Part shown: piece by piece, positions 1 through 64,000 of the stretch
Numbering within the stretch: position 1 is the first letter of the stretch
Layout: the number at the start of each line of letters is the position of its first letter
Origin: an uncultured Actinomycetes bacterium
GTDB lineage: Bacteria; Actinomycetota; Acidimicrobiia; IMCC26256; JACDBD01
Direction of reading: 5' to 3'
DNA: 64,000 bases
Assembly: GCA_963747195.1 (NCBI GenBank)
Contig: CAVVDV010000002.1
Coordinates: 351,750 to 415,749 of the forward strand
Translations under genes and position numbers: made by a program
The notes under the pieces: model-generated
Databases searched by the model: none
What the model saw: only the letters and a program-made list of their open reading frames with translations
Told to the model about the DNA's origin: nothing

Positions 1-693
1 CCGTCGACGCATCGTGCGACCTCGAAGCGATCTCGGCCTTGGCCCGGGCGGCGCCGCGTCTCGCGGCCGGAGAAGCCCCGACGGCCCGGCCGTCGGGCCG
101 CGCCCGCGTCGCCGTCGCCGGCGGGCCCGCGTTCAGCTTCACGTACCCGGACAATCTCGAGCTCCTCGTGCAGGCCGGCGCCGAGCTCGTCCCGTTCGAC
201 CCGCGCGCCGACGCCGCGCTTCCCGCCGGGGTCGACGCCGTGTACGCCGGCGGCGGCTTCCCCGAGGTGTTCGTCGAGGAGCTCGCGGCCAACCGTCCGC
301 TCCTCGACGACGTGCGCGCCCGCGTCGGGCGCGGGCTCGTGACGTGGGCGGAGTGCGGCGGGCTGCTCTGGCTCAGCCGCTCACTCGACGGGCAGCGCGC
401 TGTGCGGCGCCCTCGACGCCGAAGGTTCCATGAGCGAGCGCCTCACGCTCGGATACCGGCGCGCGCACGCTGGCGTCGACACGCCGCTGGCCCCGGCCGG
501 CACCGAGCTGCGCGGCCACGAGTTCCACTACTCGAGCCTCGAGCCCGCGGGCGACGCGCTGACGATGTCCGGACGCAACGGTGAGACGCGCGCCGGCTTC
601 GCGTCGCCGCGCCTGCTCGCCAGCTACCTGCACCTGCACCTCGCCGCCGATCCCCGCCTCGCCGAGCGCTTCGTCGCCACCGCCGCGAGCTGA
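1..693 (+). CDS. cobB: Cobyrinate/hydrogenobyrinate a,c-diamide synthase, C-terminal glutaminase part (5' truncated by window; frameshift ~400-430)
   Basis: AFSFTYPDNLELL, YAGGGFPE, AECGGLLWL, GHEFHYS and ASYLHLH motifs across ORFs 39..584 and 430..693. Confidence 0.9.
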
Positions 694-734
694 CGCACAC
701 ACCCTCGCCGCGCCGACATCCGGCGGTTATGCTC

Positions 735-878
735 CGCGAGCCGCGGTGTACGGGAAGCCGGTGCGAGTCCGGCGTGGTCCCGCCACTGTGACCGGGGAGC
801 GACCCCTCGATGTGCCACCGGAGACTCCGGGAAGGCGAGGGCGAGCGAGGATCCGGGAGCCAGGAGACCGGCTGCGGC
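735..878 (+). ncRNA. Cobalamin (B12) riboswitch
   Basis: GGGAAgccGGTGcgAgTCCggcgtggtCCCGCCACTGT core, GGGAAGG element, B12 box GAGCCAGGAGACC and gccgcgg/ctgcggc closing helix, directly upstream of cobalamin genes. Confidence 0.93.
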
Positions 879-906
879 GACGGGAGAAGCGTCCCACGGG
901 GATGGG

Positions 907-1612
907 ATGGCACCGGCGTTGGTCGGGGTGGGAGTCGGCCCCGGCGATCCCGAGCACGTCACGCTCGAAGCGTTGCGCGCCCTGCGCGAGGCGGACCGCG
1001 TGTTCGCGCCGTCGCTGGCGCTCGACGTCGTCGGCCGCGCCGAGTCGATCGTGCGCGAAGCGGCGCCGGACGTGCAGGTCGAGCGGCTCGTCATCGACGA
1101 TGCGCCGCGACGGCGGGCGCGAGGTGTACGGCGACGCCGCCCGCGAGATTGCCGCCGCCCTCGACCGCGACGAGCGCGTCGCCTTCGCCACCCTCGGTGA
1201 TCCCAACATCTACAGCACGTTCTCTTCGCTGGCGCGCGAGGTGCGAGCCCTGTGCCCGGATGCGCCGATCGAGACCGTCGCCGGGATCATGGCGTTCCAG
1301 GCGCTGGCGTCCCGGGCCGGGTTCGTCGTGCTCGAAGGCACCGAGTCGCTCTCGCTGATCACCGCGCTCGACGGCCCCGAAGCGCTCGACGGCGCGCTCA
1401 CCGACCGGGCCCGCGCCGTCGCCGTGTACAAGGGCGGACGACACCTCCCCGCGATCGCCAAACGGCTCGCCGCCGCCGGTCGGCTTCATGGCGCGGTCGC
1501 GGGCGAGCTGCTGGGCCTCCCGGGCGAGCGTGCCGGCCCCCTCGACGAGGTCGCCGACGCGCCGGCCAGCTACCTCGCCACGGTCCTCGTCCCTCCGGCG
1601 GGTCGGCCGTGA
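907..1612 (+). CDS. cobI: Precorrin-2/cobalt-factor II C20-methyltransferase (frameshift ~1105)
   Basis: LVGVGVGPGDPEHVTL, AFATLGDPNIYSTF, C-terminal SYLATVLV. Confidence 0.88.
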
Positions 1613-2402
1613 TCTCGTTCGTCGGCGCCGGACCCGGAGCCCCCGACCTCATCACGCTGCGCGGCCGCGACCGCCTCGCCACCGCCGACGTCGTCGTGTG
1701 GGCGTCGTCGCTCGTGCCCGAGGCGCTCCTCGACCACGCGCCGCCGACGGTCGAGATGCACGACTCCGCCGGCATGACGCTCGAGGACGTGCTCGCGGTC
1801 TACTCCGCGCGTCCCGACGCCCGCATCGTGCGCCTCCACTCCGGCGACCCTGCCGTCTACGGCGCCATCCAGGAGCAGATCGACTGGTGCGTCGCGCACG
1901 AGCGCGACTTCGAGATCGTTCCCGGCGTGAGCTCGCTGAGCGCGGCCGCCGCCGCGCTGGGACGCGAGCTGACCATCCCGACGGTGGCGCAGAGCGTGGT
2001 GCTCACGCGGCTCGCCGGCCGCACCGCGGCGTCGATGCCGGAGCGCGAGTCGGTCGCGGGGTTCGCGGCGCACGGCGCGACCATGGCCGTGTTCCTCTCG
2101 GCGGCGCGCCCGGTCGAGCTGCAACGGGAGCTGCTCGCCGGCGGGAGCGGCTACACAGCCGAGACGCCCGCCGCGATCGTCGTGCGCGCGTCGTGGCCCG
2201 ACGAGCAGGTGGTGACGACGACGGTGGGACGACTCGCCGCCGACGCTCGACGCGCTCGGCGCGACCCGTACCGTGCTCGTCCTCGTCGGGCCGGCGTTGC
2301 GGGGCGCCGCGGCCGCCCGCTCGCACCTCTACGAGCCACAGTTCGCGCACATGTTCCGGAGGCGGTCGCGCCCGGAGTCGACCGTGGGGCAGGCCGGCGT
2401 GA
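1609..2402 (+). CDS. cobM: Precorrin-4 C11-methyltransferase (frameshifts ~2245 and ~2385)
   Basis: SFVGAGPGAPDLITLRG, RLHSGDPAVYGAIQEQ, ELTIPTVAQSVVLTR, SHLYEPQFAHMFR; GTGA overlaps at both ends. Confidence 0.88.
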
Positions 2403-3505
2403 GCGCGCACGCTGTCACGCGCGAGCCCGATCTCGCGCCGGAGGTCGCGGCGCGCACGAAGGGCCTACGCGCCGGCTGGACGACGGGCACGTGCGCGAGC
2501 GCCGCCGCCAAAGCTGCCGCCGTCGGACTGGTCGGCGGCACCGCGCCCGCGCAGGTCGAGGTCGGCCTGCCTTCGGGGCGGCGGGTGAGCTTCCCGGTCG
2601 AGAGCGAGCTCCCGAACCGGTGCGTCGTCGTGAAGGACGCGGGCGACGATCCCGACTGCACCGACGGCGCCCGGGTGACGGCCGAGGTGGACTGGGCGAC
2701 GGCCGGCGCGCCTTCGACGGAGCTGCGAGCGGGGCCCGGCGTCGGCACGATCACGAAGCCCGGCATCGGGCTGGAGGTCGGCGCGCCGGCGATCAACCCG
2801 GTCCCGCAGCGGATGATCCTCGCCGCCCTCGACGAGGTGACCGACCGGCCGCTCGTCGTGACATTCACGGTGCCCGGCGGTGAGGCGATGGCCGAGAAGA
2901 CGACGAACGCGCGCCTCGGCATCGTCGGCGGCATCTCGATCCTCGGGACGTCCGGGATCGTGCGGCCGTTCTCCACCGCCGCCTACCGGGCGTCGGTCGT
3001 GCAGCAGATCGACGTCGCCGCCGCCCAGGGTGAGCGCACCGTGATGCTCGCCACCGGGAGCCGTTCGGAGCGCGCCGCCGCTCACCTGCATCCCGACCTG
3101 GACGACGTGTGCTGCGTCGAGGTCGGCGACTTCACCGGCATCGCGCTGCGCCGCGCCGTCGCCGCCGGCATCGAGAAGGTCGTCTTCGTCGGCATGGCGG
3201 GCAAGATCGCCAAGCTGGCGGCGGGCGTGATGATGACGCACTTCCACCGCTCGAAGGTCGACGGTGAGGTCCTCGCCGCGGCGGCCCGCGCGACGGGTGC
3301 GCCGGCCGTGATCGTGGACGCGGCGACCGAGACCGAGACGGCGCGCCACTTCTTCGAGGTCTGCGTCGCGCACGGCGCGCTCGCGCCGCTGCAGCTGCTG
3401 TGCGAGCAGGCGGCGGCGGCGTGCCGCCAACATGTCGACGGCTCGCTCGAGATCGAGGTCGTGATGGTCGACTTCGACGGCGCGGCGGTGGTCGCCCGTG
3501 CCTGA
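2399..3505 (+). CDS. cbiD: Cobalt-precorrin-5B C1-methyltransferase
   Basis: LRAGWTTGTCASAAAKAA, VVKDAGDDPDCT, AINPVP, NARLGIVGGISILGTSGIVRPFS. Confidence 0.93.
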   Translation: MSAHAVTREPDLAPEVAARTKGLRAGWTTGTCASAAAKAAAVGLVGGTAPAQVEVGLPSGRRVSFPVESELPNRCVVVKDAGDDPDCTDGARVTAEVDWATAGAPSTELRAGPGVGTITKPGIGLEVGAPAINPVPQRMILAALDEVTDRPLVVTFTVPGGEAMAEKTTNARLGIVGGISILGTSGIVRPFSTAAYRASVVQQIDVAAAQGERTVMLATGSRSERAAAHLHPDLDDVCCVEVGDFTGIALRRAVAAGIEKVVFVGMAGKIAKLAAGVMMTHFHRSKVDGEVLAAAARATGAPAVIVDAATETETARHFFEVCVAHGALAPLQLLCEQAAAACRQHVDGSLEIEVVMVDFDGAAVVARA

Positions 3506-4680
3506 GCGCATTGCGGTCGTGGGCGTGTGCGGTGGCGAGCCGGTGGGGAAGGAGGCGCGCGCTGCGATCGAGGCGGCGTCGCTCGTCGCCGGTGCGGCCC
3601 GCCACCTCCGGACGCTCACTCCGATCGGAGCCCGCACCCTGCCGATCGACGGGCCGCTCACCGACGTGCTCGACGCCCTCGAACGCGAGCGCGGCGGGGT
3701 GTGCGTCCTCGCCTCGGGTGACCCCGGGTTCTTCGGGATCGTGCGCGTGCTCGCCGAGCGCTTCGGCGCCGGACGCGCCTCGACGTACACCCCGCGCCGT
3801 CGGCGGTCTCGCTCGCGTTCGCCCGCCTCGGGCCTGCCGTGGGACGACGCCGCCGTGATCTCGGCGCACGGTCGCCCGCTGGCCGAGGCCGCCCGTCGTG
3901 CCGTCCGGCACCCGAAGGCCGCGGTGCTCGTCGCGCCGGATGCGCCGCCCGAAGCGCTGGGCCGGGAGCTGCGCGCGCTCGGTGCGTCGCACGGCCGCGC
4001 TGCGGTCTGCTCCCGCCTCGGGGAGCCCGACGAACGCGTCGACGTCGTCACGCTCGAGGAGCTCGCGGCCGGCGTCGTTCGACGCGATGTCTGTCGTCGT
4101 GCTCCTCGAGGGCGACGGGGTGGCGGAGGCACCGACGCTCGAGTGGGGGCGGCCGGAGGAGCGCTTCGCGGCGCGCGATGGGCTCGTCACGAAGGCGGAA
4201 GTGCGCGCCGTCGCGCTCGGCAAGCTCGCGCTGCCCCACGGCGGCGTGGTGTGGGACGTGGGCGCGGGCAGCGGGAGTGTCGCCATCGAGATCGCGGCGA
4301 TCGCTGCCCGGGTTGCGTGTCGTCGCGGTCGAGCGACGCGCCGACGACATCCGCCGCATCGAGGCGAACGCGCACGCGCACGGCGCCACGCTCGAGGTGG
4401 TCCACGGCGAAGCCCCCGGCGCGCTCGACGCGCTGCCCGATCCCGACCGCGTCTTCGTCGGCGGCGGCGGGATCGGCGGTGCTCGACGCCGCCCTCGCCC
4501 GCCTGCGCCCGGGCGGCCGCGTCGTCGCCACGTTCGCGGCGCTCGATCGCGCCGCGGCCGGCGTACGAGCGCCTCGGCAACCTCGCCGAGGTGTCGGTCG
4601 CCCGCGGGAGGCCGATCGCCGGCGGGGTGCGGCTCGAGGCCGAGAACCCGGTGTTCGTCGTCTGGGGGCCCGAGCGATGA
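3498..4680 (+). CDS. cobL: Bifunctional precorrin-6Y C5,15-methyltransferase CbiE/CbiT (several frameshifts)
   Basis: LASGDPGFFGI, ISAHGR; then VTKAEVRAV, VWDVGAGSGSVAIE, PDRVFVGGG, ENPVFVV. Confidence 0.87.
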
Positions 4681-6340
4681 GCCGGTCGGTCCTGAGCGTG
4701 TCGGTGACGGAGGCGGGCCGGGCTCGGGCGCGCCGCCTGCCGTTCGAGCACGTCCACGGGTCGGCGGCCGCCACCGTGCGCGAGCGATGGGGCTCGGTCG
4801 ACGGCTTCGTGCTGTTCCTCGCCACCGGCGCGGCGGTCCGGATCGTCGCGCCGCTGCTCGCCGACAAGAGCCGTGACCCCGCCGTCGTCTGCGTCGACGA
4901 AGTCGGGCGGCACGCGGTCGCGCTCGTCGGCGGCCACGCCGGCGGAGCCAACGCCGCTCGCCCGTCAGGTCGGCGGGCTCCTCGACGCCGAGCCGGTGCT
5001 CACCACCGCGACGGACAGCGCCGGCTGCATCGCGCTCGACGCGCTGCCGGGCTTCGTCGCCGTCGGCGACGTCGCCGCCGTGACGGCCGCCATGCTCGAC
5101 GGGCGGTCGCCGCGCGTCTCCAACGAGCTGGGCTGGCCGCTGCCCGCCGGACTTGACCGGCGGCGACGGTCCGGAGTGCATCCTCGTGACCGACCGGCGG
5201 GTCGCAGCCGGGCCCGGCGTCGGTCGACGCTGCACCCACCGTCGCTCGTCGCCGGGGTCGGCGCCTCGACGGGCGCGCCGGCGGACGCCGTGTCCGACCT
5301 CCTCGACGACGCCCTCGACGCCGCCGGGCTCGCGCGCGCCCGTCGATCGCCGAGGTCGCGACGCTCGATCGGAAGACGACCGAGCCGGGTCTGCAGGCCC
5401 TCGGGCTGCCGCTCCGGGGATTCGGCGGCGGAGGCGCTGCGCGCCGTACCGGTGCCGACCCCGAGCGCGGTCGTCGCCGACGCCGTCGGCACGCCGAGCG
5501 TCGCCGAGGCCGCCGCGCTCCTGTCCGCCGGGCCGGGCGCCGAGCTCGTGGTGCCCAAGCAGGCGAACGCCGTCGCCACGGTGGCGATCGCCCGCCGTGC
5601 CCGTCCCGCGGGCCGGCTGCGCATCGTCGGGCTCGGGCCCGGCACGCCCGCGCTGCGCACCCCGGCGGCCGAGACGGCGGTGCGCCACGCGCAGGTCGTC
5701 ATCGGGTACGCGCCGTACGTCGACGCGTGCGCCGACCTGCTCGAACCGCATCACGAGGTCGTGCGCAGCCCGATCGGCGAGGAGGTCGTGCGGGCCAAGC
5801 AGGCGCTCGCCGAAGCGGCCGGCGGACGCGAGGTCGCGCTCGTGTGCTCGGGCGACCCCGGCGTGTACGCCATGGCCTCGATCGCGCTCGAGCTCGCGGC
5901 CGACGCCCCCGGCGTCGAGATCGAGACGGTGCCGGGCGTGACCGCGGCCCTCGCCGCGTCCGCCGCGGTCGGCGCGCCGCTCGGACACGACTTCGCCACC
6001 ATCAGCCTGTCCGACCTCCTCACGCCGTGGGAGGCGATCGAAGCCCGCGCTTCGCGCGGCGGCGGCCGCCGACTTCGCGCTTGCCCTCTACAACCCGCGT
6101 TCGGAGCGCCGGACGTGGCAGCTCGACGCCGCCCGCCAGATCCTGCTCGAGCACCGGGCACCGTCGACGCCCGTCGCCGTCGTCACCGATGCAACGCGCG
6201 CCGACCAGCACGTGCAGGTCACCACGCTCGCCGAGCTCGACCCGACCGCCGCCGGCATGACGACGTGCGTCCTCGTCGGAGCGTCGACCACGCGCGTCGT
6301 CGACGGCCGCGTCGTCACGCCGCGGGGGTACCGGCCGTGA
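4677..6340 (+). CDS. cobJ: Fused CbiG (cobalt-precorrin-5A hydrolase) / precorrin-3B C17-methyltransferase CobJ/CbiH (several frameshifts)
   Basis: CbiG: LATGAAVRIVAP, KSRDPAVVCVDE, GGHAGGAN, VLTTATD, SVAEAAAL; CobJ: VGLGPG, CSGDPGVYAMA, APLGHDFATISLSDLLTPWE, TPRGY. Confidence 0.86.
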
Positions 6341-6530
6341 CCGCCGCCGCGCTCACCGTGGCCGTGACCTCGTCCTGTACGGCGTGCGGCGCGTGCCTGC
6401 TCACGTGCCCCGAGCGCGCGCTCGATCGCCGCGCCGGGTCGGCCCGACGTCGTCGACGGAGCGCTGCACCGGCTGCCTGGCCTGCGTGGAGATCTGCCCG
6501 CGCGACGCGATCGAGGAGGTGCGCGCGTGA
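6337..6530 (+). CDS. Small 2x[4Fe-4S] ferredoxin (frameshifted)
   Basis: CTACGACLLTCPERAL, and after a frame change CTGCLACVEICPRDAI; GTGA overlaps with both neighbours. Confidence 0.78.
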
Positions 6531-7129
6531 TCCACCCGATCGAGACGGAGAGCTACCGGATCCTCGAGACCCGCGTCGACCTCTCGCACCTCGATCCCGG
6601 GCCACGCGCCGTCGTCGAGCGGGTGATCCACGCCAGCGCCGATCCCGAGTACGCCGCGTCGACGGTCGTCGACGTCGCCGCCGTCGACGCCGGCGTGCAC
6701 GCACTCCGTGCCGGTGCGCCGGTGCTCTGCGACGTCGAGATGGTGCGCTCCGGCATCCGCGGCGTCCCGACGGAATGCCTTCTCGCCGACAACTTGTACG
6801 CAGACCCTGACGGGCCGACGCGCGCCGCGCTCGGGATGCGCTCCGCGGCCGCCCGGCATCCAACCGGGGCCGTCGTAGTGGTCGGCTGCGCACCGACCGC
6901 CCTCGAAGAAGCGCTGGACCTCGTCGCCTGCGGCGTCTTCGCGCCTGCACTCGTCATCGGGCTGCCGGTCGGGTTCGTCGGCGCGGCGGAATCGAAGGCG
7001 CGCCTGCGCGCGAGCGGATTGCCCGCCATCTCGAACATCGGCGAGAAGGGCGGCAGCGCCGTCGCGGCAGCGGCCGTCAACGCACTCGTTCGCCTCGCCG
7101 CCCCGCCACCGGAAGGGAACGCACCATGA
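6527..7129 (+). CDS. cobH: Precorrin-8X methylmutase CobH/CbiC
   Basis: HPIETESYRIL, RVIHASAD, GCAPTAL, GLPVGFVGAAESK, KGGSAVAAAAVNAL. Confidence 0.93.
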   Translation: MIHPIETESYRILETRVDLSHLDPGPRAVVERVIHASADPEYAASTVVDVAAVDAGVHALRAGAPVLCDVEMVRSGIRGVPTECLLADNLYADPDGPTRAALGMRSAAARHPTGAVVVVGCAPTALEEALDLVACGVFAPALVIGLPVGFVGAAESKARLRASGLPAISNIGEKGGSAVAAAAVNALVRLAAPPPEGNAP

Positions 7130-8052
7130 GCCCACGTCCCGCGCTGCTCCTCATCGGTCACGGCAGCCGCTCCGCCGCCGGCGTCGACGAGTACTGGCAG
7201 TTCGCCGACGTGCTGCGGGGCGAGGCGAACGGCCTCGAGATCGGCTGCGGTTTCATCGAGCTGGCCGAGCCCGACCTCGACACCGCCATCGACGCGCTCG
7301 TCGGCCGCGGCGCCACCTCGATCGGCGCCGTCCCGCTCGTCCTCCTCGGCGCCGGCCACATGAAGAACGACGGGCCCGCCGCGCTCGAACGAGGGCGCCG
7401 CCGCCATCAGGGCGTGCGGTTCGAGTACGGGCGCTCGCTCGGCGTCCACCCGCTCGTGCTCGCGCTCGCCGAGGACCGCATCCGCGCCGCCGTCGGCGCC
7501 GACGATCCCGGCGAGCTCGCGGTGGTGCTCGTCGGGCGCGGGTCCAGCGATCCCGACGCCAACGCCGACCTGTACAAGGTCGGGCGGCTCCTCCAGGACT
7601 CGCGCGGTCTCGGGCTCGTCGAGCCGGCGTTCATCTCTTTGGCGCCCCCGTCGGTGCCCGACGCGCTGGAACGCTGCCGTCGCCTCGGCGCCACGACCAT
7701 CGCGGTGGTGCCGTACTTCCTGTTCACCGGCATCCTCGTGGACCGCATCCACGACCAAGCCGACGCATGGGCCGCCGAGCATCCGGACGTCGTGGTCCGC
7801 CACGGCGCGCACCTCGGCCCCGATGCCCGCGTCGCCCAACTGGTGCTCGAGCGCCACCGGGAGGCGATCGAGGGCGAGGCCCGCATGAATTGCGACTGCT
7901 GCGTCTACCGGATCGCGATCCCCGGGTACGAGGAGCAGGTCGGGCGACCGACTCCGCTGCACGCGCACCCGCACAGTCATGGTCACGACCATCCCCACAA
8001 CGGTGGGGTACCGGTCCACGAGCACACGGGAGGAGGTGAGCACATTGGATGA
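7126..8052 (+). CDS. cbiX: Sirohydrochlorin cobaltochelatase, long CbiX
   Basis: IGHGSR, AGHMKND, GRGSSDPDAN, PYFLFTG, MNCDCC motif and His-rich tail. Confidence 0.92.
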   Translation: MSPRPALLLIGHGSRSAAGVDEYWQFADVLRGEANGLEIGCGFIELAEPDLDTAIDALVGRGATSIGAVPLVLLGAGHMKNDGPAALERGRRRHQGVRFEYGRSLGVHPLVLALAEDRIRAAVGADDPGELAVVLVGRGSSDPDANADLYKVGRLLQDSRGLGLVEPAFISLAPPSVPDALERCRRLGATTIAVVPYFLFTGILVDRIHDQADAWAAEHPDVVVRHGAHLGPDARVAQLVLERHREAIEGEARMNCDCCVYRIAIPGYEEQVGRPTPLHAHPHSHGHDHPHNGGVPVHEHTGGGEHIG

Positions 8053-8230
8053 GGCATTGGAGCTCGAGAAGGTCAAGGTCCCCGGGTGGACCTGGCTGGT
8101 CGTCGCGCTACTGATCTTCGCCGTGTACCTGATCACGTCGGAGAACGGCGCCGCGCTCGGAAGCATGGCGCACAGGCTGCACGAGTTCTTCCACGACTCA
8201 CGCCATTTCCTCGGCGTGCCCTGTCATTGA
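8045..8230 (+). CDS. cbtB: Cobalt transporter small subunit, CbtB-like (start TTG 8045 or GTG 8036)
   Basis: One TM helix then HEFFHDSRHFLGVPCH; AGGAGG RBS at 8031. Confidence 0.85.
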   Translation: MDEALELEKVKVPGWTWLVVALLIFAVYLITSENGAALGSMAHRLHEFFHDSRHFLGVPCH

Positions 8231-8252
8231 GAAGACCCGGAGAGGAGGGCCC

Positions 8253-8990
8253 ATGTTGGGCAGCTTCATCCGCCGGGGCGCGATCGCCGGCGTGGTGGGA
8301 GGAGCGGCCAGCGCGCTGTTCCTCCTGCTCGTCGGCGAGCGCGTGATCGGCGATGCCATCCGCCTCGAGGAGGCCAGAGGCGGGGGCGGCAACCAAATGT
8401 TCAGCCGAGGGGTTCAGACGTTCGGCGGCGCGCTGGGCGTGATCCTGGTCAGCGTGGCCCTGGGCGTGATGTTCGCGGCGACCTTCGCAGCGGTCCGTCA
8501 TCGCCTTCCCGGCCGCGACGACTGGCAGCGCTCGATCGCGTGGGCGGCCACGGCGTTCGTCGTCGTCTACCTCGTGCCGTTCGCCAAGTACCCGCCGAAC
8601 CCGCCGTCGGTCGGCGATCCGAACACGATCGACGAGCGGACGATTCTGTACTTCGCCATGCTGGCGTGGTCGGTCGGCGCGGCTTTCCTTGCCGCGCGAC
8701 TCGGCGGCTGGCTGCGCTCCCGTCAACTGGCAGATCCGGCTCGCCTGACCGCGATTGCCGGCGCATGGATCGTCCTCGTCGCGGTCGGCTACATGGTGCT
8801 TCCGGGGCCCCCGGACGCAGTGACCGCTCCGGCCACGCTCATCTGGCGATTCCGGCTCGCGAGCGCGGGCGGCGCGCTCGCGCTGTGGGCTGTCATCGGC
8901 ACCGTGTTCGGGTTGCTGTCGCTTCCGGCTGGGAGCCGGGCGCGCCGCGCCCGATCGGAGGTGCGAACCGGGGTGACGACCGAGCTGTGA
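8253..8990 (+). CDS. cbtA: Cobalt transporter CbtA family membrane protein
   Basis: GERVIGDAIRLEE, VPFAKYPPNPPSVG, PATLIWRFRLAS; follows cbtB. Confidence 0.87.
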   Translation: MLGSFIRRGAIAGVVGGAASALFLLLVGERVIGDAIRLEEARGGGGNQMFSRGVQTFGGALGVILVSVALGVMFAATFAAVRHRLPGRDDWQRSIAWAATAFVVVYLVPFAKYPPNPPSVGDPNTIDERTILYFAMLAWSVGAAFLAARLGGWLRSRQLADPARLTAIAGAWIVLVAVGYMVLPGPPDAVTAPATLIWRFRLASAGGALALWAVIGTVFGLLSLPAGSRARRARSEVRTGVTTEL

Positions 8991-9856
8991 GCAGCGCTGT
9001 GGTCGCGGCCGCGGCGGGGCTGGAGATCGGCCTCGTCGCGACCGCGTTCGCGCTCGGTTTCCGTCACGGGTTCGACTGGGACCATCTCGCGGCCCTGAGC
9101 GACATCGCCGCGTCGCAGCGGAGCCGTCGCCGCTCGATGATGCTCGCCACGCTCTACGCGTTGGGACACGCCGCGGTCGCGTTTGCGATCGGGGCCGCCG
9201 TCATCCTCGCGTCCGCGCATCTGCCGGCGTCTGTCGGGGAGTTCATGGAACGGCTGGTGGGCGTGACGCTCGTCGCGCTCGGCGTCTTGGTCATCGTCTC
9301 CACCTCCGCCACGGGACGGAGCACGCGCATGCCGAGCCGCGGCGCGCTGTTGGTCGCCGGGTTCCGGCGCCTGCGGCGGCGGCCTCCCGCCCCGGTCGTC
9401 ATCGAGCACGAGCACGACCATCCGGTGGGGGAGCACCACGACCACGAGCTCGAGCCCGTCGGAGCGGCTCGGCGAACCGCCGTCATCCCGCGGCACAGCC
9501 ACCGACACCGGCACGTCGGCGCGCTCCCGGACGACCCGTTGCCGGCGTACGGCGGGGGCGCGGCTGTCGGCGTGGGAATGATCCACGGCATCGGGTTCGA
9601 GACGCCGACCCAGGCGCTCGTGTTCGTCACGGCAGCCGGCGCCGGGAGCCGGGCGGCGGGCCTTCTCGTGCTGGCGTGCTTCCTCGCCGGGTTGCTCGCC
9701 GCCAACACGGTCGTCGCGTTGGCGAGCACGTTCGGACTGACCGGCGCCGGCTCACGCGCCCGGCTCTACACCCTCGTCTCACTCGTCGCCGCTGCGGCCA
9801 GCATCGCGCTCGGCCTGCTGTACGTGTTCGGCAAGGGCGACGTCATGCCGGGCTAG
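8987..9856 (+). CDS. NiCoT/HoxN-related nickel/cobalt transporter
   Basis: GFRHGFDWDHLAA signature, LGHA, His-rich loop, HGIGFETPTQ; GTGA-coupled to cbtA. Confidence 0.78.
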   Translation: MSSAVVAAAAGLEIGLVATAFALGFRHGFDWDHLAALSDIAASQRSRRRSMMLATLYALGHAAVAFAIGAAVILASAHLPASVGEFMERLVGVTLVALGVLVIVSTSATGRSTRMPSRGALLVAGFRRLRRRPPAPVVIEHEHDHPVGEHHDHELEPVGAARRTAVIPRHSHRHRHVGALPDDPLPAYGGGAAVGVGMIHGIGFETPTQALVFVTAAGAGSRAAGLLVLACFLAGLLAANTVVALASTFGLTGAGSRARLYTLVSLVAAAASIALGLLYVFGKGDVMPG

Positions 9857-9922
9857 AACGCCGCTTCTGACCCCACCTCCGGTACCGTTCGCGGGGCGGC
9901 GGCTTTGCCGACCGTCACCGCA

Positions 9923-9946
9923 AAGCCGGAGCTTGCGACGGCGACA
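9923..9946. repeat. Short palindromic repeat identical to 40299..40322
   Basis: aagccggagcttgcgacggcgaca just before the methyltransferase RBS. Confidence 0.75.
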
Positions 9947-9955
9947 AGGAGATAA

Positions 9956-10858
9956 ATGGCGACCCGCACGCGATCGTTCGGCGCCGGCAATCGCGAGTCG
10001 CACGACGCCGCCCCGTTCTACGAGCGTTTCACCGCACCCGAGCTGTCGGACGACGACACGGTCAACCCGTGCCGCGCCGCCGACTCGATCATCTGCGGTG
10101 ACGCTCGCGACATGCAGGCGGTCGACGACTGCTCGGTCGCGTTGGTGGTCACGTCGCCGCCGTACTTCGCCGGCAAGGAGTACGAGGCCGCCCTCGGCGA
10201 GGGGGGCGTGCCCGGTTCGTATCTCGAGTACCTGGCGATGCTGCGCGACGTGTTCGCCGAGTGCCGGCGGGTGCTCGAGCCCGGCGGGCGCATGGCGGTG
10301 AACGTGGCCAACCTCGGCCGCAAGCCGTACCGCTCCCTGGCCGGCGACGTCGTGCGCGTGCTCCAGGACGACCTCGCCCTCCTCCTCCGGGGCGAGATCG
10401 TCTGGCAGAAGGCCCGCGGCGCGACCGGCTCCATCGCGGTCGGCTCCTACCTCTCGGCCGCGAACCCGGTTCTGCGCGACGTGACCGAGCGCGTCGTCGT
10501 CGCCAGCAAGGGCCGCTTCGACCGGGCCGTGACCCGGGCGGAGCGCGAGCAACGAGGGCTTCCGTTCGAGAACACCATCTCGAAGGAGGAGTTCTTCGCG
10601 TCGACGATCGACGTGTGGGAGATCCGGCCCGAGCATGCCCGCCGGGTCGGCCACCCGGCGCCGTTCCCCGTCGAGCTCCCGGAACGACTGATCCAGCTCT
10701 ACACCTACCGGGGCGACGTCGTGCTCGACCCGTTCCTCGGCTCGGGGTCGACGGCGGTGGCGGCCGTCCGCACCGACCGGCGGTACGTCGGTTACGACAC
10801 CGACCCCGGGTACGTCGACCTCGCCGAGAGTCGCATCGCCGACGAACACGCCGCCTGA
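9956..10858 (+). CDS. Site-specific amino DNA methyltransferase (beta class), no adjacent nuclease
   Basis: VTSPPY catalytic motif precedes HPAPFPVELP and DPFLGSGST SAM-binding motif; AAGGAG RBS. Confidence 0.9.
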   Translation: MATRTRSFGAGNRESHDAAPFYERFTAPELSDDDTVNPCRAADSIICGDARDMQAVDDCSVALVVTSPPYFAGKEYEAALGEGGVPGSYLEYLAMLRDVFAECRRVLEPGGRMAVNVANLGRKPYRSLAGDVVRVLQDDLALLLRGEIVWQKARGATGSIAVGSYLSAANPVLRDVTERVVVASKGRFDRAVTRAEREQRGLPFENTISKEEFFASTIDVWEIRPEHARRVGHPAPFPVELPERLIQLYTYRGDVVLDPFLGSGSTAVAAVRTDRRYVGYDTDPGYVDLAESRIADEHAA

Positions 10859-10867
10859 TCCCGGCGG

Positions 10868-11712
10868 ATGGAGATCGCGCTCGGCGCACTCGTCGCGCTC
10901 GCCTACGGCAGCGGCGACTTCCTCGGCGGGATCTCGACCAAGCGTCTTCCGACCGTCACCGTGTTGCTCGTCTCGCAGTCGTTCGGTCTCGCGGCAGCCA
11001 TCGCTGCTCGTCGTCGCGCTCCGCGACGCGCCACCCCCCGCGCACATCTTTGTGCTGTCGGCGGCGTCCGGCGTCGTCCTTGTCATCGCTCTCGGATTGC
11101 TGTTCCGTGGCCTCGCGCTGGGCCGCATGAGCATCGTGGCGCCGCTCAGCGCGATCGGCGGCGGCGTGCTCCCCGTGGTGTGGGGTCTCCTGCGCGGCGA
11201 GCGCCCGTCCGGGCTCGCGCTGGCCGGCGTCGGCGTGGCGCTCGTCGCAGCCGCGATCGTCGGCGGGGGCGCGGAGCATGATCCCGCCGCGGCCATCTCG
11301 CCGCGGCTGGAGATGGCCCTCGGCGCCGGCGCCGGAGTGGGATTCGGTGTCGTCTTCATCTTGCTCGCCGAGAGCTCGAGCGGCTCGGGGATGTGGCCGG
11401 TGTTCATCGCCCGGTGCGTGTCGGTGCCGCTGCTCGCGGTCGTGTCCGTAGTGCTCGGCCGTTCGCCCCGCGTACGCGCGCGCCGACATTGCACCGGTCG
11501 CCGGTGCCGGTTTGTGCGACGTAGGCGCGAACGCGCTCGTCATCCTCGCCGTGCGGCGCGGGCTCCTGTCGCTCGTCGCGCCGGTCGCGTCGCTGTATCC
11601 CGCGACCACCGTCGTGCTCGCCCGGTTCGTCCTGCACGAGCGGATCGGACGGCAGCGAGCCGCCGGCCTTGCGTTGGGGCTCGTCGGGCTGGCACTGATC
11701 GCGACCCGCTGA
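10868..11712 (+). CDS. EamA/DMT family transporter (two frameshifts)
   Basis: AYGSGDFLGG, GRMSIVAPLSA, SLYPATTVVLARFVLHERI. Confidence 0.8.
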
Positions 11713-11738
11713 GTCCTTCGCCGTCGCCCACCCGTAGC

Positions 11739-12512
11739 ATGTGCCGCGTGTTCGGGGTGTCGCCGTCGAACGTCAACATTCTCGTCGCCTTCGGCGGCGG
11801 GATCATCTCGTTCCTCTCGCCGTGCGTGCTGCCGATCGTGCCCGGCTACCTGAGCCTCGTCACCGGGCTGACGATGGGCGAGCTCGAGGCGCCCGACGCG
11901 CGCCGCCTCACCCGTATCGCCGTCAACACCGGGCTCTTCGTGCTCGGCTTCACGCTCGTGTTCGTCGCGCTGTTCCTGACGACGTGGTCGGTGAGCGATG
12001 TCGTGTTCCGCAACCAGGAGACGCTCACGCGCGTGTCGGGCGCGCTCGTGCTGCTGATGGCGCTCTACCTGGCCGGCTCGCAGCTGCTCACGACGCCTCG
12101 CCTGTACCAGGAGTTCCGCTTCCATCCCCACCTCGAGCGGTTCGGTCCGTTCGCGGCGCCGGTGGCCGGCGCCGCCTTCGGGCTCGGCTGGACGCCGTGC
12201 ATCGGGCCCGTGCTCGCCGCCGTGCTGGCCGTGGCCAACGCGCAGGGGGAGACCGCGAGGGGAGCGTCGCTGCTCATCGCGTACTCGCTCGGCCTCGGCC
12301 TCCCGTTCCTGCTCGTCGGGCTGGGCGTGGGCCGCTTCGCACCCGCGCTCAACTGGGTGAAGCGCCACTCGCGCGCGATCACGCTCGTATCGGCGGCGTT
12401 GCTCGCCGTCTTCGGTTTGATCCTGCTCCTCGACCGGCTCCCGCTCGTGACGGCCCGATTGCAGGACGCGTTGCGCGCCATCGGGCTCGCCCGGCTCGTC
12501 AACATCGGATAG
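11739..12512 (+). CDS. ccdA: Cytochrome c biogenesis protein CcdA (start may be 11748 or 11757)
   Basis: SFLSPCVLPIVPGY, FGLGWTPCIGPVL, YSLGLGLPF. Confidence 0.9.
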   Translation: MCRVFGVSPSNVNILVAFGGGIISFLSPCVLPIVPGYLSLVTGLTMGELEAPDARRLTRIAVNTGLFVLGFTLVFVALFLTTWSVSDVVFRNQETLTRVSGALVLLMALYLAGSQLLTTPRLYQEFRFHPHLERFGPFAAPVAGAAFGLGWTPCIGPVLAAVLAVANAQGETARGASLLIAYSLGLGLPFLLVGLGVGRFAPALNWVKRHSRAITLVSAALLAVFGLILLLDRLPLVTARLQDALRAIGLARLVNIG

Positions 12513-12522
12513 GCGAACGCGT

Positions 12523-13299
12523 ATGGCCGGAACCGTTCTCTACGAACTCGACGGGCACGTCGCCACGATCACCTACAACCGGCCCGACGCGCGCAACGCG
12601 ATCAACGCCGAGCTCCGCCAGGACCTCAACGCGGCGTGGGAGCGGTTCCGCGACGACGAGGACGCGTGGGTCGGCATCGTCACCGGCGCGGGCGACTCGT
12701 TCTGCGCCGGCGCCGACATGCGGGACGCCGGCGGATCGGCCGGCACCTGGCCGGGCTCGTTCTGGGAGATCCCCACCATCAATTCCTATGAAAGTGGGCT
12801 GGAGGTCTGGAAGCCGACGATCGCAGCCGTGAACGGCTACTGCCTCGGGTACGGCCTCACGCTCGTCACGCGCTGCGACTTCGTCATAGCCGCCGACGAC
12901 GCTCAGTTCGGCTTTCCCGAAGTCCGCCTCGGCGTGCCGACGATCGTCGGTGCCTTGCGACTGCCCGATCGTGTCGGCTGGTCCAACGCCATGGAGCTGC
13001 TCCTGACGGGCGACCGCGTCGACGCGTGGCGCGCACAGGAGATAGGCCTCGCGTGGAAGGTCGTGCCGCGCCCGGAGCTCATGGGCGAGGCGCGTCGCCT
13101 GGCCGACCGGCTCCTGCAGGCGGCGCCGCTCGCGGCCAGGGCGACGAAGGAGGTCGCGGCCCGAGGCCGGTACCTCCCGTGGGTGGAGGCGGTGCGCTTC
13201 GGCGAGACGATGCGCCGCGTCGCCGCCGCCACCGAGGATGCGACCGAAGGCTGGACGGCAGCGCGCGAACACCGGCCACCGGACTGGCAAGGCCGCTAG
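12523..13299 (+). CDS. Enoyl-CoA hydratase/isomerase (crotonase) family
   Basis: NRPDARNA, FCAGADM, KPTIAAVNGYCLG, FGFPEV. Confidence 0.9.
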   Translation: MAGTVLYELDGHVATITYNRPDARNAINAELRQDLNAAWERFRDDEDAWVGIVTGAGDSFCAGADMRDAGGSAGTWPGSFWEIPTINSYESGLEVWKPTIAAVNGYCLGYGLTLVTRCDFVIAADDAQFGFPEVRLGVPTIVGALRLPDRVGWSNAMELLLTGDRVDAWRAQEIGLAWKVVPRPELMGEARRLADRLLQAAPLAARATKEVAARGRYLPWVEAVRFGETMRRVAAATEDATEGWTAAREHRPPDWQGR

Positions 13300-13307
13300 G
13301 GCACTAC

Positions 13308-13929
13308 CTACGTGCGGTCGACGGGCCCTTTCTCGGAGGACCACCGCCACGTGACCGAGATGCGCGGCCCGGCGCGCTTCACCTTGGGCACCGCGTGCTC
13401 CCATCCGACCTGGGTGCGGCCGCCCATCACGAGCAGGTCGCCCGACGCGGGGGAGATGTCGCTGCGACTTGCCACCGCCGCGGGGTCGGAGCAGGAACGG
13501 GCGCTGCGCGCCGAGCGTGACGATCGCGATCAGCGTGTCGTCGAGGTGACGCAGCTCGCGGTCGCGATGGGGCGCGACGCTGTCGCGGCCGTCCCGGTAG
13601 TAGTTGAGGCCGATCCCGCCCAACGGGACGTCGTAGTGCTCTTCGAGCGCGGACCGCACGGGTGCGAGGGCGGGATGCGGCAGCGGCTCGTCGGTTGAGA
13701 TCCAGCACGACAGGCGCGGGTCGTCGACCATGCGCTCGTACATCCAGCGCCGATGCTGTTGCCAGTCGACGGACTCGATGAGCGCGTCGAGCAGGGTGTC
13801 GGAGCCGTGGAGCCAGCCCCGCGCGACGTCGACCCACGACGCGTCGTCGAGCCACAGGCGCTCGAACGGCACGGTCGGGTCGACGGCCGGGTCGCCCACG
13901 CCGAGCAGGGAAGTCTGGTACGCGCTCAC
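13308..13929 (-). CDS. AlkB-like 2OG-Fe(II) dioxygenase (frameshift ~13465)
   Basis: NYYRDGRDSVAPHRD, IVTLGAQRPF, GDLLVMGG, WEHAVPK, RISVTWR. Confidence 0.85.
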
Positions 13930-13981
13930 AGACACACAAGCGTACCGTGGGCGAACACGTGTTCGCCAAGGAGGAGGCGCC

Positions 13982-14482
13982 ATGCCGGAACCGCCCGCCA
14001 GCCGCCCGTTCATGCCGGGCTACGGGGTCGCCGGCCCGACCGAGGGCCGCGGGCTGTTGCCGTGGTCGTGGGCCGAGGAGCGCCTCACCAAATCCCACGA
14101 CTACTGGGTGTCCACCGTCCGGGCCGACGGCCGGCCGCACCTGATGCCGGTCTGGGCCGTCTGGGACGGCGGCGCGCTGTGGTTCAGCAGCAGCCTGGGG
14201 TCGAGCAAGGCGCGCAACCTCGCCGCCGATCCGCGCTGCTCGATCGCGACCGACAACGCCTGGGAGCCGGTCGTGCTCGAGGGCACTGCCCACGTCGTCA
14301 CGGACCACGACGCCCTGGCCCGCTTCATCGGACTCGAGAACGACAAGTACGAGACCGACTACGGCGTCGACTTCCTCGACCCGGCCGTGAACGCGACCTT
14401 CCGGGTCGCACCGTCCTGGGTGTTCAGCCTCACCGAGGACGACTTCACGGGCTCGCCGACCCGCTGGTCGTTCAGCCCGTAG
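13982..14482 (+). CDS. Pyridoxamine 5'-phosphate oxidase-like split-barrel flavin/F420-binding protein
   Basis: YWVSTVRADGRPHLMPVW, KARNLAADPRC; GGAGGAGG RBS. Confidence 0.85.
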   Translation: MPEPPASRPFMPGYGVAGPTEGRGLLPWSWAEERLTKSHDYWVSTVRADGRPHLMPVWAVWDGGALWFSSSLGSSKARNLAADPRCSIATDNAWEPVVLEGTAHVVTDHDALARFIGLENDKYETDYGVDFLDPAVNATFRVAPSWVFSLTEDDFTGSPTRWSFSP

Positions 14483-14485
14483 CGA

Positions 14486-16064
14486 CTAGAGCCGCGGCGG
14501 CAGCACGGCCTCGATGAGGTGCGGGCCGGGCTCGGCGAGCGCCCGCTCGAGCGCGGTGACGAGCTCCTCGGCGGTCGTCGGCCCGCGCGGCCGGCACGCC
14601 CATGCCCCTGCGCCAGCGCGACGAAGTCGAGGTCGGGGCGCGTGAGGTCGAGCATGTCGCGCGCCTTGCGGGCCGGGCGCCTCGGCGCCGACCCGGTTCA
14701 GCTCCATGTTGAGGATCGCGTAGGAGCGGTTGTTGAAGATCACGGTGGTGACGTCGAGGCCCTCGCGGGCCTGCGTCCACAGCGACTGCAGCGTGTACAT
14801 CGCGCTGCCGTCGGCCTCGAGGCACGACGACCTTGCGGTCGGGGCACGCGACCGCGGCGCCGGTCGCCGACGGGCAGCCCTGGCCGATCGCGCCGCCGGT
14901 GAGGGTCAGCCAGTCGTGGCGGCGGCGCGCCCGCGGTCGCGCCGGCGACGAACAGAGCCCGACGTGTTGCGCCTCGTCGGACGACGATCGCGCCCTCGGG
15001 CAGCAGCGCGCCGACGGCGTCGGCGACCGTCTCGGCGGTGAGCGCGCCGGTCGGCCGGTCGGGCCGCGACGCCGGCTGCGAGCGCGCGGCGTCGGCCGCG
15101 ACGCCGACCGCGTCGGCCAGCGCGCGCGAGCGCGCCGACGGCGTCGTCGGCGCCGGCCGGCGAGCACGTGCACCTCGCAGCCCGTCGGGCACGAGGTCGC
15201 TCGGCTTGTCCGGGATAGGCGAAGAACGACACCGGCGCCTTGGCGTCGACGAGCACGAGGTGGCGCAGCCCGTCGAGCTGCGCCGGCGAACTCGGCGAGG
15301 TAGCCGAGGCGCTCGACGGCGGGACGCCCGGCGCCGCGCTCGAGGCGGGCCGGGAACGTCTCGGCCAGCAGCTTGGCGCCGGTGGCGTCGGCGATCGCGG
15401 CTGGCGGCGACGAGGCCGCGCCTCGCGCAGCGCGCGTGCCGCCGAGAGCAGCGCGGCCGGCTCGCCGCGAGCGCAGCACCTTGGCGACGTCGCGTCGACC
15501 GCGTCGTCGGCCGACCGGCGCGCGGCGCGGCGACGGGCCGCGGCGCGGCCGGCCCGGCGCCGTCGAGCCACGAGACGTCGGCGGGCAGGATCAGCGTGGC
15601 GACCTGGCCGGGCGGGCCGTGCGCCGCGGCGACCGCCTCGGCGGCGTCGGCGGCCGACGTCGTCGGGCGTCGCCGACGAGCGGATCCAGCCCGACACGTT
15701 GCGCGCCGACGCGTCTCGATGTCGGACTCGAGCGGCGCGTCGTACTGCTTGTGGTAGGTGGCGTGGTCGCCGACGATGTTGACGATCGGCGTGTGGGCCC
15801 GGCGGGCGTTGTGCAGGTTGGCGAGGCCGTTGCCGAGGCCCGGGGCCGAGGTGCAGCAGCGTCGCCGCCGGGCGGTCGGCCATGCGGCCGTAGCCGTCGG
15901 CGGCGCCGGTGGCCACGCCTTCGAACAGCGCCGAGCACGCCGCGCATCTCGGGGACGTCGTCGAGCGCGGCGACGAAGTGCATCTCCGAGGTGCCCGGGT
16001 TCGTGAAGCAGACGTCGACGCCGGCGTCGACGAGCGTGCGGATGAGGGCCTGGGCGCCGTTCAT
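14486..16064 (-). CDS. Acetolactate synthase large subunit-like TPP enzyme (heavily frameshifted)
   Basis: [69 protein letters not shown]. Confidence 0.8.
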
Positions 16065-17480
16065 GGTCGTGCCTCCGGTCGGCGTCGAGTCGAAGATGGT
16101 GCCGGGGTTGAGGATGCCGTGCGGGTCGAACGCGGCCTTGATGCGGCGCATGAGGTCGAGCTTCGCCGGGTCCTCGAGCTCGAGGAAGTACCGCTGCTTC
16201 TCGGTGCCGATGCCGTGCTCGCCCGAGATGGCGCCGCCGAGCGCCATGCCCGCCGCGAACAGCTCGTGCAGCACGCTCGTAGCGCACCTCGGGGTCGGGC
16301 TGGAACACCGACAGGTGCACGTTGCCGTCGCCGGCGTGGCCGCAGCCCGGCGATCCAGCGAGCCGGTCGTCTGCCGCGAGCTCGCGCGACCGCGGCCATG
16401 AACTCGGGGATCGGCGGCGCGGGGCACGACGATGTCGACGATGTCGTCGGCGCCGTTGGCCTTGGCGACCCAGAACGCCTTCTCGCGGGCGTCGATGAGC
16501 TGCGTCGCCGGCGCCGCGGCGGCAGCACGTAGACGTCGAGCGCGCCGAGCTCGGCGAGCAGCTCGGCCGAGCGCCTGCGACGTCCTCGTCGAGCCGGTCG
16601 TCGTGCGTGTTCTCGAGCACCACGACGAGGTAGGCGAGCGCGCGTGTCCTTGATCTCGTGCGGGGATGCCGAGGTCGAGGCCGACGTGCGCGCGTGATCG
16701 CCGCCATCGTGAGCATGTCGATGTACTCGAGGATCAGCGGGCCGACGCCGCTCGCGACGATCGCGGGCACCGCGCGCGGTCACCGTCGTCGAGCGTGGCG
16801 AACGGCGCGAGCACGGTGGCCTGGTGCGCGGGCCGCGGGTAGAGCTTGAGCGTCGCCTCGGTGACGAGCGCGAGCGTGCCCTCGGAGCCGATGATGAGCT
16901 GGGTGAGGTCGTAGCCGGTCGTGGCCTTCACGAACTTGCCGCCGGTGCGGATCACCTCGCCGGTCGGCGAGCACGGCTTCGAGGCCGAGCACCTGGTGGC
17001 GGGTGACGCCGTACTTCACCGCGCGCATGCCGCCGGCGTTGGTGGCGACGTTGCCGCCGAGGCTGGCGCTGTACTCGCCCGGGAACACCGGGTAGACGAG
17101 GCCGTGCGCGGCGGTCGCCTCGTCGAGCTGGTCGAGGGTGACGCCGGGCTGCACGACGGCGACGTGGTTCTCGGTGTCGATCTCGAGGATCTCGGTTCAT
17201 GCGCTCGAACGACACGACGATGCCGCCGGCGGCGGGGATGCACGCGCCCGACAGCCCGGTGCCCGCTGCCGCGGGCGGTGACCGGGATGCCCGTGCTCGT
17301 TCGCGAGCCGCAGCACCGCGGCGACCTCGGCGGTGGTCGCCGGGCGCACCACGAACGCCGGCGTGTCGCGGCGTGGCGGTGAGCGCCTCGTCGTGGGCGT
17401 AGTCGTCGCTGATCGTCGTCGCCGGTCAGGACGTGCTCGGGCGACACCACGTCGCCGAGCAGCGCGGCGATGTCGGCCAC
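16061..17480 (-). CDS. FAD-linked oxidase, GlcD/D-lactate dehydrogenase type (heavily frameshifted; 3' end approximate)
   Basis: [54 protein letters not shown]. Confidence 0.8.
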
Positions 17481-17481
17481 G

Positions 17482-18018
17482 TCAGGGCCGCCGGCCCAGG
17501 AAGCAGAGGAGCTCGACCTGGGCGTCAGCGTCCGGCGGCGGCTCGACTTTCGGCCCGAAGCTGCCCGACTTGCGCAGCGCTTCGTCGTTCGGCTTCAGGC
17601 GCTCGAGCAGGATGGCGGCGACCTCGGGACTGAGTCGTTCGTCGCCGCCTGTGGCACGTGCGAGGTCCCACGTGTGGACGTGGAGGTCGGACAAGCGGGG
17701 GATGAGCGCCATCTCCACCGGTACCTCGTTGCCTCCCATGCCTCGCATCGTCCTCTCGAGGACGCCGGGCTCGCGCAAGACCGTGAGCGCGCCGTCGCGG
17801 ACGGCGTTCCACGTCGCCCGCACATCCGCGCCGTCGTCGTCGACTACCACGCCGAGGCCCTCGGGGAGTTGCCGCTGGATGGCGATCACGTGGTCGACGA
17901 GCTCGCGCACGCTCCAATCGGTGCAGGGCGTCGGGTTCGCCCACTGGTCGTCGGTCACGGCGTCGAGGCGGGCGGTGAAGCCGGTGGCGGCCTCGTCGTA
18001 CCGGTCGATGATGTCCAT
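17482..18018 (-). CDS. TIGR03086-type DinB/maleylpyruvate isomerase-family metal-binding protein
   Basis: PTPCTDWSVRELVDH, VHTWDLARATG, LLCFLGR. Confidence 0.85.
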   Translation of the reverse strand: MDIIDRYDEAATGFTARLDAVTDDQWANPTPCTDWSVRELVDHVIAIQRQLPEGLGVVVDDDGADVRATWNAVRDGALTVLREPGVLERTMRGMGGNEVPVEMALIPRLSDLHVHTWDLARATGGDERLSPEVAAILLERLKPNDEALRKSGSFGPKVEPPPDADAQVELLCFLGRRP

Positions 18019-18103
18019 GAGCCCATCATTCCAAAGCGGACAACGCCCCCGCGCCGGCCGCCCAGCCGCAGTTCAGGAGCCCTCTGGTACCGTGGTGTTG
18101 CGG

Positions 18104-18180
<77 letters not shown>

Positions 18181-18195
18181 TCGAAGCAGCAGGTC

Positions 18196-18221
18196 AGGGC
18201 CGGTGCGGAAGCGCCGGCCCT
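18196..18221 (+). terminator. GC-rich hairpin downstream of tRNA
   Basis: agggccggtgc-ggaa-gcgccggccct. Confidence 0.55.
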
Positions 18222-18289
18222 CTGCGCGCCACGGCCCGGGGTGGCTCTCCTCGAGTGACCGTGCCAGGCGCCACAGAGAGAGCTGGCAG

Positions 18290-19363
18290 CTAGTGGTGTT
18301 CGTGCTCGCGCCCATCGGCGTGGTGTGCCAGGACTGTGTGCGGGTCTTGCCCAGGACTCGGTGCGGGGCTGGGGTGCACGATTACCGTCTGGACTCGCGG
18401 CACTTGGTGGAGCAACTGGTGCTCGACTTGGTGGGCGACGTCATGGGCGGCGGCCAGTGACCTGTCGGCGGCGACAGTGATGTCCGCCTCGACGTGGAGG
18501 CGATGACCGACCCATCGCAGCCGCAATTGATTGAGTCCGATGACGCCGGGGGTCGATTCCACTACGTGTGTCACGTCTCGGTAGAGCTCGGGATCGACGG
18601 CATCGAGCAGTCGACGAAAGACCAGGCGGATAGCTCTGCGCAGCACGCCCGCGATGGCGATCATGATCAGCAATCCTGCTATCGGGTCGGCGGCCTGCCA
18701 CCCGAGCGCTACGCCGATGACGCCGGCGACGACTGCGAGTGAGGTCAGCCCGTCGGTGCGCGCGTGCAGCCCGTCGGCGACCAAGGCGGCAGACCCGATG
18801 CGACGTCCAGTGCGGATGCGCAGCTGGGCCGCGATCTCGTTGCCGACGAAGCCGATGACACCAGCGGCCGCCACGATGATCAGGTGGTCCACTGTGCGGG
18901 GGTTGATGAGTCGGTCGATTGCTTCGTAGCCGGCGGCGAAGGCCGAGACGGCGATCACCAACACGACGACGACTCCGGCGAGGTCTTCGACGCGGCCGTA
19001 TCCGTAGGTAAAGCGTTCGTTGGGTGCTCGTCTCCCGAGCCGAAAGGCGATCCACAGCGGCACGGCGGTCAGCGCATCGGCGAAGTTGTGCACCGTGTCG
19101 CCAAGCAGGGCGATCGAGCCCGAGAACACGACCACGACGGCTTGGGCGATCGCAGTCACGCCAAGGACCACCAGGGAGCCGGCCAGGGCTCGGGTGCCTT
19201 CTACGGATCCTTCGAGGGTGCTGTCGACCTGCTGGGCCGGGTCGTGGGTGTGTCCCTGAAGGAGGTCGCGAAGCCGGGACTTCAGGCCGTGACCATGGCC
19301 ATGCGGATTGTCGTGGTGATGCTCACTGGCGTGATCGTGATCGTGGTGCTGCGACGTGTTCAT
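18290..19363 (-). CDS. Cation diffusion facilitator transporter with His-rich N-terminus
   Basis: SIALLGDTVHNFAD, TYGYGRVEDL, SAALVADGLHARTD, C-terminal dimerisation domain. Confidence 0.92.
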   Translation of the reverse strand: MNTSQHHDHDHASEHHHDNPHGHGHGLKSRLRDLLQGHTHDPAQQVDSTLEGSVEGTRALAGSLVVLGVTAIAQAVVVVFSGSIALLGDTVHNFADALTAVPLWIAFRLGRRAPNERFTYGYGRVEDLAGVVVVLVIAVSAFAAGYEAIDRLINPRTVDHLIIVAAAGVIGFVGNEIAAQLRIRTGRRIGSAALVADGLHARTDGLTSLAVVAGVIGVALGWQAADPIAGLLIMIAIAGVLRRAIRLVFRRLLDAVDPELYRDVTHVVESTPGVIGLNQLRLRWVGHRLHVEADITVAADRSLAAAHDVAHQVEHQLLHQVPRVQTVIVHPSPAPSPGQDPHTVLAHHADGREHEHH

Positions 19364-19462
19364 GGCACCGCCAGCGCTGGGGCTAATCCTGTATTGATTT
19401 TCTCACGATTCTTCGCTGAAGACGTACCGCTGCAGTACTTCGAACTGGCGGTCGTACTGCAC

Positions 19463-19822
19463 TCAGATCGTGACGACATTGACCACCAAGGCGATACCGG
19501 TCAGGAGCGCTCGAAGCTTGGCGAACCGATTGGGATCGGCCGGAGGGTGCACGCTCGCGTAGATCCCGAGCAGGATGTACGTGACGGCGGGTGCCAGAAC
19601 GTCGTTGGCGCTGAAATTCGGGACGCCGTCGTTGTTGAGCTGTGGCATGTTGGCGCACAGTCGATAACCGAACGTGGCGAGGGCGGCGACCGCGCAGACT
19701 GCCCCGATGGTCACGGCGGATCGGGGCCGCAGCAGCCAATAGGCGGCGGGCACGGAGAGGACGCCGATGATGACGGCGGTTGTGCCGATGTGGGCCGTTG
19801 AGAACGTGGTTGTCGCCAGCAC
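19463..19822 (-). CDS. Small multi-pass membrane protein of unknown function
   Basis: 119 aa, about 4 hydrophobic segments, AGGAG RBS. Confidence 0.7.
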   Translation of the reverse strand: MLATTTFSTAHIGTTAVIIGVLSVPAAYWLLRPRSAVTIGAVCAVAALATFGYRLCANMPQLNNDGVPNFSANDVLAPAVTYILLGIYASVHPPADPNRFAKLRALLTGIALVVNVVTI

Positions 19823-20037
19823 GGTGGGTCTCCTGTTCGTCTTGAGCGACAGCTAGGACGCTTTGGGCGGTAGCAGCCGCTTGGTTCATCACATGTTGCC
19901 GGCGTGGCCGCGCGAGTATCGGCCGGGCTCGGGCCATACGGCGAGACCGTGGGCTTAGCGCCGCTCAGACCACGATCCACCTCGATCGTGATCGAGACTC
20001 GTCGTGACGGCGCGGGTCTGCAGCGTCTCCGATTGGC

Positions 20038-20238
20038 TCAGGCTGCGACGAATAGGCGTCCGGTTTCGACGACAACGCCGACCAGGAAGACGACCGAGAG
20101 CGCGTAACACGTCGCTTTACTCAGGTAAGAGCCGACGGTGCCGAGTTCTGGGCGCAGGTCGATCCTGACCATCACCTGCATGAAAAACAGCATCAGCAGG
20201 CACAGACTGGCGGCGTACAGCGACGAGGCGAATGCCAT
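20038..20238 (-). CDS. Small 2-TM hypothetical protein (66 aa)
   Basis: AAGGAGG RBS overlapping the upstream stop; MAFASSLYAASLCLLMLFF... with two hydrophobic stretches. Confidence 0.55.
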   Translation of the reverse strand: MAFASSLYAASLCLLMLFFMQVMVRIDLRPELGTVGSYLSKATCYALSVVFLVGVVVETGRLFVAA

Positions 20239-20249
20239 GGCAACCTCCT

Positions 20250-20633
20250 TTAGAGGACGAAAATGTCGACGATGAGCGTGGCGATACCAGCGGTGGCGGC
20301 CATGCCGATCACGCGACCAGCGGGTTGCGCGTGGTCGACGATCAGCCCGAGCAAGAGCGCGACCGCGACGAAGACGAGCACGCCACTGCCGGCGTCCTGC
20401 CAGCTGACGAGCACGCCGGGGGCGTCGACGTCGAAACCGTTGGCGTGGGTGGCGTGCAGCGTGAAGTTCCAGGCCAGCCATCCGCTCGCTGTTCCGACGG
20501 CGGCCGCGATGAGGCGAGGGGGCGTTCGGGTCGCCGGTCGCACCGCAAAGACCGCCGTGACCACGGCGGTGGCAAGCGCCGCGGTCCAGAGGATCTCACT
20601 CGGATCGAACACGGTCATCGCAAGGAAGTGCAC
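20250..20633 (-). CDS. Small multi-pass membrane protein of unknown function
   Basis: 127 aa, about 4 hydrophobic segments, GAGGAG RBS. Confidence 0.72.
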   Translation of the reverse strand: MHFLAMTVFDPSEILWTAALATAVVTAVFAVRPATRTPPRLIAAAVGTASGWLAWNFTLHATHANGFDVDAPGVLVSWQDAGSGVLVFVAVALLLGLIVDHAQPAGRVIGMAATAGIATLIVDIFVL

Positions 20634-20645
20634 TCGTGCGCTCCT

Positions 20646-21390
20646 CTAGGAAGAGTCGTTGTCGCTGTGGGGGGTGAGCGGACGGCGCGGCTGTTGGCGG
20701 TTCCGTGTTCCGCCCGCGCCGTGTGGCGCCTTCGACGCCGATCGGGAGTGTGTGGGTGGGTGGGAGGTCGAGGGCGTCGAAGTCGACGTCGGGGAAGCGG
20801 CGGTCGAAGCCGACGGCTTTGTGCGTGAGGGAGAGGGAGAGCGCGACGGCGACGTCGGCGCGGAGGATGCCGAGCTTGCGGGCGGCGACGGCGATGCGGG
20901 TTTGGCAGCGGCAGTCGATGGAGTGGATGGCGGCGGTCTTGGCGGCGGAGCCGACGGCGATGCCGAGGTCGATGTCGCGCAGGTTGCACTGGGGCCCGGC
21001 GAACTCGAGCTCGGCGGAGTCGTCTTGGAGTTGTTTGGTGGCGTGGAGGAATTCGGCGCAGGTGGCGTAGCCGCAGGCGCCGCAGTCGTAGTTGGGCGGG
21101 TACCAGTCGGCGAGACCGACGAACAGCGCGGCGTCGATGGCTTCGGCGACGTCGGCGTCGCGGAACCAGATGGTCTCGCGACGTTCTTTGCCCCGGGCGC
21201 GCATCCAGCCGGCGAGGCGGGCGAGGGTGTCGTGGTCGTCGACGATGACGGTCTCGATGAACAGGTGCTTGCCCTGTAGGAACAGCTGCCCGCCGGACTT
21301 GGGCGCGGTGACGGCGGCTGCGGCCATGAGCTTGGCCACCTGTCGCACAGTGTCGGCGCGTAGGTCGTCGTAGCTGAGGTGCTCGCTCAT
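20646..21390 (-). CDS. DUF2148-like Fe-S (ferredoxin-domain) protein (C-terminal frameshift likely; ORF track ends 20596)
   Basis: MAAAAVTAPKSGG, DCGACGYATC, GPQC...DLGIAVGSAAKTA, IDCR. Confidence 0.78.
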
Positions 21391-21830
21391 GCCGGCTGGG
21401 TGGCGACTTGCTTGGCACACCAGGCGTAGAGCGCGTCGTAGACGAACTCGGCGCGCTCGAGCAGCCGGTGGTCGTCGGCCTCGACGTCGAGGCCGCCGAG
21501 GCCGATCGCCAGGAGTCCCGGTCCGGCGGGGTCGGTGTGCAGCTCGGATTCGATGTCGGCGGCGTGCACGATGCGCGCCAGCCGCACGAGCGCCGGGTCG
21601 TCACCGAGCCCGAAGTCGTCGATGAGCACCTCGAAGCTGCAGCGGTTGCCGCGGTGGGTGAACTCGGCGCCGTCGGCGTCGAACGACCGGGCGCCCTCCT
21701 TACGCGCGACGTCCAGGACTTGGTCGACCGGGACGTAGAGGATCTCGGCGTCGTGGTCGATGAAGCGGCGGATCAGCCAGGGACACGCGATGCGGTCGGT
21801 CTTGGGACGGGCGCGGGTCACCCATTTCAT
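21387..21830 (-). CDS. Chromate resistance ChrB C-terminal-domain protein (copy 2)
   Basis: KWVTRARPKTDRIACPWLIRRFID, FTHRGNRCSFE, LARIVHAAD, YDALYAW. Confidence 0.88.
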   Translation of the reverse strand: MKWVTRARPKTDRIACPWLIRRFIDHDAEILYVPVDQVLDVARKEGARSFDADGAEFTHRGNRCSFEVLIDDFGLGDDPALVRLARIVHAADIESELHTDPAGPGLLAIGLGGLDVEADDHRLLERAEFVYDALYAWCAKQVATQPA

Positions 21831-22178
21831 GTCAGGTCCTCCTCGGTGGGGTTCATCGGGTCGTGGTCGGCGAGGCCGGCGAGGTTCAGGTAGCCGCCGG
21901 TGACGTCGTAACGGGTGATCGGCCGGTACTCGACGGCTTGGTGCATCTCGGAGGCCGTGAGCTGCGTCGCGTTCGGGCGTCGCGATCCAGGCGTCGAAGA
22001 CCTCGTGGCTCGGCCAGATCGTGATCACGACGGTGTCGCCGTCGCCGGATGTCGGCTCGAGCACGAGCTCGGCGAGGATGCCGTGGTCCTCGCGAACGGC
22101 GCGGCCGTCACGGATCCAGGCGAGATAGTCGTCGCGTTTCTCGGCCGGTACGGCGACGGTGCGCAGGCACACGATCAT
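21827..22178 (-). CDS. Antibiotic biosynthesis monooxygenase (ABM)-like protein (frameshift ~21960)
   Basis: Small alpha/beta protein with VVITIWPSHEVFDAW; ATGA overlaps on both sides. Confidence 0.65.
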
Positions 22179-23456
22179 GGGTTGGCCTCCTCGACGCCGG
22201 TGAGTGTCGGGACTGGGGTCGTCGAGGCGCGCTCGCCGGGCTCTCGTGTGTCGTCGGGGAGCGGCACGCGCTCGGAACCAACGCCAAAGCACCAGGTCGT
22301 AGAGCGACTTGATGCCGCCGGCCAGGACGAACGGGAGACCGAACGCGATCGACTGGCTTACGCCTGCGAGCGCGGGGCCAACCGGCCTGACGACATACCG
22401 GGCCGTGTTGGTCACCGCGGCCGCTGGCGTGCGTTCCTCGGGCTCGACCATCGCCATGACGTAGGCCTGGCGCGTGGGCACGTCCATCTGCGCCAGCACG
22501 AACCGTCCGAACAGCAGCGCGATCGCAGCGGGGAGGTTGGGGGCGAGCGGGATCGCGGCCAGCAGCACGTTGGACGGCAGATGCGTGAACACCATCGTGC
22601 GCAGGAGCCCGAACCGCTCAGCCAAGCGCGGCGCGGCCAGGAACGACACTGTCTGGAGCAGACCAACCGAGAAGAACACCACTCCCAGCACGCCGATCGA
22701 CGCGTGGAACTCGACCGCGAGCCAGTAGACGATGAAGGACTGCACCACGAAGCCGCCGCCGAAGCTGTCGAGCGCGAACAGCGCGGACAGCTGCAGCACA
22801 ACCCGACGAGATCGCCCCAGCCCCACCCGTTCCCGCGCGCGTTGCGGTCGCGGTTCGACTTCCGCCCGCGATGAGAGCGTCCCCGCCACCACGGCGCCGG
22901 CGAGCGCGACAGGCACGAACAGCAGGAAGAATCGTTGATCGATCGGCGCTCCCGGCCACACGCGGCGAAGCAGTTCCGGGCCGCCGGCGGCCAATGCGCC
23001 CACAGAGCCCGCGGCGGTCGCCACCGCGTTGTAGGTGCCGAAGCCGCGTGTTCGTGCCTGGCCGGTGAGCTCGGTCGCCAGCATGGACTGCTCGAGTGAG
23101 GTGAACGCGCCCGATTCGACGACCTCGGTGGACAATGCGCCGGTGAGCGCCACTGCGCACAACACCCAGACCTGATCGGAGAAGGCGAACACCACGCCCG
23201 TCACTGCCAGCGCCAGGTACAGCACGACGTAGGAACGTCGGCGGCCCCACCGGTCACCCCACCGGCCGATCGCGAGCGACGACACGACCGTCCCCGCGAC
23301 GACGGCCGCGAGCACCAGCCCGACCTGGCCCGACGAGAACCCCGCGCGCTCGAGCGTCGAGCCCAGCAGAATGGCCCCAAAGCCGTAGGCGAACGCGCGC
23401 AAGGCCTGGGCCCACAGGATCCGACGGGCGTCCGAGGAGAGTCGTGCGCGCGTCAC
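22175..23456 (-). CDS. MFS transporter (frameshift ~22265)
   Basis: LRAFAYGF, GDRWGRRR, LFALDSFGGGF, MVFTHLPSN, QMDVPTRQAY. Confidence 0.88.
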
Positions 23457-23884
23457 GCCGGGTCCTTTCCCAACAGCAGCGCCCGCCGCCGGTACTCGTA
23501 CAGACTGTCGAAGACCGGCCCGGTGATCGCGAGGACGTCGTCATCACCGCGCACCATCGTCAGGCCACGGCAGATGACGTCCAAACCGGGTGCCTCCGGA
23601 GCATCGAAACGATCATCGGCAAGATCGGCCTCGTGAACGATTCGAGCGAGGTCCCACAGCACCGGATCATCCAACGCGTATCGGTGCAGCATCGTCTCGA
23701 ACGAGCAGTCCCCACCGTGATGCGACAAGTCAGCACCCCGGATGTCGAACGGCGTCGCGGCCTCGGGAACCTCGTCGGGATCATCGACGAAGACGAACTC
23801 CGCGTCCGCATCGATGAAGCGCCGGATTAGCCACGCGCACGCCGCCCGGTCGACGTGGCAACCAGCCCTCGTCGCCCACATCAC
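23453..23884 (-). CDS. Chromate resistance ChrB C-terminal-domain protein (copy 1)
   Basis: WATRAGCHVDRAACAWLIRRFID, SHHGGDCSFET, IVHEADL, APEAPGL. Confidence 0.88.
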   Translation of the reverse strand: MMWATRAGCHVDRAACAWLIRRFIDADAEFVFVDDPDEVPEAATPFDIRGADLSHHGGDCSFETMLHRYALDDPVLWDLARIVHEADLADDRFDAPEAPGLDVICRGLTMVRGDDDVLAITGPVFDSLYEYRRRALLLGKDPA

Positions 23885-24354
23885 CGCGACGCCTCCACCT
23901 CGACCGCCAACCTCTCGACCGCGCGCTGCGCTTTCTCCCGGTCAGGAGGCGGGAAGTGATCGCGTTGGGCGATCCGATGCAGCTCGCGCCGCAATCGCGC
24001 CGCGATCCGCCGCCGGGCCGAATCCGATTCGCCCCGTGCCGCCTCTGCGACTTCGATCACGGCGCGGTATTCCTCTGACACCGCCTCGGCCATCGTGGCG
24101 GCCAGGGCGCGTTCCTGGCCGGCCGAGCCTGACCGGGCGATCCACAGCGTCGCCTCTCCGCCGGCCTCCAGGACCTCGTCGGCGATCCACTCCAGCTGCT
24201 CCTTCGTGCGCGCGTCGTTGGGCAGCGCGACGAGCCCGTCGCCGAGCTGCGCCGTTCCCAGGCGGCGCAACTTGCGCCACACCGAGATCCGCGGCGTCGA
24301 GGGTTCGCGGGGGATCCGGTAGGCGAGGAGCACCCATTCGAGTCGACCGGGCAC
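23881..24354 (-). CDS. ChrB N-terminal-domain (DNA-binding-like) protein
   Basis: WVLLAYRIPREPSTPRISVWRKLRRLG...EEY...RDHFP. Confidence 0.85.
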   Translation of the reverse strand: MPGRLEWVLLAYRIPREPSTPRISVWRKLRRLGTAQLGDGLVALPNDARTKEQLEWIADEVLEAGGEATLWIARSGSAGQERALAATMAEAVSEEYRAVIEVAEAARGESDSARRRIAARLRRELHRIAQRDHFPPPDREKAQRAVERLAVEVEASR

Positions 24355-24385
24355 AAGCTCACCGTAGAACGGGAACCGCCGTGAA

Positions 24386-24401
24386 TGCAACCACGGTTAC
24401 A
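24386..24401. promoter_or_regulatory. Inverted repeat, candidate operator in divergent promoter
   Basis: TGCAACC-AC-GGTTACA. Confidence 0.55.
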
Positions 24402-24409
24402 GATACAGT

Positions 24410-25436
24410 GTGGCCGTGCGGATCCACCACCCGGCAGCGGCGCTGGCAGCGGCCACCGTGGTCGTGATGGCTCTGTTCTTCCCTGCCAGTCCGGTCGCCG
24501 GGCGCACGCCGGGGCTGCCGCTCGAGCGTGTGCGCGACGTCCGCCTACCAGGGCGGTCGACCCGCTTCGATTACCAAAGCGTCGACGCACCGGGCCGGCG
24601 CCTCTACGTCGCCCACCTTGGCGACTCCACCCTCGACGTCATCGACGTCGACGCCCTCACGGCGGTGGCGACCGTCCCGGATATCGCCGACGTCCACGGC
24701 GTGCTCGCCGTACCGGAGATCGGACGCGTGTTCGCGTCGGCGACCGGAACCAACGAGCTCGTCACACTCGACGCATCAAGCAATCAGGTGATCGCCCGCA
24801 CACCGACCGGCAAATTTCCGGACGGCATCGCCTACGACCCACGCGACGACCTCGTGCTCGTCTCCAACAAGGACGCCGGGACCGAAACGCTCGTCGAGGG
24901 GAACTCGGGGCGCATGGTCCGCACCGTGCAGCTCGGCCGCGAGGTCGGCAACGTCGCCTACGACTCCACCAGCGGACTCGCGTACGTCGCAGTGCGCCCG
25001 CCCGACCAAGTCGTCGCTTTCGATCCCACGCACCGGCACGATCACTGACCGGATTCGACTCAAGAACTGCCGCGGAGCGCACGGCCTCTATGTGCAACCC
25101 CAGGCCCAGCACGCGTTCGTCGCTTGTGAAGACAACGCCAGAGTCGTCATGGTCGATCTCCAAAGCCACCGAGAGATAGCGGCGGCGTCCGTCGGCGACA
25201 CCCCGGACGTGCTCGCCTACGACCCCGGCCTCGGACGCCTCTACGTCGCCGCCGAGAGCGGCGTCGTGACCGCGTTCTCACCAGCCGGGCATGGGTTTCG
25301 CAAGCTCGGCCAAGCGCACCTCGCCGACAAAGCCCACTCCGTCGCCGTCGACCCCACCACCCACCTCGTGTTCTTTCCCCTGGAACGCGATCCCAACAAG
25401 CCCGGCCTCCGAGTCATGAAGCCCGTCGACACCTAG
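24410..25436 (+). CDS. Secreted YncE-like beta-propeller protein (frameshift ~25040)
   Basis: Signal peptide, RFDYQSVD..RRLYVAH, repeated blades, DVLAYDPGLGRLYVAAESG, AHSVAVDP. Confidence 0.8.
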
Positions 25437-25463
25437 CCGACCACGCGCTGCAATAGTCCGAAG

Positions 25464-26060
25464 ATGTCGACAACAACCGAGCGCAGCAGACTGCTGAGGC
25501 GGGGTCTTCGCCTCGAGTACGCCACGCTCGGCTGGAACGTCCTCGAGATCGGGTTTCTGGGCTTCGCCGCGATCATGGCCCGCTCTGTGGCACTCGCCGG
25601 GTTCGCATTGGATTCGTGCATCGAAATCTTCGCGTCGCTTGTTGTCGTGTGGCAGCTCAAGGGCACCGCGACTCGGGAGCGCGAGCAGCGAGCGGTCCGA
25701 TTGATCGGGTTCGCATTCCTCGGCCTCGCGCTGTACCTCGTCGGCCAGACCGTGGTGACGCTCGCTGCGGGCATCCGTCCGGACTCTTCCCTGCTGGGGA
25801 TCGGCTGGCTCGCGGCGACGGTGGTCGCCATGTTCAGTCTGGCGGCCGCGAAGGGGCGCACCGGGCGGGCGCTCGGGAACCTCACCCTCCAGACGGAGGC
25901 GAAGGTCACCATGATCGACGGGACGCTGGCCGCCACCATTCTGGTCGGCCTGGTGCTCAATGCCGCCCTCGGCTGGTGGTGGGCCGACCTCGCCGGAGGG
26001 TTTGTCATCATCGGGTACGGGTTACGCGAGGGCTCCGTCGCGCTCCGAGGCTCGAGCTGA
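25464..26060 (+). CDS. Short CDF-type cation transporter lacking the cytoplasmic domain
   Basis: LEYATLGWNVLE, SVALAGFALDS, LGWWWAD. Confidence 0.78.
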   Translation: MSTTTERSRLLRRGLRLEYATLGWNVLEIGFLGFAAIMARSVALAGFALDSCIEIFASLVVVWQLKGTATREREQRAVRLIGFAFLGLALYLVGQTVVTLAAGIRPDSSLLGIGWLAATVVAMFSLAAAKGRTGRALGNLTLQTEAKVTMIDGTLAATILVGLVLNAALGWWWADLAGGFVIIGYGLREGSVALRGSS

Positions 26061-26091
26061 CCCGCCGCCCGCGCTGCTGCACGCGTCGGCT

Positions 26092-26121
26092 TTTACACGC
26101 GTGACGCACATACATTATGGT
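26092..26121 (+). promoter_or_regulatory. Sigma-70-like promoter, possibly leaderless into 26130
   Basis: TTTACA-18 nt-TATGGT, 8 nt before GTG. Confidence 0.45.
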
Positions 26122-26129
26122 TCCGCTTC

Positions 26130-27717
26130 GTGCCCGGTCGGGGGAGGCGCGTTCGAGTTCGGACTCGGGTGGTCGCGGCTCTGAGCGTCGTCGCGCTCAC
26201 GGCCGCCCTCGCCGCGGTGGTCGCGAGCTCCGCCGGCGCCAACCCCGCCAAACCCGCCAAGCCGGCGAGGCGGAAGGCGTCGCCGTGGGAGCCCGACCAG
26301 CCCGGAGTGCAGCACCTGCACTTCAAGTACGGCCCGGTCTCGATCCAGCCCGGGCAGAACAACATCAGCTTCAGCGATCGCGAGGTGCCGAAGCCGACCG
26401 AGGACGGCTACATCGTCGGCATCCACCCGAACCTGCGCACGAAGGACGGCAAGGTCCCCCCGGTCGACGTGATCCACCTGCACCACGGCGTGTGGCTGAA
26501 CATGTCCGCGGAGCGGGACCGCTCCCGGGGAGTGCCCAACTTCTTCGCCGCCGGCGAAGAGAAGACGATCATGAAGCTGCCGACCGGCTACGGGTATCCG
26601 TACCGGGCGTCCGACAATTGGGTCCTCAACTACATGATCCACGACCTCACGCCGGGGCCGTACCAGGTGTGGATCACGTACGACCTCGACTTCGTCCCGT
26701 CGTCGTCGCCGGCCGCCCAACAGATCACACCGGCCCGACCGATCTGGATGGACGTCCAGAACGGCAGCATCTATCCGGTGTTCGACGTGATCAAGGGCTC
26801 GGGCACCAACGGCACCTTCACGTACCCCGACCAGGCGAACAACCCGTACGCGAACGGTCGTCAGAAGAACGTGTGGACCGTCGACCGGGACAGCGTGCTG
26901 TTGGGCACCGCCGGTCACTTGCACCCCGGCGGCCTCCACGACGACCTGTACGTCGATCGACCGGGCGCGACGGGCGCGCCGGGGTCGAGCGTCGTGACAG
27001 GGCAAGCCGGATACCGCGCACCTGTTCCGCTCGGTGGCCGACTACTTCGAGCCCGCCGGCGCGGTGAGCTGGGACGTTTCGATGACCGCGACGCCGTCCG
27101 AACTGGCAGCGTGCAGGTTCACGCGGGCGACCATGTTGCGGATCAACACGACCTATGACAGCAAGCGCGCGTCCTGGTACGAGTCGATGGGCATCATGAT
27201 CGTCTGGGCGACGGACGGGACGAACGGTCGCGACCCGTTCACCACGAAGGTCGACACGAAGGGCGAGCTCACGCACGGTCACCTGCCCGAGAACAACCAC
27301 CACGGCGGGCAGAAGGTGACGCTCCCGAACCCCACGAAGTTCGCGGGGACCGACACGTCTGCAGTCGGGATCGACAACTTCCTCTACGGGGTCGGTGACG
27401 CGACGGGCAAGCACCAGATCCCCAAGGTCAAGGCCGGGCAGTCGATCACGTTCACGAACAACGACGCCACGAAGGACGCCAACGGCATCTGGCATTCGAT
27501 CACCGCGTGCCGCGCGCCGTGCAACAAGGAGACGGGCGTGGCGTACCCGCTCGCCGACGGCAGCACGCAGTTCGACTCCGGGCAGCTCGGTGCGGCCGGC
27601 CCGCCGAGCGCGGGCCGCGTCTCGTGGGACACGCCGGCGGACTTGAAGCCGGGCACGTATACCTACTTCTGCCGCATCCACCCGTTCATGCGCGGCGCCT
27701 TCCAGGTCGCGCCCTAG
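26130..27717 (+). CDS. Secreted copper type II (PHM/DBM-like) monooxygenase fused to a C-terminal cupredoxin (frameshifts ~27000-27130)
   Basis: Signal peptide; HLHHGVW, GHLHPGG, YESMGIM; C-terminal WHSIT...YFCRIHPFMRG. Confidence 0.65.
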
Positions 27718-27736
27718 CGCGGGATCGCCTGCCGCC

Positions 27737-28348
27737 CTAGGCGCCGGTCCAACAGCCCAGGACGGTCATACCCGCCCCGACCGCGACCTGGTCTCTGGTC
27801 TCGTGTCCGGATCCGAAGGGCTCCGGCAGACCCGACGTGTCGACCAGGAGGACCTTGTAGTCCTTCCGGAGCACGAGTGAGCCGTTGGTGGTCACGAAGG
27901 CACCCTGGGCGACGCCGCTGAGGTGCTCCGCCTCGCCGAGCTGGGCACGCAGGGAGTTGAAGTACGCCGTCGTCGCGGTCCGGCTCGAAAGCTCCTTCAC
28001 GGACAGCGCCATGGTGCCGTCGGGATACATGTAGCGGCACGAGTAGACGTGATCGACCCACGTCGGGTCGGAAACACCGGTCGTCGCGACCCCGAGCGCC
28101 GACGCGAGGTCTTTCTGCGCCTCGGGAGCGCACACCATCCGCGCCGACTCCGACGGATTGCGCCCGGCCGGCTGTGCGACATGTCGGACAGCGCTGGCGC
28201 CGGTCCCTTGTGGCGCCGGTTGCGTTGTCGAGCCGCCGCCTCCGACGAACAACACCCAGGCGCCTGCGAGCGCCACAACAAGAAGAAGAGCGCCGGCGAC
28301 GTAGGGGGCCCGCAGGCGCCCACGGCCGGTCCTTCTGCGTCGGGTCAA
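27737..28348 (-). CDS. Membrane-anchored exported hypothetical protein
   Basis: Basic N-terminus, TM helix, soluble domain with 3 Cys; coding-like composition. Confidence 0.6.
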   Translation of the reverse strand: MTRRRRTGRGRLRAPYVAGALLLVVALAGAWVLFVGGGGSTTQPAPQGTGASAVRHVAQPAGRNPSESARMVCAPEAQKDLASALGVATTGVSDPTWVDHVYSCRYMYPDGTMALSVKELSSRTATTAYFNSLRAQLGEAEHLSGVAQGAFVTTNGSLVLRKDYKVLLVDTSGLPEPFGSGHETRDQVAVGAGMTVLGCWTGA

Positions 28349-28492
28349 CGGGTCCTCCGGGTGGCAATTTGCTCGTCCACGACGGTACCAACGACCTGTC
28401 GGCGTTCCGTTTCAGGCCCTCAACGCCTCGGCACACCCGTCGTCGCCTGCCGCATTGCGCACGGTGAGCCCCGGTCGCTAGCGTCCCCGCTC

Positions 28493-29416
28493 GTGCGAGT
28501 GGGCCAACTTGCGCCGGTTCGGCGCGTTCTCGTCGCGATCTGCGCCGTGGCGGCCGCCGCGATCCCGCTGCTGGCGAGCCCGGCGAGCGGCCAGCCCGCC
28601 CCCGACCCCCGGCAGGCAAGCCAACGATGCCGCCGCCCGGTACTCGACGATCGAGACTCGCTACGACGCTGCTCGGCGACCAGATCGCGGCCCTCGAGCA
28701 GAAGATCCAAGCCGGGGAGGCGCGCCGGGCGGAGCTGCGCGGCATCGCGCAGCGGCGGGCAGCAGTCGCGTACAAGAACGCGGGAGCGGACCTCGGAGTG
28801 TTGCTCCAGGCGAAGAACCCGAGCGAAGGCGCGCGGTTCAACTGCTCTGCTCGACCGGGCCAACGAGGCCGACAATCGCTTGGCTGATGAGCTCGGCACG
28901 CTGAACGCCCAGCTCACCGCCCAGCGCGACCAGCTCGCCTCCCAGCAAAAGGAGCGGCAGGGCGCACTCGGCCAGCTCAACGGGCTCGACGCCAACTTCG
29001 CTGCGGCCGCCGTGGGAGGTCCGGTGCAGATCATCGACGGGATGGCGTGCCCGTTGCCGGGCGCCGGGTTCACCGACGACTTCGGCCAGCCCCGCTCGGG
29101 AGGGCACACCCACCAGGGCGTCGACATGCACGCGCCGAGTGGCATCCCCGAGCTCGCGATGGTGAGCGGCAACGTCACCTACGGCGACGGCGGCGGCGGC
29201 GGCATGGGCGCGTACATCGCCGGCGACGATGGGAACCGCTACGTCTACTACCACCTGTCCCAGTACATCGGCCCGCCGCGCCACGTGAGCCCGGGCGAGG
29301 TCATCGGCAAGGTGGGCGCGACCGGCGACGCGACCGGGCCGCATTTGCACTTCGAGATCCATCCCGGGGGCGGCCCGGCCGTCGACCCGTACCCGACGCT
29401 CGCAAAGATCTGCTGA
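28493..29416 (+). CDS. M23 family metallopeptidase with coiled-coil N-terminus (frameshifts)
   Basis: HQGVD, YYHL, GPHLHFEIHPGG; signal peptide. Confidence 0.85.
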   Translation: MRVGQLAPVRRVLVAICAVAAAAIPLLASPASGQPAPDPRQASQRCRRPVLDDRDSLRRCSATRSRPSSRRSKPGRRAGRSCAASRSGGQQSRTRTRERTSECCSRRRTRAKARGSTALLDRANEADNRLADELGTLNAQLTAQRDQLASQQKERQGALGQLNGLDANFAAAAVGGPVQIIDGMACPLPGAGFTDDFGQPRSGGHTHQGVDMHAPSGIPELAMVSGNVTYGDGGGGGMGAYIAGDDGNRYVYYHLSQYIGPPRHVSPGEVIGKVGATGDATGPHLHFEIHPGGGPAVDPYPTLAKIC

Positions 29417-29440
29417 GACGCCGCTTGCGGGGAGCACGGT

Positions 29441-29456
29441 TGTACCGGGCGGTCCA
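29441..29456. promoter_or_regulatory. Operator motif A
   Basis: TGTACCGGGCGGTCCA. Confidence 0.6.
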
Positions 29457-29469
29457 ATAGGATCCGCCC

Positions 29470-30618
29470 GTGGACTTCTCGCTCACCGAGTCGGAACGCG
29501 ACCTGGTGGGCCTCTGTCGCGAGTTCGCGCAGAAGGAGATCGCGCCTCGTGCCCCCCTGGCGTGGGAGGAGGAGCGGTGCCCGACCGACCTGCTCCGCGA
29601 GATGGGTGCGTTGGGCCTGCTCGGGATTCTGATCCCCGAGAAGTGGGGTGGCATCGGCATGTCGACGGTCGCCTTCGTCGCCGCGATGGAGCAGATCGGG
29701 CTGGCCGACCAGTCGGTTGCGTCGGCGTGGCAGGCGCACGTGACCATCGGGTCATTGCCGCTGTACCTGTTCGGCAACGACGACCAGCGAGAGCGTTGGC
29801 TGAGACCGTTGGCCGAGGGACGCGCCCTCGGCGCGTTCGGCTTGACCGAGCCCGATGCGGGATCCGACGCACGCGGCATCCGCACGCGAGCGGTACGGCG
29901 CGATGGTGGCTGGCTGATCAACGGTCGGAAGACGTTCATCTCCAACGCGGGCACCGACATGTCGTTCGGGGTGACGCTGCTCGCGCGGACCGAGTCGGCC
30001 GAGGGGCAGGGGCCGATGTTCGCGAGCTTCGTCGTAGAGAAGGACACGCCCGGCTTCACCATGGGCCCGAAGATGCGAGGCATCGGCTGGCGTGGCCTCG
30101 ACACCCGTGAGCTTTCCTTCGACGACGTCTGGGTCGCCGACGATCACCTCATCGGCGATCCCGCGATGGGCCTCAGCCAGTTCCTGCGCACGCTCGAGGT
30201 CGGGCGGATCTCGATCGCGGCGTTGTCGCTCAGCCTGACGCAGGCCGTGCTCGGCCTGGCGACGGACTACGCCCGGCAGCGGATGCAATTCGGCCGGCCC
30301 ATCTCGAAGTTCCAGGCCATCCAGTTCAAGCTCGCCGACATCGCCACCGAGCTGGAGGCGGCGCGGTGGCTCACCTATCGCGCGGCGTGGCTGCGTGACA
30401 CCGGCCAGCCCTTCCTCAAGGAAGCGGCGATGGCGAAGCTCAAGGCCAGTCGCCTCGCGACATGGGCAGCATCGGAAGCCGTTCAGATCCACGGCGGCAT
30501 CGGCTACATGCTCGAGTCACCGGTCGCCCGCTTCTACTGCGATGCGAAGGTCCTCGAGATCGGCGAAGGCACGAACGAGATCCAGCACCTGGTGATCGCT
30601 CGCGAGCTGGGCTGCTGA
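29470..30618 (+). CDS. Acyl-CoA dehydrogenase
   Basis: FGLTEPDAGSDA, GRKTFISNAG, QIHGGIGY, IGEGTNEIQ. Confidence 0.93.
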   Translation: MDFSLTESERDLVGLCREFAQKEIAPRAPLAWEEERCPTDLLREMGALGLLGILIPEKWGGIGMSTVAFVAAMEQIGLADQSVASAWQAHVTIGSLPLYLFGNDDQRERWLRPLAEGRALGAFGLTEPDAGSDARGIRTRAVRRDGGWLINGRKTFISNAGTDMSFGVTLLARTESAEGQGPMFASFVVEKDTPGFTMGPKMRGIGWRGLDTRELSFDDVWVADDHLIGDPAMGLSQFLRTLEVGRISIAALSLSLTQAVLGLATDYARQRMQFGRPISKFQAIQFKLADIATELEAARWLTYRAAWLRDTGQPFLKEAAMAKLKASRLATWAASEAVQIHGGIGYMLESPVARFYCDAKVLEIGEGTNEIQHLVIARELGC

Positions 30619-30620
30619 GC

Positions 30621-32586
30621 TCACACCGCGGCGAGTTGGCGGATGGCCTCGGCGATGTCGTCGCGGTCGGGCAGCCACACGCGTTCGAGGTCGGGCGCGT
30701 AGGGAGGGGGAGTCGGTGCGGCGCCGATGCGCTGGATCGGCGCATCGAGGTCCCAGAAGGCCTCGCGCGCGACCGCGGCCGCGATCTCGGCGCCGATTCC
30801 GAACGGGACGACGGCCTCGTGGGCGATCAGGAGGCGGCTCGTCTTGTGAACCGAGTCGAGGATCGGCGTCATGTCGAGCGGTGCCACCGTTCGCAGGTCG
30901 ATCACCTCGACCGAGATGCCTTCGACGGCGAGCCGCTCAGCTGCCGCGACCGCCTCGTGCACCATCCGTGAGACCGACACGACGGTCAGGTCGCTTCCGG
31001 GGTGCACGACCGCCGCCGTCCCGATCGGGAGGACGTGGTCGGCCGGCGGCCGAGGTCCCTTCATGCCGTAGAGCAGCCGGTTCTCGATGAAGACGACCGG
31101 GTTCGGGTCCTGGATCGCCGCCCGCAGCAACCCGTACGTGCTCGGCCGGGGTCGACGGCATGACGACGCTCAGGCCGGGGATGTGCGCGAGCAGCGCCTC
31201 GAGGCTCTGCGAGTGCTGACTTCCCGAGGAGCGCCCGGCGCCGAACTGGGTCCGCACGGTCAGCGCCATCTGCGCGGTGCCGCCGGTCATGAACGGCAGC
31301 TTCGCGGCCTGGTTGAGCAGCTGGTCGAAGCAGACGCCGACGAAGTCGAGGTACATCAGCTCGACCACGGGCCGCATGCCCGCCATCGCTGCGCCCACGC
31401 CGAGGCCGATGATCGCGCTCTCGGAGATGGGGGTGTCGCGGACGCGATCGCCGAAGCGGTCGTGGAGGCCGCGGGTCAGACCGAAGACGTTGCCTCCGGC
31501 CGCGACGTCGATGCCGGCGACGAACACGCGCTCGTCGCCGGCGAGCTCCGCCTCGAGCGCGGCTCGGATCGCGTCCATGGTGCGGAACGTCGGTGCATCG
31601 TCGGCGGGGGGCGGCGGCTCGGTGCGTACGGGTCTCGGGCGGACGACGAAGTCGGTCAGCGTGGCGGCCGCCGGGGCGGCCAAATCCCGAGCCGCGTCGA
31701 CGGCCTCGTCGAGCTCGTGCGCCACCGATGACTTCAGGGATTCGACCTCGTCGTCGCTGATGCCAGCCGACCGCAGCCGGTGCGCGTGGACGACGAGCGG
31801 ATCGCGCGCTTCCCACTCCCGAACCTCGTCGGTCGATCGGTAGCGCTGTGGATCGCCTTCGTAGTGTCCGTGCCAGCGGTAAGTGGTTGCCTCGACGACG
31901 ACCGGACCTCGTCCGGCTCGAGTCGCCTCGGTCAACGAATTCATCGCGGCCGCGGTCGCGACCACGTCGTTGCCGTCTACCGCGACGTAGTCGACGCCGT
32001 AGCCGGCGGCGCGCCGCTCGAGTGGCGCCGCGTGTTGGTCCGATGCGGCCGAGAACTCGGCGTAGCCGTTGTTCTCGCAGAAGAAGATCACCGGCAGCCG
32101 CCAGACGGCGGCGAGGTTGATCGCTTCGTGGAAGGTGCCGTGCGCCACTGCGCCGTCGCCGAAGAACGCCACCGCCACGCTGCCGTCGCGTCGAAGGTGC
32201 GCCGCGGTGGCTGCACCCGCCGCGATCGGCAGGCCGGCACCCACGATGCCGTTGGCGCCGAAGATGCCGATCGCCGGATCGGCGATGTGCATCGAGCCGC
32301 CGCGCCCGCGATTCGTTCCCTTGTCCTTGCCCATCAGCTCGGCGAACATCCCGAGCGGGTCGAGGCCCTTGGCCAGACAATGGCCGTGGCCGCGATGGGT
32401 GGACGTGATCACGTCCGTGGAGCGCAGCGGCCAACACGCGCCCACGGCCGAGGCCTCCTGCCCGATCGACAAGTGCACGAAGCCGGGTATCTCACCGTCG
32501 CGGTAGAGCGCGGCCACACGCTCCTCGAACCCGCGGATCACGAGCATCCGTCGGTGCATGTCGAGCAGGTCGGAGTCCGTGAACAC
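30621..32586 (-). CDS. Fused alpha-beta E1 component, 2-oxoacid/acetoin dehydrogenase type (frameshift ~31140)
   Basis: HLSIGQEA, STHRGHGH, GDG...ENN TPP motif, DTPISESA, SQHSQ, EVIDLRT. Confidence 0.88.
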
Positions 32587-32597
32587 GAACTGTGTAC

Positions 32598-32613
32598 TGT
32601 ACTGGTCGGTACA
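32598..32613. promoter_or_regulatory. Operator motif A
   Basis: TGTACTGGTCGGTACA between divergent genes. Confidence 0.7.
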
Positions 32614-32628
32614 AACAGGACGGGGACG

Positions 32629-33408
32629 ATGGCCGACCAGACCGAGATCCCGGGCTCCTTCCCTGGCGGGGGTGATGTGGCGGGGAAGCGCGTGGTGATC
32701 ACCGGCGCCAGTCGGGGCCTCGGGCGGTTGCTGGCGCACGCGTTCTCGCAAGGAGACGCGCGGGTGGCGCTGGTGGCGCGCACCGAGACCGACCTCAAGG
32801 CCGTCGCCGCAGAGCTTCCGGGACCGTCCCTCGTGCTCAGCGGTGACGTGACCGAGCGGGAGTTCAACGAAGCGGTCGCCGATGCCACGGTGGCCGAATG
32901 GGGTGGCGTCGACGCGTGGATCTGCAACGCGGGGATCTCGCCCATCCTGGCCGGACCGCTCGAGACCGATCCGTCGGTCTGGCGCGAGATTCTCGAGGTG
33001 AACCTCACGGCGGCGTTCCTCGGTGCCCGCGCCGCCGCCCGGGTGATGCGCGAGGGCGGGCGACTGATCTTCACCGGCTCGGTCCTCGGGGAACGGCCGC
33101 GCGAAGGGCTCACTGCGTACAGCGCCTCGAAGGCCGGCCTCGTCGGCATGGCGAAGGGTCTCGCGCTCGATCTCGCGTCCTCGGGCATCACCGTGAACGT
33201 TGTCGCTCCGGGATGGTTCGACTCGCCGTTGGCCGAGCCATGGAAGAACAGCCCCGAGCTCGGAGCCGGGGTGCTCGGGCACACGGCGCAACGGCGCTGG
33301 GGAGCATCCACCGACCTGGCCGGCGCCTATCAGTTCCTGGCCTCCGACGCGTCGGCGTTCATCACGGGCAGCGTGCTCAACGTCGACGGCGGGTACCTGC
33401 TCGTATGA
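32629..33408 (+). CDS. SDR oxidoreductase
   Basis: TGASRGLG, CNAG, YSASK. Confidence 0.9.
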   Translation: MADQTEIPGSFPGGGDVAGKRVVITGASRGLGRLLAHAFSQGDARVALVARTETDLKAVAAELPGPSLVLSGDVTEREFNEAVADATVAEWGGVDAWICNAGISPILAGPLETDPSVWREILEVNLTAAFLGARAAARVMREGGRLIFTGSVLGERPREGLTAYSASKAGLVGMAKGLALDLASSGITVNVVAPGWFDSPLAEPWKNSPELGAGVLGHTAQRRWGASTDLAGAYQFLASDASAFITGSVLNVDGGYLLV

Positions 33409-34152
33409 GCGGAGAGCGACGCGTCGTCGCGATCACCGGAGCGGGCGGAACGCTCGGTTCCGCGCTGTCCTGCCGGTTCGCGGGCGAAGCAGATACGGAT
33501 GTCGTGCTGAGCGACGTCAGTGAATCCTCGCTCGAAGCCACGGTGAACGGCTTACCGACGCGTCGTGGGGCGGTCGAGACGTTGCGAGCCGACGTCGGCG
33601 AAGTCGCGGACGTCGAAGCTGTGGTCGGGCGGGCGGTGGAGCGCTTCGGCCGGCTCGACGTGCTGATCAGCAACGCCGGAGTGCTCTCGCCGAATGGTCG
33701 CATCCACAATCTGGCGACCGAGGACTGGGAGCGCGCGTTCCGGGTCAACGTCCTCGGTGCCGTCAACGGCATCCGCGCTGCGGTGCCGGTCATGCGCACA
33801 CAGGAGTCCGGGTCGATCGTCCTCACCGCGTCGGTCTCCGGTCTCACCGCGTGGTCACACGCCGCCCCGTACTGCGCGACGAAGGCGGCCGTGATCCAAC
33901 TCGCGAAGGTCGCCGCGGTCGAATACGCGCGGGAAGGCATACGTGTCAACTGCGTGTGCCCCGGGACGTTCCGTTCGGGGATCCACGACGAACCTCCCGC
34001 CGGAGGCGATCGACGCGATCGCGGCCAAGCATCCGCTCGGGCTGGGAAGCGCCGGCGACCTCGTCGGCGCCTACTCGTACCTCGCGAGCGACGCGTCCCA
34101 GTGGACAACGGGGTCCGCGATCGTGGTCGACGGCGGGTACGCGGCGCCGTAG
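33405..34152 (+). CDS. SDR oxidoreductase (frameshift ~33990)
   Basis: TGAGGTLG, SNAG, YCATK, VVDGGY. Confidence 0.88.
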
Positions 34153-34178
34153 GGGGATCCGTGGAGGACGCGCCGCCG

Positions 34179-35702
34179 ATGCATCCGGACATGAGCTGGG
34201 TCGGAGTGCTCGAGCACCACGCGCGCCGTACGCCGAGCAAGCCCCTCGCCGTCTTCGGGGACGACGTCGTCACCTATCAGGGGATGGCGGATTGGGCAGC
34301 TGCACTGGCGGCCGGGCTCCACGCCCGCGGAGTCGGTGCCGGCGACGTCGTCGGGTTGCTGTCTTACAACAGCATCGAGTTCCTGGCGACGATCTTCGCC
34401 GCCAACTACGTCGGAGCCGTCGCGATGCCGATCAACTGGCGGCTCGCCGCGCCGGAGCTGCGGTTCATCCTCGAGCACTCCGGAGCTCGCGCCCTCGTCT
34501 GCGACGACGAGCTCATCGAGCTCGCGAACGACGCGACGAACCAGCTGGAGGGCGACCTCGTCCGTGTGTGCATCTCGACCAAGGATTTCGCCGGATGGGA
34601 GCGGTTTGCCGATCTGGCTGCCGAGTCCGCTCGCCCGGCCCGCGCGCACGTCGACGGTGATGACATCCACCGACTGATGTACACATCCGGGACCACCGGT
34701 CGCCCCAAGGGCGTCATGATCACGCACGCCAACCTGGCGTGGAAGAACTACGCGCACATCACCGAGTTCGGCTTCACCGGCGCGGATCTCGGGCTCGCCT
34801 GCGGGCCGCTGTACCACGTCGGCGCGCTCGACCTCACGACGACCTCGCTCATCGCCGCGGGCGCGACCGTCATCATCCATCGGGTGTTCGACGCGTCCGA
34901 CGTCGTCGACGAGATCGAGCGGTCGCGTGTGACCACGGTGTGGCTCGCGCCGGCCATGATCAACGCGATCATGGCGCTGCCCGACATCGAACGGCGCGAC
35001 CTCTCGTCGGTGCGGTTGATCATCAACGGTGGCGAGAAGATGCCGATCCCGCTCATCGAGCGGATCCAGCGGACGTTCCCTTCGGCGTGGTTCGCCGACG
35101 CCTACGGCCTCACCGAGACCGTCTCGGGCGACACGTTCCTCGACCGGGACAGCATCGTGAGCAAGCTCGGCAGCGTCGGTCGTCCATGCCTCTACCTCGA
35201 GCTCGACATCTGGGACGAGCACGGAGCGTCGGTGCCCGCAGGTGAACGTGGGGAAGTCGTCATTCGCGGCCCGAAGGTGTTCAAGGGCTACTGGCGGGAT
35301 CCTGACGCTACGAGTGCGGCGTTCGCCGGTGGCTGGTTCCACACCGGGGACGTCGGCGTGAAGGACGACGACGGCTACCTCTACATCGTCGATCGGCTCA
35401 AGGACATGATCGTGTCCGGCGGTGAGAACATCGCCGGCTCCGAGGTCGAGCGCGTGCTCTACGAGCACGAGTCGGTTGTCGAAGCTGCCGTCGTCGGGCG
35501 TCCCGACGATCGTTGGGGAGAGGTCCCGATCGCCTACGTCGTCTCGAACTCGGAGACGACGACGCCCGAGGAGCTCATCGAGCACTGCAGCCGCCAGCTC
35601 GCGCGCTACAAGGTGCCGAAGCACGTGACGCTCGTCGATGCGCTGCCCAGGAACCCTTCGGGCAAGGTCCTGAAGAGAGAGCTGCGGACCCGCACGTCCT
35701 GA
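34179..35702 (+). CDS. Acyl-CoA synthetase (AMP-binding enzyme)
   Basis: YTSGTTGRPKG, YGLTE, HTGD, PSGKVLK. Confidence 0.92.
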   Translation: MHPDMSWVGVLEHHARRTPSKPLAVFGDDVVTYQGMADWAAALAAGLHARGVGAGDVVGLLSYNSIEFLATIFAANYVGAVAMPINWRLAAPELRFILEHSGARALVCDDELIELANDATNQLEGDLVRVCISTKDFAGWERFADLAAESARPARAHVDGDDIHRLMYTSGTTGRPKGVMITHANLAWKNYAHITEFGFTGADLGLACGPLYHVGALDLTTTSLIAAGATVIIHRVFDASDVVDEIERSRVTTVWLAPAMINAIMALPDIERRDLSSVRLIINGGEKMPIPLIERIQRTFPSAWFADAYGLTETVSGDTFLDRDSIVSKLGSVGRPCLYLELDIWDEHGASVPAGERGEVVIRGPKVFKGYWRDPDATSAAFAGGWFHTGDVGVKDDDGYLYIVDRLKDMIVSGGENIAGSEVERVLYEHESVVEAAVVGRPDDRWGEVPIAYVVSNSETTTPEELIEHCSRQLARYKVPKHVTLVDALPRNPSGKVLKRELRTRTS

Positions 35703-35830
35703 AGGTCGACACTGCGCCAGTAAGCGGTCACTCTGGCGGCGCGCACCCGCGCCGGATCGGGCAATCTGTGGCGTGCGGTCCGGCAATCGGCCGGCTTGCG
35801 TGTCCGTCTCAGCAGGGGAGGAATGACCGA

Positions 35831-36526
35831 ATGAGTGAGCAACCGAACGTTGTCCTGGTGCACGGTGCCTGGGCCGACGGTTCCAGTTGGAGCGGCGTCA
35901 TCAGGCTCCTGCAAAAAGCTGGTTACAACGTGACGGCGCCACAGTTTCCACTGACGACACTCGAGGCCAACGTCGCACGGCTTCGGCAGGTGCTGGCGCC
36001 GCTGACGGGCCCGACCCTTCTTGCCGGACATTCCTACGGCTGTCAGATCATGACTGCGCTGGGAACGGATGCCCGGAATGTCGTCGGACTGGTGTACATC
36101 TCGGGCTTCGCCCTTGATGCGGGCGAATCGATTGGCGGGTTGCTTGCCCAAGGTGAGCCGACTCCGGCGTTGGCGCATTTGCGCATCGATGAACAGGGCT
36201 TCGCCTGGCTTCCCCAAGATGACTTCGTGCAGCACTTTGCGGCGGATGTTGATCCGATCGAAGCGAACGTCATGTATGCCGTGCAGCAGCCTCTGCCCGC
36301 GGCCGCCCTCGAGGAAGTGATGGGGACCCCTGCGTGGAAGAACGACGTTCCCACCTGGTTCGCGGTCGCACAGAACGACGAGGTGATCCCGCCCGACGTC
36401 GAGCGTCTCTTCGCCAAGCGCATGGGCGCCACTACCTCGGAGCTCGTGTCAGGTCATGTAGGGATGGTTTCTCACCCCGACGAGGTTGCCGGCCTGATTC
36501 AGACCGCGGCGAAGTCGGTGACATAG
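35831..36526 (+). CDS. Alpha/beta hydrolase
   Basis: VLVHGAWADGSSW, GHSYG nucleophile elbow, DEVIP, SGH. Confidence 0.88.
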   Translation: MSEQPNVVLVHGAWADGSSWSGVIRLLQKAGYNVTAPQFPLTTLEANVARLRQVLAPLTGPTLLAGHSYGCQIMTALGTDARNVVGLVYISGFALDAGESIGGLLAQGEPTPALAHLRIDEQGFAWLPQDDFVQHFAADVDPIEANVMYAVQQPLPAAALEEVMGTPAWKNDVPTWFAVAQNDEVIPPDVERLFAKRMGATTSELVSGHVGMVSHPDEVAGLIQTAAKSVT

Positions 36527-36546
36527 CCGAGGTCGTTCGACTGCTG

Positions 36547-39139
36547 ATGACCGAAGAGCAGGAGGGCACTGCAACGATCCGGACGCCGGACCAGCGTCTG
36601 CGCGTCTTCGTGAGCTCCACGCTGGCCGAGCTCGCCGATGAGCGTGCCGCGGTGTCCCGTGCGATCTCGGCACTCCGGCTCACGCCTGTGCTGTTCGAGC
36701 TGGGGGCTCGACCCCACCCACCTCGCGAGCTGTACCGGGCCTACCTGGCGCAGTCCGACATCTTCATCGGTCTGTATTGGCAGCGGTACGGCTGGATCGG
36801 GCCCGGCATGGAGATCTCGGGTCTGGAGGACGAGTTCCGACTCTCCCACTCGATCCCCCGGCTTCTGTACGTCAAGACACCGGCACCCGAGCAGGAACCT
36901 CGGCTGGCGGCCATGATCGGCGAGCTCCAGACGGAGGGCACCGACTCATACCGTTCGTTCCGTAGCCCACGGGAGCTCGGGCGACTGGTCCGAGACGACC
37001 TCGCCCTGCTCCTGAGCGAGCGGTTCACGACTCCCGGTGGCCGTGCCGACCCTTCGGCATCGTCCGCGGTCGACACCGACCGGCGGAGCGAGCGCTCCCT
37101 GCCGGTGACGTCGACGTCGTTGATCGGGCGGGAGCACGACATCGCCGAGGTCTCGGAGCTGCTCCAGAAACCCGAAGTCCGGTTGGTCACCCTCACCGGC
37201 CCCGGCGGCATCGGCAAGACGCGGCTGGCGATCGCGGTAGGTGAACAACTCGATGATCGCTATCCGCACGGGACGGTGTTCGTGCCGCTCGCGGCGATCG
37301 CTCAGCCCGAGCTGGTGCTGCCTCGCATCGCGAACGCGGTGGGTGCGACCGTCGAGGGCGCTCGCGGACCGCTCGATGTCCTGGTCGAGCACTTCGCGGA
37401 GACACCCACATTGCTCGTGCTGGACAACCTCGAACAGGTCGTGGGTGTCGCGCCCGAGCTCGACCAGCTCCTGGCCCGCTGCCCCGGCCTCGAGATCCTC
37501 GCGACGAGCCGTACGGTGCTTCGGGTCCGGGCCGAGCGGGAGTACCCGGTCGCTCCGCTGACAGTGCCCGCGTTCTCGGAGCGGCCGCCAATGGAAGAGT
37601 TGGCCTCGCTGCCCGCCGTTCGGCTCTTCGTCGATCGCGCGCAGGCCGTCCGCTACGACTTCGCCCTCACCGAGGACAACGCGTTGGCCGTGGTGGAGAT
37701 CTGTCGGCGCCTCGATGGTCTGCCGCTCGCCATCGAGCTCGCCGCGGCCCGTACCCGATTGCTGGAACCGAGTGCACTGCTCGCTCGGCTCGGAAATCGC
37801 CTCGACGCCTTGGGTACCGGCCCGGTCGATCTTCCCGAACGTCAACGCACACTGCGCGCGACCGTTGAATGGAGCGTCGGGCTGCTCGAGGACGCCGAGC
37901 AGCACATGCTGGCCACCCTCTCCGTCTTCGTTGACGGGTGGACGGTCGACGCGGCCGCCCAGGTCTCCGATCTCACCGAGGACGCCGCGCTCGATCTGCT
38001 CGATGCACTCGCCGGGCACAGCCTCGTGCAGGTCGACGCCACCGACGCCGGGCCGAGGTTCCACATGCTGGAAGCCGTCCGAGAGTTCGCCGCCGAGCGG
38101 CTTGCTGCCAGCGAGGACCGAGCCGATGTCGAGCGGCGGCACGCGCGAGTACTTCGGTTCGCTGGTGGAGAACGCCGACTGGCCCGCGGAACGACAGGCG
38201 GAGTGGGCCGAGCAGTTGCGAACCGAGGAGGAGAACCTCCGTGTCGCCATCCGTTGGTTCCTGACCAACGACATCACGCCGCTCCCGCACATCTTCCGCA
38301 TCCTCTGGCTGTTCTGGCAGATGCAGGACCGCATGCCGGAGGGTCGGGCCTGGATCGATGAGGTGCAGCGCAGGGCAGACGCATTGGACGACCGCGCCCA
38401 AGCGGAGTTGCTGTTCACGTCGGCCGTGACTGCCGTCGAAGTTGGCGACGACGAGAACGCGCTGGCCGCAGTCGAGGGGCTCGAACGACTCCAGGGGCGC
38501 GTCGACGACCCCTATCTCGAGAGCGCAGCCCACCTGGCGGTCTCGTGGATCCTGCCGATCGAGGATGACTTCGATGGAGCGCTTCAGGCCGCGTCGACCG
38601 CCCTCGACGGCTTCCGCCGGCAGAACGAGCCGTTCATGGCGTTTGCCGCTCTGACAGTCGGGATGGTGGAGATGGCGCTCGGCCGGGATGAGGCCGCGCG
38701 CGCACACCTCACCGAGGTCAACCAGCTCGGCGGACAGTTCGACAACAGCTGGCTCGAGTCCACGGCGCGAACACAACTGGCCTCGCTCGCGGTGACAGCC
38801 GGCCAGCTCGACGAGGCTCGGGCACTGCTGGTGGAGTCGGTGGAGGCGGGCGAGGAAACCGAGTTGAGCAGCCTCGTCGTCACCTTCGCCCTCGTCGCCT
38901 CTGCCCAGCTGGCGCTGGCCGAAGGTGATGCACGTCGGGCCGTCATGGCCCTCGGCGCCACCGATGGATTGCGGCGACGTGCAGGCCTCCGGGCATGGCC
39001 CTCGACGCGGCCGCGTGAGGCCGAGCTGGTCGCGCGCCTCACGCAGGAAATCGATGGCGATGACTTCACGGAGGTCTTCGCCGCCGGCTCGGAGCTCAGC
39101 CACCGTCAAGCAGTCGCTCTCGTGCGCGGTGACAGCTAA
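36547..39139 (+). CDS. DUF4062 + STAND (NB-ARC-like) ATPase + helical-repeat protein (frameshift ~38145)
   Basis: RVFVSST...SDIFIGLYWQRYG...EDEF; GPGGIGKT, LVLDNLE, LDGLPLAIELAA. Confidence 0.85.
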
Positions 39140-40037
39140 GAAAGCAGGTGGGCCATGAAGGCCGCCGACCAGTCGGGCAGGTCGGTAGGGACGTAATACC
39201 CGGTCTCGTCGTTGATCGTCGCCCAGTTCTCGGCGACGTCCTCGATCGTCGGCTCCGGACCCGGGTGGACGTACCCCTCGGTCGAGGCGATGAAGATGCG
39301 CGCGAAGCGACCGGCGCCGGCGGCGTAGATCTCGCCGCTGACCGGGCAGGCCTCGTGGGCGAGGAAGGCAGCCATCGGCGCGACGAGATCCGGCGACATC
39401 TGCGCGTTCTCCTCGTTTCCGGGCTGACCGGCCATGCGCGTCATCGCCGCGGGCGCGATGAGGTTGACCTTGATGCCGTGCGCGGCGCCCGCGGTCGTGA
39501 GGCTGCGCGTGAGCCCGATGACGGCACCCTTGGCGGTGGCGTACGAGACGTTGTTCGGCAGTCCGAACATACCCGGAGGACGTCGTCATGACGATACGGC
39601 CGTAGCCCCGCTCGACCATGTGCGGCCATGCGGCGCGGGTGGTGTTGAACGAGCCGCCGACATGGACGGCGAGATGCGTCAGCGAGGTTGTCCGCGTCGG
39701 CGTCCGGAAAGCCCGCCCACCTGATGATGCCGGCGTTGTTGATCAGGATGTCGAGGCGTCCGAACCGCTCGACCGCCGCATCGACGAGCGCCTGTGCGCC
39801 CCCGGCGCTGGCCACGTCGTTGCTGTCGGCGATCGCAACCCCGCCCGCGTCGACGATCTCGGCGGCGACCGCGGATGCCGGTTCGGGGTCCGCTCCGACG
39901 CCCTCCATCGATCCGCCGAGGTCGTTGATGACGACGCCGGCGCCCCGGTGGGCGAGCAGGAGTGCATAGGCCCGCCCGATCCCGCGCCCCGCGCCCGTCA
40001 CGACCGCGACGCGCCCCTCGAAGCTGTGCTCGTTCAT
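39136..40037 (-). CDS. SDR, MFE-2-type hydroxyacyl-CoA dehydrogenase-like (frameshifts)
   Basis: TGAGRGIG, INDLGG, NNAGI, YATAK, PAAMTRM. Confidence 0.85.
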
Positions 40038-40066
40038 CCGTGACCTTTCCTCACACCCCTGACGGG

Positions 40067-40082
40067 TGTACCGACCAGTCAT
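40067..40082. promoter_or_regulatory. Operator motif A
   Basis: TGTACCGACCAGTCAT between divergent genes. Confidence 0.65.
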
Positions 40083-40123
40083 TATCCTTTCTTGGCCAGC
40101 GCCTCGACGCGGGAGCCTTGTCT

Positions 40124-40938
40124 TTGACCGCCGTGCTCTACTCGTCCTCCGACCGGATCGGCCTCATCACCCTCAACCGCCCCGAGGCACGCAATGCCGT
40201 CAATCGCGAGATGGCGCTCGGCCTCGAGGCCGCCGTGGACCGGCTGGAGGACGATCCCGAGGTCCGGGTCGGGGTCCTGTGCGCCGACACCGCGGAGCAA
40301 GCCGGAGCTTGCGACGGCGACAGGGCAGGCCCCCGGTCTTCTGCGCCGGCGCCGACCTCAAGGTCATCAGGGAGACCGGTTCCGCGGCGACGCTCGACAC
40401 CGAGCGGGGCGGGTTCGGCGGGTTCGTGTACCGCGAGCGCATCAAGCCGATCGTCGTCGCCGTCGACGGCCTGGCGACCGCGGGCGGTCTGGAGATCGTC
40501 CTGGCCGCGGACGTCGTCGTGGCGACGTCCCGATCGGCGTTCGGGCTCGCGGAGGTTCGGCACAACCTGATCGCCGCCGCCGGCGGGCTGTTCCGGCTCC
40601 CGCGCGCGATCGGTCGTAGCGCCGGCGATGGACGCCATCCTCACCGGTGAGCCGATCGACGCTCGCCGCGCGTACGAGCTCGGGCTCGTGAGCCGGCTGG
40701 TCGAGCCGGGCGCGGCGTTGGACGAGGCACTCGCGCCTCGCGCAGAAGATCGCCGCCGCGGCTCCGCTCGCGGTGCGTGCCAGCCGGCGCGTCGTCCTGC
40801 TGGCCGCGCACGAGCACGACGACACGCTGCGGCGGGTTTCGAAGGAGCTTGTTGGACGAGCTGCTCGCGTCGGAGGATGCGAGCGAAGGGCTGTCCGCCT
40901 TCGCCGAGAAGCGCCCGCCGCAGTGGCAAGGTCGCTGA
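40124..40938 (+). CDS. Enoyl-CoA hydratase family (frameshifts; contains a palindromic insert)
   Basis: LNRPEARNAVN, FCAGADL, GGLE, FGLAEV, FAEKRPPQWQGR. Confidence 0.82.
40299..40322. repeat. Short palindromic repeat identical to 9923..9946
   Basis: aagccggagcttgcgacggcgaca; gcaagc-cgga-gcttgc hairpin. Confidence 0.75.
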
Positions 40939-41593
40939 TGCGCGAGCGCGCCCGTGTACCGTCGGAACCGATGCCACGAACCGGAGCGAGCAACGAGCCT
41001 CGTCGCAGCGCGAAGTGGAAGGCGCGTCGCGACGTGATCATCGACACCTCGGCGCCGGTCTTCGCGCGACGCGGCTACCACGCCACGGGCATCGCGGAGC
41101 TGTGCGAGGTCAACGGTCTCGGGAAGGGCGCGTTCTATCACTACATCGGGTCGAAGGAGGAGCTCCTCGCCGCCATCCACGATCGTGTGATGGACGAGGT
41201 GATGGTCGGCGCTGATCGTGTCGCCGAGGCGGGCGGGTCGCCGTCCGCGCAGCTGGCCATGCTGGGCGACGAGCTGCTCGACGTCATCCACCGCTATCCC
41301 GATCACGTCTGGGTCTTCCTCCACGAGTTCCCGGCGCTCACGGCCGAACGCGCCGAGCAGTTCCGCGGGCGCCGGCGGGAGTACGAGCGAAGGGTCGAGG
41401 CGGTCCTGCAGGCCGGCGTTGATTCGCGGGGAGTTCCGCGAGGTCGACCCGTGGCTCACGGCCCTGGCGTGGCTCGGCATGCACAACTACACGTACCTGT
41501 GGCTGAAGCCGGGCGGCACGCGTGTCGGCTCGCGACGTGGCGAAGCCGTTCGCCGACATCTTCATCCGCGGGATCGCCGGCTCGGAGTCTTGA
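40938..41593 (+). CDS. TetR/AcrR family regulator (frameshifts; start 40938 or 40971)
   Basis: VFARRGYHATGIAEL...GKGAFYHYIGSKEELL HTH; LGMHNYTYLW. Confidence 0.88.
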
Positions 41594-41596
41594 CCC

Positions 41597-42670
41597 GTGC
41601 CGAACACAGATCGCTTTCGGATCGTCCAGTGGACGACCGGGAATGTCGGGAAGAGCTCGGTGCGGGCGATCGCTGCGAACCCGACGCTGGAGCTGGTCGG
41701 GTGCTACGCCTGGTCGACCGAGAAGGTGGGCCGCGACGTCGGTGAGCTGTGTGGCATCGATCCGCTCGGTGTCGCCGCCACGGATGACGTCGACGCGCTG
41801 CTCGCGCTGCAACCGGACTGCGTCGTGTACAACCCGATGTGGGTGGACTCCGACGAGTTGGTGCGCATCCTGTCGGCCGGCGTGAACGTCGTGGCGACGG
41901 CGTCGTTCATCACCGGGCGCAACCTCGGCCCCGACCGCGAGCGGATCGTCGAGGCGTGTCGGAGCGGCGGCGCCACCATGTTCGGATCGGGCGTCAGTCC
42001 CGGCTTCGCCGAGCTGTTGGCCATCGTGTCGACGATGGTCTGCGATCGGGTCGACAAGGTCACGGTCAACGAGGCGGCGGACACCACGTACTACGACTCG
42101 CCCGCGACCGAGCTCCCGGTGGGCTTCGGCAAGCCGATCGACCACCCCGACCTGCTCGCGATGACGGCGGACGGCACGGCGATCTTCGGCGAGGCCGTGC
42201 GGCTCGTCGCCGACGCGCTCGACGTCGAGCTCGACGACGTACGCTGCGAGGCCGAGTTCGCGCAGACCACCGCCGACCTCGACCTCGGGTCGTGGACCAT
42301 CGGGGCGGGATGCGTCGCGGGCGTCGCCGCGAGTTGGAAGGGGCTGGTCGGCGACAGGACGGTCGTCGAGCTGAACTTCCGGTGGCGCAAGGGTCAGTCG
42401 CTCGATCCCGACTGGAAGATCGACCAGGACGGCTGGGTGATCCAGATCGAGGGGCGGCCGACGGTGACGGCCACGATCGGCTTCCTCCCGCCGCCCGACT
42501 TCGAAGCCGAGACGATGGCGGACTTCATGGAGCTCGGGCACATCATGACGGCGATGCCGCCGATCCACGCGATCCCGGCCGTCGTGGCCGCGGCGCCGGG
42601 GATCGCGACGTACAACGACCTGCCGCTGACGCGGCCGCGCGGCGTCGTGCCGTTGGGGGGACGCTCCTAG
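41597..42670 (+). CDS. Dihydrodipicolinate reductase-like / diaminopentanoate dehydrogenase-like NAD(P) oxidoreductase
   Basis: QWTTGNVG, KVGRDVGEL, GSGVSPGF, AIPAVVAAAPGI. Confidence 0.8.
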   Translation: MPNTDRFRIVQWTTGNVGKSSVRAIAANPTLELVGCYAWSTEKVGRDVGELCGIDPLGVAATDDVDALLALQPDCVVYNPMWVDSDELVRILSAGVNVVATASFITGRNLGPDRERIVEACRSGGATMFGSGVSPGFAELLAIVSTMVCDRVDKVTVNEAADTTYYDSPATELPVGFGKPIDHPDLLAMTADGTAIFGEAVRLVADALDVELDDVRCEAEFAQTTADLDLGSWTIGAGCVAGVAASWKGLVGDRTVVELNFRWRKGQSLDPDWKIDQDGWVIQIEGRPTVTATIGFLPPPDFEAETMADFMELGHIMTAMPPIHAIPAVVAAAPGIATYNDLPLTRPRGVVPLGGRS

Positions 42671-42683
42671 ATCGTCCGGGAGC

Positions 42684-43928
42684 TCAGGCGGGGACCGGGA
42701 CTTCCAGCCCGAGCAGCCGGCCGAGGGTGCCGCCGAGCATCGCGGCCCGCTCGTCGGCAGGGACGCCGGCGAACTGCTTCGCGATCAGCTCCCGGCTGCC
42801 GCGGAACGTCCCTTCGGCGTGCGGGTAGTCGGAGCCCCACACGACGCTCGACACGCCGGTGAGGTGCCGGCACGCGACGGCCACGGGATCGTCCTGGAAC
42901 TGCACGTGGAACTGGCGCCGGACGTACTCGCTCGGCGTCAGCGGGTACGGCCACTTCTCGTTCAGGCGGAACAGCTGCGCCATGCTGGGCTGGTCGGTCG
43001 GGGGCCGGGCATCGTCCCAGTAGCCCAGCCACCAGTCGGCGTCCTGGCCGATGCCCGTCACCCAGCACTTGTCCATCGCACCCATCAGCGACGCCAGCCA
43101 ATGGGCGTTGAACTCGATGAGCGCGAAGTGGAGGTCGGGGTACCGCTCGGGAACGCCGCCACCGATCAGCTCGCACATGAGCTGCTGGGGGACGATCGTG
43201 CCGTAGATCGACTGCGTGATCATCCGCTTCGATGCCGACTTCTCGGTCATCGGCTGGTTGACCTGCGCGGCGGACTCCATGACGACCTTGAGCGTCGTCG
43301 ACGCGGGATCGTCGACCTTCACGCCTCCGGTCTGGGTGTGGAAGAACACGTGCACGCCGCTCGCCCGCGCTGCGGCCCAGATCGGGTCGAAGTCGCGCGA
43401 GTAGTACGGCTTCGGCGGGGTCGCCGGCAGGAGGATCGCCCGGAAACCGGCCGCGGCGACGCGCTCGATCTCGGCGACCGCGTCGTCGACATCCGTGATC
43501 GGCACGGGAGCGGTGGGCACGAGCCGCGAGAAGTACGGCGAGAACCGCTCGGCGACGTAGTCGTTGTACACGCGGGCGTGCGCCATCGAGAGCTCGTGGT
43601 CGTCGGAGTAGAGGCCGAACAGCGACAGGTTCGGGTGCATGACCTGGACGTCGATGCCGTCGAGGTCCATGTCCTCGAGGATCCGATCGGGGTCACCCTC
43701 CGGCATTCGCCCGCCCGTCTGGCGATACCGGGAGATCGTCCAGCCCTCGTATCCCGGAGTGTGCAAGCGCCGGAAGATCCGGGCGCCGCCCTCGACGAGG
43801 GGCTCGATCTCGAAGTCCTCCTCCCAGACCGCGCGATCCCGCAGGTGCGTCGGCAGGCGGGTCGTGAAGAGATCGATCGGCTCGAGGAGGTGCCCGTCGC
43901 CCGAGACGACGAAGTCCTTGTCCGTCAT
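42684..43928 (-). CDS. Amidohydrolase-2 family (LigW/ACMSD-like) protein
   Basis: SGDGHLLEP, DMDLDGID, YND, WGSDYPHAEG. Confidence 0.88.
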   Translation of the reverse strand: MTDKDFVVSGDGHLLEPIDLFTTRLPTHLRDRAVWEEDFEIEPLVEGGARIFRRLHTPGYEGWTISRYRQTGGRMPEGDPDRILEDMDLDGIDVQVMHPNLSLFGLYSDDHELSMAHARVYNDYVAERFSPYFSRLVPTAPVPITDVDDAVAEIERVAAAGFRAILLPATPPKPYYSRDFDPIWAAARASGVHVFFHTQTGGVKVDDPASTTLKVVMESAAQVNQPMTEKSASKRMITQSIYGTIVPQQLMCELIGGGVPERYPDLHFALIEFNAHWLASLMGAMDKCWVTGIGQDADWWLGYWDDARPPTDQPSMAQLFRLNEKWPYPLTPSEYVRRQFHVQFQDDPVAVACRHLTGVSSVVWGSDYPHAEGTFRGSRELIAKQFAGVPADERAAMLGGTLGRLLGLEVPVPA

Positions 43929-43965
43929 TGGTGGGCTCTCCACGCGAGGCTGCGGCGGAACAGGC

Positions 43966-43981
43966 TAGACCAACCGGTCGT
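43966..43981. promoter_or_regulatory. Operator motif A (degenerate)
   Basis: TAGACCAACCGGTCGT between divergent genes. Confidence 0.5.
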
Positions 43982-44014
43982 TACAAGATCTGCCGGCGAC
44001 CGGAAGGAGAAGCT

Positions 44015-45074
44015 GTGACGAAGCGGTGGATGCAACGCCCGCCCGGCTCGACGTGGGGCGACTGGGGCGAGGACGACGAGCTCGGCCGCATCAATCTGCT
44101 CACTCCCGAGAAGGTCCTCCAGGGCGTGCGCGAGGTCGAGGCCGGCATCAGCTTCTGCCTGAGCCTGCCGCTCGACTACCCGGGTGGCACCGCGCTGAAC
44201 CAGCGGCGCCACCCGCCGGTTCTCGCGCCGACCGAGGACATGCAGGGCAATCCCGGCACCTTCTACAACGTCCACATGAGTGAGATGGGGGACTACGGCG
44301 ATCCCCGTTACGTCGACGTGTGGGCCGACGACGTCGTGACCCTCGCGCTGCAGTACTCGACGCAATGGGACTCGCTCGCCCACGTCGGCGCCGAGTTCGA
44401 TGCCGACGGCGACGGGAACGAGGAGCCCGTCTATTACAACGGGTACCGCGCCGGGGTCGACCTGGTCGGGCCGCAGCCCGACGCGGCGGGGGACGGCGGC
44501 AAGCACCTCTCCTTCGCGCACCACCTCGGCATGGAGCACATGGCGTTCCACGGGCGTGCAGGGGCGCGGTGTCCTCGTCGACCTGGCCCACCACCTGGGT
44601 CACGACTGGCGCGGGGTCGACCGGAAGACACTCGAGGAGATCATGGCGGCGGACGGCGTCGTCGTGGAGCCGGGCGACATGCTCCTGTTGCACACCGGAT
44701 TCGCCACGAAGGTCCTCGAATGGAACCGCGACCCGGATCCCGTGCAGATCCACACGATGTGCACCTACCTCGACGCGCGGGACGAGTCATTGCTGGAGTG
44801 GATCACCGAGTCGCAGATCTCGGCGCTGGTGGCGGACAACTACGCGGTCGAAGGGCTGCTCGGCAGGGATCGCGACGAGAGCCGGCACTCGTTCCTCCCG
44901 ATCCACCACCTCTGCCTCTTCCGGCTCGGCGTCCCCCTCGGAGAGCTGTGGTATCTCCACGAGCTCGCGACCTGGCTGCGCGAGCACAACCGGAGTCGAT
45001 TCCTGCTCACTGCGCCCCCGCTGCGGCTTCCCGGCGCGGTGAGCTCCCCGGCGACGCCGGTCGCGACCGTCTGA
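44015..45074 (+). CDS. Cyclase (kynurenine formamidase-like) family protein (frameshift ~44550)
   Basis: WGEDDELGRINLLT, QYSTQWDSLAH, GRGVLVD, DNYAVE, LGELW. Confidence 0.87.
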
Positions 45075-45095
45075 GCCGGCGTGCCGTCGGCGAGC

Positions 45096-45924
45096 TCAGT
45101 CGGCGAACTCGGGCAGGACGTCGCGGGCGAACCCTTCGACCTGGGCCCGGCCGCGTTCGGGCCAGCCGCAGACGAGGTAGCCGTAGCCCGCGTCCCGCCA
45201 CTTCGCCGCGTGCTTGCGCGCGGTGTCGAGGTCGTCGAGCGACAGCGAGCCTGCCCGCATGATCGACGACGGGATCGCGTCCCGCTTCGGTCGCGAGCTC
45301 GTCGAGCCGTTCGTTCGTCCCGCGCAACGAATTGGGCGTCCCCCACGTGTGCCACACGTCGGCGTAGCGAGCGACGAGGGGGAGCGTCCGCCGCGGACCG
45401 CTGCCGCCGATCCAGATCGGCGGGTGCGGCTGCTGCACCGGCAACGGACGGAGCTGCGCGTCCCGCAGCGACACGACCCGCCCGTCGTACGACACGACGT
45501 CGCCGGTGAACAGCCGGTTCACGATCTCGAGCGCGTCCTCGAGCAAGTCGAAGCGCGCCGGCGTCGGCGGGAACGGGATACCGAGCTCGATGTGCTCCTT
45601 GTCGTACCACGCCGCGCCGAGCGAGAGCTCGAGCCGGCCGTGCGAGGCGTGGTCGATGGTGAGGGCCTGGGCGGCGAACACCGAAGGGTGCCGGTATGTC
45701 ACCCCGGCCACGAGCAGCCCGAGCCGGATGCGCGACGTCACGCCCGTGAGCGCGGCGAGCGTCGTCATGCCGTCGAACGTCTCGCCCGGTCCTTCGCCGT
45801 ACATGGGCTGGAAGTGGTCGAAGCCCCAGGCGCCGTCGAAGCCGAGCTCCTCGGCGAACTGGACGCGGCTGACCAGCTCGTCCCACGGCATCCGCTGCTG
45901 CGCTACATCGAGGCCGAATCGCAT
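45096..45924 (-). CDS. LLM-class flavin/F420-dependent oxidoreductase (frameshift ~45275)
   Basis: AEELGFDGAWGFDHF, DHASHGRLELSLGAAW, PIWIGGSG. Confidence 0.87.
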
Positions 45925-45933
45925 CGTCGCAAT

Positions 45934-46449
45934 CTACGCGACCGGGTCGCGGGCCTTCCTCATGAGCTCGCGGACCTCGGCGATCGCCGCGCTGACCTGG
46001 TCGGGCCGGCCGGCGACCTCGTCGGCCAGGTCGGCGACACCGCAGTGACGGAGCATGTCGGGGAGGTGGTGCTCGACGCAGGCGAGCGAGAACTCGACGG
46101 GATCGCCGACGGCCAGCTCGTCGATGCGGACCACGGTGTTCGCGGCTTTCGCCTGCTCGATGTAGTGGTAGTGCGGCTCGTTCTCGAAGCAGTCGAAGCG
46201 CAGGTGCTCGAGACCGTCGGCCGTACCGCAGACGTGGAGCGTGGCGCCGAAGTCGTCGAAGGCCATCTCCGGTTCGACGCCATCGTTGACGGCAGCGGCG
46301 ATGATCTCGTTCGTCAACCTCCGGGACTCCACGACGAGCTGGACGGCCCCTCCGTCGACGGCGATGCAGTGCTCCGTGACCATCGGGATCGGCAGCCGGT
46401 CATAGCGGTTCCCCCGTCGGTACGGGGACTCCTGACGATCGATCGCCAT
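45934..46449 (-). CDS. Hypothetical protein, downstream of the BVMO in the same operon
   Basis: 171 aa, coding-like, motif HLRFDCFENEPHYHY. Confidence 0.7.
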   Translation of the reverse strand: MAIDRQESPYRRGNRYDRLPIPMVTEHCIAVDGGAVQLVVESRRLTNEIIAAAVNDGVEPEMAFDDFGATLHVCGTADGLEHLRFDCFENEPHYHYIEQAKAANTVVRIDELAVGDPVEFSLACVEHHLPDMLRHCGVADLADEVAGRPDQVSAAIAEVRELMRKARDPVA

Positions 46450-46452
46450 CCC

Positions 46453-48124
46453 TCAGCTCCTCTGCGCCGTGGTGCGCGTGGCGCGGGACGAATTCGACAG
46501 CCTGAACGCCTTGTAGTCGTTCTCGCGAAGGTCGGCGATCATCGCGTGGAGCTTCGGCCGGCCGCCCGAGTTCAGGAGGTACCGGCGAGGCTTTCCGGGG
46601 ATGTTGGCTCCGAAGAAGTAGCTCTTCTCCCCACCGAAGAGGGTCTTCGACGCGCCGGCGTCGACCATGTTCGTCCACGCCTCTTCGGCGGCGGGATCCA
46701 CTTCGATCGTGTCGTAGCCGTGATCGCGCACGTACTCGAGTGTGTCCGTGATGAAGTCGACCTGGTCGCCGTTGTACCGGGGGTTGTTGCCGGCCGCGGC
46801 GTGCGGCCCTCCGGGGAAGAAGAAGTTCGGGAAGCCGGTGGTCTGGACGCCGAGGAACGTGCTCGGACCATCGGCCCAGTCGTCCACGAGCGCGCGATCG
46901 TGGCGGCCGCGAATCCCCATGCGCATGAGCGCGCCGGTGCCGAAGTCGAAGCCGGTCGCCCACACCACGATGTCGACCTCCCGCACGACCGTCGGCCGTC
47001 TCGATCCCGCTCTCGGTCATGCGCACGATCGGCGTCTGCTTGAGGTCGACGAGCGAGACGTTCGGCTCGTTGAACACCTCGTAGTAGCCGGTCACGTACG
47101 GAGGCCGGTTCTCGCCGAAGAGCTGGTCCTTCGGGATCAGCTTCTCCGCCGTCTCGGGGTCCTCGACGACGCTCCGGATCTTCTCGGCGATGAACTCGCA
47201 CCACTCTGCGTTCGCGGCCTCGTCGAACAACAGGTCGGTGTAGTTGCCGGTGAGCTTCGTGAAGCCGGGGCTGTTCCACAGCTTCTCGAAGAACGCCCAC
47301 CGCTCCTCTTTCGAGTCGTCGAAGGTGGCGCGGTCGTGCGCGGCGTGGAGGAACCCGCTCGGCGATGTGTTCAGCGTCTCGCACATCGCTTCGAATTCAG
47401 CCCTGAGCTTCGCCTGCTCGTCCGGCGTGATCGGAGCGTTGTTGAGCGGCGTGCACCAGTTGGCGGTGCGTTGGTACACCGTCAGGGAGGCAACCTCGCC
47501 GGCGATGGCCGGGATCAGCTGGACGCCACTCGATCCGGTACCGATGACTGCGACGCGCTTGTCCGCGAAATCGACCGGCGTCGCCGGCCACAACCCCGTG
47601 TGGTACGACTCACCCCGAAAGTCGTCGCGCCCCGGCACGTCCGGGAAGTACGGCACCGAGAGGACGCCGGTCGCGGCGATGAAGAATTGCGCCCGGAACG
47701 CGGTGCCGTCGCCGACCACGACGGTCCACTTCCCCGACGACTCGTCGTACGCGGCCGAGGTGACCTTGGCGCCGAATCGCATGTGGCGCCGAAGGTCGAA
47801 CCGGTCGACCACGTGGTTGAGGTAGCGCTCGGTCTCCGGTTGCTGCGCGAAGTGCTCTTGCCACTCCCACTCTTCGAACAGCTCTTTCGAGAACAGGTAG
47901 CCGTAGGTGTAGCTCTCCGAGTCGAACCGTGCCTGGGGGTAGCGGTTCCAGTACCAGGTACCGCCCACGCCACCACCCGCCTCGAGCAGCAGCGCGGAGA
48001 AGCCGGCCTCACGTGCGCGGTACAGCTGGTAGATGCCCGTGATGCCGGCGCCGACGACCAGGACGTCGACCTCGGCCGCGTTGCGACGCGCGCGCTCGTC
48101 GGGTGCGGGTCCGGAGGGGTTCAT
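46453..48124 (-). CDS. Baeyer-Villiger monooxygenase (frameshift ~46990)
   Basis: VGAGITG, GGTWYWNRYP, FRGESYHTGLWP fingerprint, GTGSSG, WATGFD. Confidence 0.92.
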
Positions 48125-48155
48125 TGTACCGACCGGTTAGTATACGGTCGGTCCC
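48125..48155. promoter_or_regulatory. Operator motif A plus an adjacent second site
   Basis: TGTACCGACCGGTTAG followed by TATACGGTCGGTCCC. Confidence 0.65.
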
Positions 48156-48189
48156 GACAGCGCACTCCGGAGCGGGAAAGGGGCGCTGC

Positions 48190-49554
48190 GTGGCGATCGC
48201 GGATCGGAAGAGGTCGGCGCTTCCGGTGCCTCACGCGATGGAGTACCCGGACCGGGTCCCCAAGGAGCGCTACGTCGACCCGGACTTCTACCAGATGGAA
48301 GTCGAGCTGCTGTGGCCGCGCGTCTGGCAGATGGCGTGCCGGCTCGAGGAGATCCCCGCGCCGCACGACTTCGTCGAGTACGAGTTCCTCGATCAGTCGA
48401 TCATCGTGCTGCGCACCGACGACATGGGGGTGCGCGCGTTCCAGAACGCCTGCCGCCACCGTGGCGTCAAGGTCGTCCAGGGAAGCGGGACGTGCGAGAA
48501 CGGGTTCACCTGCCCGTTCCATGGCTGGTGCTACGGCCTCGACGGCATGAACGCAGCCGTCCCGCGGCGAAAGACGTTCTCCGAGCACAACCTCCAGCCG
48601 GACGACATCAACCTCGTCCCGGTGCGGTCCGAGGTGTGGGGCGGGTGCGCGTGGATCAACCTCGACGACGACGCGCCGCCGTTGCGGCCGTGCATCGAGC
48701 CCGCCGCGAGCACGCTCGACGCGTGGAAGGTGGAGTCGCTGCGGACCGAGCGGTGGTTCGCGTGCCGTCTTCCCGTGAACTGGAAGCTCGCCGAAGAGGC
48801 GTTCGTCGAGATGTACCACGTTCCGCAAACACATCCCGAGCTCATCATCCCCACGAGGTACGGGTTGCGCGACGGTGCGTCGTTCGATCCTCGTGCCTTC
48901 ATCGACGCGGACATCCAGTACCTGCGCACGATGAGCGACGGCATGGCCGGGATGGTCCACGCGAACGACGTGCGCATCGCCGAGGGTCTGCGGGACATCG
49001 AGCTGCCCGACGACCCGGCGCTGGCGATGGCGACCTGGAACCGCACGCTCAACGACGCGGTCACGAGCTGGCACCGGGACCGGGGCTCCGACGTCCCCGA
49101 CCTCAACGAGCTCGACGCGCAAGGGCTCAACCAGGAGTTCTACCAGTGCTTCCCGCACTACTTCGTGTTGCCGATGTACAGCAGCGCCTCCTCCTACCGC
49201 TTCCGCCCGTTGGGGCCGGAGGAGACGCTGATGGAGATCTGGTCGCTCACGCGGTTCCCGGAGGGCCAGGAGCCGGTGAAGCCGACGCCGCCCGAGGTGT
49301 GGGAGTGCGACGATCCGCGGTGGCCGCCGATCCCCACGCAGGACTTCTCGAACCTGCCCCGGCAGCAGAAGGGCCTGCACGCGAAGGGCTTCGAGTACAT
49401 GCGCCTGTCCAGCGGACTCGAGGGACACATCTCGAACTTCGAACGGACGATCGACGGCTTCCTCGCCGGCCTTCCCTACGAGCAGCTGCTCCCGGCGGTG
49501 CAGTCGCTCAACGTGTACCCGTTCGACAAGCCCATTCTCGACATCGGCTTCTGA
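48190..49554 (+). CDS. Rieske non-heme iron oxygenase alpha subunit
   Basis: NACRHRG, CPFHGW, NWKLAEEAFVEMYHVPQTH. Confidence 0.92.
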   Translation: MAIADRKRSALPVPHAMEYPDRVPKERYVDPDFYQMEVELLWPRVWQMACRLEEIPAPHDFVEYEFLDQSIIVLRTDDMGVRAFQNACRHRGVKVVQGSGTCENGFTCPFHGWCYGLDGMNAAVPRRKTFSEHNLQPDDINLVPVRSEVWGGCAWINLDDDAPPLRPCIEPAASTLDAWKVESLRTERWFACRLPVNWKLAEEAFVEMYHVPQTHPELIIPTRYGLRDGASFDPRAFIDADIQYLRTMSDGMAGMVHANDVRIAEGLRDIELPDDPALAMATWNRTLNDAVTSWHRDRGSDVPDLNELDAQGLNQEFYQCFPHYFVLPMYSSASSYRFRPLGPEETLMEIWSLTRFPEGQEPVKPTPPEVWECDDPRWPPIPTQDFSNLPRQQKGLHAKGFEYMRLSSGLEGHISNFERTIDGFLAGLPYEQLLPAVQSLNVYPFDKPILDIGF

Positions 49555-49957
49555 TGAGCACGACGACGACGTACGCAGAGGTCGTCGAGGGCGTCCGCGC
49601 CGACCCTCGCCGCGTACGCCCAGGCCCTGGACGACGGCCGGACCGACGACGTCGTCGCCACGTTCTGCCCCGACGGCGTCTGCGACATCCCGGGCATGGG
49701 CACGCACGAAGGCCACAACGCCCTCCGCGAGGCCTACTCCAAGTGGAAGCCGGTGCGGCCCCAGCGCCACCTCGTCGTCAACACCTTGGTCACCGACTGG
49801 AACGACGACGAGGCCAACGCGATCAGCGACGTGATCTTCGTCTTGCAGGGCGACTCGGGCTGGGCGATCCAGCTCGTGGGCCGATACCAGGACACCCTCC
49901 ACCGACGACGACGGCGCGTGGCGGTTCCACCATCGGGCGGCCGAGTTCGTGACCTAG
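49554..49957 (+). CDS. SnoaL/NTF2-like protein (frameshifts)
   Basis: YAQALDDG, FCPDG, RHLVVN, GRYQD, WRF. Confidence 0.75.
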
Positions 49958-50051
49958 CGCTCAGGCCAAGGCGTCCCCGGCTTGGCGGCGGCGTCCGCGG
50001 GTGATAATGTAATTCTCGTTTACCGAGTGCGCCACTTCCGCGGGGGAGAGG

Positions 50052-50481
50052 ATGGCCGACGAGAGCCGACACGTCGCCGACCTCGTGCTGCTGCACCAGC
50101 TCTGCGCCCGGTACATGGCGTACACGAGCCAGTTCGTCGAAGACCGGTGGCTCGACGTGTTCACGCCCGACGCCGTCTACACCGCCTTCGGCACGCCGTA
50201 CACCCTCGAGCGGTTCCCGGCCCTGCTCGCCGCCGCGCCCCGCGGCCAGTTCATCGGCAACATGCCGGTGATCGACGTCGACGGCGACGCCGCCACGGGC
50301 GATGCAGCACTTCGTGTTCATCGATCAGCAGACGCACGCAATGCGCCTGGGTTGGTACCGCGACGAGTACGTGCGCACGGCCGATGGATGGCGTATCCGG
50401 CGCCGCTCGACCACGTTCATGCGCAAGCACGGCGGTTTCGACTCCGGCGAGCAACACGATCCGCTCGCAGACTCGGACTGA
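50052..50481 (+). CDS. SnoaL/NTF2-like protein (frameshift ~50300)
   Basis: VFTPDAVY, VDGDAATG, YRDEYVRTADGWRIRRR. Confidence 0.78.
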
Positions 50482-50491
50482 AAGGCGAAGC

Positions 50492-51719
50492 GTGTCGCAG
50501 TTCCCCGGCATGATCAGCGTCGACGACCACGTCGTCGAACCCCCGAACCTCTGGCAGGAGCGGCTTCCCGCACGGATGCGCGAACGCGGGCCCCGCGTCG
50601 ACCGGGCGCGATGGGGCGACTTCGCGCTCACCGGCGGTGCTTCGTACAAGCAGGAGATGACGGAGGACGGCACGTGGGGCGACTACTGGCTCTACGAGGA
50701 CCGCCTGATCTACGTCCACAAGCGGCACGTCGCCCTCCCGCTCGACGCCACGCCCGACGGCGACGTCCGTCGCTTCGACCGCACGAAGCTTGCGATCGCC
50801 GCGCTCACCTACGACGAGATGCGTCCCGGATGCTACGACCCGAAGGCGCGCGTCGAGGACCTCGCGCTCACCGGCGTCGACGGGTCACTCGCGTTCCCGA
50901 CGTTCCCGCGCTTCTGCGGCCAGACGTTCATGGAAGGCGAGGACCTCGACCTCGGCCTCGAGTGCGTGCGCGCCTACAACGACTGGATGATCGAGGATTG
51001 GTGCGGCGGCTCTGACGGCCACCTCATTCCCCTGTGCATCATCCCGATGTGGGACGTCGAGCTCGCGGCGGCCGAGGTGAAACGCAATGCCGATCGCGGT
51101 GCGCGTGCCGTGTGCTTCAGCGAGATCCCGCCGCACCTCGGCCTGCCCAGCATCCACACCGGGTACTGGGATCCACTGTTCGCGGTGTGCCGAGGAGACG
51201 CGCACGACGCTCTGCATGCACATCGGCTCTTCGTCGAAGATGCCGGCGGCGTCCCCGGACGCCCCGCCGTCGACCGACATCATGCTGTCGTTCAACAACT
51301 CGATGGCGTCGCTGGCCGACTTCATGTTCTCGGGAGTGCTCGTCCGGTTCCCGGAGCTCAAGCTGGCGTACTCGGAGGGGCAGATCGGTTGGATCCCGTA
51401 CGCGTTGGAGCGCGCCGACAACGTCTGGGAGCTCCACTCGAACTGGACGGGCGCGAAGGACATGATCCCCGAGCGTCCGTCGTCCTATTACCAGGGCCGG
51501 ATCTTCGGGTGCTTCACGAACGACGTCCACGGGATGGCGTCCATCGCCGAGGTCGGCGAGGACAACATCTGCTTCGAGACGGACTACCCGCACACCGACA
51601 CGACATGGCCGTTCGCGCGTGAGGAGGCGGAGCGCATGACCGCCGCGCTCACGGACGAGCAGCGATACAAGGTCCTGCGGGGGAACGCCATCCGCATGCT
51701 GGATCTCGACCGCGTCTGA
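50492..51719 (+). CDS. Amidohydrolase-2 family protein (frameshift ~51190)
   Basis: ISVDDHVVEPP, FPTFPRFCGQ, AYNDW, ETDYPHTD. Confidence 0.88.
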
Positions 51720-51729
51720 CGCGGCGGCG

Positions 51730-52398
51730 TCAGCCCTGAAGGCCTCGGAGGCAGAACTCCCAGGTGTCCTCGGCGGTGACGCGCATGCGTGGGTTCTGCA
51801 CGATGCGGTTGCCGAACCAGCTGTACATCACCGTCTGCTGGATGAGCGACGCGCTGCGGCGGGTGTCGGACGACTTGATCGCCCCGCGGCGACGGCTGCC
51901 TCGAGCAGGTCGAGCAGCATCGCCGAGACCGGGGCCATCGCCGCGGTCACCTGGTCGGGATGCGTGACGGCCAGCTGGACCGAGAACTCCGAGATCGGAC
52001 GGCGGTTGTGTGAACCGCGCTTGCGTGGAGCATCGGTCGGGTCGCACCACTCGTGCAGGCGGATGGTGAAGGCACGCAACCGTGCGAGTGGTTCCGATTC
52101 GGCGTCGATCACGCTTTGCAGGTCGTCGACCGACTCGCGCAACGGTCTCCTCGAACAGCGCGAGGAGCAGCTCGTCCTTGCCGTCGAAGTACTGGTAGAA
52201 GCCGCGCAGCGACTGCTTCGAGCGGTCGATGACCTCTTGGATCGTGAAGTCGGTGGTGCCCTTCTCGTCGATCAGCGCGAAGGCCGCATCCAGGTATCGC
52301 TGGACGCGCTGCTCGGCACGTGAACGCGCGGCGTTCAGGCTGCGCGAGACGGCCCGCTGCCGCCAGGCCGGCTGCGGTTGCTGCGGTGTCGTCGTCAA
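51730..52398 (-). CDS. TetR/AcrR family regulator (frameshifts)
   Basis: DFTIQEVIDRSKQSLRGFYQYFDGKDELLLAL. Confidence 0.88.
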   Translation of the reverse strand: MTTTPQQPQPAWRQRAVSRSLNAARSRAEQRVQRYLDAAFALIDEKGTTDFTIQEVIDRSKQSLRGFYQYFDGKDELLLALFEETVARVGRRPAKRDRRRIGTTRTVACLHHPPARVVRPDRCSTQARFTQPPSDLGVLGPAGRHASRPGDRGDGPGLGDAARPARGSRRRGAIKSSDTRRSASLIQQTVMYSWFGNRIVQNPRMRVTAEDTWEFCLRGLQG

Positions 52399-52466
52399 CG
52401 GTGGCCAAATCAGAATCCTGTTTCACTCGAACGAGGGTACCAGCGCGCCGAACACGAGAACGGACT

Positions 52467-53255
52467 TCACAACGACGCGTCATCCCGTTCTCCGCTTCGC
52501 GCTCCAACGCTTCGACCGCGGCCCAGTGCGCGTCTCCCGTCCACAACCGCGCGAACGCGTCGGTTGCATCGGCCTCGAGCTCGGGGTGGAAAGACGGGAC
52601 TGCCGCGCCGACGACGGCCTTCACGGCGCGCGTCGTGCCCGGAGCCGATGCCGCCAGCCGGCGTGCGAGCGCCCGCCATTCGTCGTCGAACGTCGGCGCG
52701 CGGGACGACGACGTCGACGAGGCCGAATCGCTGCGCGGTCGGCGCGTCGTAGACATCGCCGGTCGCGATGGCCAGGAGCGCGCGACTGCGACCCACCAAC
52801 TGGGCGAGCCGCTCCGCGCCGCCCCACGCCGGCATGATCCCGAGCGCCACCTGGTTGAAGCCGATCTTGACGTCGTCGGCCGCGATGCGGATGTCCGCCG
52901 CGACGGCGACCTCCGCTCCGCCGCCGAGCGCGTGCCCGTTGAGCGCCGCGATCACCGGGACGGGGAAGGCGGCGACGCGGTCGAGCAGCCTCCGGACCCG
53001 GCTCGCCATGGCGACGGCCGCCTCGTGCGTGCGGATCGAGCCCAGCTCCTTGATGTCGCCGCCCGAGACGAACGCGCGATCGCCGCTACCCCGCAACACC
53101 AGCACTGCCGCGCCCGAGTCGGCCACCTCGTCGACCGCGGCGCCGAGCGCGTCGATGGTCGCGAAGCCGATGGCGTTGCGGGCCTCGGGCCGGTCGATGG
53201 TCACCACCGCAACGCCGGCATCGATCTCGAGTCGCACGTCAGAGGCCTCGAACAC
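52467..53255 (-). CDS. Enoyl-CoA hydratase/isomerase family (frameshifts; 3' end approximate)
   Basis: IDRPEARNAI, FVSGGD, NGHALGGGAE, PAWGG. Confidence 0.85.
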   Translation of the reverse strand: MFEASDVRLEIDAGVAVVTIDRPEARNAIGFATIDALGAAVDEVADSGAAVLVLRGSGDRAFVSGGDIKELGSIRTHEAAVAMASRVRRLLDRVAAFPVPVIAALNGHALGGGAEVAVAADIRIAADDVKIGFNQVALGIMPAWGGAERLAQLVGRSRALLAIATGDVYDAPTAQRFGLVDVVVPRADVRRRMAGARTPAGGIGSGHDARREGRRRRGSPVFPPRARGRCNRRVRAVVDGRRALGRGRSVGARSGERDDASL

Positions 53256-53296
53256 AAATGGAGAATAGCGCTCTCGCGATCGCGTCACGCTCCCCA

Positions 53297-53375
53297 TCTG
53301 CATATCCAATTTCGCTACGCTCCACGTCGGCGTCGCTTTCCGACTTTCTGCATATCGCAATTTCCGCTACGCTCC
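53297..53375 (+). repeat. Imperfect direct repeat upstream of the mutase
   Basis: tctgcatatccaatttcgctacgctcc (53297) and tctgcatatcgcaatttccgctacgctcc (53347). Confidence 0.75.
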
Positions 53376-53379
53376 GCTC

Positions 53380-54964
53380 GTGGACGACGGCGTGCACAGC
53401 GAGGCCGGGATCCCTCTCGCCCCGAGCTACGGGCCGGCCGACCTCCCGCCGCCCGAGTCGATCCCGCCGCCGGGTGTGTTCCCCTTCACGCGCGGCAACT
53501 TCCCCGACGGGTACCGGGGCCGTCTGTGGACGATCCGCCAGTACTCGGGCTTCGGCACGCCCGAGGAGTCGAACGAGCGCTACCGCTACCTCCTCGCCCA
53601 GGGGGGCACCGGCCTCTCGGTCGCGCTCGACCTCCCGACCCAGTGCGGGTACGACTCCGACCACCCCGACGTCGAGGAGGAGGTCGGCCGGGTCGGCGTC
53701 GCGCTCGACACGCTCGCCGACGCCGAGATCCTGTTCGACCGCATCCCGCTCGACGCGATCAGCACGAGCTTCACGATCAACGGCACGGCGGCGATCCTGC
53801 TGGCGTTCTACGTGGCGGTCGGGGAGAAGCAGGGCGTCGACCGGTCGAAGCTGCGCGGCACGATCCAGAACGACATCCTCAAGGAGTACGTGAGCCGCGG
53901 CACGTGGATCTGGCCGCCCCGCCCGTCGCTGCGGCTGATCGCGGACACGATCGAGTTCTGCGCGCAGGAAGTGCCGCGCTTCAACGCGATCTCCGTGGCG
54001 GGCGCGCACTTCCGTGACGCCGGCGCCAACGCGGCACAGGAGATGGCGTTCACCCTCGCGGACGGGGTGACGTACTGCGACGAGGTGATGGCGCGCGGCC
54101 GGATGACCATCGACGAGTTCGCGCCGCAGGTGTCGTTCTTCTTCTACACCCACGGCGACTTCTTCGAGGAGGTCGCCAAGTACCGCGCCGGGCGGCGACG
54201 CTGGGCCCGCATCGTGCGGGAGCGGTACGGCGCCAAGGACGATCGGTCGTGCATGTTCCGCGTCGGCTGCGTCGCCGGCGGCGCGTCGCTCTACGCGCCG
54301 CAGGCGCACAACAACGTCGTTCGTGTCGCCTACGAGGCCTTGGCCTCCGTGCTCGGGGGAGTCCAGTCGATGTTCACGGCCGCGTGGGACGAGCCGTTCG
54401 CGCTGCCGAGCGAGGACTCGGCGACGCTGGCGCTGCGGACGCAACAGGTGCTGGCGCACGAGACCGGCGTGACACGCGTCGCCGATCCGCTCGGCGGCTC
54501 GTACTACGTCGAGGCGCTGACCGACGAGATGGAGGCCCGGGTCGTCGAGATCATGGACGACCTCGAACGCCGCGGCGGAATGGTGAAGGCGGTCGAAGAG
54601 GGCTACCTGCAGCGGCTGATCTCGGAGGAGGCCTTCCGCGTCCAGACGGCGATCGCGTCGGGAGACCGGACGGTCGTCGGCGTGAACCGGTTCGAGACCG
54701 AAGAGGAACCGCCCGAGGTCGAGGGTTACGAGATGGACGAGAAGGGCCGCATCCGCCAGCTCGAACGGCTCGCCGACGTGAAGCGCTCACGATCGGCGGC
54801 CGACGTGCGCGACACGCTCGCCGCACTCGACGCCGCCGCCGGCGGGAGCGAGAACCTCATGCCCCTCCTCGTGGACTGCGCCAAGGCGTACTGCACGGTG
54901 GGGGAGATGGTCGCCGTGCTCAAGGACCGAGTGGGGCGAGTTCCGGCAGCCGGCGGTCTTCTGA
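53380..54964 (+). CDS. B12-dependent acyl-CoA mutase large subunit (methylmalonyl-CoA mutase family; frameshift ~54930)
   Basis: [48 protein letters not shown]. Confidence 0.92.
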
Positions 54965-55368
54965 TGCCGGTCCGGGTGCTCGTCGCCAAGCCCGGGCTCG
55001 ACGGGCACGATCGGGGAGCGAAGCTCGTGGCGCGGACCCTGCGCGACGCCGGGTTCGAGGTCATCTATACGGGCATCCGTCAGCGGCCCGAGGCGATCGC
55101 GGCGGTCGCGATGCAGGAAGACGTGCGCATCGTCGGCCTCAGCGTCCTCAGCGGCGCGCATGTCGCGCTCACCAGGAAGACGGCGGAGGCGTTGCGCAGC
55201 GCGGGCGCGGACGACGTGCTGCTCGTCGTGGGCGGCACGATCCCGAAGCGGGACGTCCCCCGCCTCGAGGCTGCCGGCGCGGCCGCCGTCTATCCGACCG
55301 GCACGCCGCTCGAAGAGCTGGTCGACAGCATGCGGGCGCTGTCGGGTACCGCTCAGGCGCCCTTGTAG
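54964..55368 (+). CDS. Cobalamin-binding small subunit of the acyl-CoA mutase
   Basis: [10 protein letters not shown] (DxHxxG), [18 protein letters not shown] coupling. Confidence 0.9.
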
Positions 55369-56584
55369 ACGCGTCCACCCTTCATCACGAAGCGCACGTC
55401 CTGCGTCGTCGTGATGTCCTCCGACGGGTCGCCCGGTACCGCGACGATGTCGGCGAGGAGCCCGGGCTCCGAGCCGGCCCCGGTCGTCGACGCCGATGAG
55501 CTCGGCGCTCATCACGGTGGCCGCCTGCAGCGCCTGCATCGGCGTCATGCCGCGGTCGACCATCGCCCAGAGCTCCTTGGCGTTCTCGCCGTGAGGGATC
55601 GCGGGCGCGTCGGTGCCGCACGCGATCTTCACGCCGTTCGCGATCGCCTTCCCGAGCATGGCCCGGGCGCGCGGGAACACCTCCGCCGCCTTGGCCTGGA
55701 GCTCGGGCGCCGCCCTCGACATGTCGAGACCCTCGGAGAGGAAGCTGGTCGGCACGAGGAAGGTGCCGTTCTCGACCATCATCTGGATCGTCTCGTCCTC
55801 CGCGAGCGAGCCGTGCTCGATGCAATCGACTCCGGCGCGGATGCACGCCCTGATGCCGGCGTCGCCGTGCGCGTGCGCCGCGACCTTGATGCCGGCGCGG
55901 TGCGCTTCGTCGACGATGGCCGCCAGCTCCTCGTCGGAGTACTGCTGCGCGCCGGCGAGGCCGCTGTGCGACATCACGCCGCCGGAGGCGGAGATCTTGA
56001 TGAGGCGGGCGCCGTACTTGATCTGGTAGCGGACGGCCTTGCGCACCTCGGGCACGCCGTTGGCGATGCCCTCCTCGACGCTGAGCGGCATGATGTCGGG
56101 CCCCAACCGCTCGAACATCGTCGGATCGAGGTGCCCACCGGTCGGCGTGATGGCGTGCCCCGCCGGCACGATGCGGGGTCCGTCGATCCAGCCGTTGTCG
56201 ATCGCCCGTGCGAGCGCGACGTCCAGCAGATAGCCACCGGTCTTCACGAAGAGGCCGAGGTTGCGGACGGTCGTGAAACCCGCGAGCAGCGTCGTGCGGC
56301 AGTTCACGGTTCCGCGCAGGGTGCGGAACGCCGGGTCGTCCTGGACGTCGCTGCGCCGGTTCCCGCCGTGGGGCCCGCCCAGGAGCATGTTGATCTCCAT
56401 GTCCATCAGGCCGGGGAGCAGCGTGACGTCGCCGAGGTCGATCTCCGTCGCGCCGGCGGGCAGGTCGTCGGCGCCGACGGCTGCGATTCGATCGCCCTCC
56501 ACGACGACGGTCGCCGGCGACCGGACGAGCCCGGCGTCGACGTCGACCCAACGGTCGCGCCCGAAGGACGACGGCGTCGCTCAC
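55353..56584 (-). CDS. Metal-dependent amidohydrolase, prolidase-like subgroup with atypical first metal motif (frameshifts)
   Basis: [51 protein letters not shown]. Confidence 0.85.
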
Positions 56585-56917
56585 GGGATCGGTTCGATCA
56601 GGAGGTCGAGGTAGGCGGCGCCGCTGTCGGGGACGTGCGGCTGGCGCCAGACCTCGACGGGGAACGAGACCATGACGAGCGAGTACAGCAACTGGAGCAG
56701 CCGCTGCGCGTCGTCGGGCATGTCGTCGAGCTCGAACTTGTCGCAGTACTGCGATCGCTTCCTCGGCGCGCGGGAAGAAGGCGTCGTAGAAGGCTTGCAT
56801 CTCCTCCATCGAGCTCGTCATCCGTTGCGCGAACCGCTCCCGCTCCGTCGGCAGGCACCACGTCGCGGCGAAGGGCTCCAGCTCGGAGAACTCGCCGGGC
56901 AACCGGGCTTCGCTCAT
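56581..56917 (-). CDS. Small hypothetical protein coupled to the Rieske gene (frameshift ~56755)
   Basis: LPGEFSELEPFA..WCL..ERER...MQAFYD...VSFPVEVWRQP; ATGA/GTGA overlaps. Confidence 0.72.
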
Positions 56918-58194
56918 CGGGCTCCCACCTCCACCCGTTCGCGCGTGTAGTCGTCGACCCAGTCGGCGGCCACCTTGTGCAGGTGCCGGCAGAGGATCTC
57001 CTGGTCGTTCAGCGGGAAGGCGGTCACGACGCGTGACTCGAGCATGGTCTGCGTCGCCTCGAGCGTGTTGCCGTCCTGGAGCGCGTACTCCTTGAACGTG
57101 ACCGCGGCCATCTCCTGCGCGAGGCGCTCACGCGCGTTCTTCGGCGGGACGAAGTAGAGGTTCCCTTCGAACACGTGCGCGTTGTGCGACGTCGGCCAGT
57201 AGTGGTACGTGAGGTACCAGCCTCGCTCCCAGATCAGGATCACGAAGTTCGGCCAGACCTGGAACGAGTCGAGGCCCCAGTGCTTCCGGTCGGCCGGGTT
57301 GACGCCCGCGGGCAGCGGGTCCGGGCCGAGGTCGGGCGCGTCCCACGGACCGAACAGGCCGCTGCGCGTCACCGTCTCCATGGGCTTCAGCATCTCGGGG
57401 GGCATCCGCCACCCTTCCCCGACGGTTGTCGTCACCAGCCGGTGCGGTCCGTCGAGTTGGTAGTGCAGCGCCTCGAAGCCGGCGGCCTGCACTTCGGGGA
57501 GCGCCGCGACGGGTGACTGGCGCGCGTGCAGCACGGGTGCGTGGTAGAACTCCTGGAAGGCGTCGATGAACAGCTTCCAGTTCGCGTGGACGACTGCGCG
57601 GTACGAGAAGCGCTCCGTCTGCTGGTCGAACGGGTAGCCCTCGATCGCGGTCGTCATCGGGCCGAGGAACTCTCTCAGCGACTGGCGCGGCTCCTTCTCC
57701 AGGTTCACGAAGATGAAGCCCGACCACACGTCGCAGTGCACCGGGACGAGCCCGTAGTCGGACTTGTCGAGGTCGAAGAACTCGCCCTCCTGCTGCACGA
57801 ACGCGCAGGCACCGTCGAGCTCGTACTTCCAGCCGTGGTACTTGCAGACGAACTGGCGGCAGCTCCCGCTCGTCTCCTCGCCCGGGAAGTCGGTCCAGAC
57901 GAGCTTGTTGCCGCGGTGACGGCAGATGTTGTGGAAGGCGCGCACCTCTCCGTCCATCCCGCGCACGACGACGATCGAGGTGTTGGCGACCGCCAGCTCC
58001 TTGGTGAAGTAGCTCCCCTTGCGGGACAGCTGCTCGACGCGGCCGACGTTCAGCCAGGAGCGCTTGAAGATGGCCTCGCGCTCGAGCTCGTGGATCTCGG
58101 GAGAGATCGAGTCCTCGTACGACACGGGCCCGGTTCCGAGCTCCGGGTAGTGCGCCGTCCAGCTGCCTTCCGGCGGCTTCTCGATGCGAGCCAT
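56914..58194 (-). CDS. Rieske non-heme iron oxygenase alpha subunit
   Basis: NICRHRG, CKYHGW, NWKLFIDAFQEFYHAPVLH, QD. Confidence 0.92.
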   Translation of the reverse strand: MARIEKPPEGSWTAHYPELGTGPVSYEDSISPEIHELEREAIFKRSWLNVGRVEQLSRKGSYFTKELAVANTSIVVVRGMDGEVRAFHNICRHRGNKLVWTDFPGEETSGSCRQFVCKYHGWKYELDGACAFVQQEGEFFDLDKSDYGLVPVHCDVWSGFIFVNLEKEPRQSLREFLGPMTTAIEGYPFDQQTERFSYRAVVHANWKLFIDAFQEFYHAPVLHARQSPVAALPEVQAAGFEALHYQLDGPHRLVTTTVGEGWRMPPEMLKPMETVTRSGLFGPWDAPDLGPDPLPAGVNPADRKHWGLDSFQVWPNFVILIWERGWYLTYHYWPTSHNAHVFEGNLYFVPPKNARERLAQEMAAVTFKEYALQDGNTLEATQTMLESRVVTAFPLNDQEILCRHLHKVAADWVDDYTRERVEVGAR

Positions 58195-58198
58195 CTCT

Positions 58199-58822
58199 CT
58201 AGTCCTCCGAGTCGGGGAGAGGCGGAGCCGCGAGCGTTCGCAGCTCGGGGTCGAGCTCCAGCCCGAAGCTGTTGAACGCCATGGCCAGGCACGTGTACGT
58301 GCCGACGACGAACACGACCTCCACGAGCTGGCGCTCGTCGAGGTGCTCGGCCAACCGGGCCCACGTCGCGTCGTCGATGCGATAGCCGTCGATCAGCTCA
58401 TTGGTCGCGGCGAGGAGGTCGGCCTCGAGCGGTGTCCATGTCGCGTCGGTGTCGGCGCCGCGCGCGATGGCGTCGACCTCGTCCGGTGTGATGCCACACC
58501 CTTGCGCCAGGCGCACGTGCTGCACCCACTCGTACGTCGAACGCGTCCGCCACGCCACCCGGAGCACCATGAGCTCGCGCAGCCGGGGCGCGAGCGCGGG
58601 CGTGAACAGGAGCACGCGGTTGAAGGCGAGGAACGGTCCGGCGAGGCCGGGGTGGTGCATGAGCGTGGTGAGCACGTTGGGCACTCGGGCCGCGTCCGGA
58701 CCCGACGAGAGGAACCGGTCGGTCGCCTCCTTCCCGAACCCGGCCTGCAACGCCGCCCGGGCGTCGTCGTCCCAGCGCTCGACGGGCAGGGGAGCGAGGC
58801 GAGGCCCCGCGGTCGCGGTCAC
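58199..58822 (-). CDS. Carboxymuconolactone decarboxylase/AhpD-like protein
   Basis: HPGL, RELMVLRVAW, YEWVQH, VGTY. Confidence 0.85.
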   Translation of the reverse strand: MTATAGPRLAPLPVERWDDDARAALQAGFGKEATDRFLSSGPDAARVPNVLTTLMHHPGLAGPFLAFNRVLLFTPALAPRLRELMVLRVAWRTRSTYEWVQHVRLAQGCGITPDEVDAIARGADTDATWTPLEADLLAATNELIDGYRIDDATWARLAEHLDERQLVEVVFVVGTYTCLAMAFNSFGLELDPELRTLAAPPLPDSED

Positions 58823-59563
58823 AGGTACCACCCGCCGTTGACGCCGATCTGCTGCCCGGTGATGTACCCCGCGTCGTCGGAGCAGAGGAACGCGCAGGTC
58901 GCGGCGATGTCCTCGGGCGTGCCGGCTCGCCGCACGGGCGTGGCGGCGGCGATGGTGTCGATGCTCGGGACGTTGCCCGCCTTCTCGGCGCGGCGCGCCA
59001 TGGGCGTGTCGATGATCGCGGGAGGGATGGTGTTCACGGTGATGCCGTGGGGCGCGAGCTCGACCGCCAGGGCCTTGGTGAGGCCGATGACGCCGCCCTT
59101 CGACGCGACGTAGTGCGCCATGTTGGCGGCGCCCGACTGCGCGCTCGACGACGAGATGGTCACGATCCGGCCCCACCCCGCAGCCAGCATGTCGGGGACC
59201 GCCGCCTGCAGGCAGTGGAACGTGCCCGTGAGGTTGACCGCGAGGATCCGCGCCCACGCCTCGGGAGTGATCTCGGTGAACGCGGCGAACTCGTCCAACC
59301 CCGCGCTCGTGACCATGATCTCGACGGGCCCGAGCTCGGTGCGGACCTTGCGCAGCGCTTCGTCGACCGCCGAACGGTCGGTGACGTCGACCTCGCAGGC
59401 CAGCGCCGCGCGCGTCGCCCGCCCGCAGGTCCTCGGCGGCGCGCTGCGCGGCGTCACCGTCGAGGTCGAGCAGCCCCACCCGGTGGCCGCGGTCGGCGAG
59501 GTGCCGGCTCACCGCGAGCCCCATCCCGGATGCGGCGCCGGTGACGACGGCCACCCGACCCAT
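58819..59563 (-). CDS. SDR oxidoreductase (frameshift ~59420)
   Basis: TGAASGMG, YVASKGG, ITGQQIGVNGG. Confidence 0.9.
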
Positions 59564-59611
59564 GAGCTCCCCCTTCGGAACGTGCGCTTCCCGTGAGTAT
59601 TGACCATGGTC

Positions 59612-59657
59612 GAGAACGAGTGCAAGACTGTTCTCGAAAAACGAGAACGTCATTGCC
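59612..59657. promoter_or_regulatory. Cluster of operator motif B sites in divergent promoter
   Basis: GAGAACGAG, TGCAAGACTGTTCTC and GAGAACGTCATTGCC in an AT-richer spacer. Confidence 0.55.
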
Positions 59658-59693
59658 GTTTGGTCAGTTGCCATTCCGCTCAGGGGGCGGTGC

Positions 59694-60652
59694 ATGCGGA
59701 TCGGGCTGATGATCGGCCCCGAGAAGGGGCGGTACCGCGAGAAGGTGGCGCGGCTCGTCGCCGATGCCGAGGCCGCCGAGCAGGCCGGCTTCACGCTCGA
59801 TCTGGGTGCCCCAGCTCCCGGGCGACTTCGACGCGCTGACCGCGATCGCGCTCATGGGCCGGGCGACCGACCGCGTCGAGCTCGGGACGGCGGTCCTGCC
59901 GATCCAGACCCGCCACCCGGTGGCCATGGCGCAGCAGGCGCTGTCGAACCAGGCGGTGTGCGAAGGGCGGTTCACGCTCGGGCTCGGGCCCTCCCACCAC
60001 TGGATCGTCGAGGACATGCTCGGCCTGCCCTACGACCGGCCCGCCCGCCAGGTGCGGGACTACCTCGAGGTGCTGAACGCCGCGTTCGCCGGCCCCGGCC
60101 CCGGTCGACGTCGAGAACGACAGCTACCGCGTGCACAACCCGCTCGACGTCACCGACATCGCCCGACGCCGGTCCTCCTGGCGGCTCTCGCGCCGGTGAT
60201 GCTCCGCATCGCCGGCGAGCACGCGTCGGGGACCATCCTCTGGATGGCGGACGAGCGGGCGATCGGCGAGCACGTCGTGCCGCGGATCACGAAGGCCGCG
60301 GCCGAGGCGGGGCGGCCGAGCCCGCGGATCGTGGCCGGCGTCCCGGTGGCGCTGTGCGCCGACGACGAGGTCGACGCTGCGCGCGGCGTGGGCCAACCAG
60401 GTGCTCGGGCACGCCGAGTACTCGCCGAACTACCAGCGGCTGCTCGAGCACGGCGACGCCACCGACGTCGGCGACGTGCTCGCCGCCGGGCGACGAGACC
60501 GCGGTCGTCGACCGGCTCCGCAGCTTCCGCGACGCGGGCGTCACCGACCTGGCCGTCCGCGTCCTCCCGCTGGGCAGGGACCGCGCCGCGCGCATCGAGT
60601 CACGCGAGCCGCGTCGATGCGCTTCCTCGCGTCGCTCTGCCCCGAGCTCTGA
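59694..60652 (+). CDS. LLM-class F420-dependent oxidoreductase (frameshifts)
   Basis: WVPQ, ELGTAV, RHP, GRFTLGLGPSH, AALAPVML. Confidence 0.85.
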
Positions 60653-60659
60653 ACGTGCC

Positions 60660-61823
60660 GTGACGGACGCGTCGTCGGGCCCGCTCGCCGGCATCAGGAT
60701 CCTCGAGGTCGGGCACATCCTGGCGGGACCCGTTCGCCGGCATGCTGCTGGCCGACCTCGGCGCCGACGTCATCAAGATCGAGCCGATCGACGGCGACCT
60801 GTCCCGCCAGGTGGGATCGGACTACGTCGGCGAGCACAACGTGTACTTCGCGAGCCTGAACCGCAACAAGCGCAGCGTGCACATCGATCTCACGACCGAG
60901 GAGGGCCAGGCCGAGCTCGGCGCGCTCGCGGAGACGGCCGACGCGCTGCTCGTGAACCTGCGTCCGTCGACGATCCGGAAGCTCGGCCTCGACTACGAGT
61001 CGCTGCGCCGATTCAACCCGAAGATCGTGTGCGTCGCGCTCACCGGGTACGGCCTCGAGGGCCCGGCGGCCGAGTGGCCCGCCTTCGACTACGTCATCCA
61101 GGCCGGGGTCGGCGTCGCCGGCCTGACCGGTGAGCCCGACGGGCCCCCGACGCTCCCCGGCTACTCCGCCGTCGACAACTCGTCGGCGATCATGGCCGCG
61201 CTGGCGCTCGTCGCGAAGGTGCACGAAGGCAAGGGCGGGCAGGTCGACGTCTCGCTCTTCGACGTCATGCTCTCGCAGCTCAACTACAAGGCGGCGGCGT
61301 ACCTGAACGGCGGGGACGTCCCCGGCGCGCCAGACGCTCGGCGCGCACAACTTCTACGTGCCCGCGCAGCTGTTCGAGACGGCGTCCGGCTACCTCGCGC
61401 TGTTCGTGACCCACGACGAGTTCTGGCGGCGGCTGTGCGTGGAGATCGATCGCGCCGAGTGGGCGGACGATCCGCGCTTCGCCACCATGCACGCGCGGTT
61501 CGAGAACCGAGCCGAGCTGCTCGACGCGCTCGGCTGCGCGGCTGAAGGAAGCTCCGGCAGCAGAGTGGGCGGACCGCCTCCGCCCGCTCGGGATCGCCGT
61601 CGGTGCCGTCGCCGACCTGGGTGACGCGCTCGACGGCGAGCTCGTACGGTCGCGCGGGATGGTCGTCGTCGGTCGAGACCGACAGACGGACCGCTGCGCT
61701 TGGTCGGCGAGCCCGATCCGGTTCGACGGCGGCAGCGCGGAGTACCGCCCGCCCCCGCGCTTGCACGAGCACACCGGAGAGCTCGTCGAGCGGCCCGACG
61801 ACGAGCCGGGTCACGCGTCGTAG
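60660..61823 (+). CDS. CaiB/BaiF family III CoA-transferase (frameshifts)
   Basis: PLAGIRILE, LADLGADVIKIE, NRNKRS, TGYG, DYVIQA, PPRLHEHT. Confidence 0.87.
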
Positions 61824-62835
61824 TCGACGACGACCTCTCTCGCTCGTGGGGAGCGACTGGCACGTCAGGACCCAGCCGTCGTCGACCTCGTCGGCCGCCA
61901 ACGCGTTGTTCACGCGCATGGTCACCGAGCCCTCGTCGAGGTGGGCCATGCACGTGGCGCAGCTGCCCGCCTCGCACGAGAAGGGCGGGCTGAGGCCGGC
62001 ACGCCGGGCGGCCTCCAGGATCGTGTCCCCGGCCTGGTACGGGAACGTCTGCTTGCGCCGATCGATCCGGATCACGAGCGACTCGGTGACGCTCGCCTGC
62101 TCCGCCACGCGGTTCGGCGGCGGGCACGACGAAACGCTCGATGAAACGTCGCTCCGCGCTCGACGCCGAGCGTCGAGAGCCCGCGCGTCGACGATGTCCA
62201 TGTAGGGGCCGGGCCCGCAGATGTAGAAGTCGGCGTGCGCGCTGCCGTCGACGAGCGCCGCGCAGCCGGCGGCGTCGAGGAAGCCGCGTTCCGAATCGTG
62301 GTGGTGGTGGACGGTCAGCCGGCCGCCGGACTCCGCGCGGAGGCGCTCGAGCTCGTCGGCGAAGATGACGGCGTCCGCGTCTGCGGTTGGCGTACACGAG
62401 CGCGATCGGGCCGTTCCGTAGTCGCCAGCGCGCTCTTGACGATCGAGATGACCGGCGTGATGCCGCTGCCGCCCGCGAACGCCACGATCGGCGCGTCGCG
62501 TCGCACGGAGCACGAAGAGCCCGGCCGGGCGCATCACGTCGATGGTGTCGCCCGGCTGCGAGCGTGTCGTTCATCCAGTTCGACATCCGGCCACCCGGGA
62601 CGCGCTTGACCGCCGTGGTGAAGCGCTCGCCGATCTCGGGCGAGCTCGACATCGAGTAGCAGCGAGAGACTGTCTCGCCGTCGATGGTGGCCCGGAACGT
62701 GCAGTACTGCCCGGCGGCGTAGGCGAACGTCGCCTCGAGCTCCGAGGGGATCTCGAGGACGAACGACCGGGTGTCGGCCGTCTCGTCGACGACGTCAACC
62801 ACGGTCAAGGGGTGGAACTCGTGGTCGGGCAGCAT
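61811..62835 (-). CDS. Ferredoxin-NAD(P) reductase, KshB/PaaE-like (FAD, NAD and 2Fe-2S domains; frameshifts)
   Basis: RCYSMSS, AGGSGITP, YICGPGPYM, SCEAGSCATC, LTCQ. Confidence 0.88.
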
Positions 62836-62932
62836 CGGCGGTTCCCTCGGCGGCCGGCGCGGTCTATGATAACCCCGCTCTCGAATTTTGTTAACTCTCG
62901 TTTTCGCCGAGCGCGAGGGGGGAGAGCCAGGG

Positions 62933-64000
62933 GTGCGGAGCGAGGTCACGTGGCCGACGGTCCCTGCCATGGTCCGGGACGCCGCGGGTCGCTTCGGCGA
63001 CGCGGAGGCCGTGGTGGACGGCACCCGGCGCGTCGACTTCGCCACGCTCTCGGCGACTGGTTACCGACGCCGCGCGCGCGCTCCTCGCGTCGGGTGTCCG
63101 GCGTGGCGACCGGGTCGCGGTGTGGGCGCCGAACTCGCTCGAGTGGATCGTCGCCGCGCTCGGCGTGACGACGGCCGGCGGGGTGCTCGTCCCCGTCAAC
63201 ACCCGGTTCCGCGGCCCCGAAGCGGCGTTCGTCCTCGCCGCGCAGCGGCGCCCGCGCCTTGTTCACGGTGCGCGGGTTCCTCGACACCGACTACCCGGCG
63301 CTGCTCGCCGCCGCCGGCGTCCCGCTCCCGGCGCTCGAGCGCACCATCCTCCTGTCGGGTGACGCGGATGCGCGCGTCGGTGGCGTGGGACGAGTTCCTC
63401 GCAGCCGGTCGTTCCGTGCGTGACGCGGACGTCGACGAGCGACTCGAGTCCATCGGCCCCGACGATCCGAGCGACGTCGTCTTCACGTCGGGGACGACGG
63501 GGGAGCCGAAGGGCGTGGTGATGACGCACGGCCAGACGCTGCGCGCCTACCTCGACTGGTGCGACTGGGCCGACCTGCGCCCGGGTGACCGCTACCTGAT
63601 CGCGAACCCGTTCTTCCACATCTTCGGCTACAAGGCCGGTTGCCTCGCCTCGCTCATGCGCGGCGCCACCATCGTCCCGCTCGCCGTGTTCGACCCCGGC
63701 GTCGTGCTCGAGCTCGTCGAGCGCGAACGGATCTCGGTGCTGCCGGGACCGCCGACCATCTATCAGTCGCTGCTCGAGCACGGCGATCGCGATCGGCGCG
63801 ACATCTCGAGCCTGCGCCTCGCGGTGACCGGCGCGGCCGACATCCCCGTCGAGCTCATCCGACGCGTTCGGGAGGAGCTCCCGTTCGAGCGCATCCTCAC
63901 CGGGTACGGGCTCACCGAAGCCGGCACGGTCACCGGCAGCAAGCCCGACGACGACTTCGAGCACATTGCGGCCACGGTCGGTGTCCCGTGGCCCGGCTTC
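62933..64000 (+). CDS. FadD3-like acyl-CoA ligase (frameshifts; 3' truncated by window)
   Basis: [43 protein letters not shown]. Confidence 0.87.

Follow-up and report, generated by a model that had tools for sequence, protein, structure and literature searches.

A chr-type gene cassette without linked chrA carries a paired ChrF-like and DUF2148 gene in soil bacteria

The closest described relatives of the locus studied here are chromate determinants. In Arthrobacter sp. FB24, a chrB gene split with a 4-nt overlap and a second chrB-Cterm gene have been published, and the chr genes are induced by chromate, whereas lead or arsenate gave little or no induction and H2O2 partly induced some genes, up to 12.5-fold (PMC2751784). 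In Ochrobactrum tritici, residues R180, R187 and H229 of ChrB are needed for chromate induction, and ChrF was reported to hold 1.0 Mn per mol and to have SOD activity (PMC3817168, PMC4779226).

We analysed a cassette in a 64,000-nucleotide stretch (the window) from the 60% complete genome assembly of an uncultured Actinomycetes bacterium. A sequence-only reading had proposed an undescribed module here, and for most parts this does not hold, as the split chrB and second chrB-Cterm are those of FB24 and the transporter is a homolog of ChrP from Cupriavidus metallidurans CH34. By sequence, most cassette parts are known chr genes, namely split ChrB, ChrF, ChrP and ChrK/ChrZ. What stands is a conserved module that lacks ChrA and includes a redox gene, for which our DUF2148 literature search found no description. 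New are the lack of chrA, seen across 89 loci, the constant pairing of ChrF with DUF2148, a modelled nitroreductase fold with a four-cysteine Fe-S insert in the DUF2148 protein, and a predicted DHH-like fold with a one-metal site in ChrB-C.

Gene content and assembly of the cassette

All six genes of the cassette lie on the minus strand, and their starts at 24354, 23884, 23456, 22178, 21830 and 21390 proved to be genuine GTGA/ATGA stop-start junctions. Pfam searches bore out the earlier domain calls (ChrB_N, ChrB_C, MFS_1, ABM, ChrB_C and DUF2148 plus FeS). The first gene encodes the N-terminal half of ChrB, the predicted DNA-binding part (23881..24354; PF20229; 54% to FB24 ChrB-Nterm), and the second its C-terminal half, the predicted sensor domain (23453..23884; PF09828; 64% to FB24 ChrB-Cterm). 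They are followed by a ChrP-like MFS transporter (22175..23456; PF07690), an ABM-family small protein (21827..22178; PF03992), a ChrF-like protein that had been read as a second ChrB-C (21387..21830; 50% to CH34 ChrF1) and a DUF2148 protein of predicted nitroreductase fold (20646..21390, its end inferred from relatives; PF09918 and PF04060). The ABM gene is present in 14 of 20 complete cassettes, and in the PDB its L028 relative aligned weakly with TT1380 and with MhuD, a member of the heme-degrading IsdG/MhuD type, over residues 20-69 only (E 3e-4 to 0.03). The six-gene order is kept in soil contigs and MAGs.

Three small hydrophobic proteins follow on the same strand, as the sequence-only reading had said (starts 20633, 20238 and 19822), and the second and third differ among strains. 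M1 (20250..20633) has no Pfam family and found only unnamed clusters in an Atlas search, and it matches ARTH_RS22905, a gene without a name within the chromate cluster of FB24, at 32.5% over 120 aa. M2 (20038..20238) has matches of 62-88% in close relatives only and is skipped in some strains. M3 (19463..19822) is 51% to SMIR_RS41920, located directly after chrA in Streptomyces mirabilis, and its shared transcript with the cassette is putative. Two features had been overlooked: a divergent plus-strand gene for a ChrK/ChrZ-like YVTN beta-propeller whose N-terminus is hydrophobic (24410..25436; TIGR02276; 44% to CH34 ChrZ and 40% to FB24 ChrK; in 7 of 20 complete cassettes), and a 16-bp imperfect palindrome between this gene and chrB-N (24386..24401). 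No sigma-70 promoter or terminator was found by a scan inside the cassette. An integrative island at tRNA-Met was considered and rejected, as the tRNA 3′ end is not duplicated and the 20 of 28 flanking ORFs scanned contained no integrase.

The assembled letters, read literally, do not give the six-gene model. Because of surplus bases in the assembly, the MFS, the N-terminal part of ABM and the ChrF-like protein run into one frame of 689 aa (23456-21387). The base near 22270 is absent from near-identical independent contigs in 4/4 DNA runs and 4/4 RNA-library runs, and that near 21964 in 3/4 of each; a single contig of 1642 nt extends across both sites, its alignment showing 12 mismatches and 2 gaps. 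Moreover, the same region of the relative L028 consists of separate, overlapping ORFs. We therefore rejected a fused MFS-ABM-ChrB-C protein, which is most likely an assembly error, and retained the six-gene model. A similar surplus base was indicated near 25029 in the propeller gene (8/8 runs) and near 20720 in the DUF2148 tail, where the assembled frame extends to 20596 (two of four RNA-library runs, none among the DNA-run matches listed). Contigs from the RNA libraries cover parts of the cassette, which we count as coverage only and not as evidence of expression or of an inducer.

The palindrome and the distribution of chrA

The palindrome has the core G(T/C)AACC-N2-GGTT(A/G)C, and the copy at the cassette is the sole match within the window. 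It was found at all 15 DUF2148-type and all 21 chrA-type chrB-N loci and not once in 346,971 control bases. The FB24 cluster carries four copies, before chrA6/chrL, the M1 homolog, chrB-N and chrJ, one of them identical to that at the cassette. At loci from which chrB-N/C are separated (L052, L080, L082, L092 and L106), the box immediately precedes chrF-DUF2148. The only other match in this genome (C4:1113) has no chr gene nearby, and 0.34 matches are expected by chance. These patterns suggest that the palindrome is the ChrB operator, a prediction from sequence, and that the cassette is very probably a ChrB regulon. No report of a ChrB-binding palindrome in actinobacterial chromate genes was found in a literature search that took in a minority of the subscription papers. 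The motif is offered as a candidate operator in the chr clusters of actinobacteria, that of FB24 among them, and as a handle for listing regulon members.

We then considered where chrA resides. The claim that the window lacks chrA was upheld, since a genome-wide PF02417 search located it on contigs C1 and C6 only; four ChrA queries gave no match at any of 89 cassette loci, although only 10 of 20 complete cassettes reach at least 1 kb past the DUF2148 gene. The cassette could in principle supply the accessory half of an ordinary chromate resistance whose chrA is unlinked, or be what remains of a cluster after the loss of chrA. The two copies in this genome, the presence of chrA in 5/8 other DUF2148-positive genomes and the incompleteness of the assembly fit such a scheme. 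However, neither chrA copy of this genome has the box upstream, so that a co-regulated chrA was rejected here (the gene preceding these copies is one that we take to be PadR-like), and the unlinked chrA loci lack it as well, several of them being cut by contig ends. Furthermore, chrA occurs in 13/18 genus relatives and the DUF2148 gene in 2/18, chrA is absent from a 100% complete genome that has the cassette (G015), and the genes of the cassette remain intact, with conserved counterparts in relatives. We regard this explanation as quite improbable.

The transporter bears on a second alternative. The MFS matches CH34 ChrP (Rmet_6196) at 38% over 395 aa (E 1e-58), a homology judged from the full-length match and the location in a chr cluster rather than from an orthology tree. 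It had been suggested to replace ChrA, and a ChrP-like MFS might indeed be an alternative exporter of chromate or another oxyanion in ChrA's place, with the remaining genes as accessories. Its gene occupies the slot of chrA in cultured actinobacteria and, like chrA in S. mirabilis and Miltoncostaea, overlaps the preceding chrB-C by 4 nt; this part of the claim stood. Residues R20, R217, H292, R318, R329, R353 and K383, invariant among seven homologs, fit an anion carrier, among 48 sampled actinobacterial ChrB-C loci 12 have the MFS with no chrA close by, and CH34 chrP was reported to be chromate-induced, as a statement without data (PMC2864759). Replacement itself did not stand, because the MFS lies beside chrA in CH34, in L109, L110 and L111 and in 4 of the 48 loci, and both MFS and ChrA are missing from 8 of 20 complete cassettes. 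In addition, 10 of its 11 closest genome homologs (77-88%) have no chr gene nearby, several sitting beside sulfatase and luciferase-like genes. An exporter in the place of ChrA is therefore unlikely in our view.

Sensing residues and predicted folds

The sensing parts of the cassette resemble those of chromate regulators. The Arg pair equivalent to O. tritici R18/R23 is present in 47/47 ChrB-N sequences, including that of the cassette, and the ChrB-C half retains the equivalents of R180, R187, H229 and H258; the numbering was transferred by residue spacing via CH34 ChrB1, not from the O. tritici sequence itself. R6, D12, R13, D51, H59 and D92 (ChrF-like numbering) are invariant in 108/108 ChrB-C rows, and R6, R13 and H59, which correspond to R180, R187 and H229, are kept in both ChrB-C domains of the cassette. 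Both motifs named earlier, HVDRAAC and KTDRIAC, are present, and they reflect the usual difference between ChrB and ChrF. The ChrF-like protein has the N-terminus KW.TR.RPK.DRIACPWL of the stand-alone ChrB-C type and groups with CH34 ChrF1 (SH-aLRT 95). This tree was a quick version with a long-branch warning and 44 of 93 inner branches open, and it was built without metagenome loci below 5 kb, pieces that contained stops or fell below 370 nt, and two loci that were redundant. In the same tree, ChrB-C1 sequences from loci without chrA and those linked to chrA intermingle without any long branch, at weak support.

These data also bear on the suggestion that the ligand may not be chromate. ChrB and the cassette might answer another tetrahedral oxyanion or an Mn/redox signal of ordinary soil, chromate being a mere mimic. 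Soil metagenomes commonly contain the cassette (333 stretches were confirmed, all holder runs being soil except one digester run), its loci lack chrA, in 14 of the 48 sampled loci ChrB-C/ChrF stands alone without ChrB-N, chrA or MFS, and the modelled DHH-like site described below could take phosphate- or sulfate-like ligands. Nevertheless, the unchanged chromate-sensing residues, the palindrome shared with the chromate-specific FB24 cluster and the interleaved tree disfavour another ligand, which we consider improbable. Chromate is likely to be the inducer.

A structure model of the ChrF-like protein (pLDDT 96.6) was used for a fold search, in which ranks 2-13 of 48,161 chains were DHH-type by title. 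The best match was 6MTZ (Z 11.5), which is uncharacterised and unmatched by the NrnA profile; named DHH chains followed at Z 7.7-4.9 (rmsd 3.1-4.1 Å over 109-136 residues), within the tool's warning range. Foldseek returned nothing at E 0.001, with PggH at rank 2 (E 1.1). Profile-profile comparison of ChrB-C with NrnA-type DHH domains gave no signal with shallow profiles, a PDB sequence search with ChrB-C gave nothing significant, and an Atlas search with the second ChrB-C gave no usable match. The 147-aa domain lacks the DHH triad, the DxD motif and a DHHA domain, with T/D/S-H-R/H and K/H-x-D instead. Its Asp, Asp, His and Asp match the ligands of the DHH Mn site A in order and position, and the candidate Mn ligands of ChrF are conserved in the ChrF-like protein. 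ChrB-C is thus predicted to resemble a DHH phosphoesterase domain most, with a one-metal Asp/Asp/His/Asp site, and we intend this predicted likeness as a claim about how the domain would work only. A literature search for ChrB, chromate and DHH together, covering the smaller part of the subscription papers, found nothing, and no structural model of ChrB chromate sensing was found in the literature covered. The predicted metal and two-arginine site would explain the single Mn of ChrF and the sensing residues of ChrB, including the three published loss-of-induction mutants, and it singles out D12, D51 and D92 as new mutants.

The ChrF-like gene stands immediately upstream of the DUF2148 gene in 78/82 loci. 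In the DUF2148 model (pLDDT 89.9), every listed Foldseek and VIA row was nitroreductase-like (VIA Z 10.9, rmsd about 3-5 Å over 125-150 residues), and a CxxCxxxxC...C Fe-S insert has conserved cysteines. A PDB sequence search gave nothing significant, with RnfB only at E 0.019. RxSxR is the N-terminal flavin-phosphate (FMN-phosphate) motif of the nitroreductase superfamily; it is present in 0/102 DUF2148 rows, and the invariant K31 and R197 might take its place. Distant DUF2148 proteins exist without chr genes, and no description of the family was found by our search, which reached a limited share of subscription papers. The modelled fold, and Vibrio harveyi NfsA being cited both as a nitroreductase and as a chromate reductase, favour the idea that the DUF2148 protein reduces the inducer; this role is conceivable but somewhat doubtful. 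A complex prediction for a DUF2148 dimer with the ChrF-like protein scored 0.00, which is uninformative either way.

A proposed mechanism and comparison with known systems

Taken together, we tentatively read the cassette as a ChrA-less variant of the chr clusters that is switched by chromate through split ChrB and would, within the cell, reduce chromate and remove superoxide rather than export chromate by ChrA. The two ChrB halves would together form a repressor that sits on the palindrome and governs both the operon and the divergent chrK-like gene; the genes and the motif are observed, the binding is presumed. In ChrB-C, D12, D51, H59 and D92 would coordinate a single divalent metal, and an oxyanion bound between this metal and R6/R13 would cause derepression, given the predicted fold, the roles of the residues in the O. 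tritici mutants and a supposed site geometry. In the weakest step, the Fe-S cluster of the DUF2148 protein, with flavin if bound, would pass electrons to Cr(VI), for which a cysteine specific to the clade is a possible binding residue. The adjacent ChrF, an Mn protein with reported SOD activity, would on grounds of homology clear the superoxide from one-electron Cr(VI) reduction. The ChrP-like MFS, probably an anion carrier, ABM and the small membrane proteins may be optional helpers. The boldest form of this reading, a pump-free system in soil Actinomycetota with a split, DHH-derived single-manganese sensor, an Fe-S chromate reductase of nitroreductase fold (DUF2148) and a superoxide dismutase of DHH fold, is doubtful at present. 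If true, the dismutase would have a DHH fold instead of the Fe/Mn-SOD fold, and DUF2148 would gain a first function; should the reductase step hold, soil chromate handling would be wider than chrA counts suggest, which is relevant to bioremediation and biosensors. The analysis brings DUF2148 into the probable ChrB regulon, giving the family a first testable role.

Compared with the DHH phosphoesterase N-terminal domain (NrnA, PggH, RecJ, Cdc45), ChrB-C has Asp, Asp, His and Asp in the ligand order of Mn site A and may be similar in fold, whereas the second metal site is apparently replaced by Arg/Lys/His. The DUF2148 protein has a predicted fold in common with the nitroreductase superfamily (IYD, the FbiB C-domain, NfsA/NfsB), from which it differs in its low identity (about 10-17%), the missing N-terminal RxSxR segment and the added RnfB-like four-Cys insert. 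ChrB and ChrF of O. tritici TnOtChr share the DNA-binding Arg pair, the chromate-induction residues and the ChrF N-terminal motif with the cassette, but TnOtChr has another inverted repeat and chrA, and the ChrB C-terminal domain was described as rhodanese-like (PMC3817168, PMC4779226), whereas our model fits DHH chains best. The chr1 cluster of CH34 pMOL28 (chrIBACEFONPYZ) shares ChrF1, the ChrP MFS, ChrZ and ChrB; it differs in a fused ChrB, chrA and the chrC SOD, in lacking ABM and DUF2148, and in that the palindrome is unmatched in L112 (PMC2864759). The FB24 determinant shares the split chrB with its 4-nt overlap, the chrK propeller, the M1 homolog and the 16-bp palindrome (PMC2751784). 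Its second C-terminal copy is of ChrB type and gave a fragmented tblastn match, while that of the cassette is ChrF-type. Since no linked ChrA was found in 89 loci, we do not class the cassette as a canonical chrBA determinant: where FB24 has chrA6, SCHR, chrL and chrJ (PMC2751784), it is without chrA and carries the MFS, ABM and DUF2148 genes in addition.

Gene models, probable assembly errors and flanks

The six starts named in the sequence-only reading all lie at GTGA or ATGA junctions, and Pfam assigned the six genes to ChrB_N, ChrB_C, MFS_1, ABM, ChrB_C and DUF2148 with FeS. Read literally, the MFS, the N-terminal part of ABM and the second ChrB-C form a single 689-aa frame. We found that the base at about 22270 is missing from contigs of independent soil runs (8/8 runs), as is the base at about 21964 (6/8 runs); one 1642-nt contig with 12 mismatches spans both sites, and the ORFs are separate and overlapping in a relative (L028). 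The tail of DUF2148 is affected by an extra base at about 20720, and the divergent propeller by one at about 25029.

Neighbouring genes at 14740-17480 and 26130-27717 also appeared frameshifted. Their pieces include what we take to be FAD-linked oxidase-like and acetolactate-synthase-like genes, and a secreted protein that is divided between two frames and weakly matches cupredoxin, as would be expected if the host assembly held many indel errors. The 571-bp stretch at 19852-20424, holding the end of M1 and the whole of M2 (small hydrophobic genes), is a strain-variable segment, skipped by near-identical contigs in 4/8 runs and replaced by 41 other letters in RNA-library runs. Directly left of the cassette region lies a tRNA-Met (18104-18180), to the right of which the GC content drops to 64-70%, compared with about 72-78% before it; a search for a duplicated tRNA-Met end found none. 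A His-rich CDF transporter (18290-19363, minus strand) and a short CDF-like gene (25464-26060, plus strand) flank the cassette, and CDF genes recur next to it in relatives in either orientation.

Operator, MFS and the missing chrA

The predicted ChrB operator is a 16-bp palindrome (24386-24401) located 47 nt before chrB-N. Its core was found at most 2.5 kb from chrB-N in 15/15 DUF2148-type, 21/21 chrA-type and 7/9 other loci, with no match in 346,971 bases of control DNA. The pattern was taken from the window and relaxed after an earlier search result, so there is some fitting in these counts, and the fairer checks are the chrA-type loci, eight later genome loci and a reversed-pattern control. 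Arthrobacter sp. FB24 carries four copies, each before a transcription unit and one identical to the window 16-mer. According to the available text of the FB24 paper, chromate induces these genes, lead or arsenate evokes little response and H2O2 a partial one; no promoter or repeat is mentioned in the available main text (PMC2751784). The box directly precedes chrF-DUF2148 in five loci, which places DUF2148 in the predicted ChrB regulon. A fatty-acid hydroxylase/sterol desaturase gene with an operator-like box, present in 6/20 cassettes (including L028:2065-2901, L052:9275-10066, L065:6145-6981, L078:6218-7015 and L211), is likely a further member. ChrB-N (23881-24354) weakly matched the central Cas2-like domain of PaaX (E 0.004), which may point to a DNA-binding fold other than HTH.

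In five records of cultured actinobacteria, chrA comes after chrB-N/chrB-C or faces them, so the MFS occupies the slot of chrA in the window. The proposal that it replaces ChrA is not supported, since the MFS also stands together with chrA in Cupriavidus metallidurans CH34 and three other proteobacterial plasmids, as well as in four of 48 sampled actinobacterial ChrB-C loci, many of which stop at contig edges; the others had the MFS without chrA (12), chrA without the MFS (13) or neither (19). A substitute pump, which the shared slot would favour and the co-occurrence with chrA speaks against, is improbable. The MFS is an optional accessory and, as its basic residues are invariant, probably an anion carrier. 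Its best matches come from MAGs with Acidimicrobiia or Actinomycetes in their titles, and most of its nearest homologs lack chr neighbours. Next to the closest ones (79-88%; L005, L007, L008, L015) there are no chr genes but genes for a sulfatase, luciferase-like monooxygenase, amidohydrolase or Na/H antiporter, which may be a clue to a sulfur-anion substrate.

The absence of chrA from the window was borne out, as the host genome (60% complete) has it only on contigs C1 (1754-2806) and C6 (67026-67940), in regions that share 97% identity over 3.7 kb, lie at contig ends and are possibly strain duplicates. Each copy is preceded by an ORF that we presume to be PadR-like, and no box lay beside chrA in the examined loci of this and five other cassette genomes. 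Among 18 genus relatives, 13 have chrA regardless of the cassette, and a 100% complete genome (G015) has the cassette and lacks chrA.

Sensor domain and DUF2148 models

In the available text on Ochrobactrum tritici ChrB, chromate induction is lost in R180A, R187A and H229A, and repression in R18A/R23A (PMC3817168). Mapped via CH34 ChrB1 by residue spacing, the former three correspond to R6, R13 and H59 (ChrF-like numbering), which together with D12, D51 and D92 are invariant in 108/108 rows of both ChrB-C types; the equivalent of the R18/R23 pair is present in 47/47 ChrB-N sequences. A response to a ligand other than chromate, to be weighed between these invariant residues and the missing chrA, seems unlikely to us. 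In a quick tree with weak support, ChrB-C2 grouped with ChrF, and ChrA-less and chrA-linked ChrB-C1 interleaved.

The top match of the ChrB-C2 model (pLDDT 96.6) was an uncharacterised H. pylori protein (6MTZ, Z 11.5), followed by twelve DHH-type chains (Z 7.7-4.9). DHH enzymes, as described in the available text of two papers, hold Mn at site A by Asp, Asp, His and Asp of motifs I-IV (PMC4846377, PMC4081065). D12, D51, H59 and D92 follow this order, with D12 behind strand 1, D51 behind strand 3, H59 behind the next strand and D92 behind a later helix, an assignment made from order and position rather than residue-level superposition. ChrB-C and ChrF would thus have one metal site, with two arginines where DHH has the second metal, a reading that fits the 1.0 Mn per mol and SOD activity given for O. 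tritici ChrF in the available text (PMC4779226). Profile comparison of ChrB-C gave no DHH signal, and 6MTZ was not confirmed as DHH.

For the DUF2148 model (pLDDT 89.9), the fold matches listed were all nitroreductase-superfamily chains. Four cysteines (CxxCxxxxC...C, an RnfB-type Fe-S domain pattern) are conserved in almost every homolog, close or distant, and Cys162 is present in 69/69 close and 0/23 more distant ones. RxSxR, which we take to be the N-terminal flavin motif, was found at the N-terminus in 0/102 rows, and a distant DUF2148 in Parabacteroides is without chr context. The available text cites V. harveyi NfsA as a chromate reductase as well as a nitroreductase (PMC5684319). Because the fold, the cysteines and this precedent stand against the absent RxSxR and the Parabacteroides case, a reductase role would be a reasoned guess; DUF2148 may instead have an Fe-S redox or repair role during chromate stress.

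Conservation and known counterparts

A DUF2148 metagenome scan gave 333 confirmed stretches, and the best 80 of 333 (77-98% identity) plus 9 genome loci made 89 loci (483,070 bases). The neighbourhood analysis that the sequence-only reading had proposed found the ChrF-DUF2148 gene pair conserved elsewhere, with the ChrF-like gene immediately upstream in 78 of 82 loci having at least 100 nt upstream; four ChrA queries matched 0/89 loci. Twenty non-redundant loci with both chrB-N and DUF2148, all picked by DUF2148 similarity, contained ChrF-like (20), ABM (14), MFS (12), M1/M3 (12), ChrK-like (7), fatty-acid hydroxylase (6), CDF (4) and ChrL-like (2) genes; contigs were mostly short, and only 10/20 reach at least 1 kb past DUF2148. 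The distribution is patchy: DUF2148 occurs in 10/264 genomes of the order and 2/401 of the class sample, and ChrB_C in 17/401 class and 29/401 phylum genomes. Genomes flagged unpublished (G512, G483, G275, G909) were counted in the order, phylum and genus tallies, and no sequence claim depends on them. Lone ChrF-type genes without ChrB-N, chrA, MFS or box stood in varied contexts at 14 of the 48 sampled loci (L129, L148, L150, L153, L157, L159, L162, L165 and others), a pattern that points to functions beyond chromate clusters.

ChrF and DUF2148 form the constant core of the cassette, which is very probably a ChrB regulon lacking ChrA. An accessory half or remnant, for which chrA elsewhere in the host would speak and against which the intact genes, conserved in relatives, and the complete chrA-less genome stand, is quite unlikely. 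Tentatively, and at slightly less than even confidence, we favour the whole chain in which the cassette answers chromate and acts by chemistry rather than ChrA export. Literature searches returned no match for the operator, the DHH-like sensor model or the DUF2148 fold, which render old questions testable.

The module had been called undescribed, but most parts are already known as chr genes of FB24 and CH34. The available text on FB24 describes chrB-Nterm and chrB-Cterm with a 4-nt overlap, a second chrB-Cterm and chrK (PMC2751784), and that on CH34 places chrF1, chrP (MFS) and chrZ downstream of chrA (PMC2864759; also PMC7060636, PMC11647585). ChrB-N and ChrB-C1 are 54% and 64% identical to their FB24 counterparts, ChrB-C2 is 50% identical to CH34 ChrF1, the MFS 38% to ChrP over 395 aa and the propeller 44% to ChrZ. 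M1 matches an unnamed gene in the FB24 chromate cluster, and M3 the gene after chrA in S. mirabilis. Two small hydrophobic, M1-related genes adjoin boxes in the FB24 cluster on plasmid 3 (L113:8550-8882 and 6606-6974) and the 2009 paper, in its available text, does not count them among its eight genes. Both of the divergent ChrB-C domains are there; KTDRIAC is the ChrF motif, and its contrast with HVDRAAC is the usual one between ChrF and ChrB. As a system, the cassette is less new than first thought.

Follow-up and report, generated by a model that had tools for sequence, protein, structure and literature searches.

The mutase locus and its gene boundaries

The window, that is, the whole stretch of 64,000 nucleotides analysed here, comes from an uncultured actinobacterium of the class Acidimicrobiia. 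It carries the genes of a predicted acyl-CoA mutase dependent on adenosylcobalamin (AdoCbl), a crotonase-family gene next to them, and further downstream several other genes of interest. These features are given below. Residues are numbered as in the translation and, in brackets, as in the methylmalonyl-CoA mutase (MCM) of P. shermanii, from alignment to 1REQ (that file is offset by one).

52470..53258 (ends approximate), minus strand: crotonase-family partner, putative alkylmalonyl-CoA decarboxylase; divergent; first Glu in GGGAE, Gln at the second site in GFNQ; frameshifted in the assembly
53380..54964, plus strand: large subunit (TIM-barrel, substrate-binding) of the AdoCbl-dependent acyl-CoA mutase; about 527 aa in relatives; extra base near 54930
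53542..53898, plus strand: carboxylate clamp Y55 (Tyr89), Q163 (Gln197) and R173 (Arg207), from the alignment; 164/164 loci
53998..54393, plus strand: remodelled pocket, from the alignments: A207 (S241), A209 (Y243), H210 kept (H244), Y256 (G289), G296 (H328), V298 (Q330), F332 (H364), A334 (N366) and E338 kept (E370)
54964..55368, plus strand: cobalamin-binding small subunit, 134 aa, with DGHDRG (DxHxxG); from TIGR00640 and the translation
56914..58194, minus strand: Rieske oxygenase alpha subunit; 19/80 loci; from Pfam on the L008 ortholog
59764..60663, plus strand: F420-dependent LLM oxidoreductase (TIGR03564, MSMEG_4879 family); 59/80 loci; family from the L039 ortholog
60675..61793, plus strand: family III (CaiB) CoA-transferase, PF02515; about 80% to the L016 ortholog by tblastn; frameshifted in the assembly
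62888..64000, plus strand: FadD3-family acyl-CoA ligase, running off the window; 77% to the L004 ortholog, which passes NF005801

As assembled, the mutase is translated from one open reading frame of 662 aa (53380-55368), and an earlier note on this DNA had treated it as a single gene. The evidence points to two subunits instead. The +1 frame at the junction encodes a conserved ending of ten residues followed by a TGA at 54962-54964, which overlaps the ATG of the small subunit (TGATG). Among 160 related loci examined, a stop lies 11-13 codons later in all 155 that have a C-terminal match. In contigs of near-identical strains, which are relatives and represent other genomes, one base fewer is present at 54930/54931 in 4/4 runs. 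The 120 best homologs of the mutase are 497-554 aa long and 85-97% identical, in a search whose range had included the fused lengths; stand-alone relatives of the large subunit are known at 97% (P0005) and 95% (P0006) identity, and an ortholog of the small subunit is present at 79/80 actinobacterial loci. Judged from these sequences, the 662-aa frame is an artefact in which one extra base joins a large subunit of 527 aa to a small one of 134 aa, a private mutation being strictly possible. The possibility that the catalytic and B12 domains are naturally fused was considered and rejected on the +1-frame ending, the stops of the relatives and the absence of the extra base from them. The base is read as an assembly indel because the assembly has many of these; the neighbouring crotonase and three paralogous mutases are likewise broken. 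One other fused mutase record exists, P0314 of 658 aa, as 1 of 14 members of a proteobacterial cluster. Metatranscriptome contigs span the mutase gene in one run, which is not evidence of transcription.

The family of the enzyme is clear from profile searches. The large domain scores 651 bits against TIGR00641 (cut-off 303.8), and the small subunit (54964-55368) scores 151 bits against TIGR00640 (cut-off 57). In the NCBIfam search, the MCM equivalog NF006944 gives 694, below its cut-off of 876. An AlphaFold model of P0005 (pLDDT 93.4) matches HCM and MCM structures in Foldseek with TM 0.92-0.94, the best being HcmA (4R3U, TM 0.94). The window enzyme is thus, by its sequence, a member of the two-subunit AdoCbl-dependent acyl-CoA mutases, with the activity predicted accordingly for that family.

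Phylogenetic position and active site

Two FastTree trees of 107 and 73 sequences were built from near-full-length matches only, and their deeper branches are poorly resolved. The mutase clade has local support of 0.999 and 1.0 in them and stands apart in both from fused MCM, split MCM, ICM, HCM and ECM; the ECM and ICM reference sequences are those that we take to be such from their motifs. The alignment and phylogeny against MCM, ECM, ICM and HCM that had been proposed as a check of the earlier reading therefore place the enzyme away from canonical MCM. The clade spans Actinobacteria and Proteobacteria, as well as metagenomic loci, and its nearest named relatives are Acidimicrobiia. Within its class, the mutase is an accessory gene, being found in 14/301 genomes. 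The source genome also carries large subunits of the MCM, ICM and ECM types. The window mutase is, as far as its sequence tells, a fourth and non-redundant mutase of this genome, and it is not needed as an MCM, ICM or ECM since a paralog of each type is there.

The literature searched contained no paper characterising this clade; subscription papers lay outside its coverage, so an earlier listing as an "uncharacterised mutase" is possible. The clade is widespread and apparently unstudied. Databases label its genes methylmalonyl-CoA mutase, and MSMEG_4881 of M. smegmatis is called a methylmalonyl-CoA mutase gene in PMC10066036. This gene is likely an ortholog of the window mutase, because an LLM oxidoreductase of the MSMEG_4879 family sits two genes away.

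The earlier note had described both what is kept and what is changed in the active site. Alignment to solved mutases confirms that RQYSGF (residues 53-58, with Y55 as Tyr89) and the 11-residue motif at 163-173 (Gln197 and Arg207) are retained. This Tyr/Gln/Arg carboxylate clamp was borne out at every one of 164 related loci, comprising 80 loci from genomes (almost all with an actinobacterial label), 80 metagenomic loci and 4 proteobacterial plasmid loci. The altered motifs are equally real: SGYH has become AGAH (207-210), RTHxQTSG has become RVGCVAGG (294-301) and SLHTN has become SMFTA (330-334), and the changes are invariant in the top homologs (120/120). Across the 164 loci, positions 89, 197, 207, 244, 328, 330, 364 and 370 do not vary, while position 243 is Ala in 152 and Ser in 12, and position 366 is Ala in 91 and Cys in 73. 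The substitutions as products of chance or assembly error were ruled out by this conservation in homologs and loci alike. The list of changes had been correct in what it cited and incomplete, as S241A and Gly289 to Tyr, each present at 164/164 loci, were missed and His364 to Phe was left uncounted. Tyr289 occurs in 8 of 141 scorable representatives at 50% identity, 6 of which have the A-Y pattern of the clade.

These omissions bear on the pocket, which had been thought to be enlarged. The four residues cited for it are indeed smaller, with a summed side-chain volume change of about -227 Å3 (Y243A, H328G, Q330V and N366A), but the claim was overstated: over an eight-position set that includes G289Y and H364F, the net change relative to the P. 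shermanii pocket is about -58 Å3, both figures being sums of residue volumes rather than measurements on a structural model. The safe statement is that the pocket is predicted to be reshaped and de-polarised, and modestly larger, since most of the gain is cancelled by G289Y and H364F. From the strand register, we infer that Tyr289 partly fills the site of Tyr243. The changes are concentrated in the area where MCM holds the methyl carbon of its substrate, which Tyr243 contacts, but in MCM Tyr243, Gln330 and Asn366 also touch the adenosyl group. The changes may, for this latter reason, concern the control of the radical rather than the size of the substrate.

Set beside the known mutases, the enzyme shares some features with each. 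It resembles MCM (P. shermanii 1REQ, human MMUT 2XIJ and E. coli ScpA) in fold (TM about 0.92-0.94), in Tyr89, Gln197, Arg207, His244 and Glu370, and in DxHxxG, but is only about 45% identical to it, is split into two genes and carries Y243A, G289Y, H328G, Q330V, H364F and N366A. With HcmAB (4R3U) and IcmAB it shares the division into large and small subunits, 48-49% identity and, with HcmA, the best structural match. At position 89, however, those enzymes carry Ile or Phe, and their residue 207 is Gln, so that they have no clamp; they also keep Y243, H328, Q330 and N366, whereas the window enzyme has Tyr89 and Arg207. Pivalyl-CoA mutase also has a non-carboxylate pocket that lacks Tyr89 and Arg207, and the Tyr/Arg pair retained in the sequence argues against that activity here. 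ECM (Ecm/MeaA), for which we take sequences of a Streptomyces genome and of the source genome itself (L113/L089) on the strength of their motifs, has the clamp and H328G in common with the window enzyme. It is about 40% identical, belongs to a separate clade, keeps Y243 and Q330, and has Q364 and P366; its motifs RYGVQVNSLG and QLPxWNE, which hold Y243, Q330 and P366, are absent from the window enzyme. ECM widens the same area of the pocket through H328G and N366P.

Partner genes of the mutase

The crotonase is the tightest partner of the mutase. Both genes are found in an identical set of 14/301 genomes of the class, and no statistic was attached to this co-occurrence because related genomes are not independent samples. 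In 5/5 genomes without an adjacent copy, the crotonase is encoded elsewhere at 61-63% identity. Among 51 metagenomic loci with enough flank, it lies within 400 bp upstream of the mutase in 37, and 36 of these 37 have the Glu/Gln pair, in which the first catalytic Glu is kept and the second site is Gln; the pair is likewise found in 64/68 crotonase hits. The protein has its own invariant W-x4-H at the C-terminus. Glu/Gln pairs are also known in ring-opening hydrolases, and hydratases usually carry two Glu. E. coli ScpB, a methylmalonyl-CoA decarboxylase, also lacks the second Glu; the crotonase is only 20-25% identical to it and no closer to it than to ordinary hydratases, which are its best solved relatives. 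Neither the homolog search nor the PDB profile search named a decarboxylase for it, and the Atlas clusters for one ortholog gave only a generic hydratase. In a Paraburkholderia crotonase cluster, 3/13 members bear the UniRef name "Ethylmalonyl-CoA decarboxylase", which is automatic.

The CoA-transferase comes second. Among NCBIfam models, it scores best against those of the succinate-glutarate and succinyl-CoA:mesaconate transferases, without reaching the cut-off of either. It is present at 58/80 actinobacterial loci and follows the mutase in 49/56 metagenomic ones; under a strict cut-off, only 8 of the 14 genomes with the mutase yield it, as does 1 genome that lacks the mutase. The core operon of Proteobacteria runs from an IclR regulator through the crotonase, the large and small mutase subunits and the family III CoA-transferase to a MeaB-like GTPase. 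TRAP/TTT carriers lie behind the operon in 3/4 proteobacterial plasmid loci and upstream in the fourth. A MeaB gene is present in 30/44 metagenomic loci; it is near the mutase in only 7/80 actinobacterial loci, and in the source genome it lies elsewhere. The same logic of mutase, GTPase, crotonase and CoA-transferase is seen in the E. coli scpA-argK-scpB-scpC operon, from which the window module differs in its family III transferase, in the low identity of its crotonase to ScpB and in the larger substrate proposed for it.

An epimerase is nearly absent, with a single weak epimerase-like match among 160 loci, and acyl-CoA dehydrogenase matches are rare outside Actinobacteria (4/80 metagenomic loci). 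The actinobacterial cluster is richer. It contains an F420-type LLM oxidoreductase, acyl-CoA ligases, paired acyl-CoA dehydrogenases, a ferredoxin reductase, Rieske oxygenases, amidohydrolases and a CYP150A6-like P450. Such a P450 may hint at terpenoid-type substrates; the literature search gave no support for this hint. The flanks of the non-actinobacterial loci (39 and 70 selected ORFs scanned) are heterogeneous and show no consistent upstream pathway, because of which the core module looks self-contained. The oxygenase/CoA catabolic cluster in which the mutase had been placed is thus present at the window, but its oxygenases are mostly actinobacterial, and what is shared across phyla is the crotonase and the CoA-transferase.

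Proposed reaction and alternative readings

We propose, with a probability of roughly 0.6, that the mutase turns a C2-substituted succinyl-CoA into a substituted malonyl-CoA and that the crotonase decarboxylates this product to a monocarboxylic acyl-CoA. A dicarboxylate would be imported by the TRAP/TTT carriers in Proteobacteria, or would arise from the oxygenase/beta-oxidation cluster in Actinobacteria, and the family III CoA-transferase would activate it. The MeaB-type GTPase would load AdoCbl onto the mutase, where the cofactor would move the thioester carbonyl by a radical 1,2-shift. The carboxylate would be held as in MCM, with the substituent occupying the space freed by Y243A, H328G and N366A and walled by V330, F364 and Y289. 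Finally, the Glu/Gln crotonase would release CO2 and thereby pull the shift forward without an epimerase.

The substrate that we favour within this reaction, tentatively, is a gem-disubstituted succinate, for example 2,2-dimethylsuccinate, which would be converted via isopropylmalonyl-CoA to isovaleryl-CoA. It is favoured because beta-oxidation cannot process such a compound; the basis is chemical logic, as dehydrogenation is blocked in either CoA regioisomer, together with the weak terpenoid hint. In its most far-reaching form, and with a rather low probability, this reading is of a B12 module dedicated to removing quaternary carbons, in which the CoA-transferase, mutase and decarboxylase would convert 2,2-disubstituted succinates, for example 2,2-dimethylsuccinate left over from terpenoid or ionone rings, to isovaleryl-type acyl-CoAs via a tertiary radical, with a Tyr on the adjacent strand (G289Y) replacing Tyr243.

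The earlier note had also spoken of a new carbon-skeleton rearrangement. The clade is indeed uncharacterised, but B12-dependent rearrangements of bulky dicarboxylyl-CoAs are already described for IaaGH (PMC8360864) and MatBQ/ActD (PMC5719088). IaaGH of Aromatoleum aromaticum is the phenylsuccinyl-/benzylmalonyl-CoA mutase of indoleacetate degradation, and the same source mentions an alkylmalonyl route in alkane degradation, which together give a catabolic precedent for the substituted succinyl-to-malonyl route (PMC8360864). As compared from that description, the route is the same, with a CoA-transferase, a B12 mutase and decarboxylation of a bulky malonyl-CoA. It uses the dehydrogenase IaaF where a crotonase is found here, and no iaa-type context (IaaF or indoleacetate genes) was seen among the subset of neighbours scanned. 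MatBQ/ActD is described as a split hexylmalonyl-/2-pentylsuccinyl-CoA mutase proposed for bulky alkyl dicarboxylyl-CoAs, with a MatB that has 481 aa, is biosynthetic and always occurs with CCR/NRPS genes (PMC5719088). By this description, it is set apart from the window clade, whose members have about 527 aa and are presumably catabolic; no CCR or NRPS is among the recurrent neighbours annotated, and L105, a context-matched stand-in for MatB, falls outside the clade in the FastTree analysis. A CCR/NRPS-linked mutase of 487 aa, presumably MatB-like, has Gly at 243, which fits the idea that loss of Tyr243 makes room for an alkyl group. The locus may thus be said to resemble IaaGH and MatBQ/ActD in kind, by analogy with systems whose own gene contexts were not seen here.

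The best-surviving alternative, though a rather improbable one, is that the substrate is some other carboxylated acyl-CoA (hydroxylated, cyclic, or of the glutarate or tricarballylate type) and that the crotonase acts as a hydrolase, a lyase or a dehydratase rather than a decarboxylase. A pocket reshaped rather than simply enlarged would suit it, as would a crotonase with hydratases for its best solved relatives and a W-x4-H of its own, and a transferase whose best model is the succinate-glutarate one. On the other hand, the polar H, Q, H and N of the pocket have become G, V, F and A, and this loss of polar residues fits a hydrocarbon substituent; the crotonase also departs from the two Glu of hydratases, and some members of its cluster bear the automatic decarboxylase name.

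It is unlikely that the pair is an independently evolved equivalent of ethylmalonyl-CoA mutase, which would take methylsuccinate to butyryl-CoA and CO2. ECM likewise has H328G and, at position 366, a small or non-polar residue, and the UniRef label of the partner would agree with this role. The low identity to ECM-type sequences and the different clade speak against it, as do the Y243 and Q330 kept in ECM and the ECM-type gene that the source genome already has. Moreover, methylsuccinyl-CoA can undergo oxidation without B12.

Orthology to IaaGH is less likely still. IaaGH has two subunits, to judge from its name, and acts on an aryl-succinate together with a CoA-transferase (PMC8360864), but decarboxylation in the iaa pathway proceeds through the acyl-CoA dehydrogenase IaaF, and such dehydrogenases are the ones found at so few metagenomic loci. 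The neighbours scanned include no hydantoinase or molybdenum hydroxylase.

Least probable of all is an ordinary MCM that tolerates its substitutions, or a relic without catalytic activity: Y89, Q197, R207, H244 and E370 are kept, the database name is methylmalonyl-CoA mutase and the Y243A mutant of MCM has almost no activity, but the protein scores well below the MCM equivalog cut-off and lies outside the MCM clades, the source genome already has a canonical MCM-type gene, and a distribution so patchy within the class, combined with such high identity in the top 120 homologs and a signature invariant across phyla, points to selection for an active and different function.

The preferred reading, a mutase for substituted succinyl-CoAs coupled to a decarboxylating crotonase, matters in several ways. 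The acyl-CoA mutase specificities known so far are few, and an engineered mutase was inactivated by a rational first-shell mutation (PMC11599936). A highly conserved natural mutase with six first-shell changes would offer a new scaffold for bulky malonyl- and succinyl-CoAs, which are polyketide extender units and intermediates of synthetic pathways. Since the genes of the clade are named methylmalonyl-CoA mutase in databases, the propionate metabolism inferred from them is probably inflated. With an operon so compact in Proteobacteria and a crotonase so tightly co-inherited, the substrate can be tested directly, and the finding points to an unassigned catabolic route dependent on B12, both in Actinobacteria of the soil and in Proteobacteria.

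Assembly and surroundings of the mutase

Single-base indels are numerous throughout the window and have broken the crotonase, the CoA-transferase and other genes (for example, at 52448-52694, 55471 and 60675-61793). Any fusion or split at the ORF level in this assembly is to be distrusted. Between the divergent crotonase and mutase genes, an imperfect duplication of ~50 bp occupies 53275-53375, with TCTGCATATC and TTTCGCTACGCTCC each present twice. In contigs from two of four runs, a 36-letter stretch replaces 82 bases of this region. The duplication may be either a duplicated operator or an assembly artefact.

A DUF7700 protein is also encoded in the catabolic island of the mutase, together with a flavin monooxygenase and another Rieske oxygenase, the second there (45934-46449 and 46400-49554).

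The same genome (G000) encodes other mutases on contigs C2 and C5, all of them frameshifted:
C2 16800-18800, ECM-type mutase gene
C2 762876-764422, ICM-type mutase gene, MeaB gene nearby
C5 566320-568365, MCM-type mutase gene, MeaB gene nearby

Mutases in other loci

Further mutases are encoded at the following loci:
L102, 3098-9979, and L103, 3072-9970, rhizobial plasmid operon with a split mutase
L099, 2357-6094, split mutase on a Sphingobium plasmid
L105, 4977-6440, 487-aa mutase inside an NRPS/CCR cluster

The rhizobial operon comprises an aminotransferase, the split mutase, MeaB, a crotonase and a CoA ligase. Its mutase, with Val at position 89 and Gln at position 207, is sister to HCM and putatively represents another specificity beyond those assigned. 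The pocket of the Sphingobium mutase is wholly divergent; it has TQVTGF and lacks the Arg207 and His244 equivalents, and a P450 and a TonB receptor are encoded close by. The L105 enzyme, carrying Leu at position 89 and Gly at position 243, is probably MatB-like.

Pocket diversity across the family

Many of the mutase-family representatives at 50% identity (P0125-P0274) combine a non-canonical pocket with retained Tyr/Arg, as in P0129, P0131, P0132, P0134 and P0141. This suggests that the family holds more specificities beyond the assigned ones.
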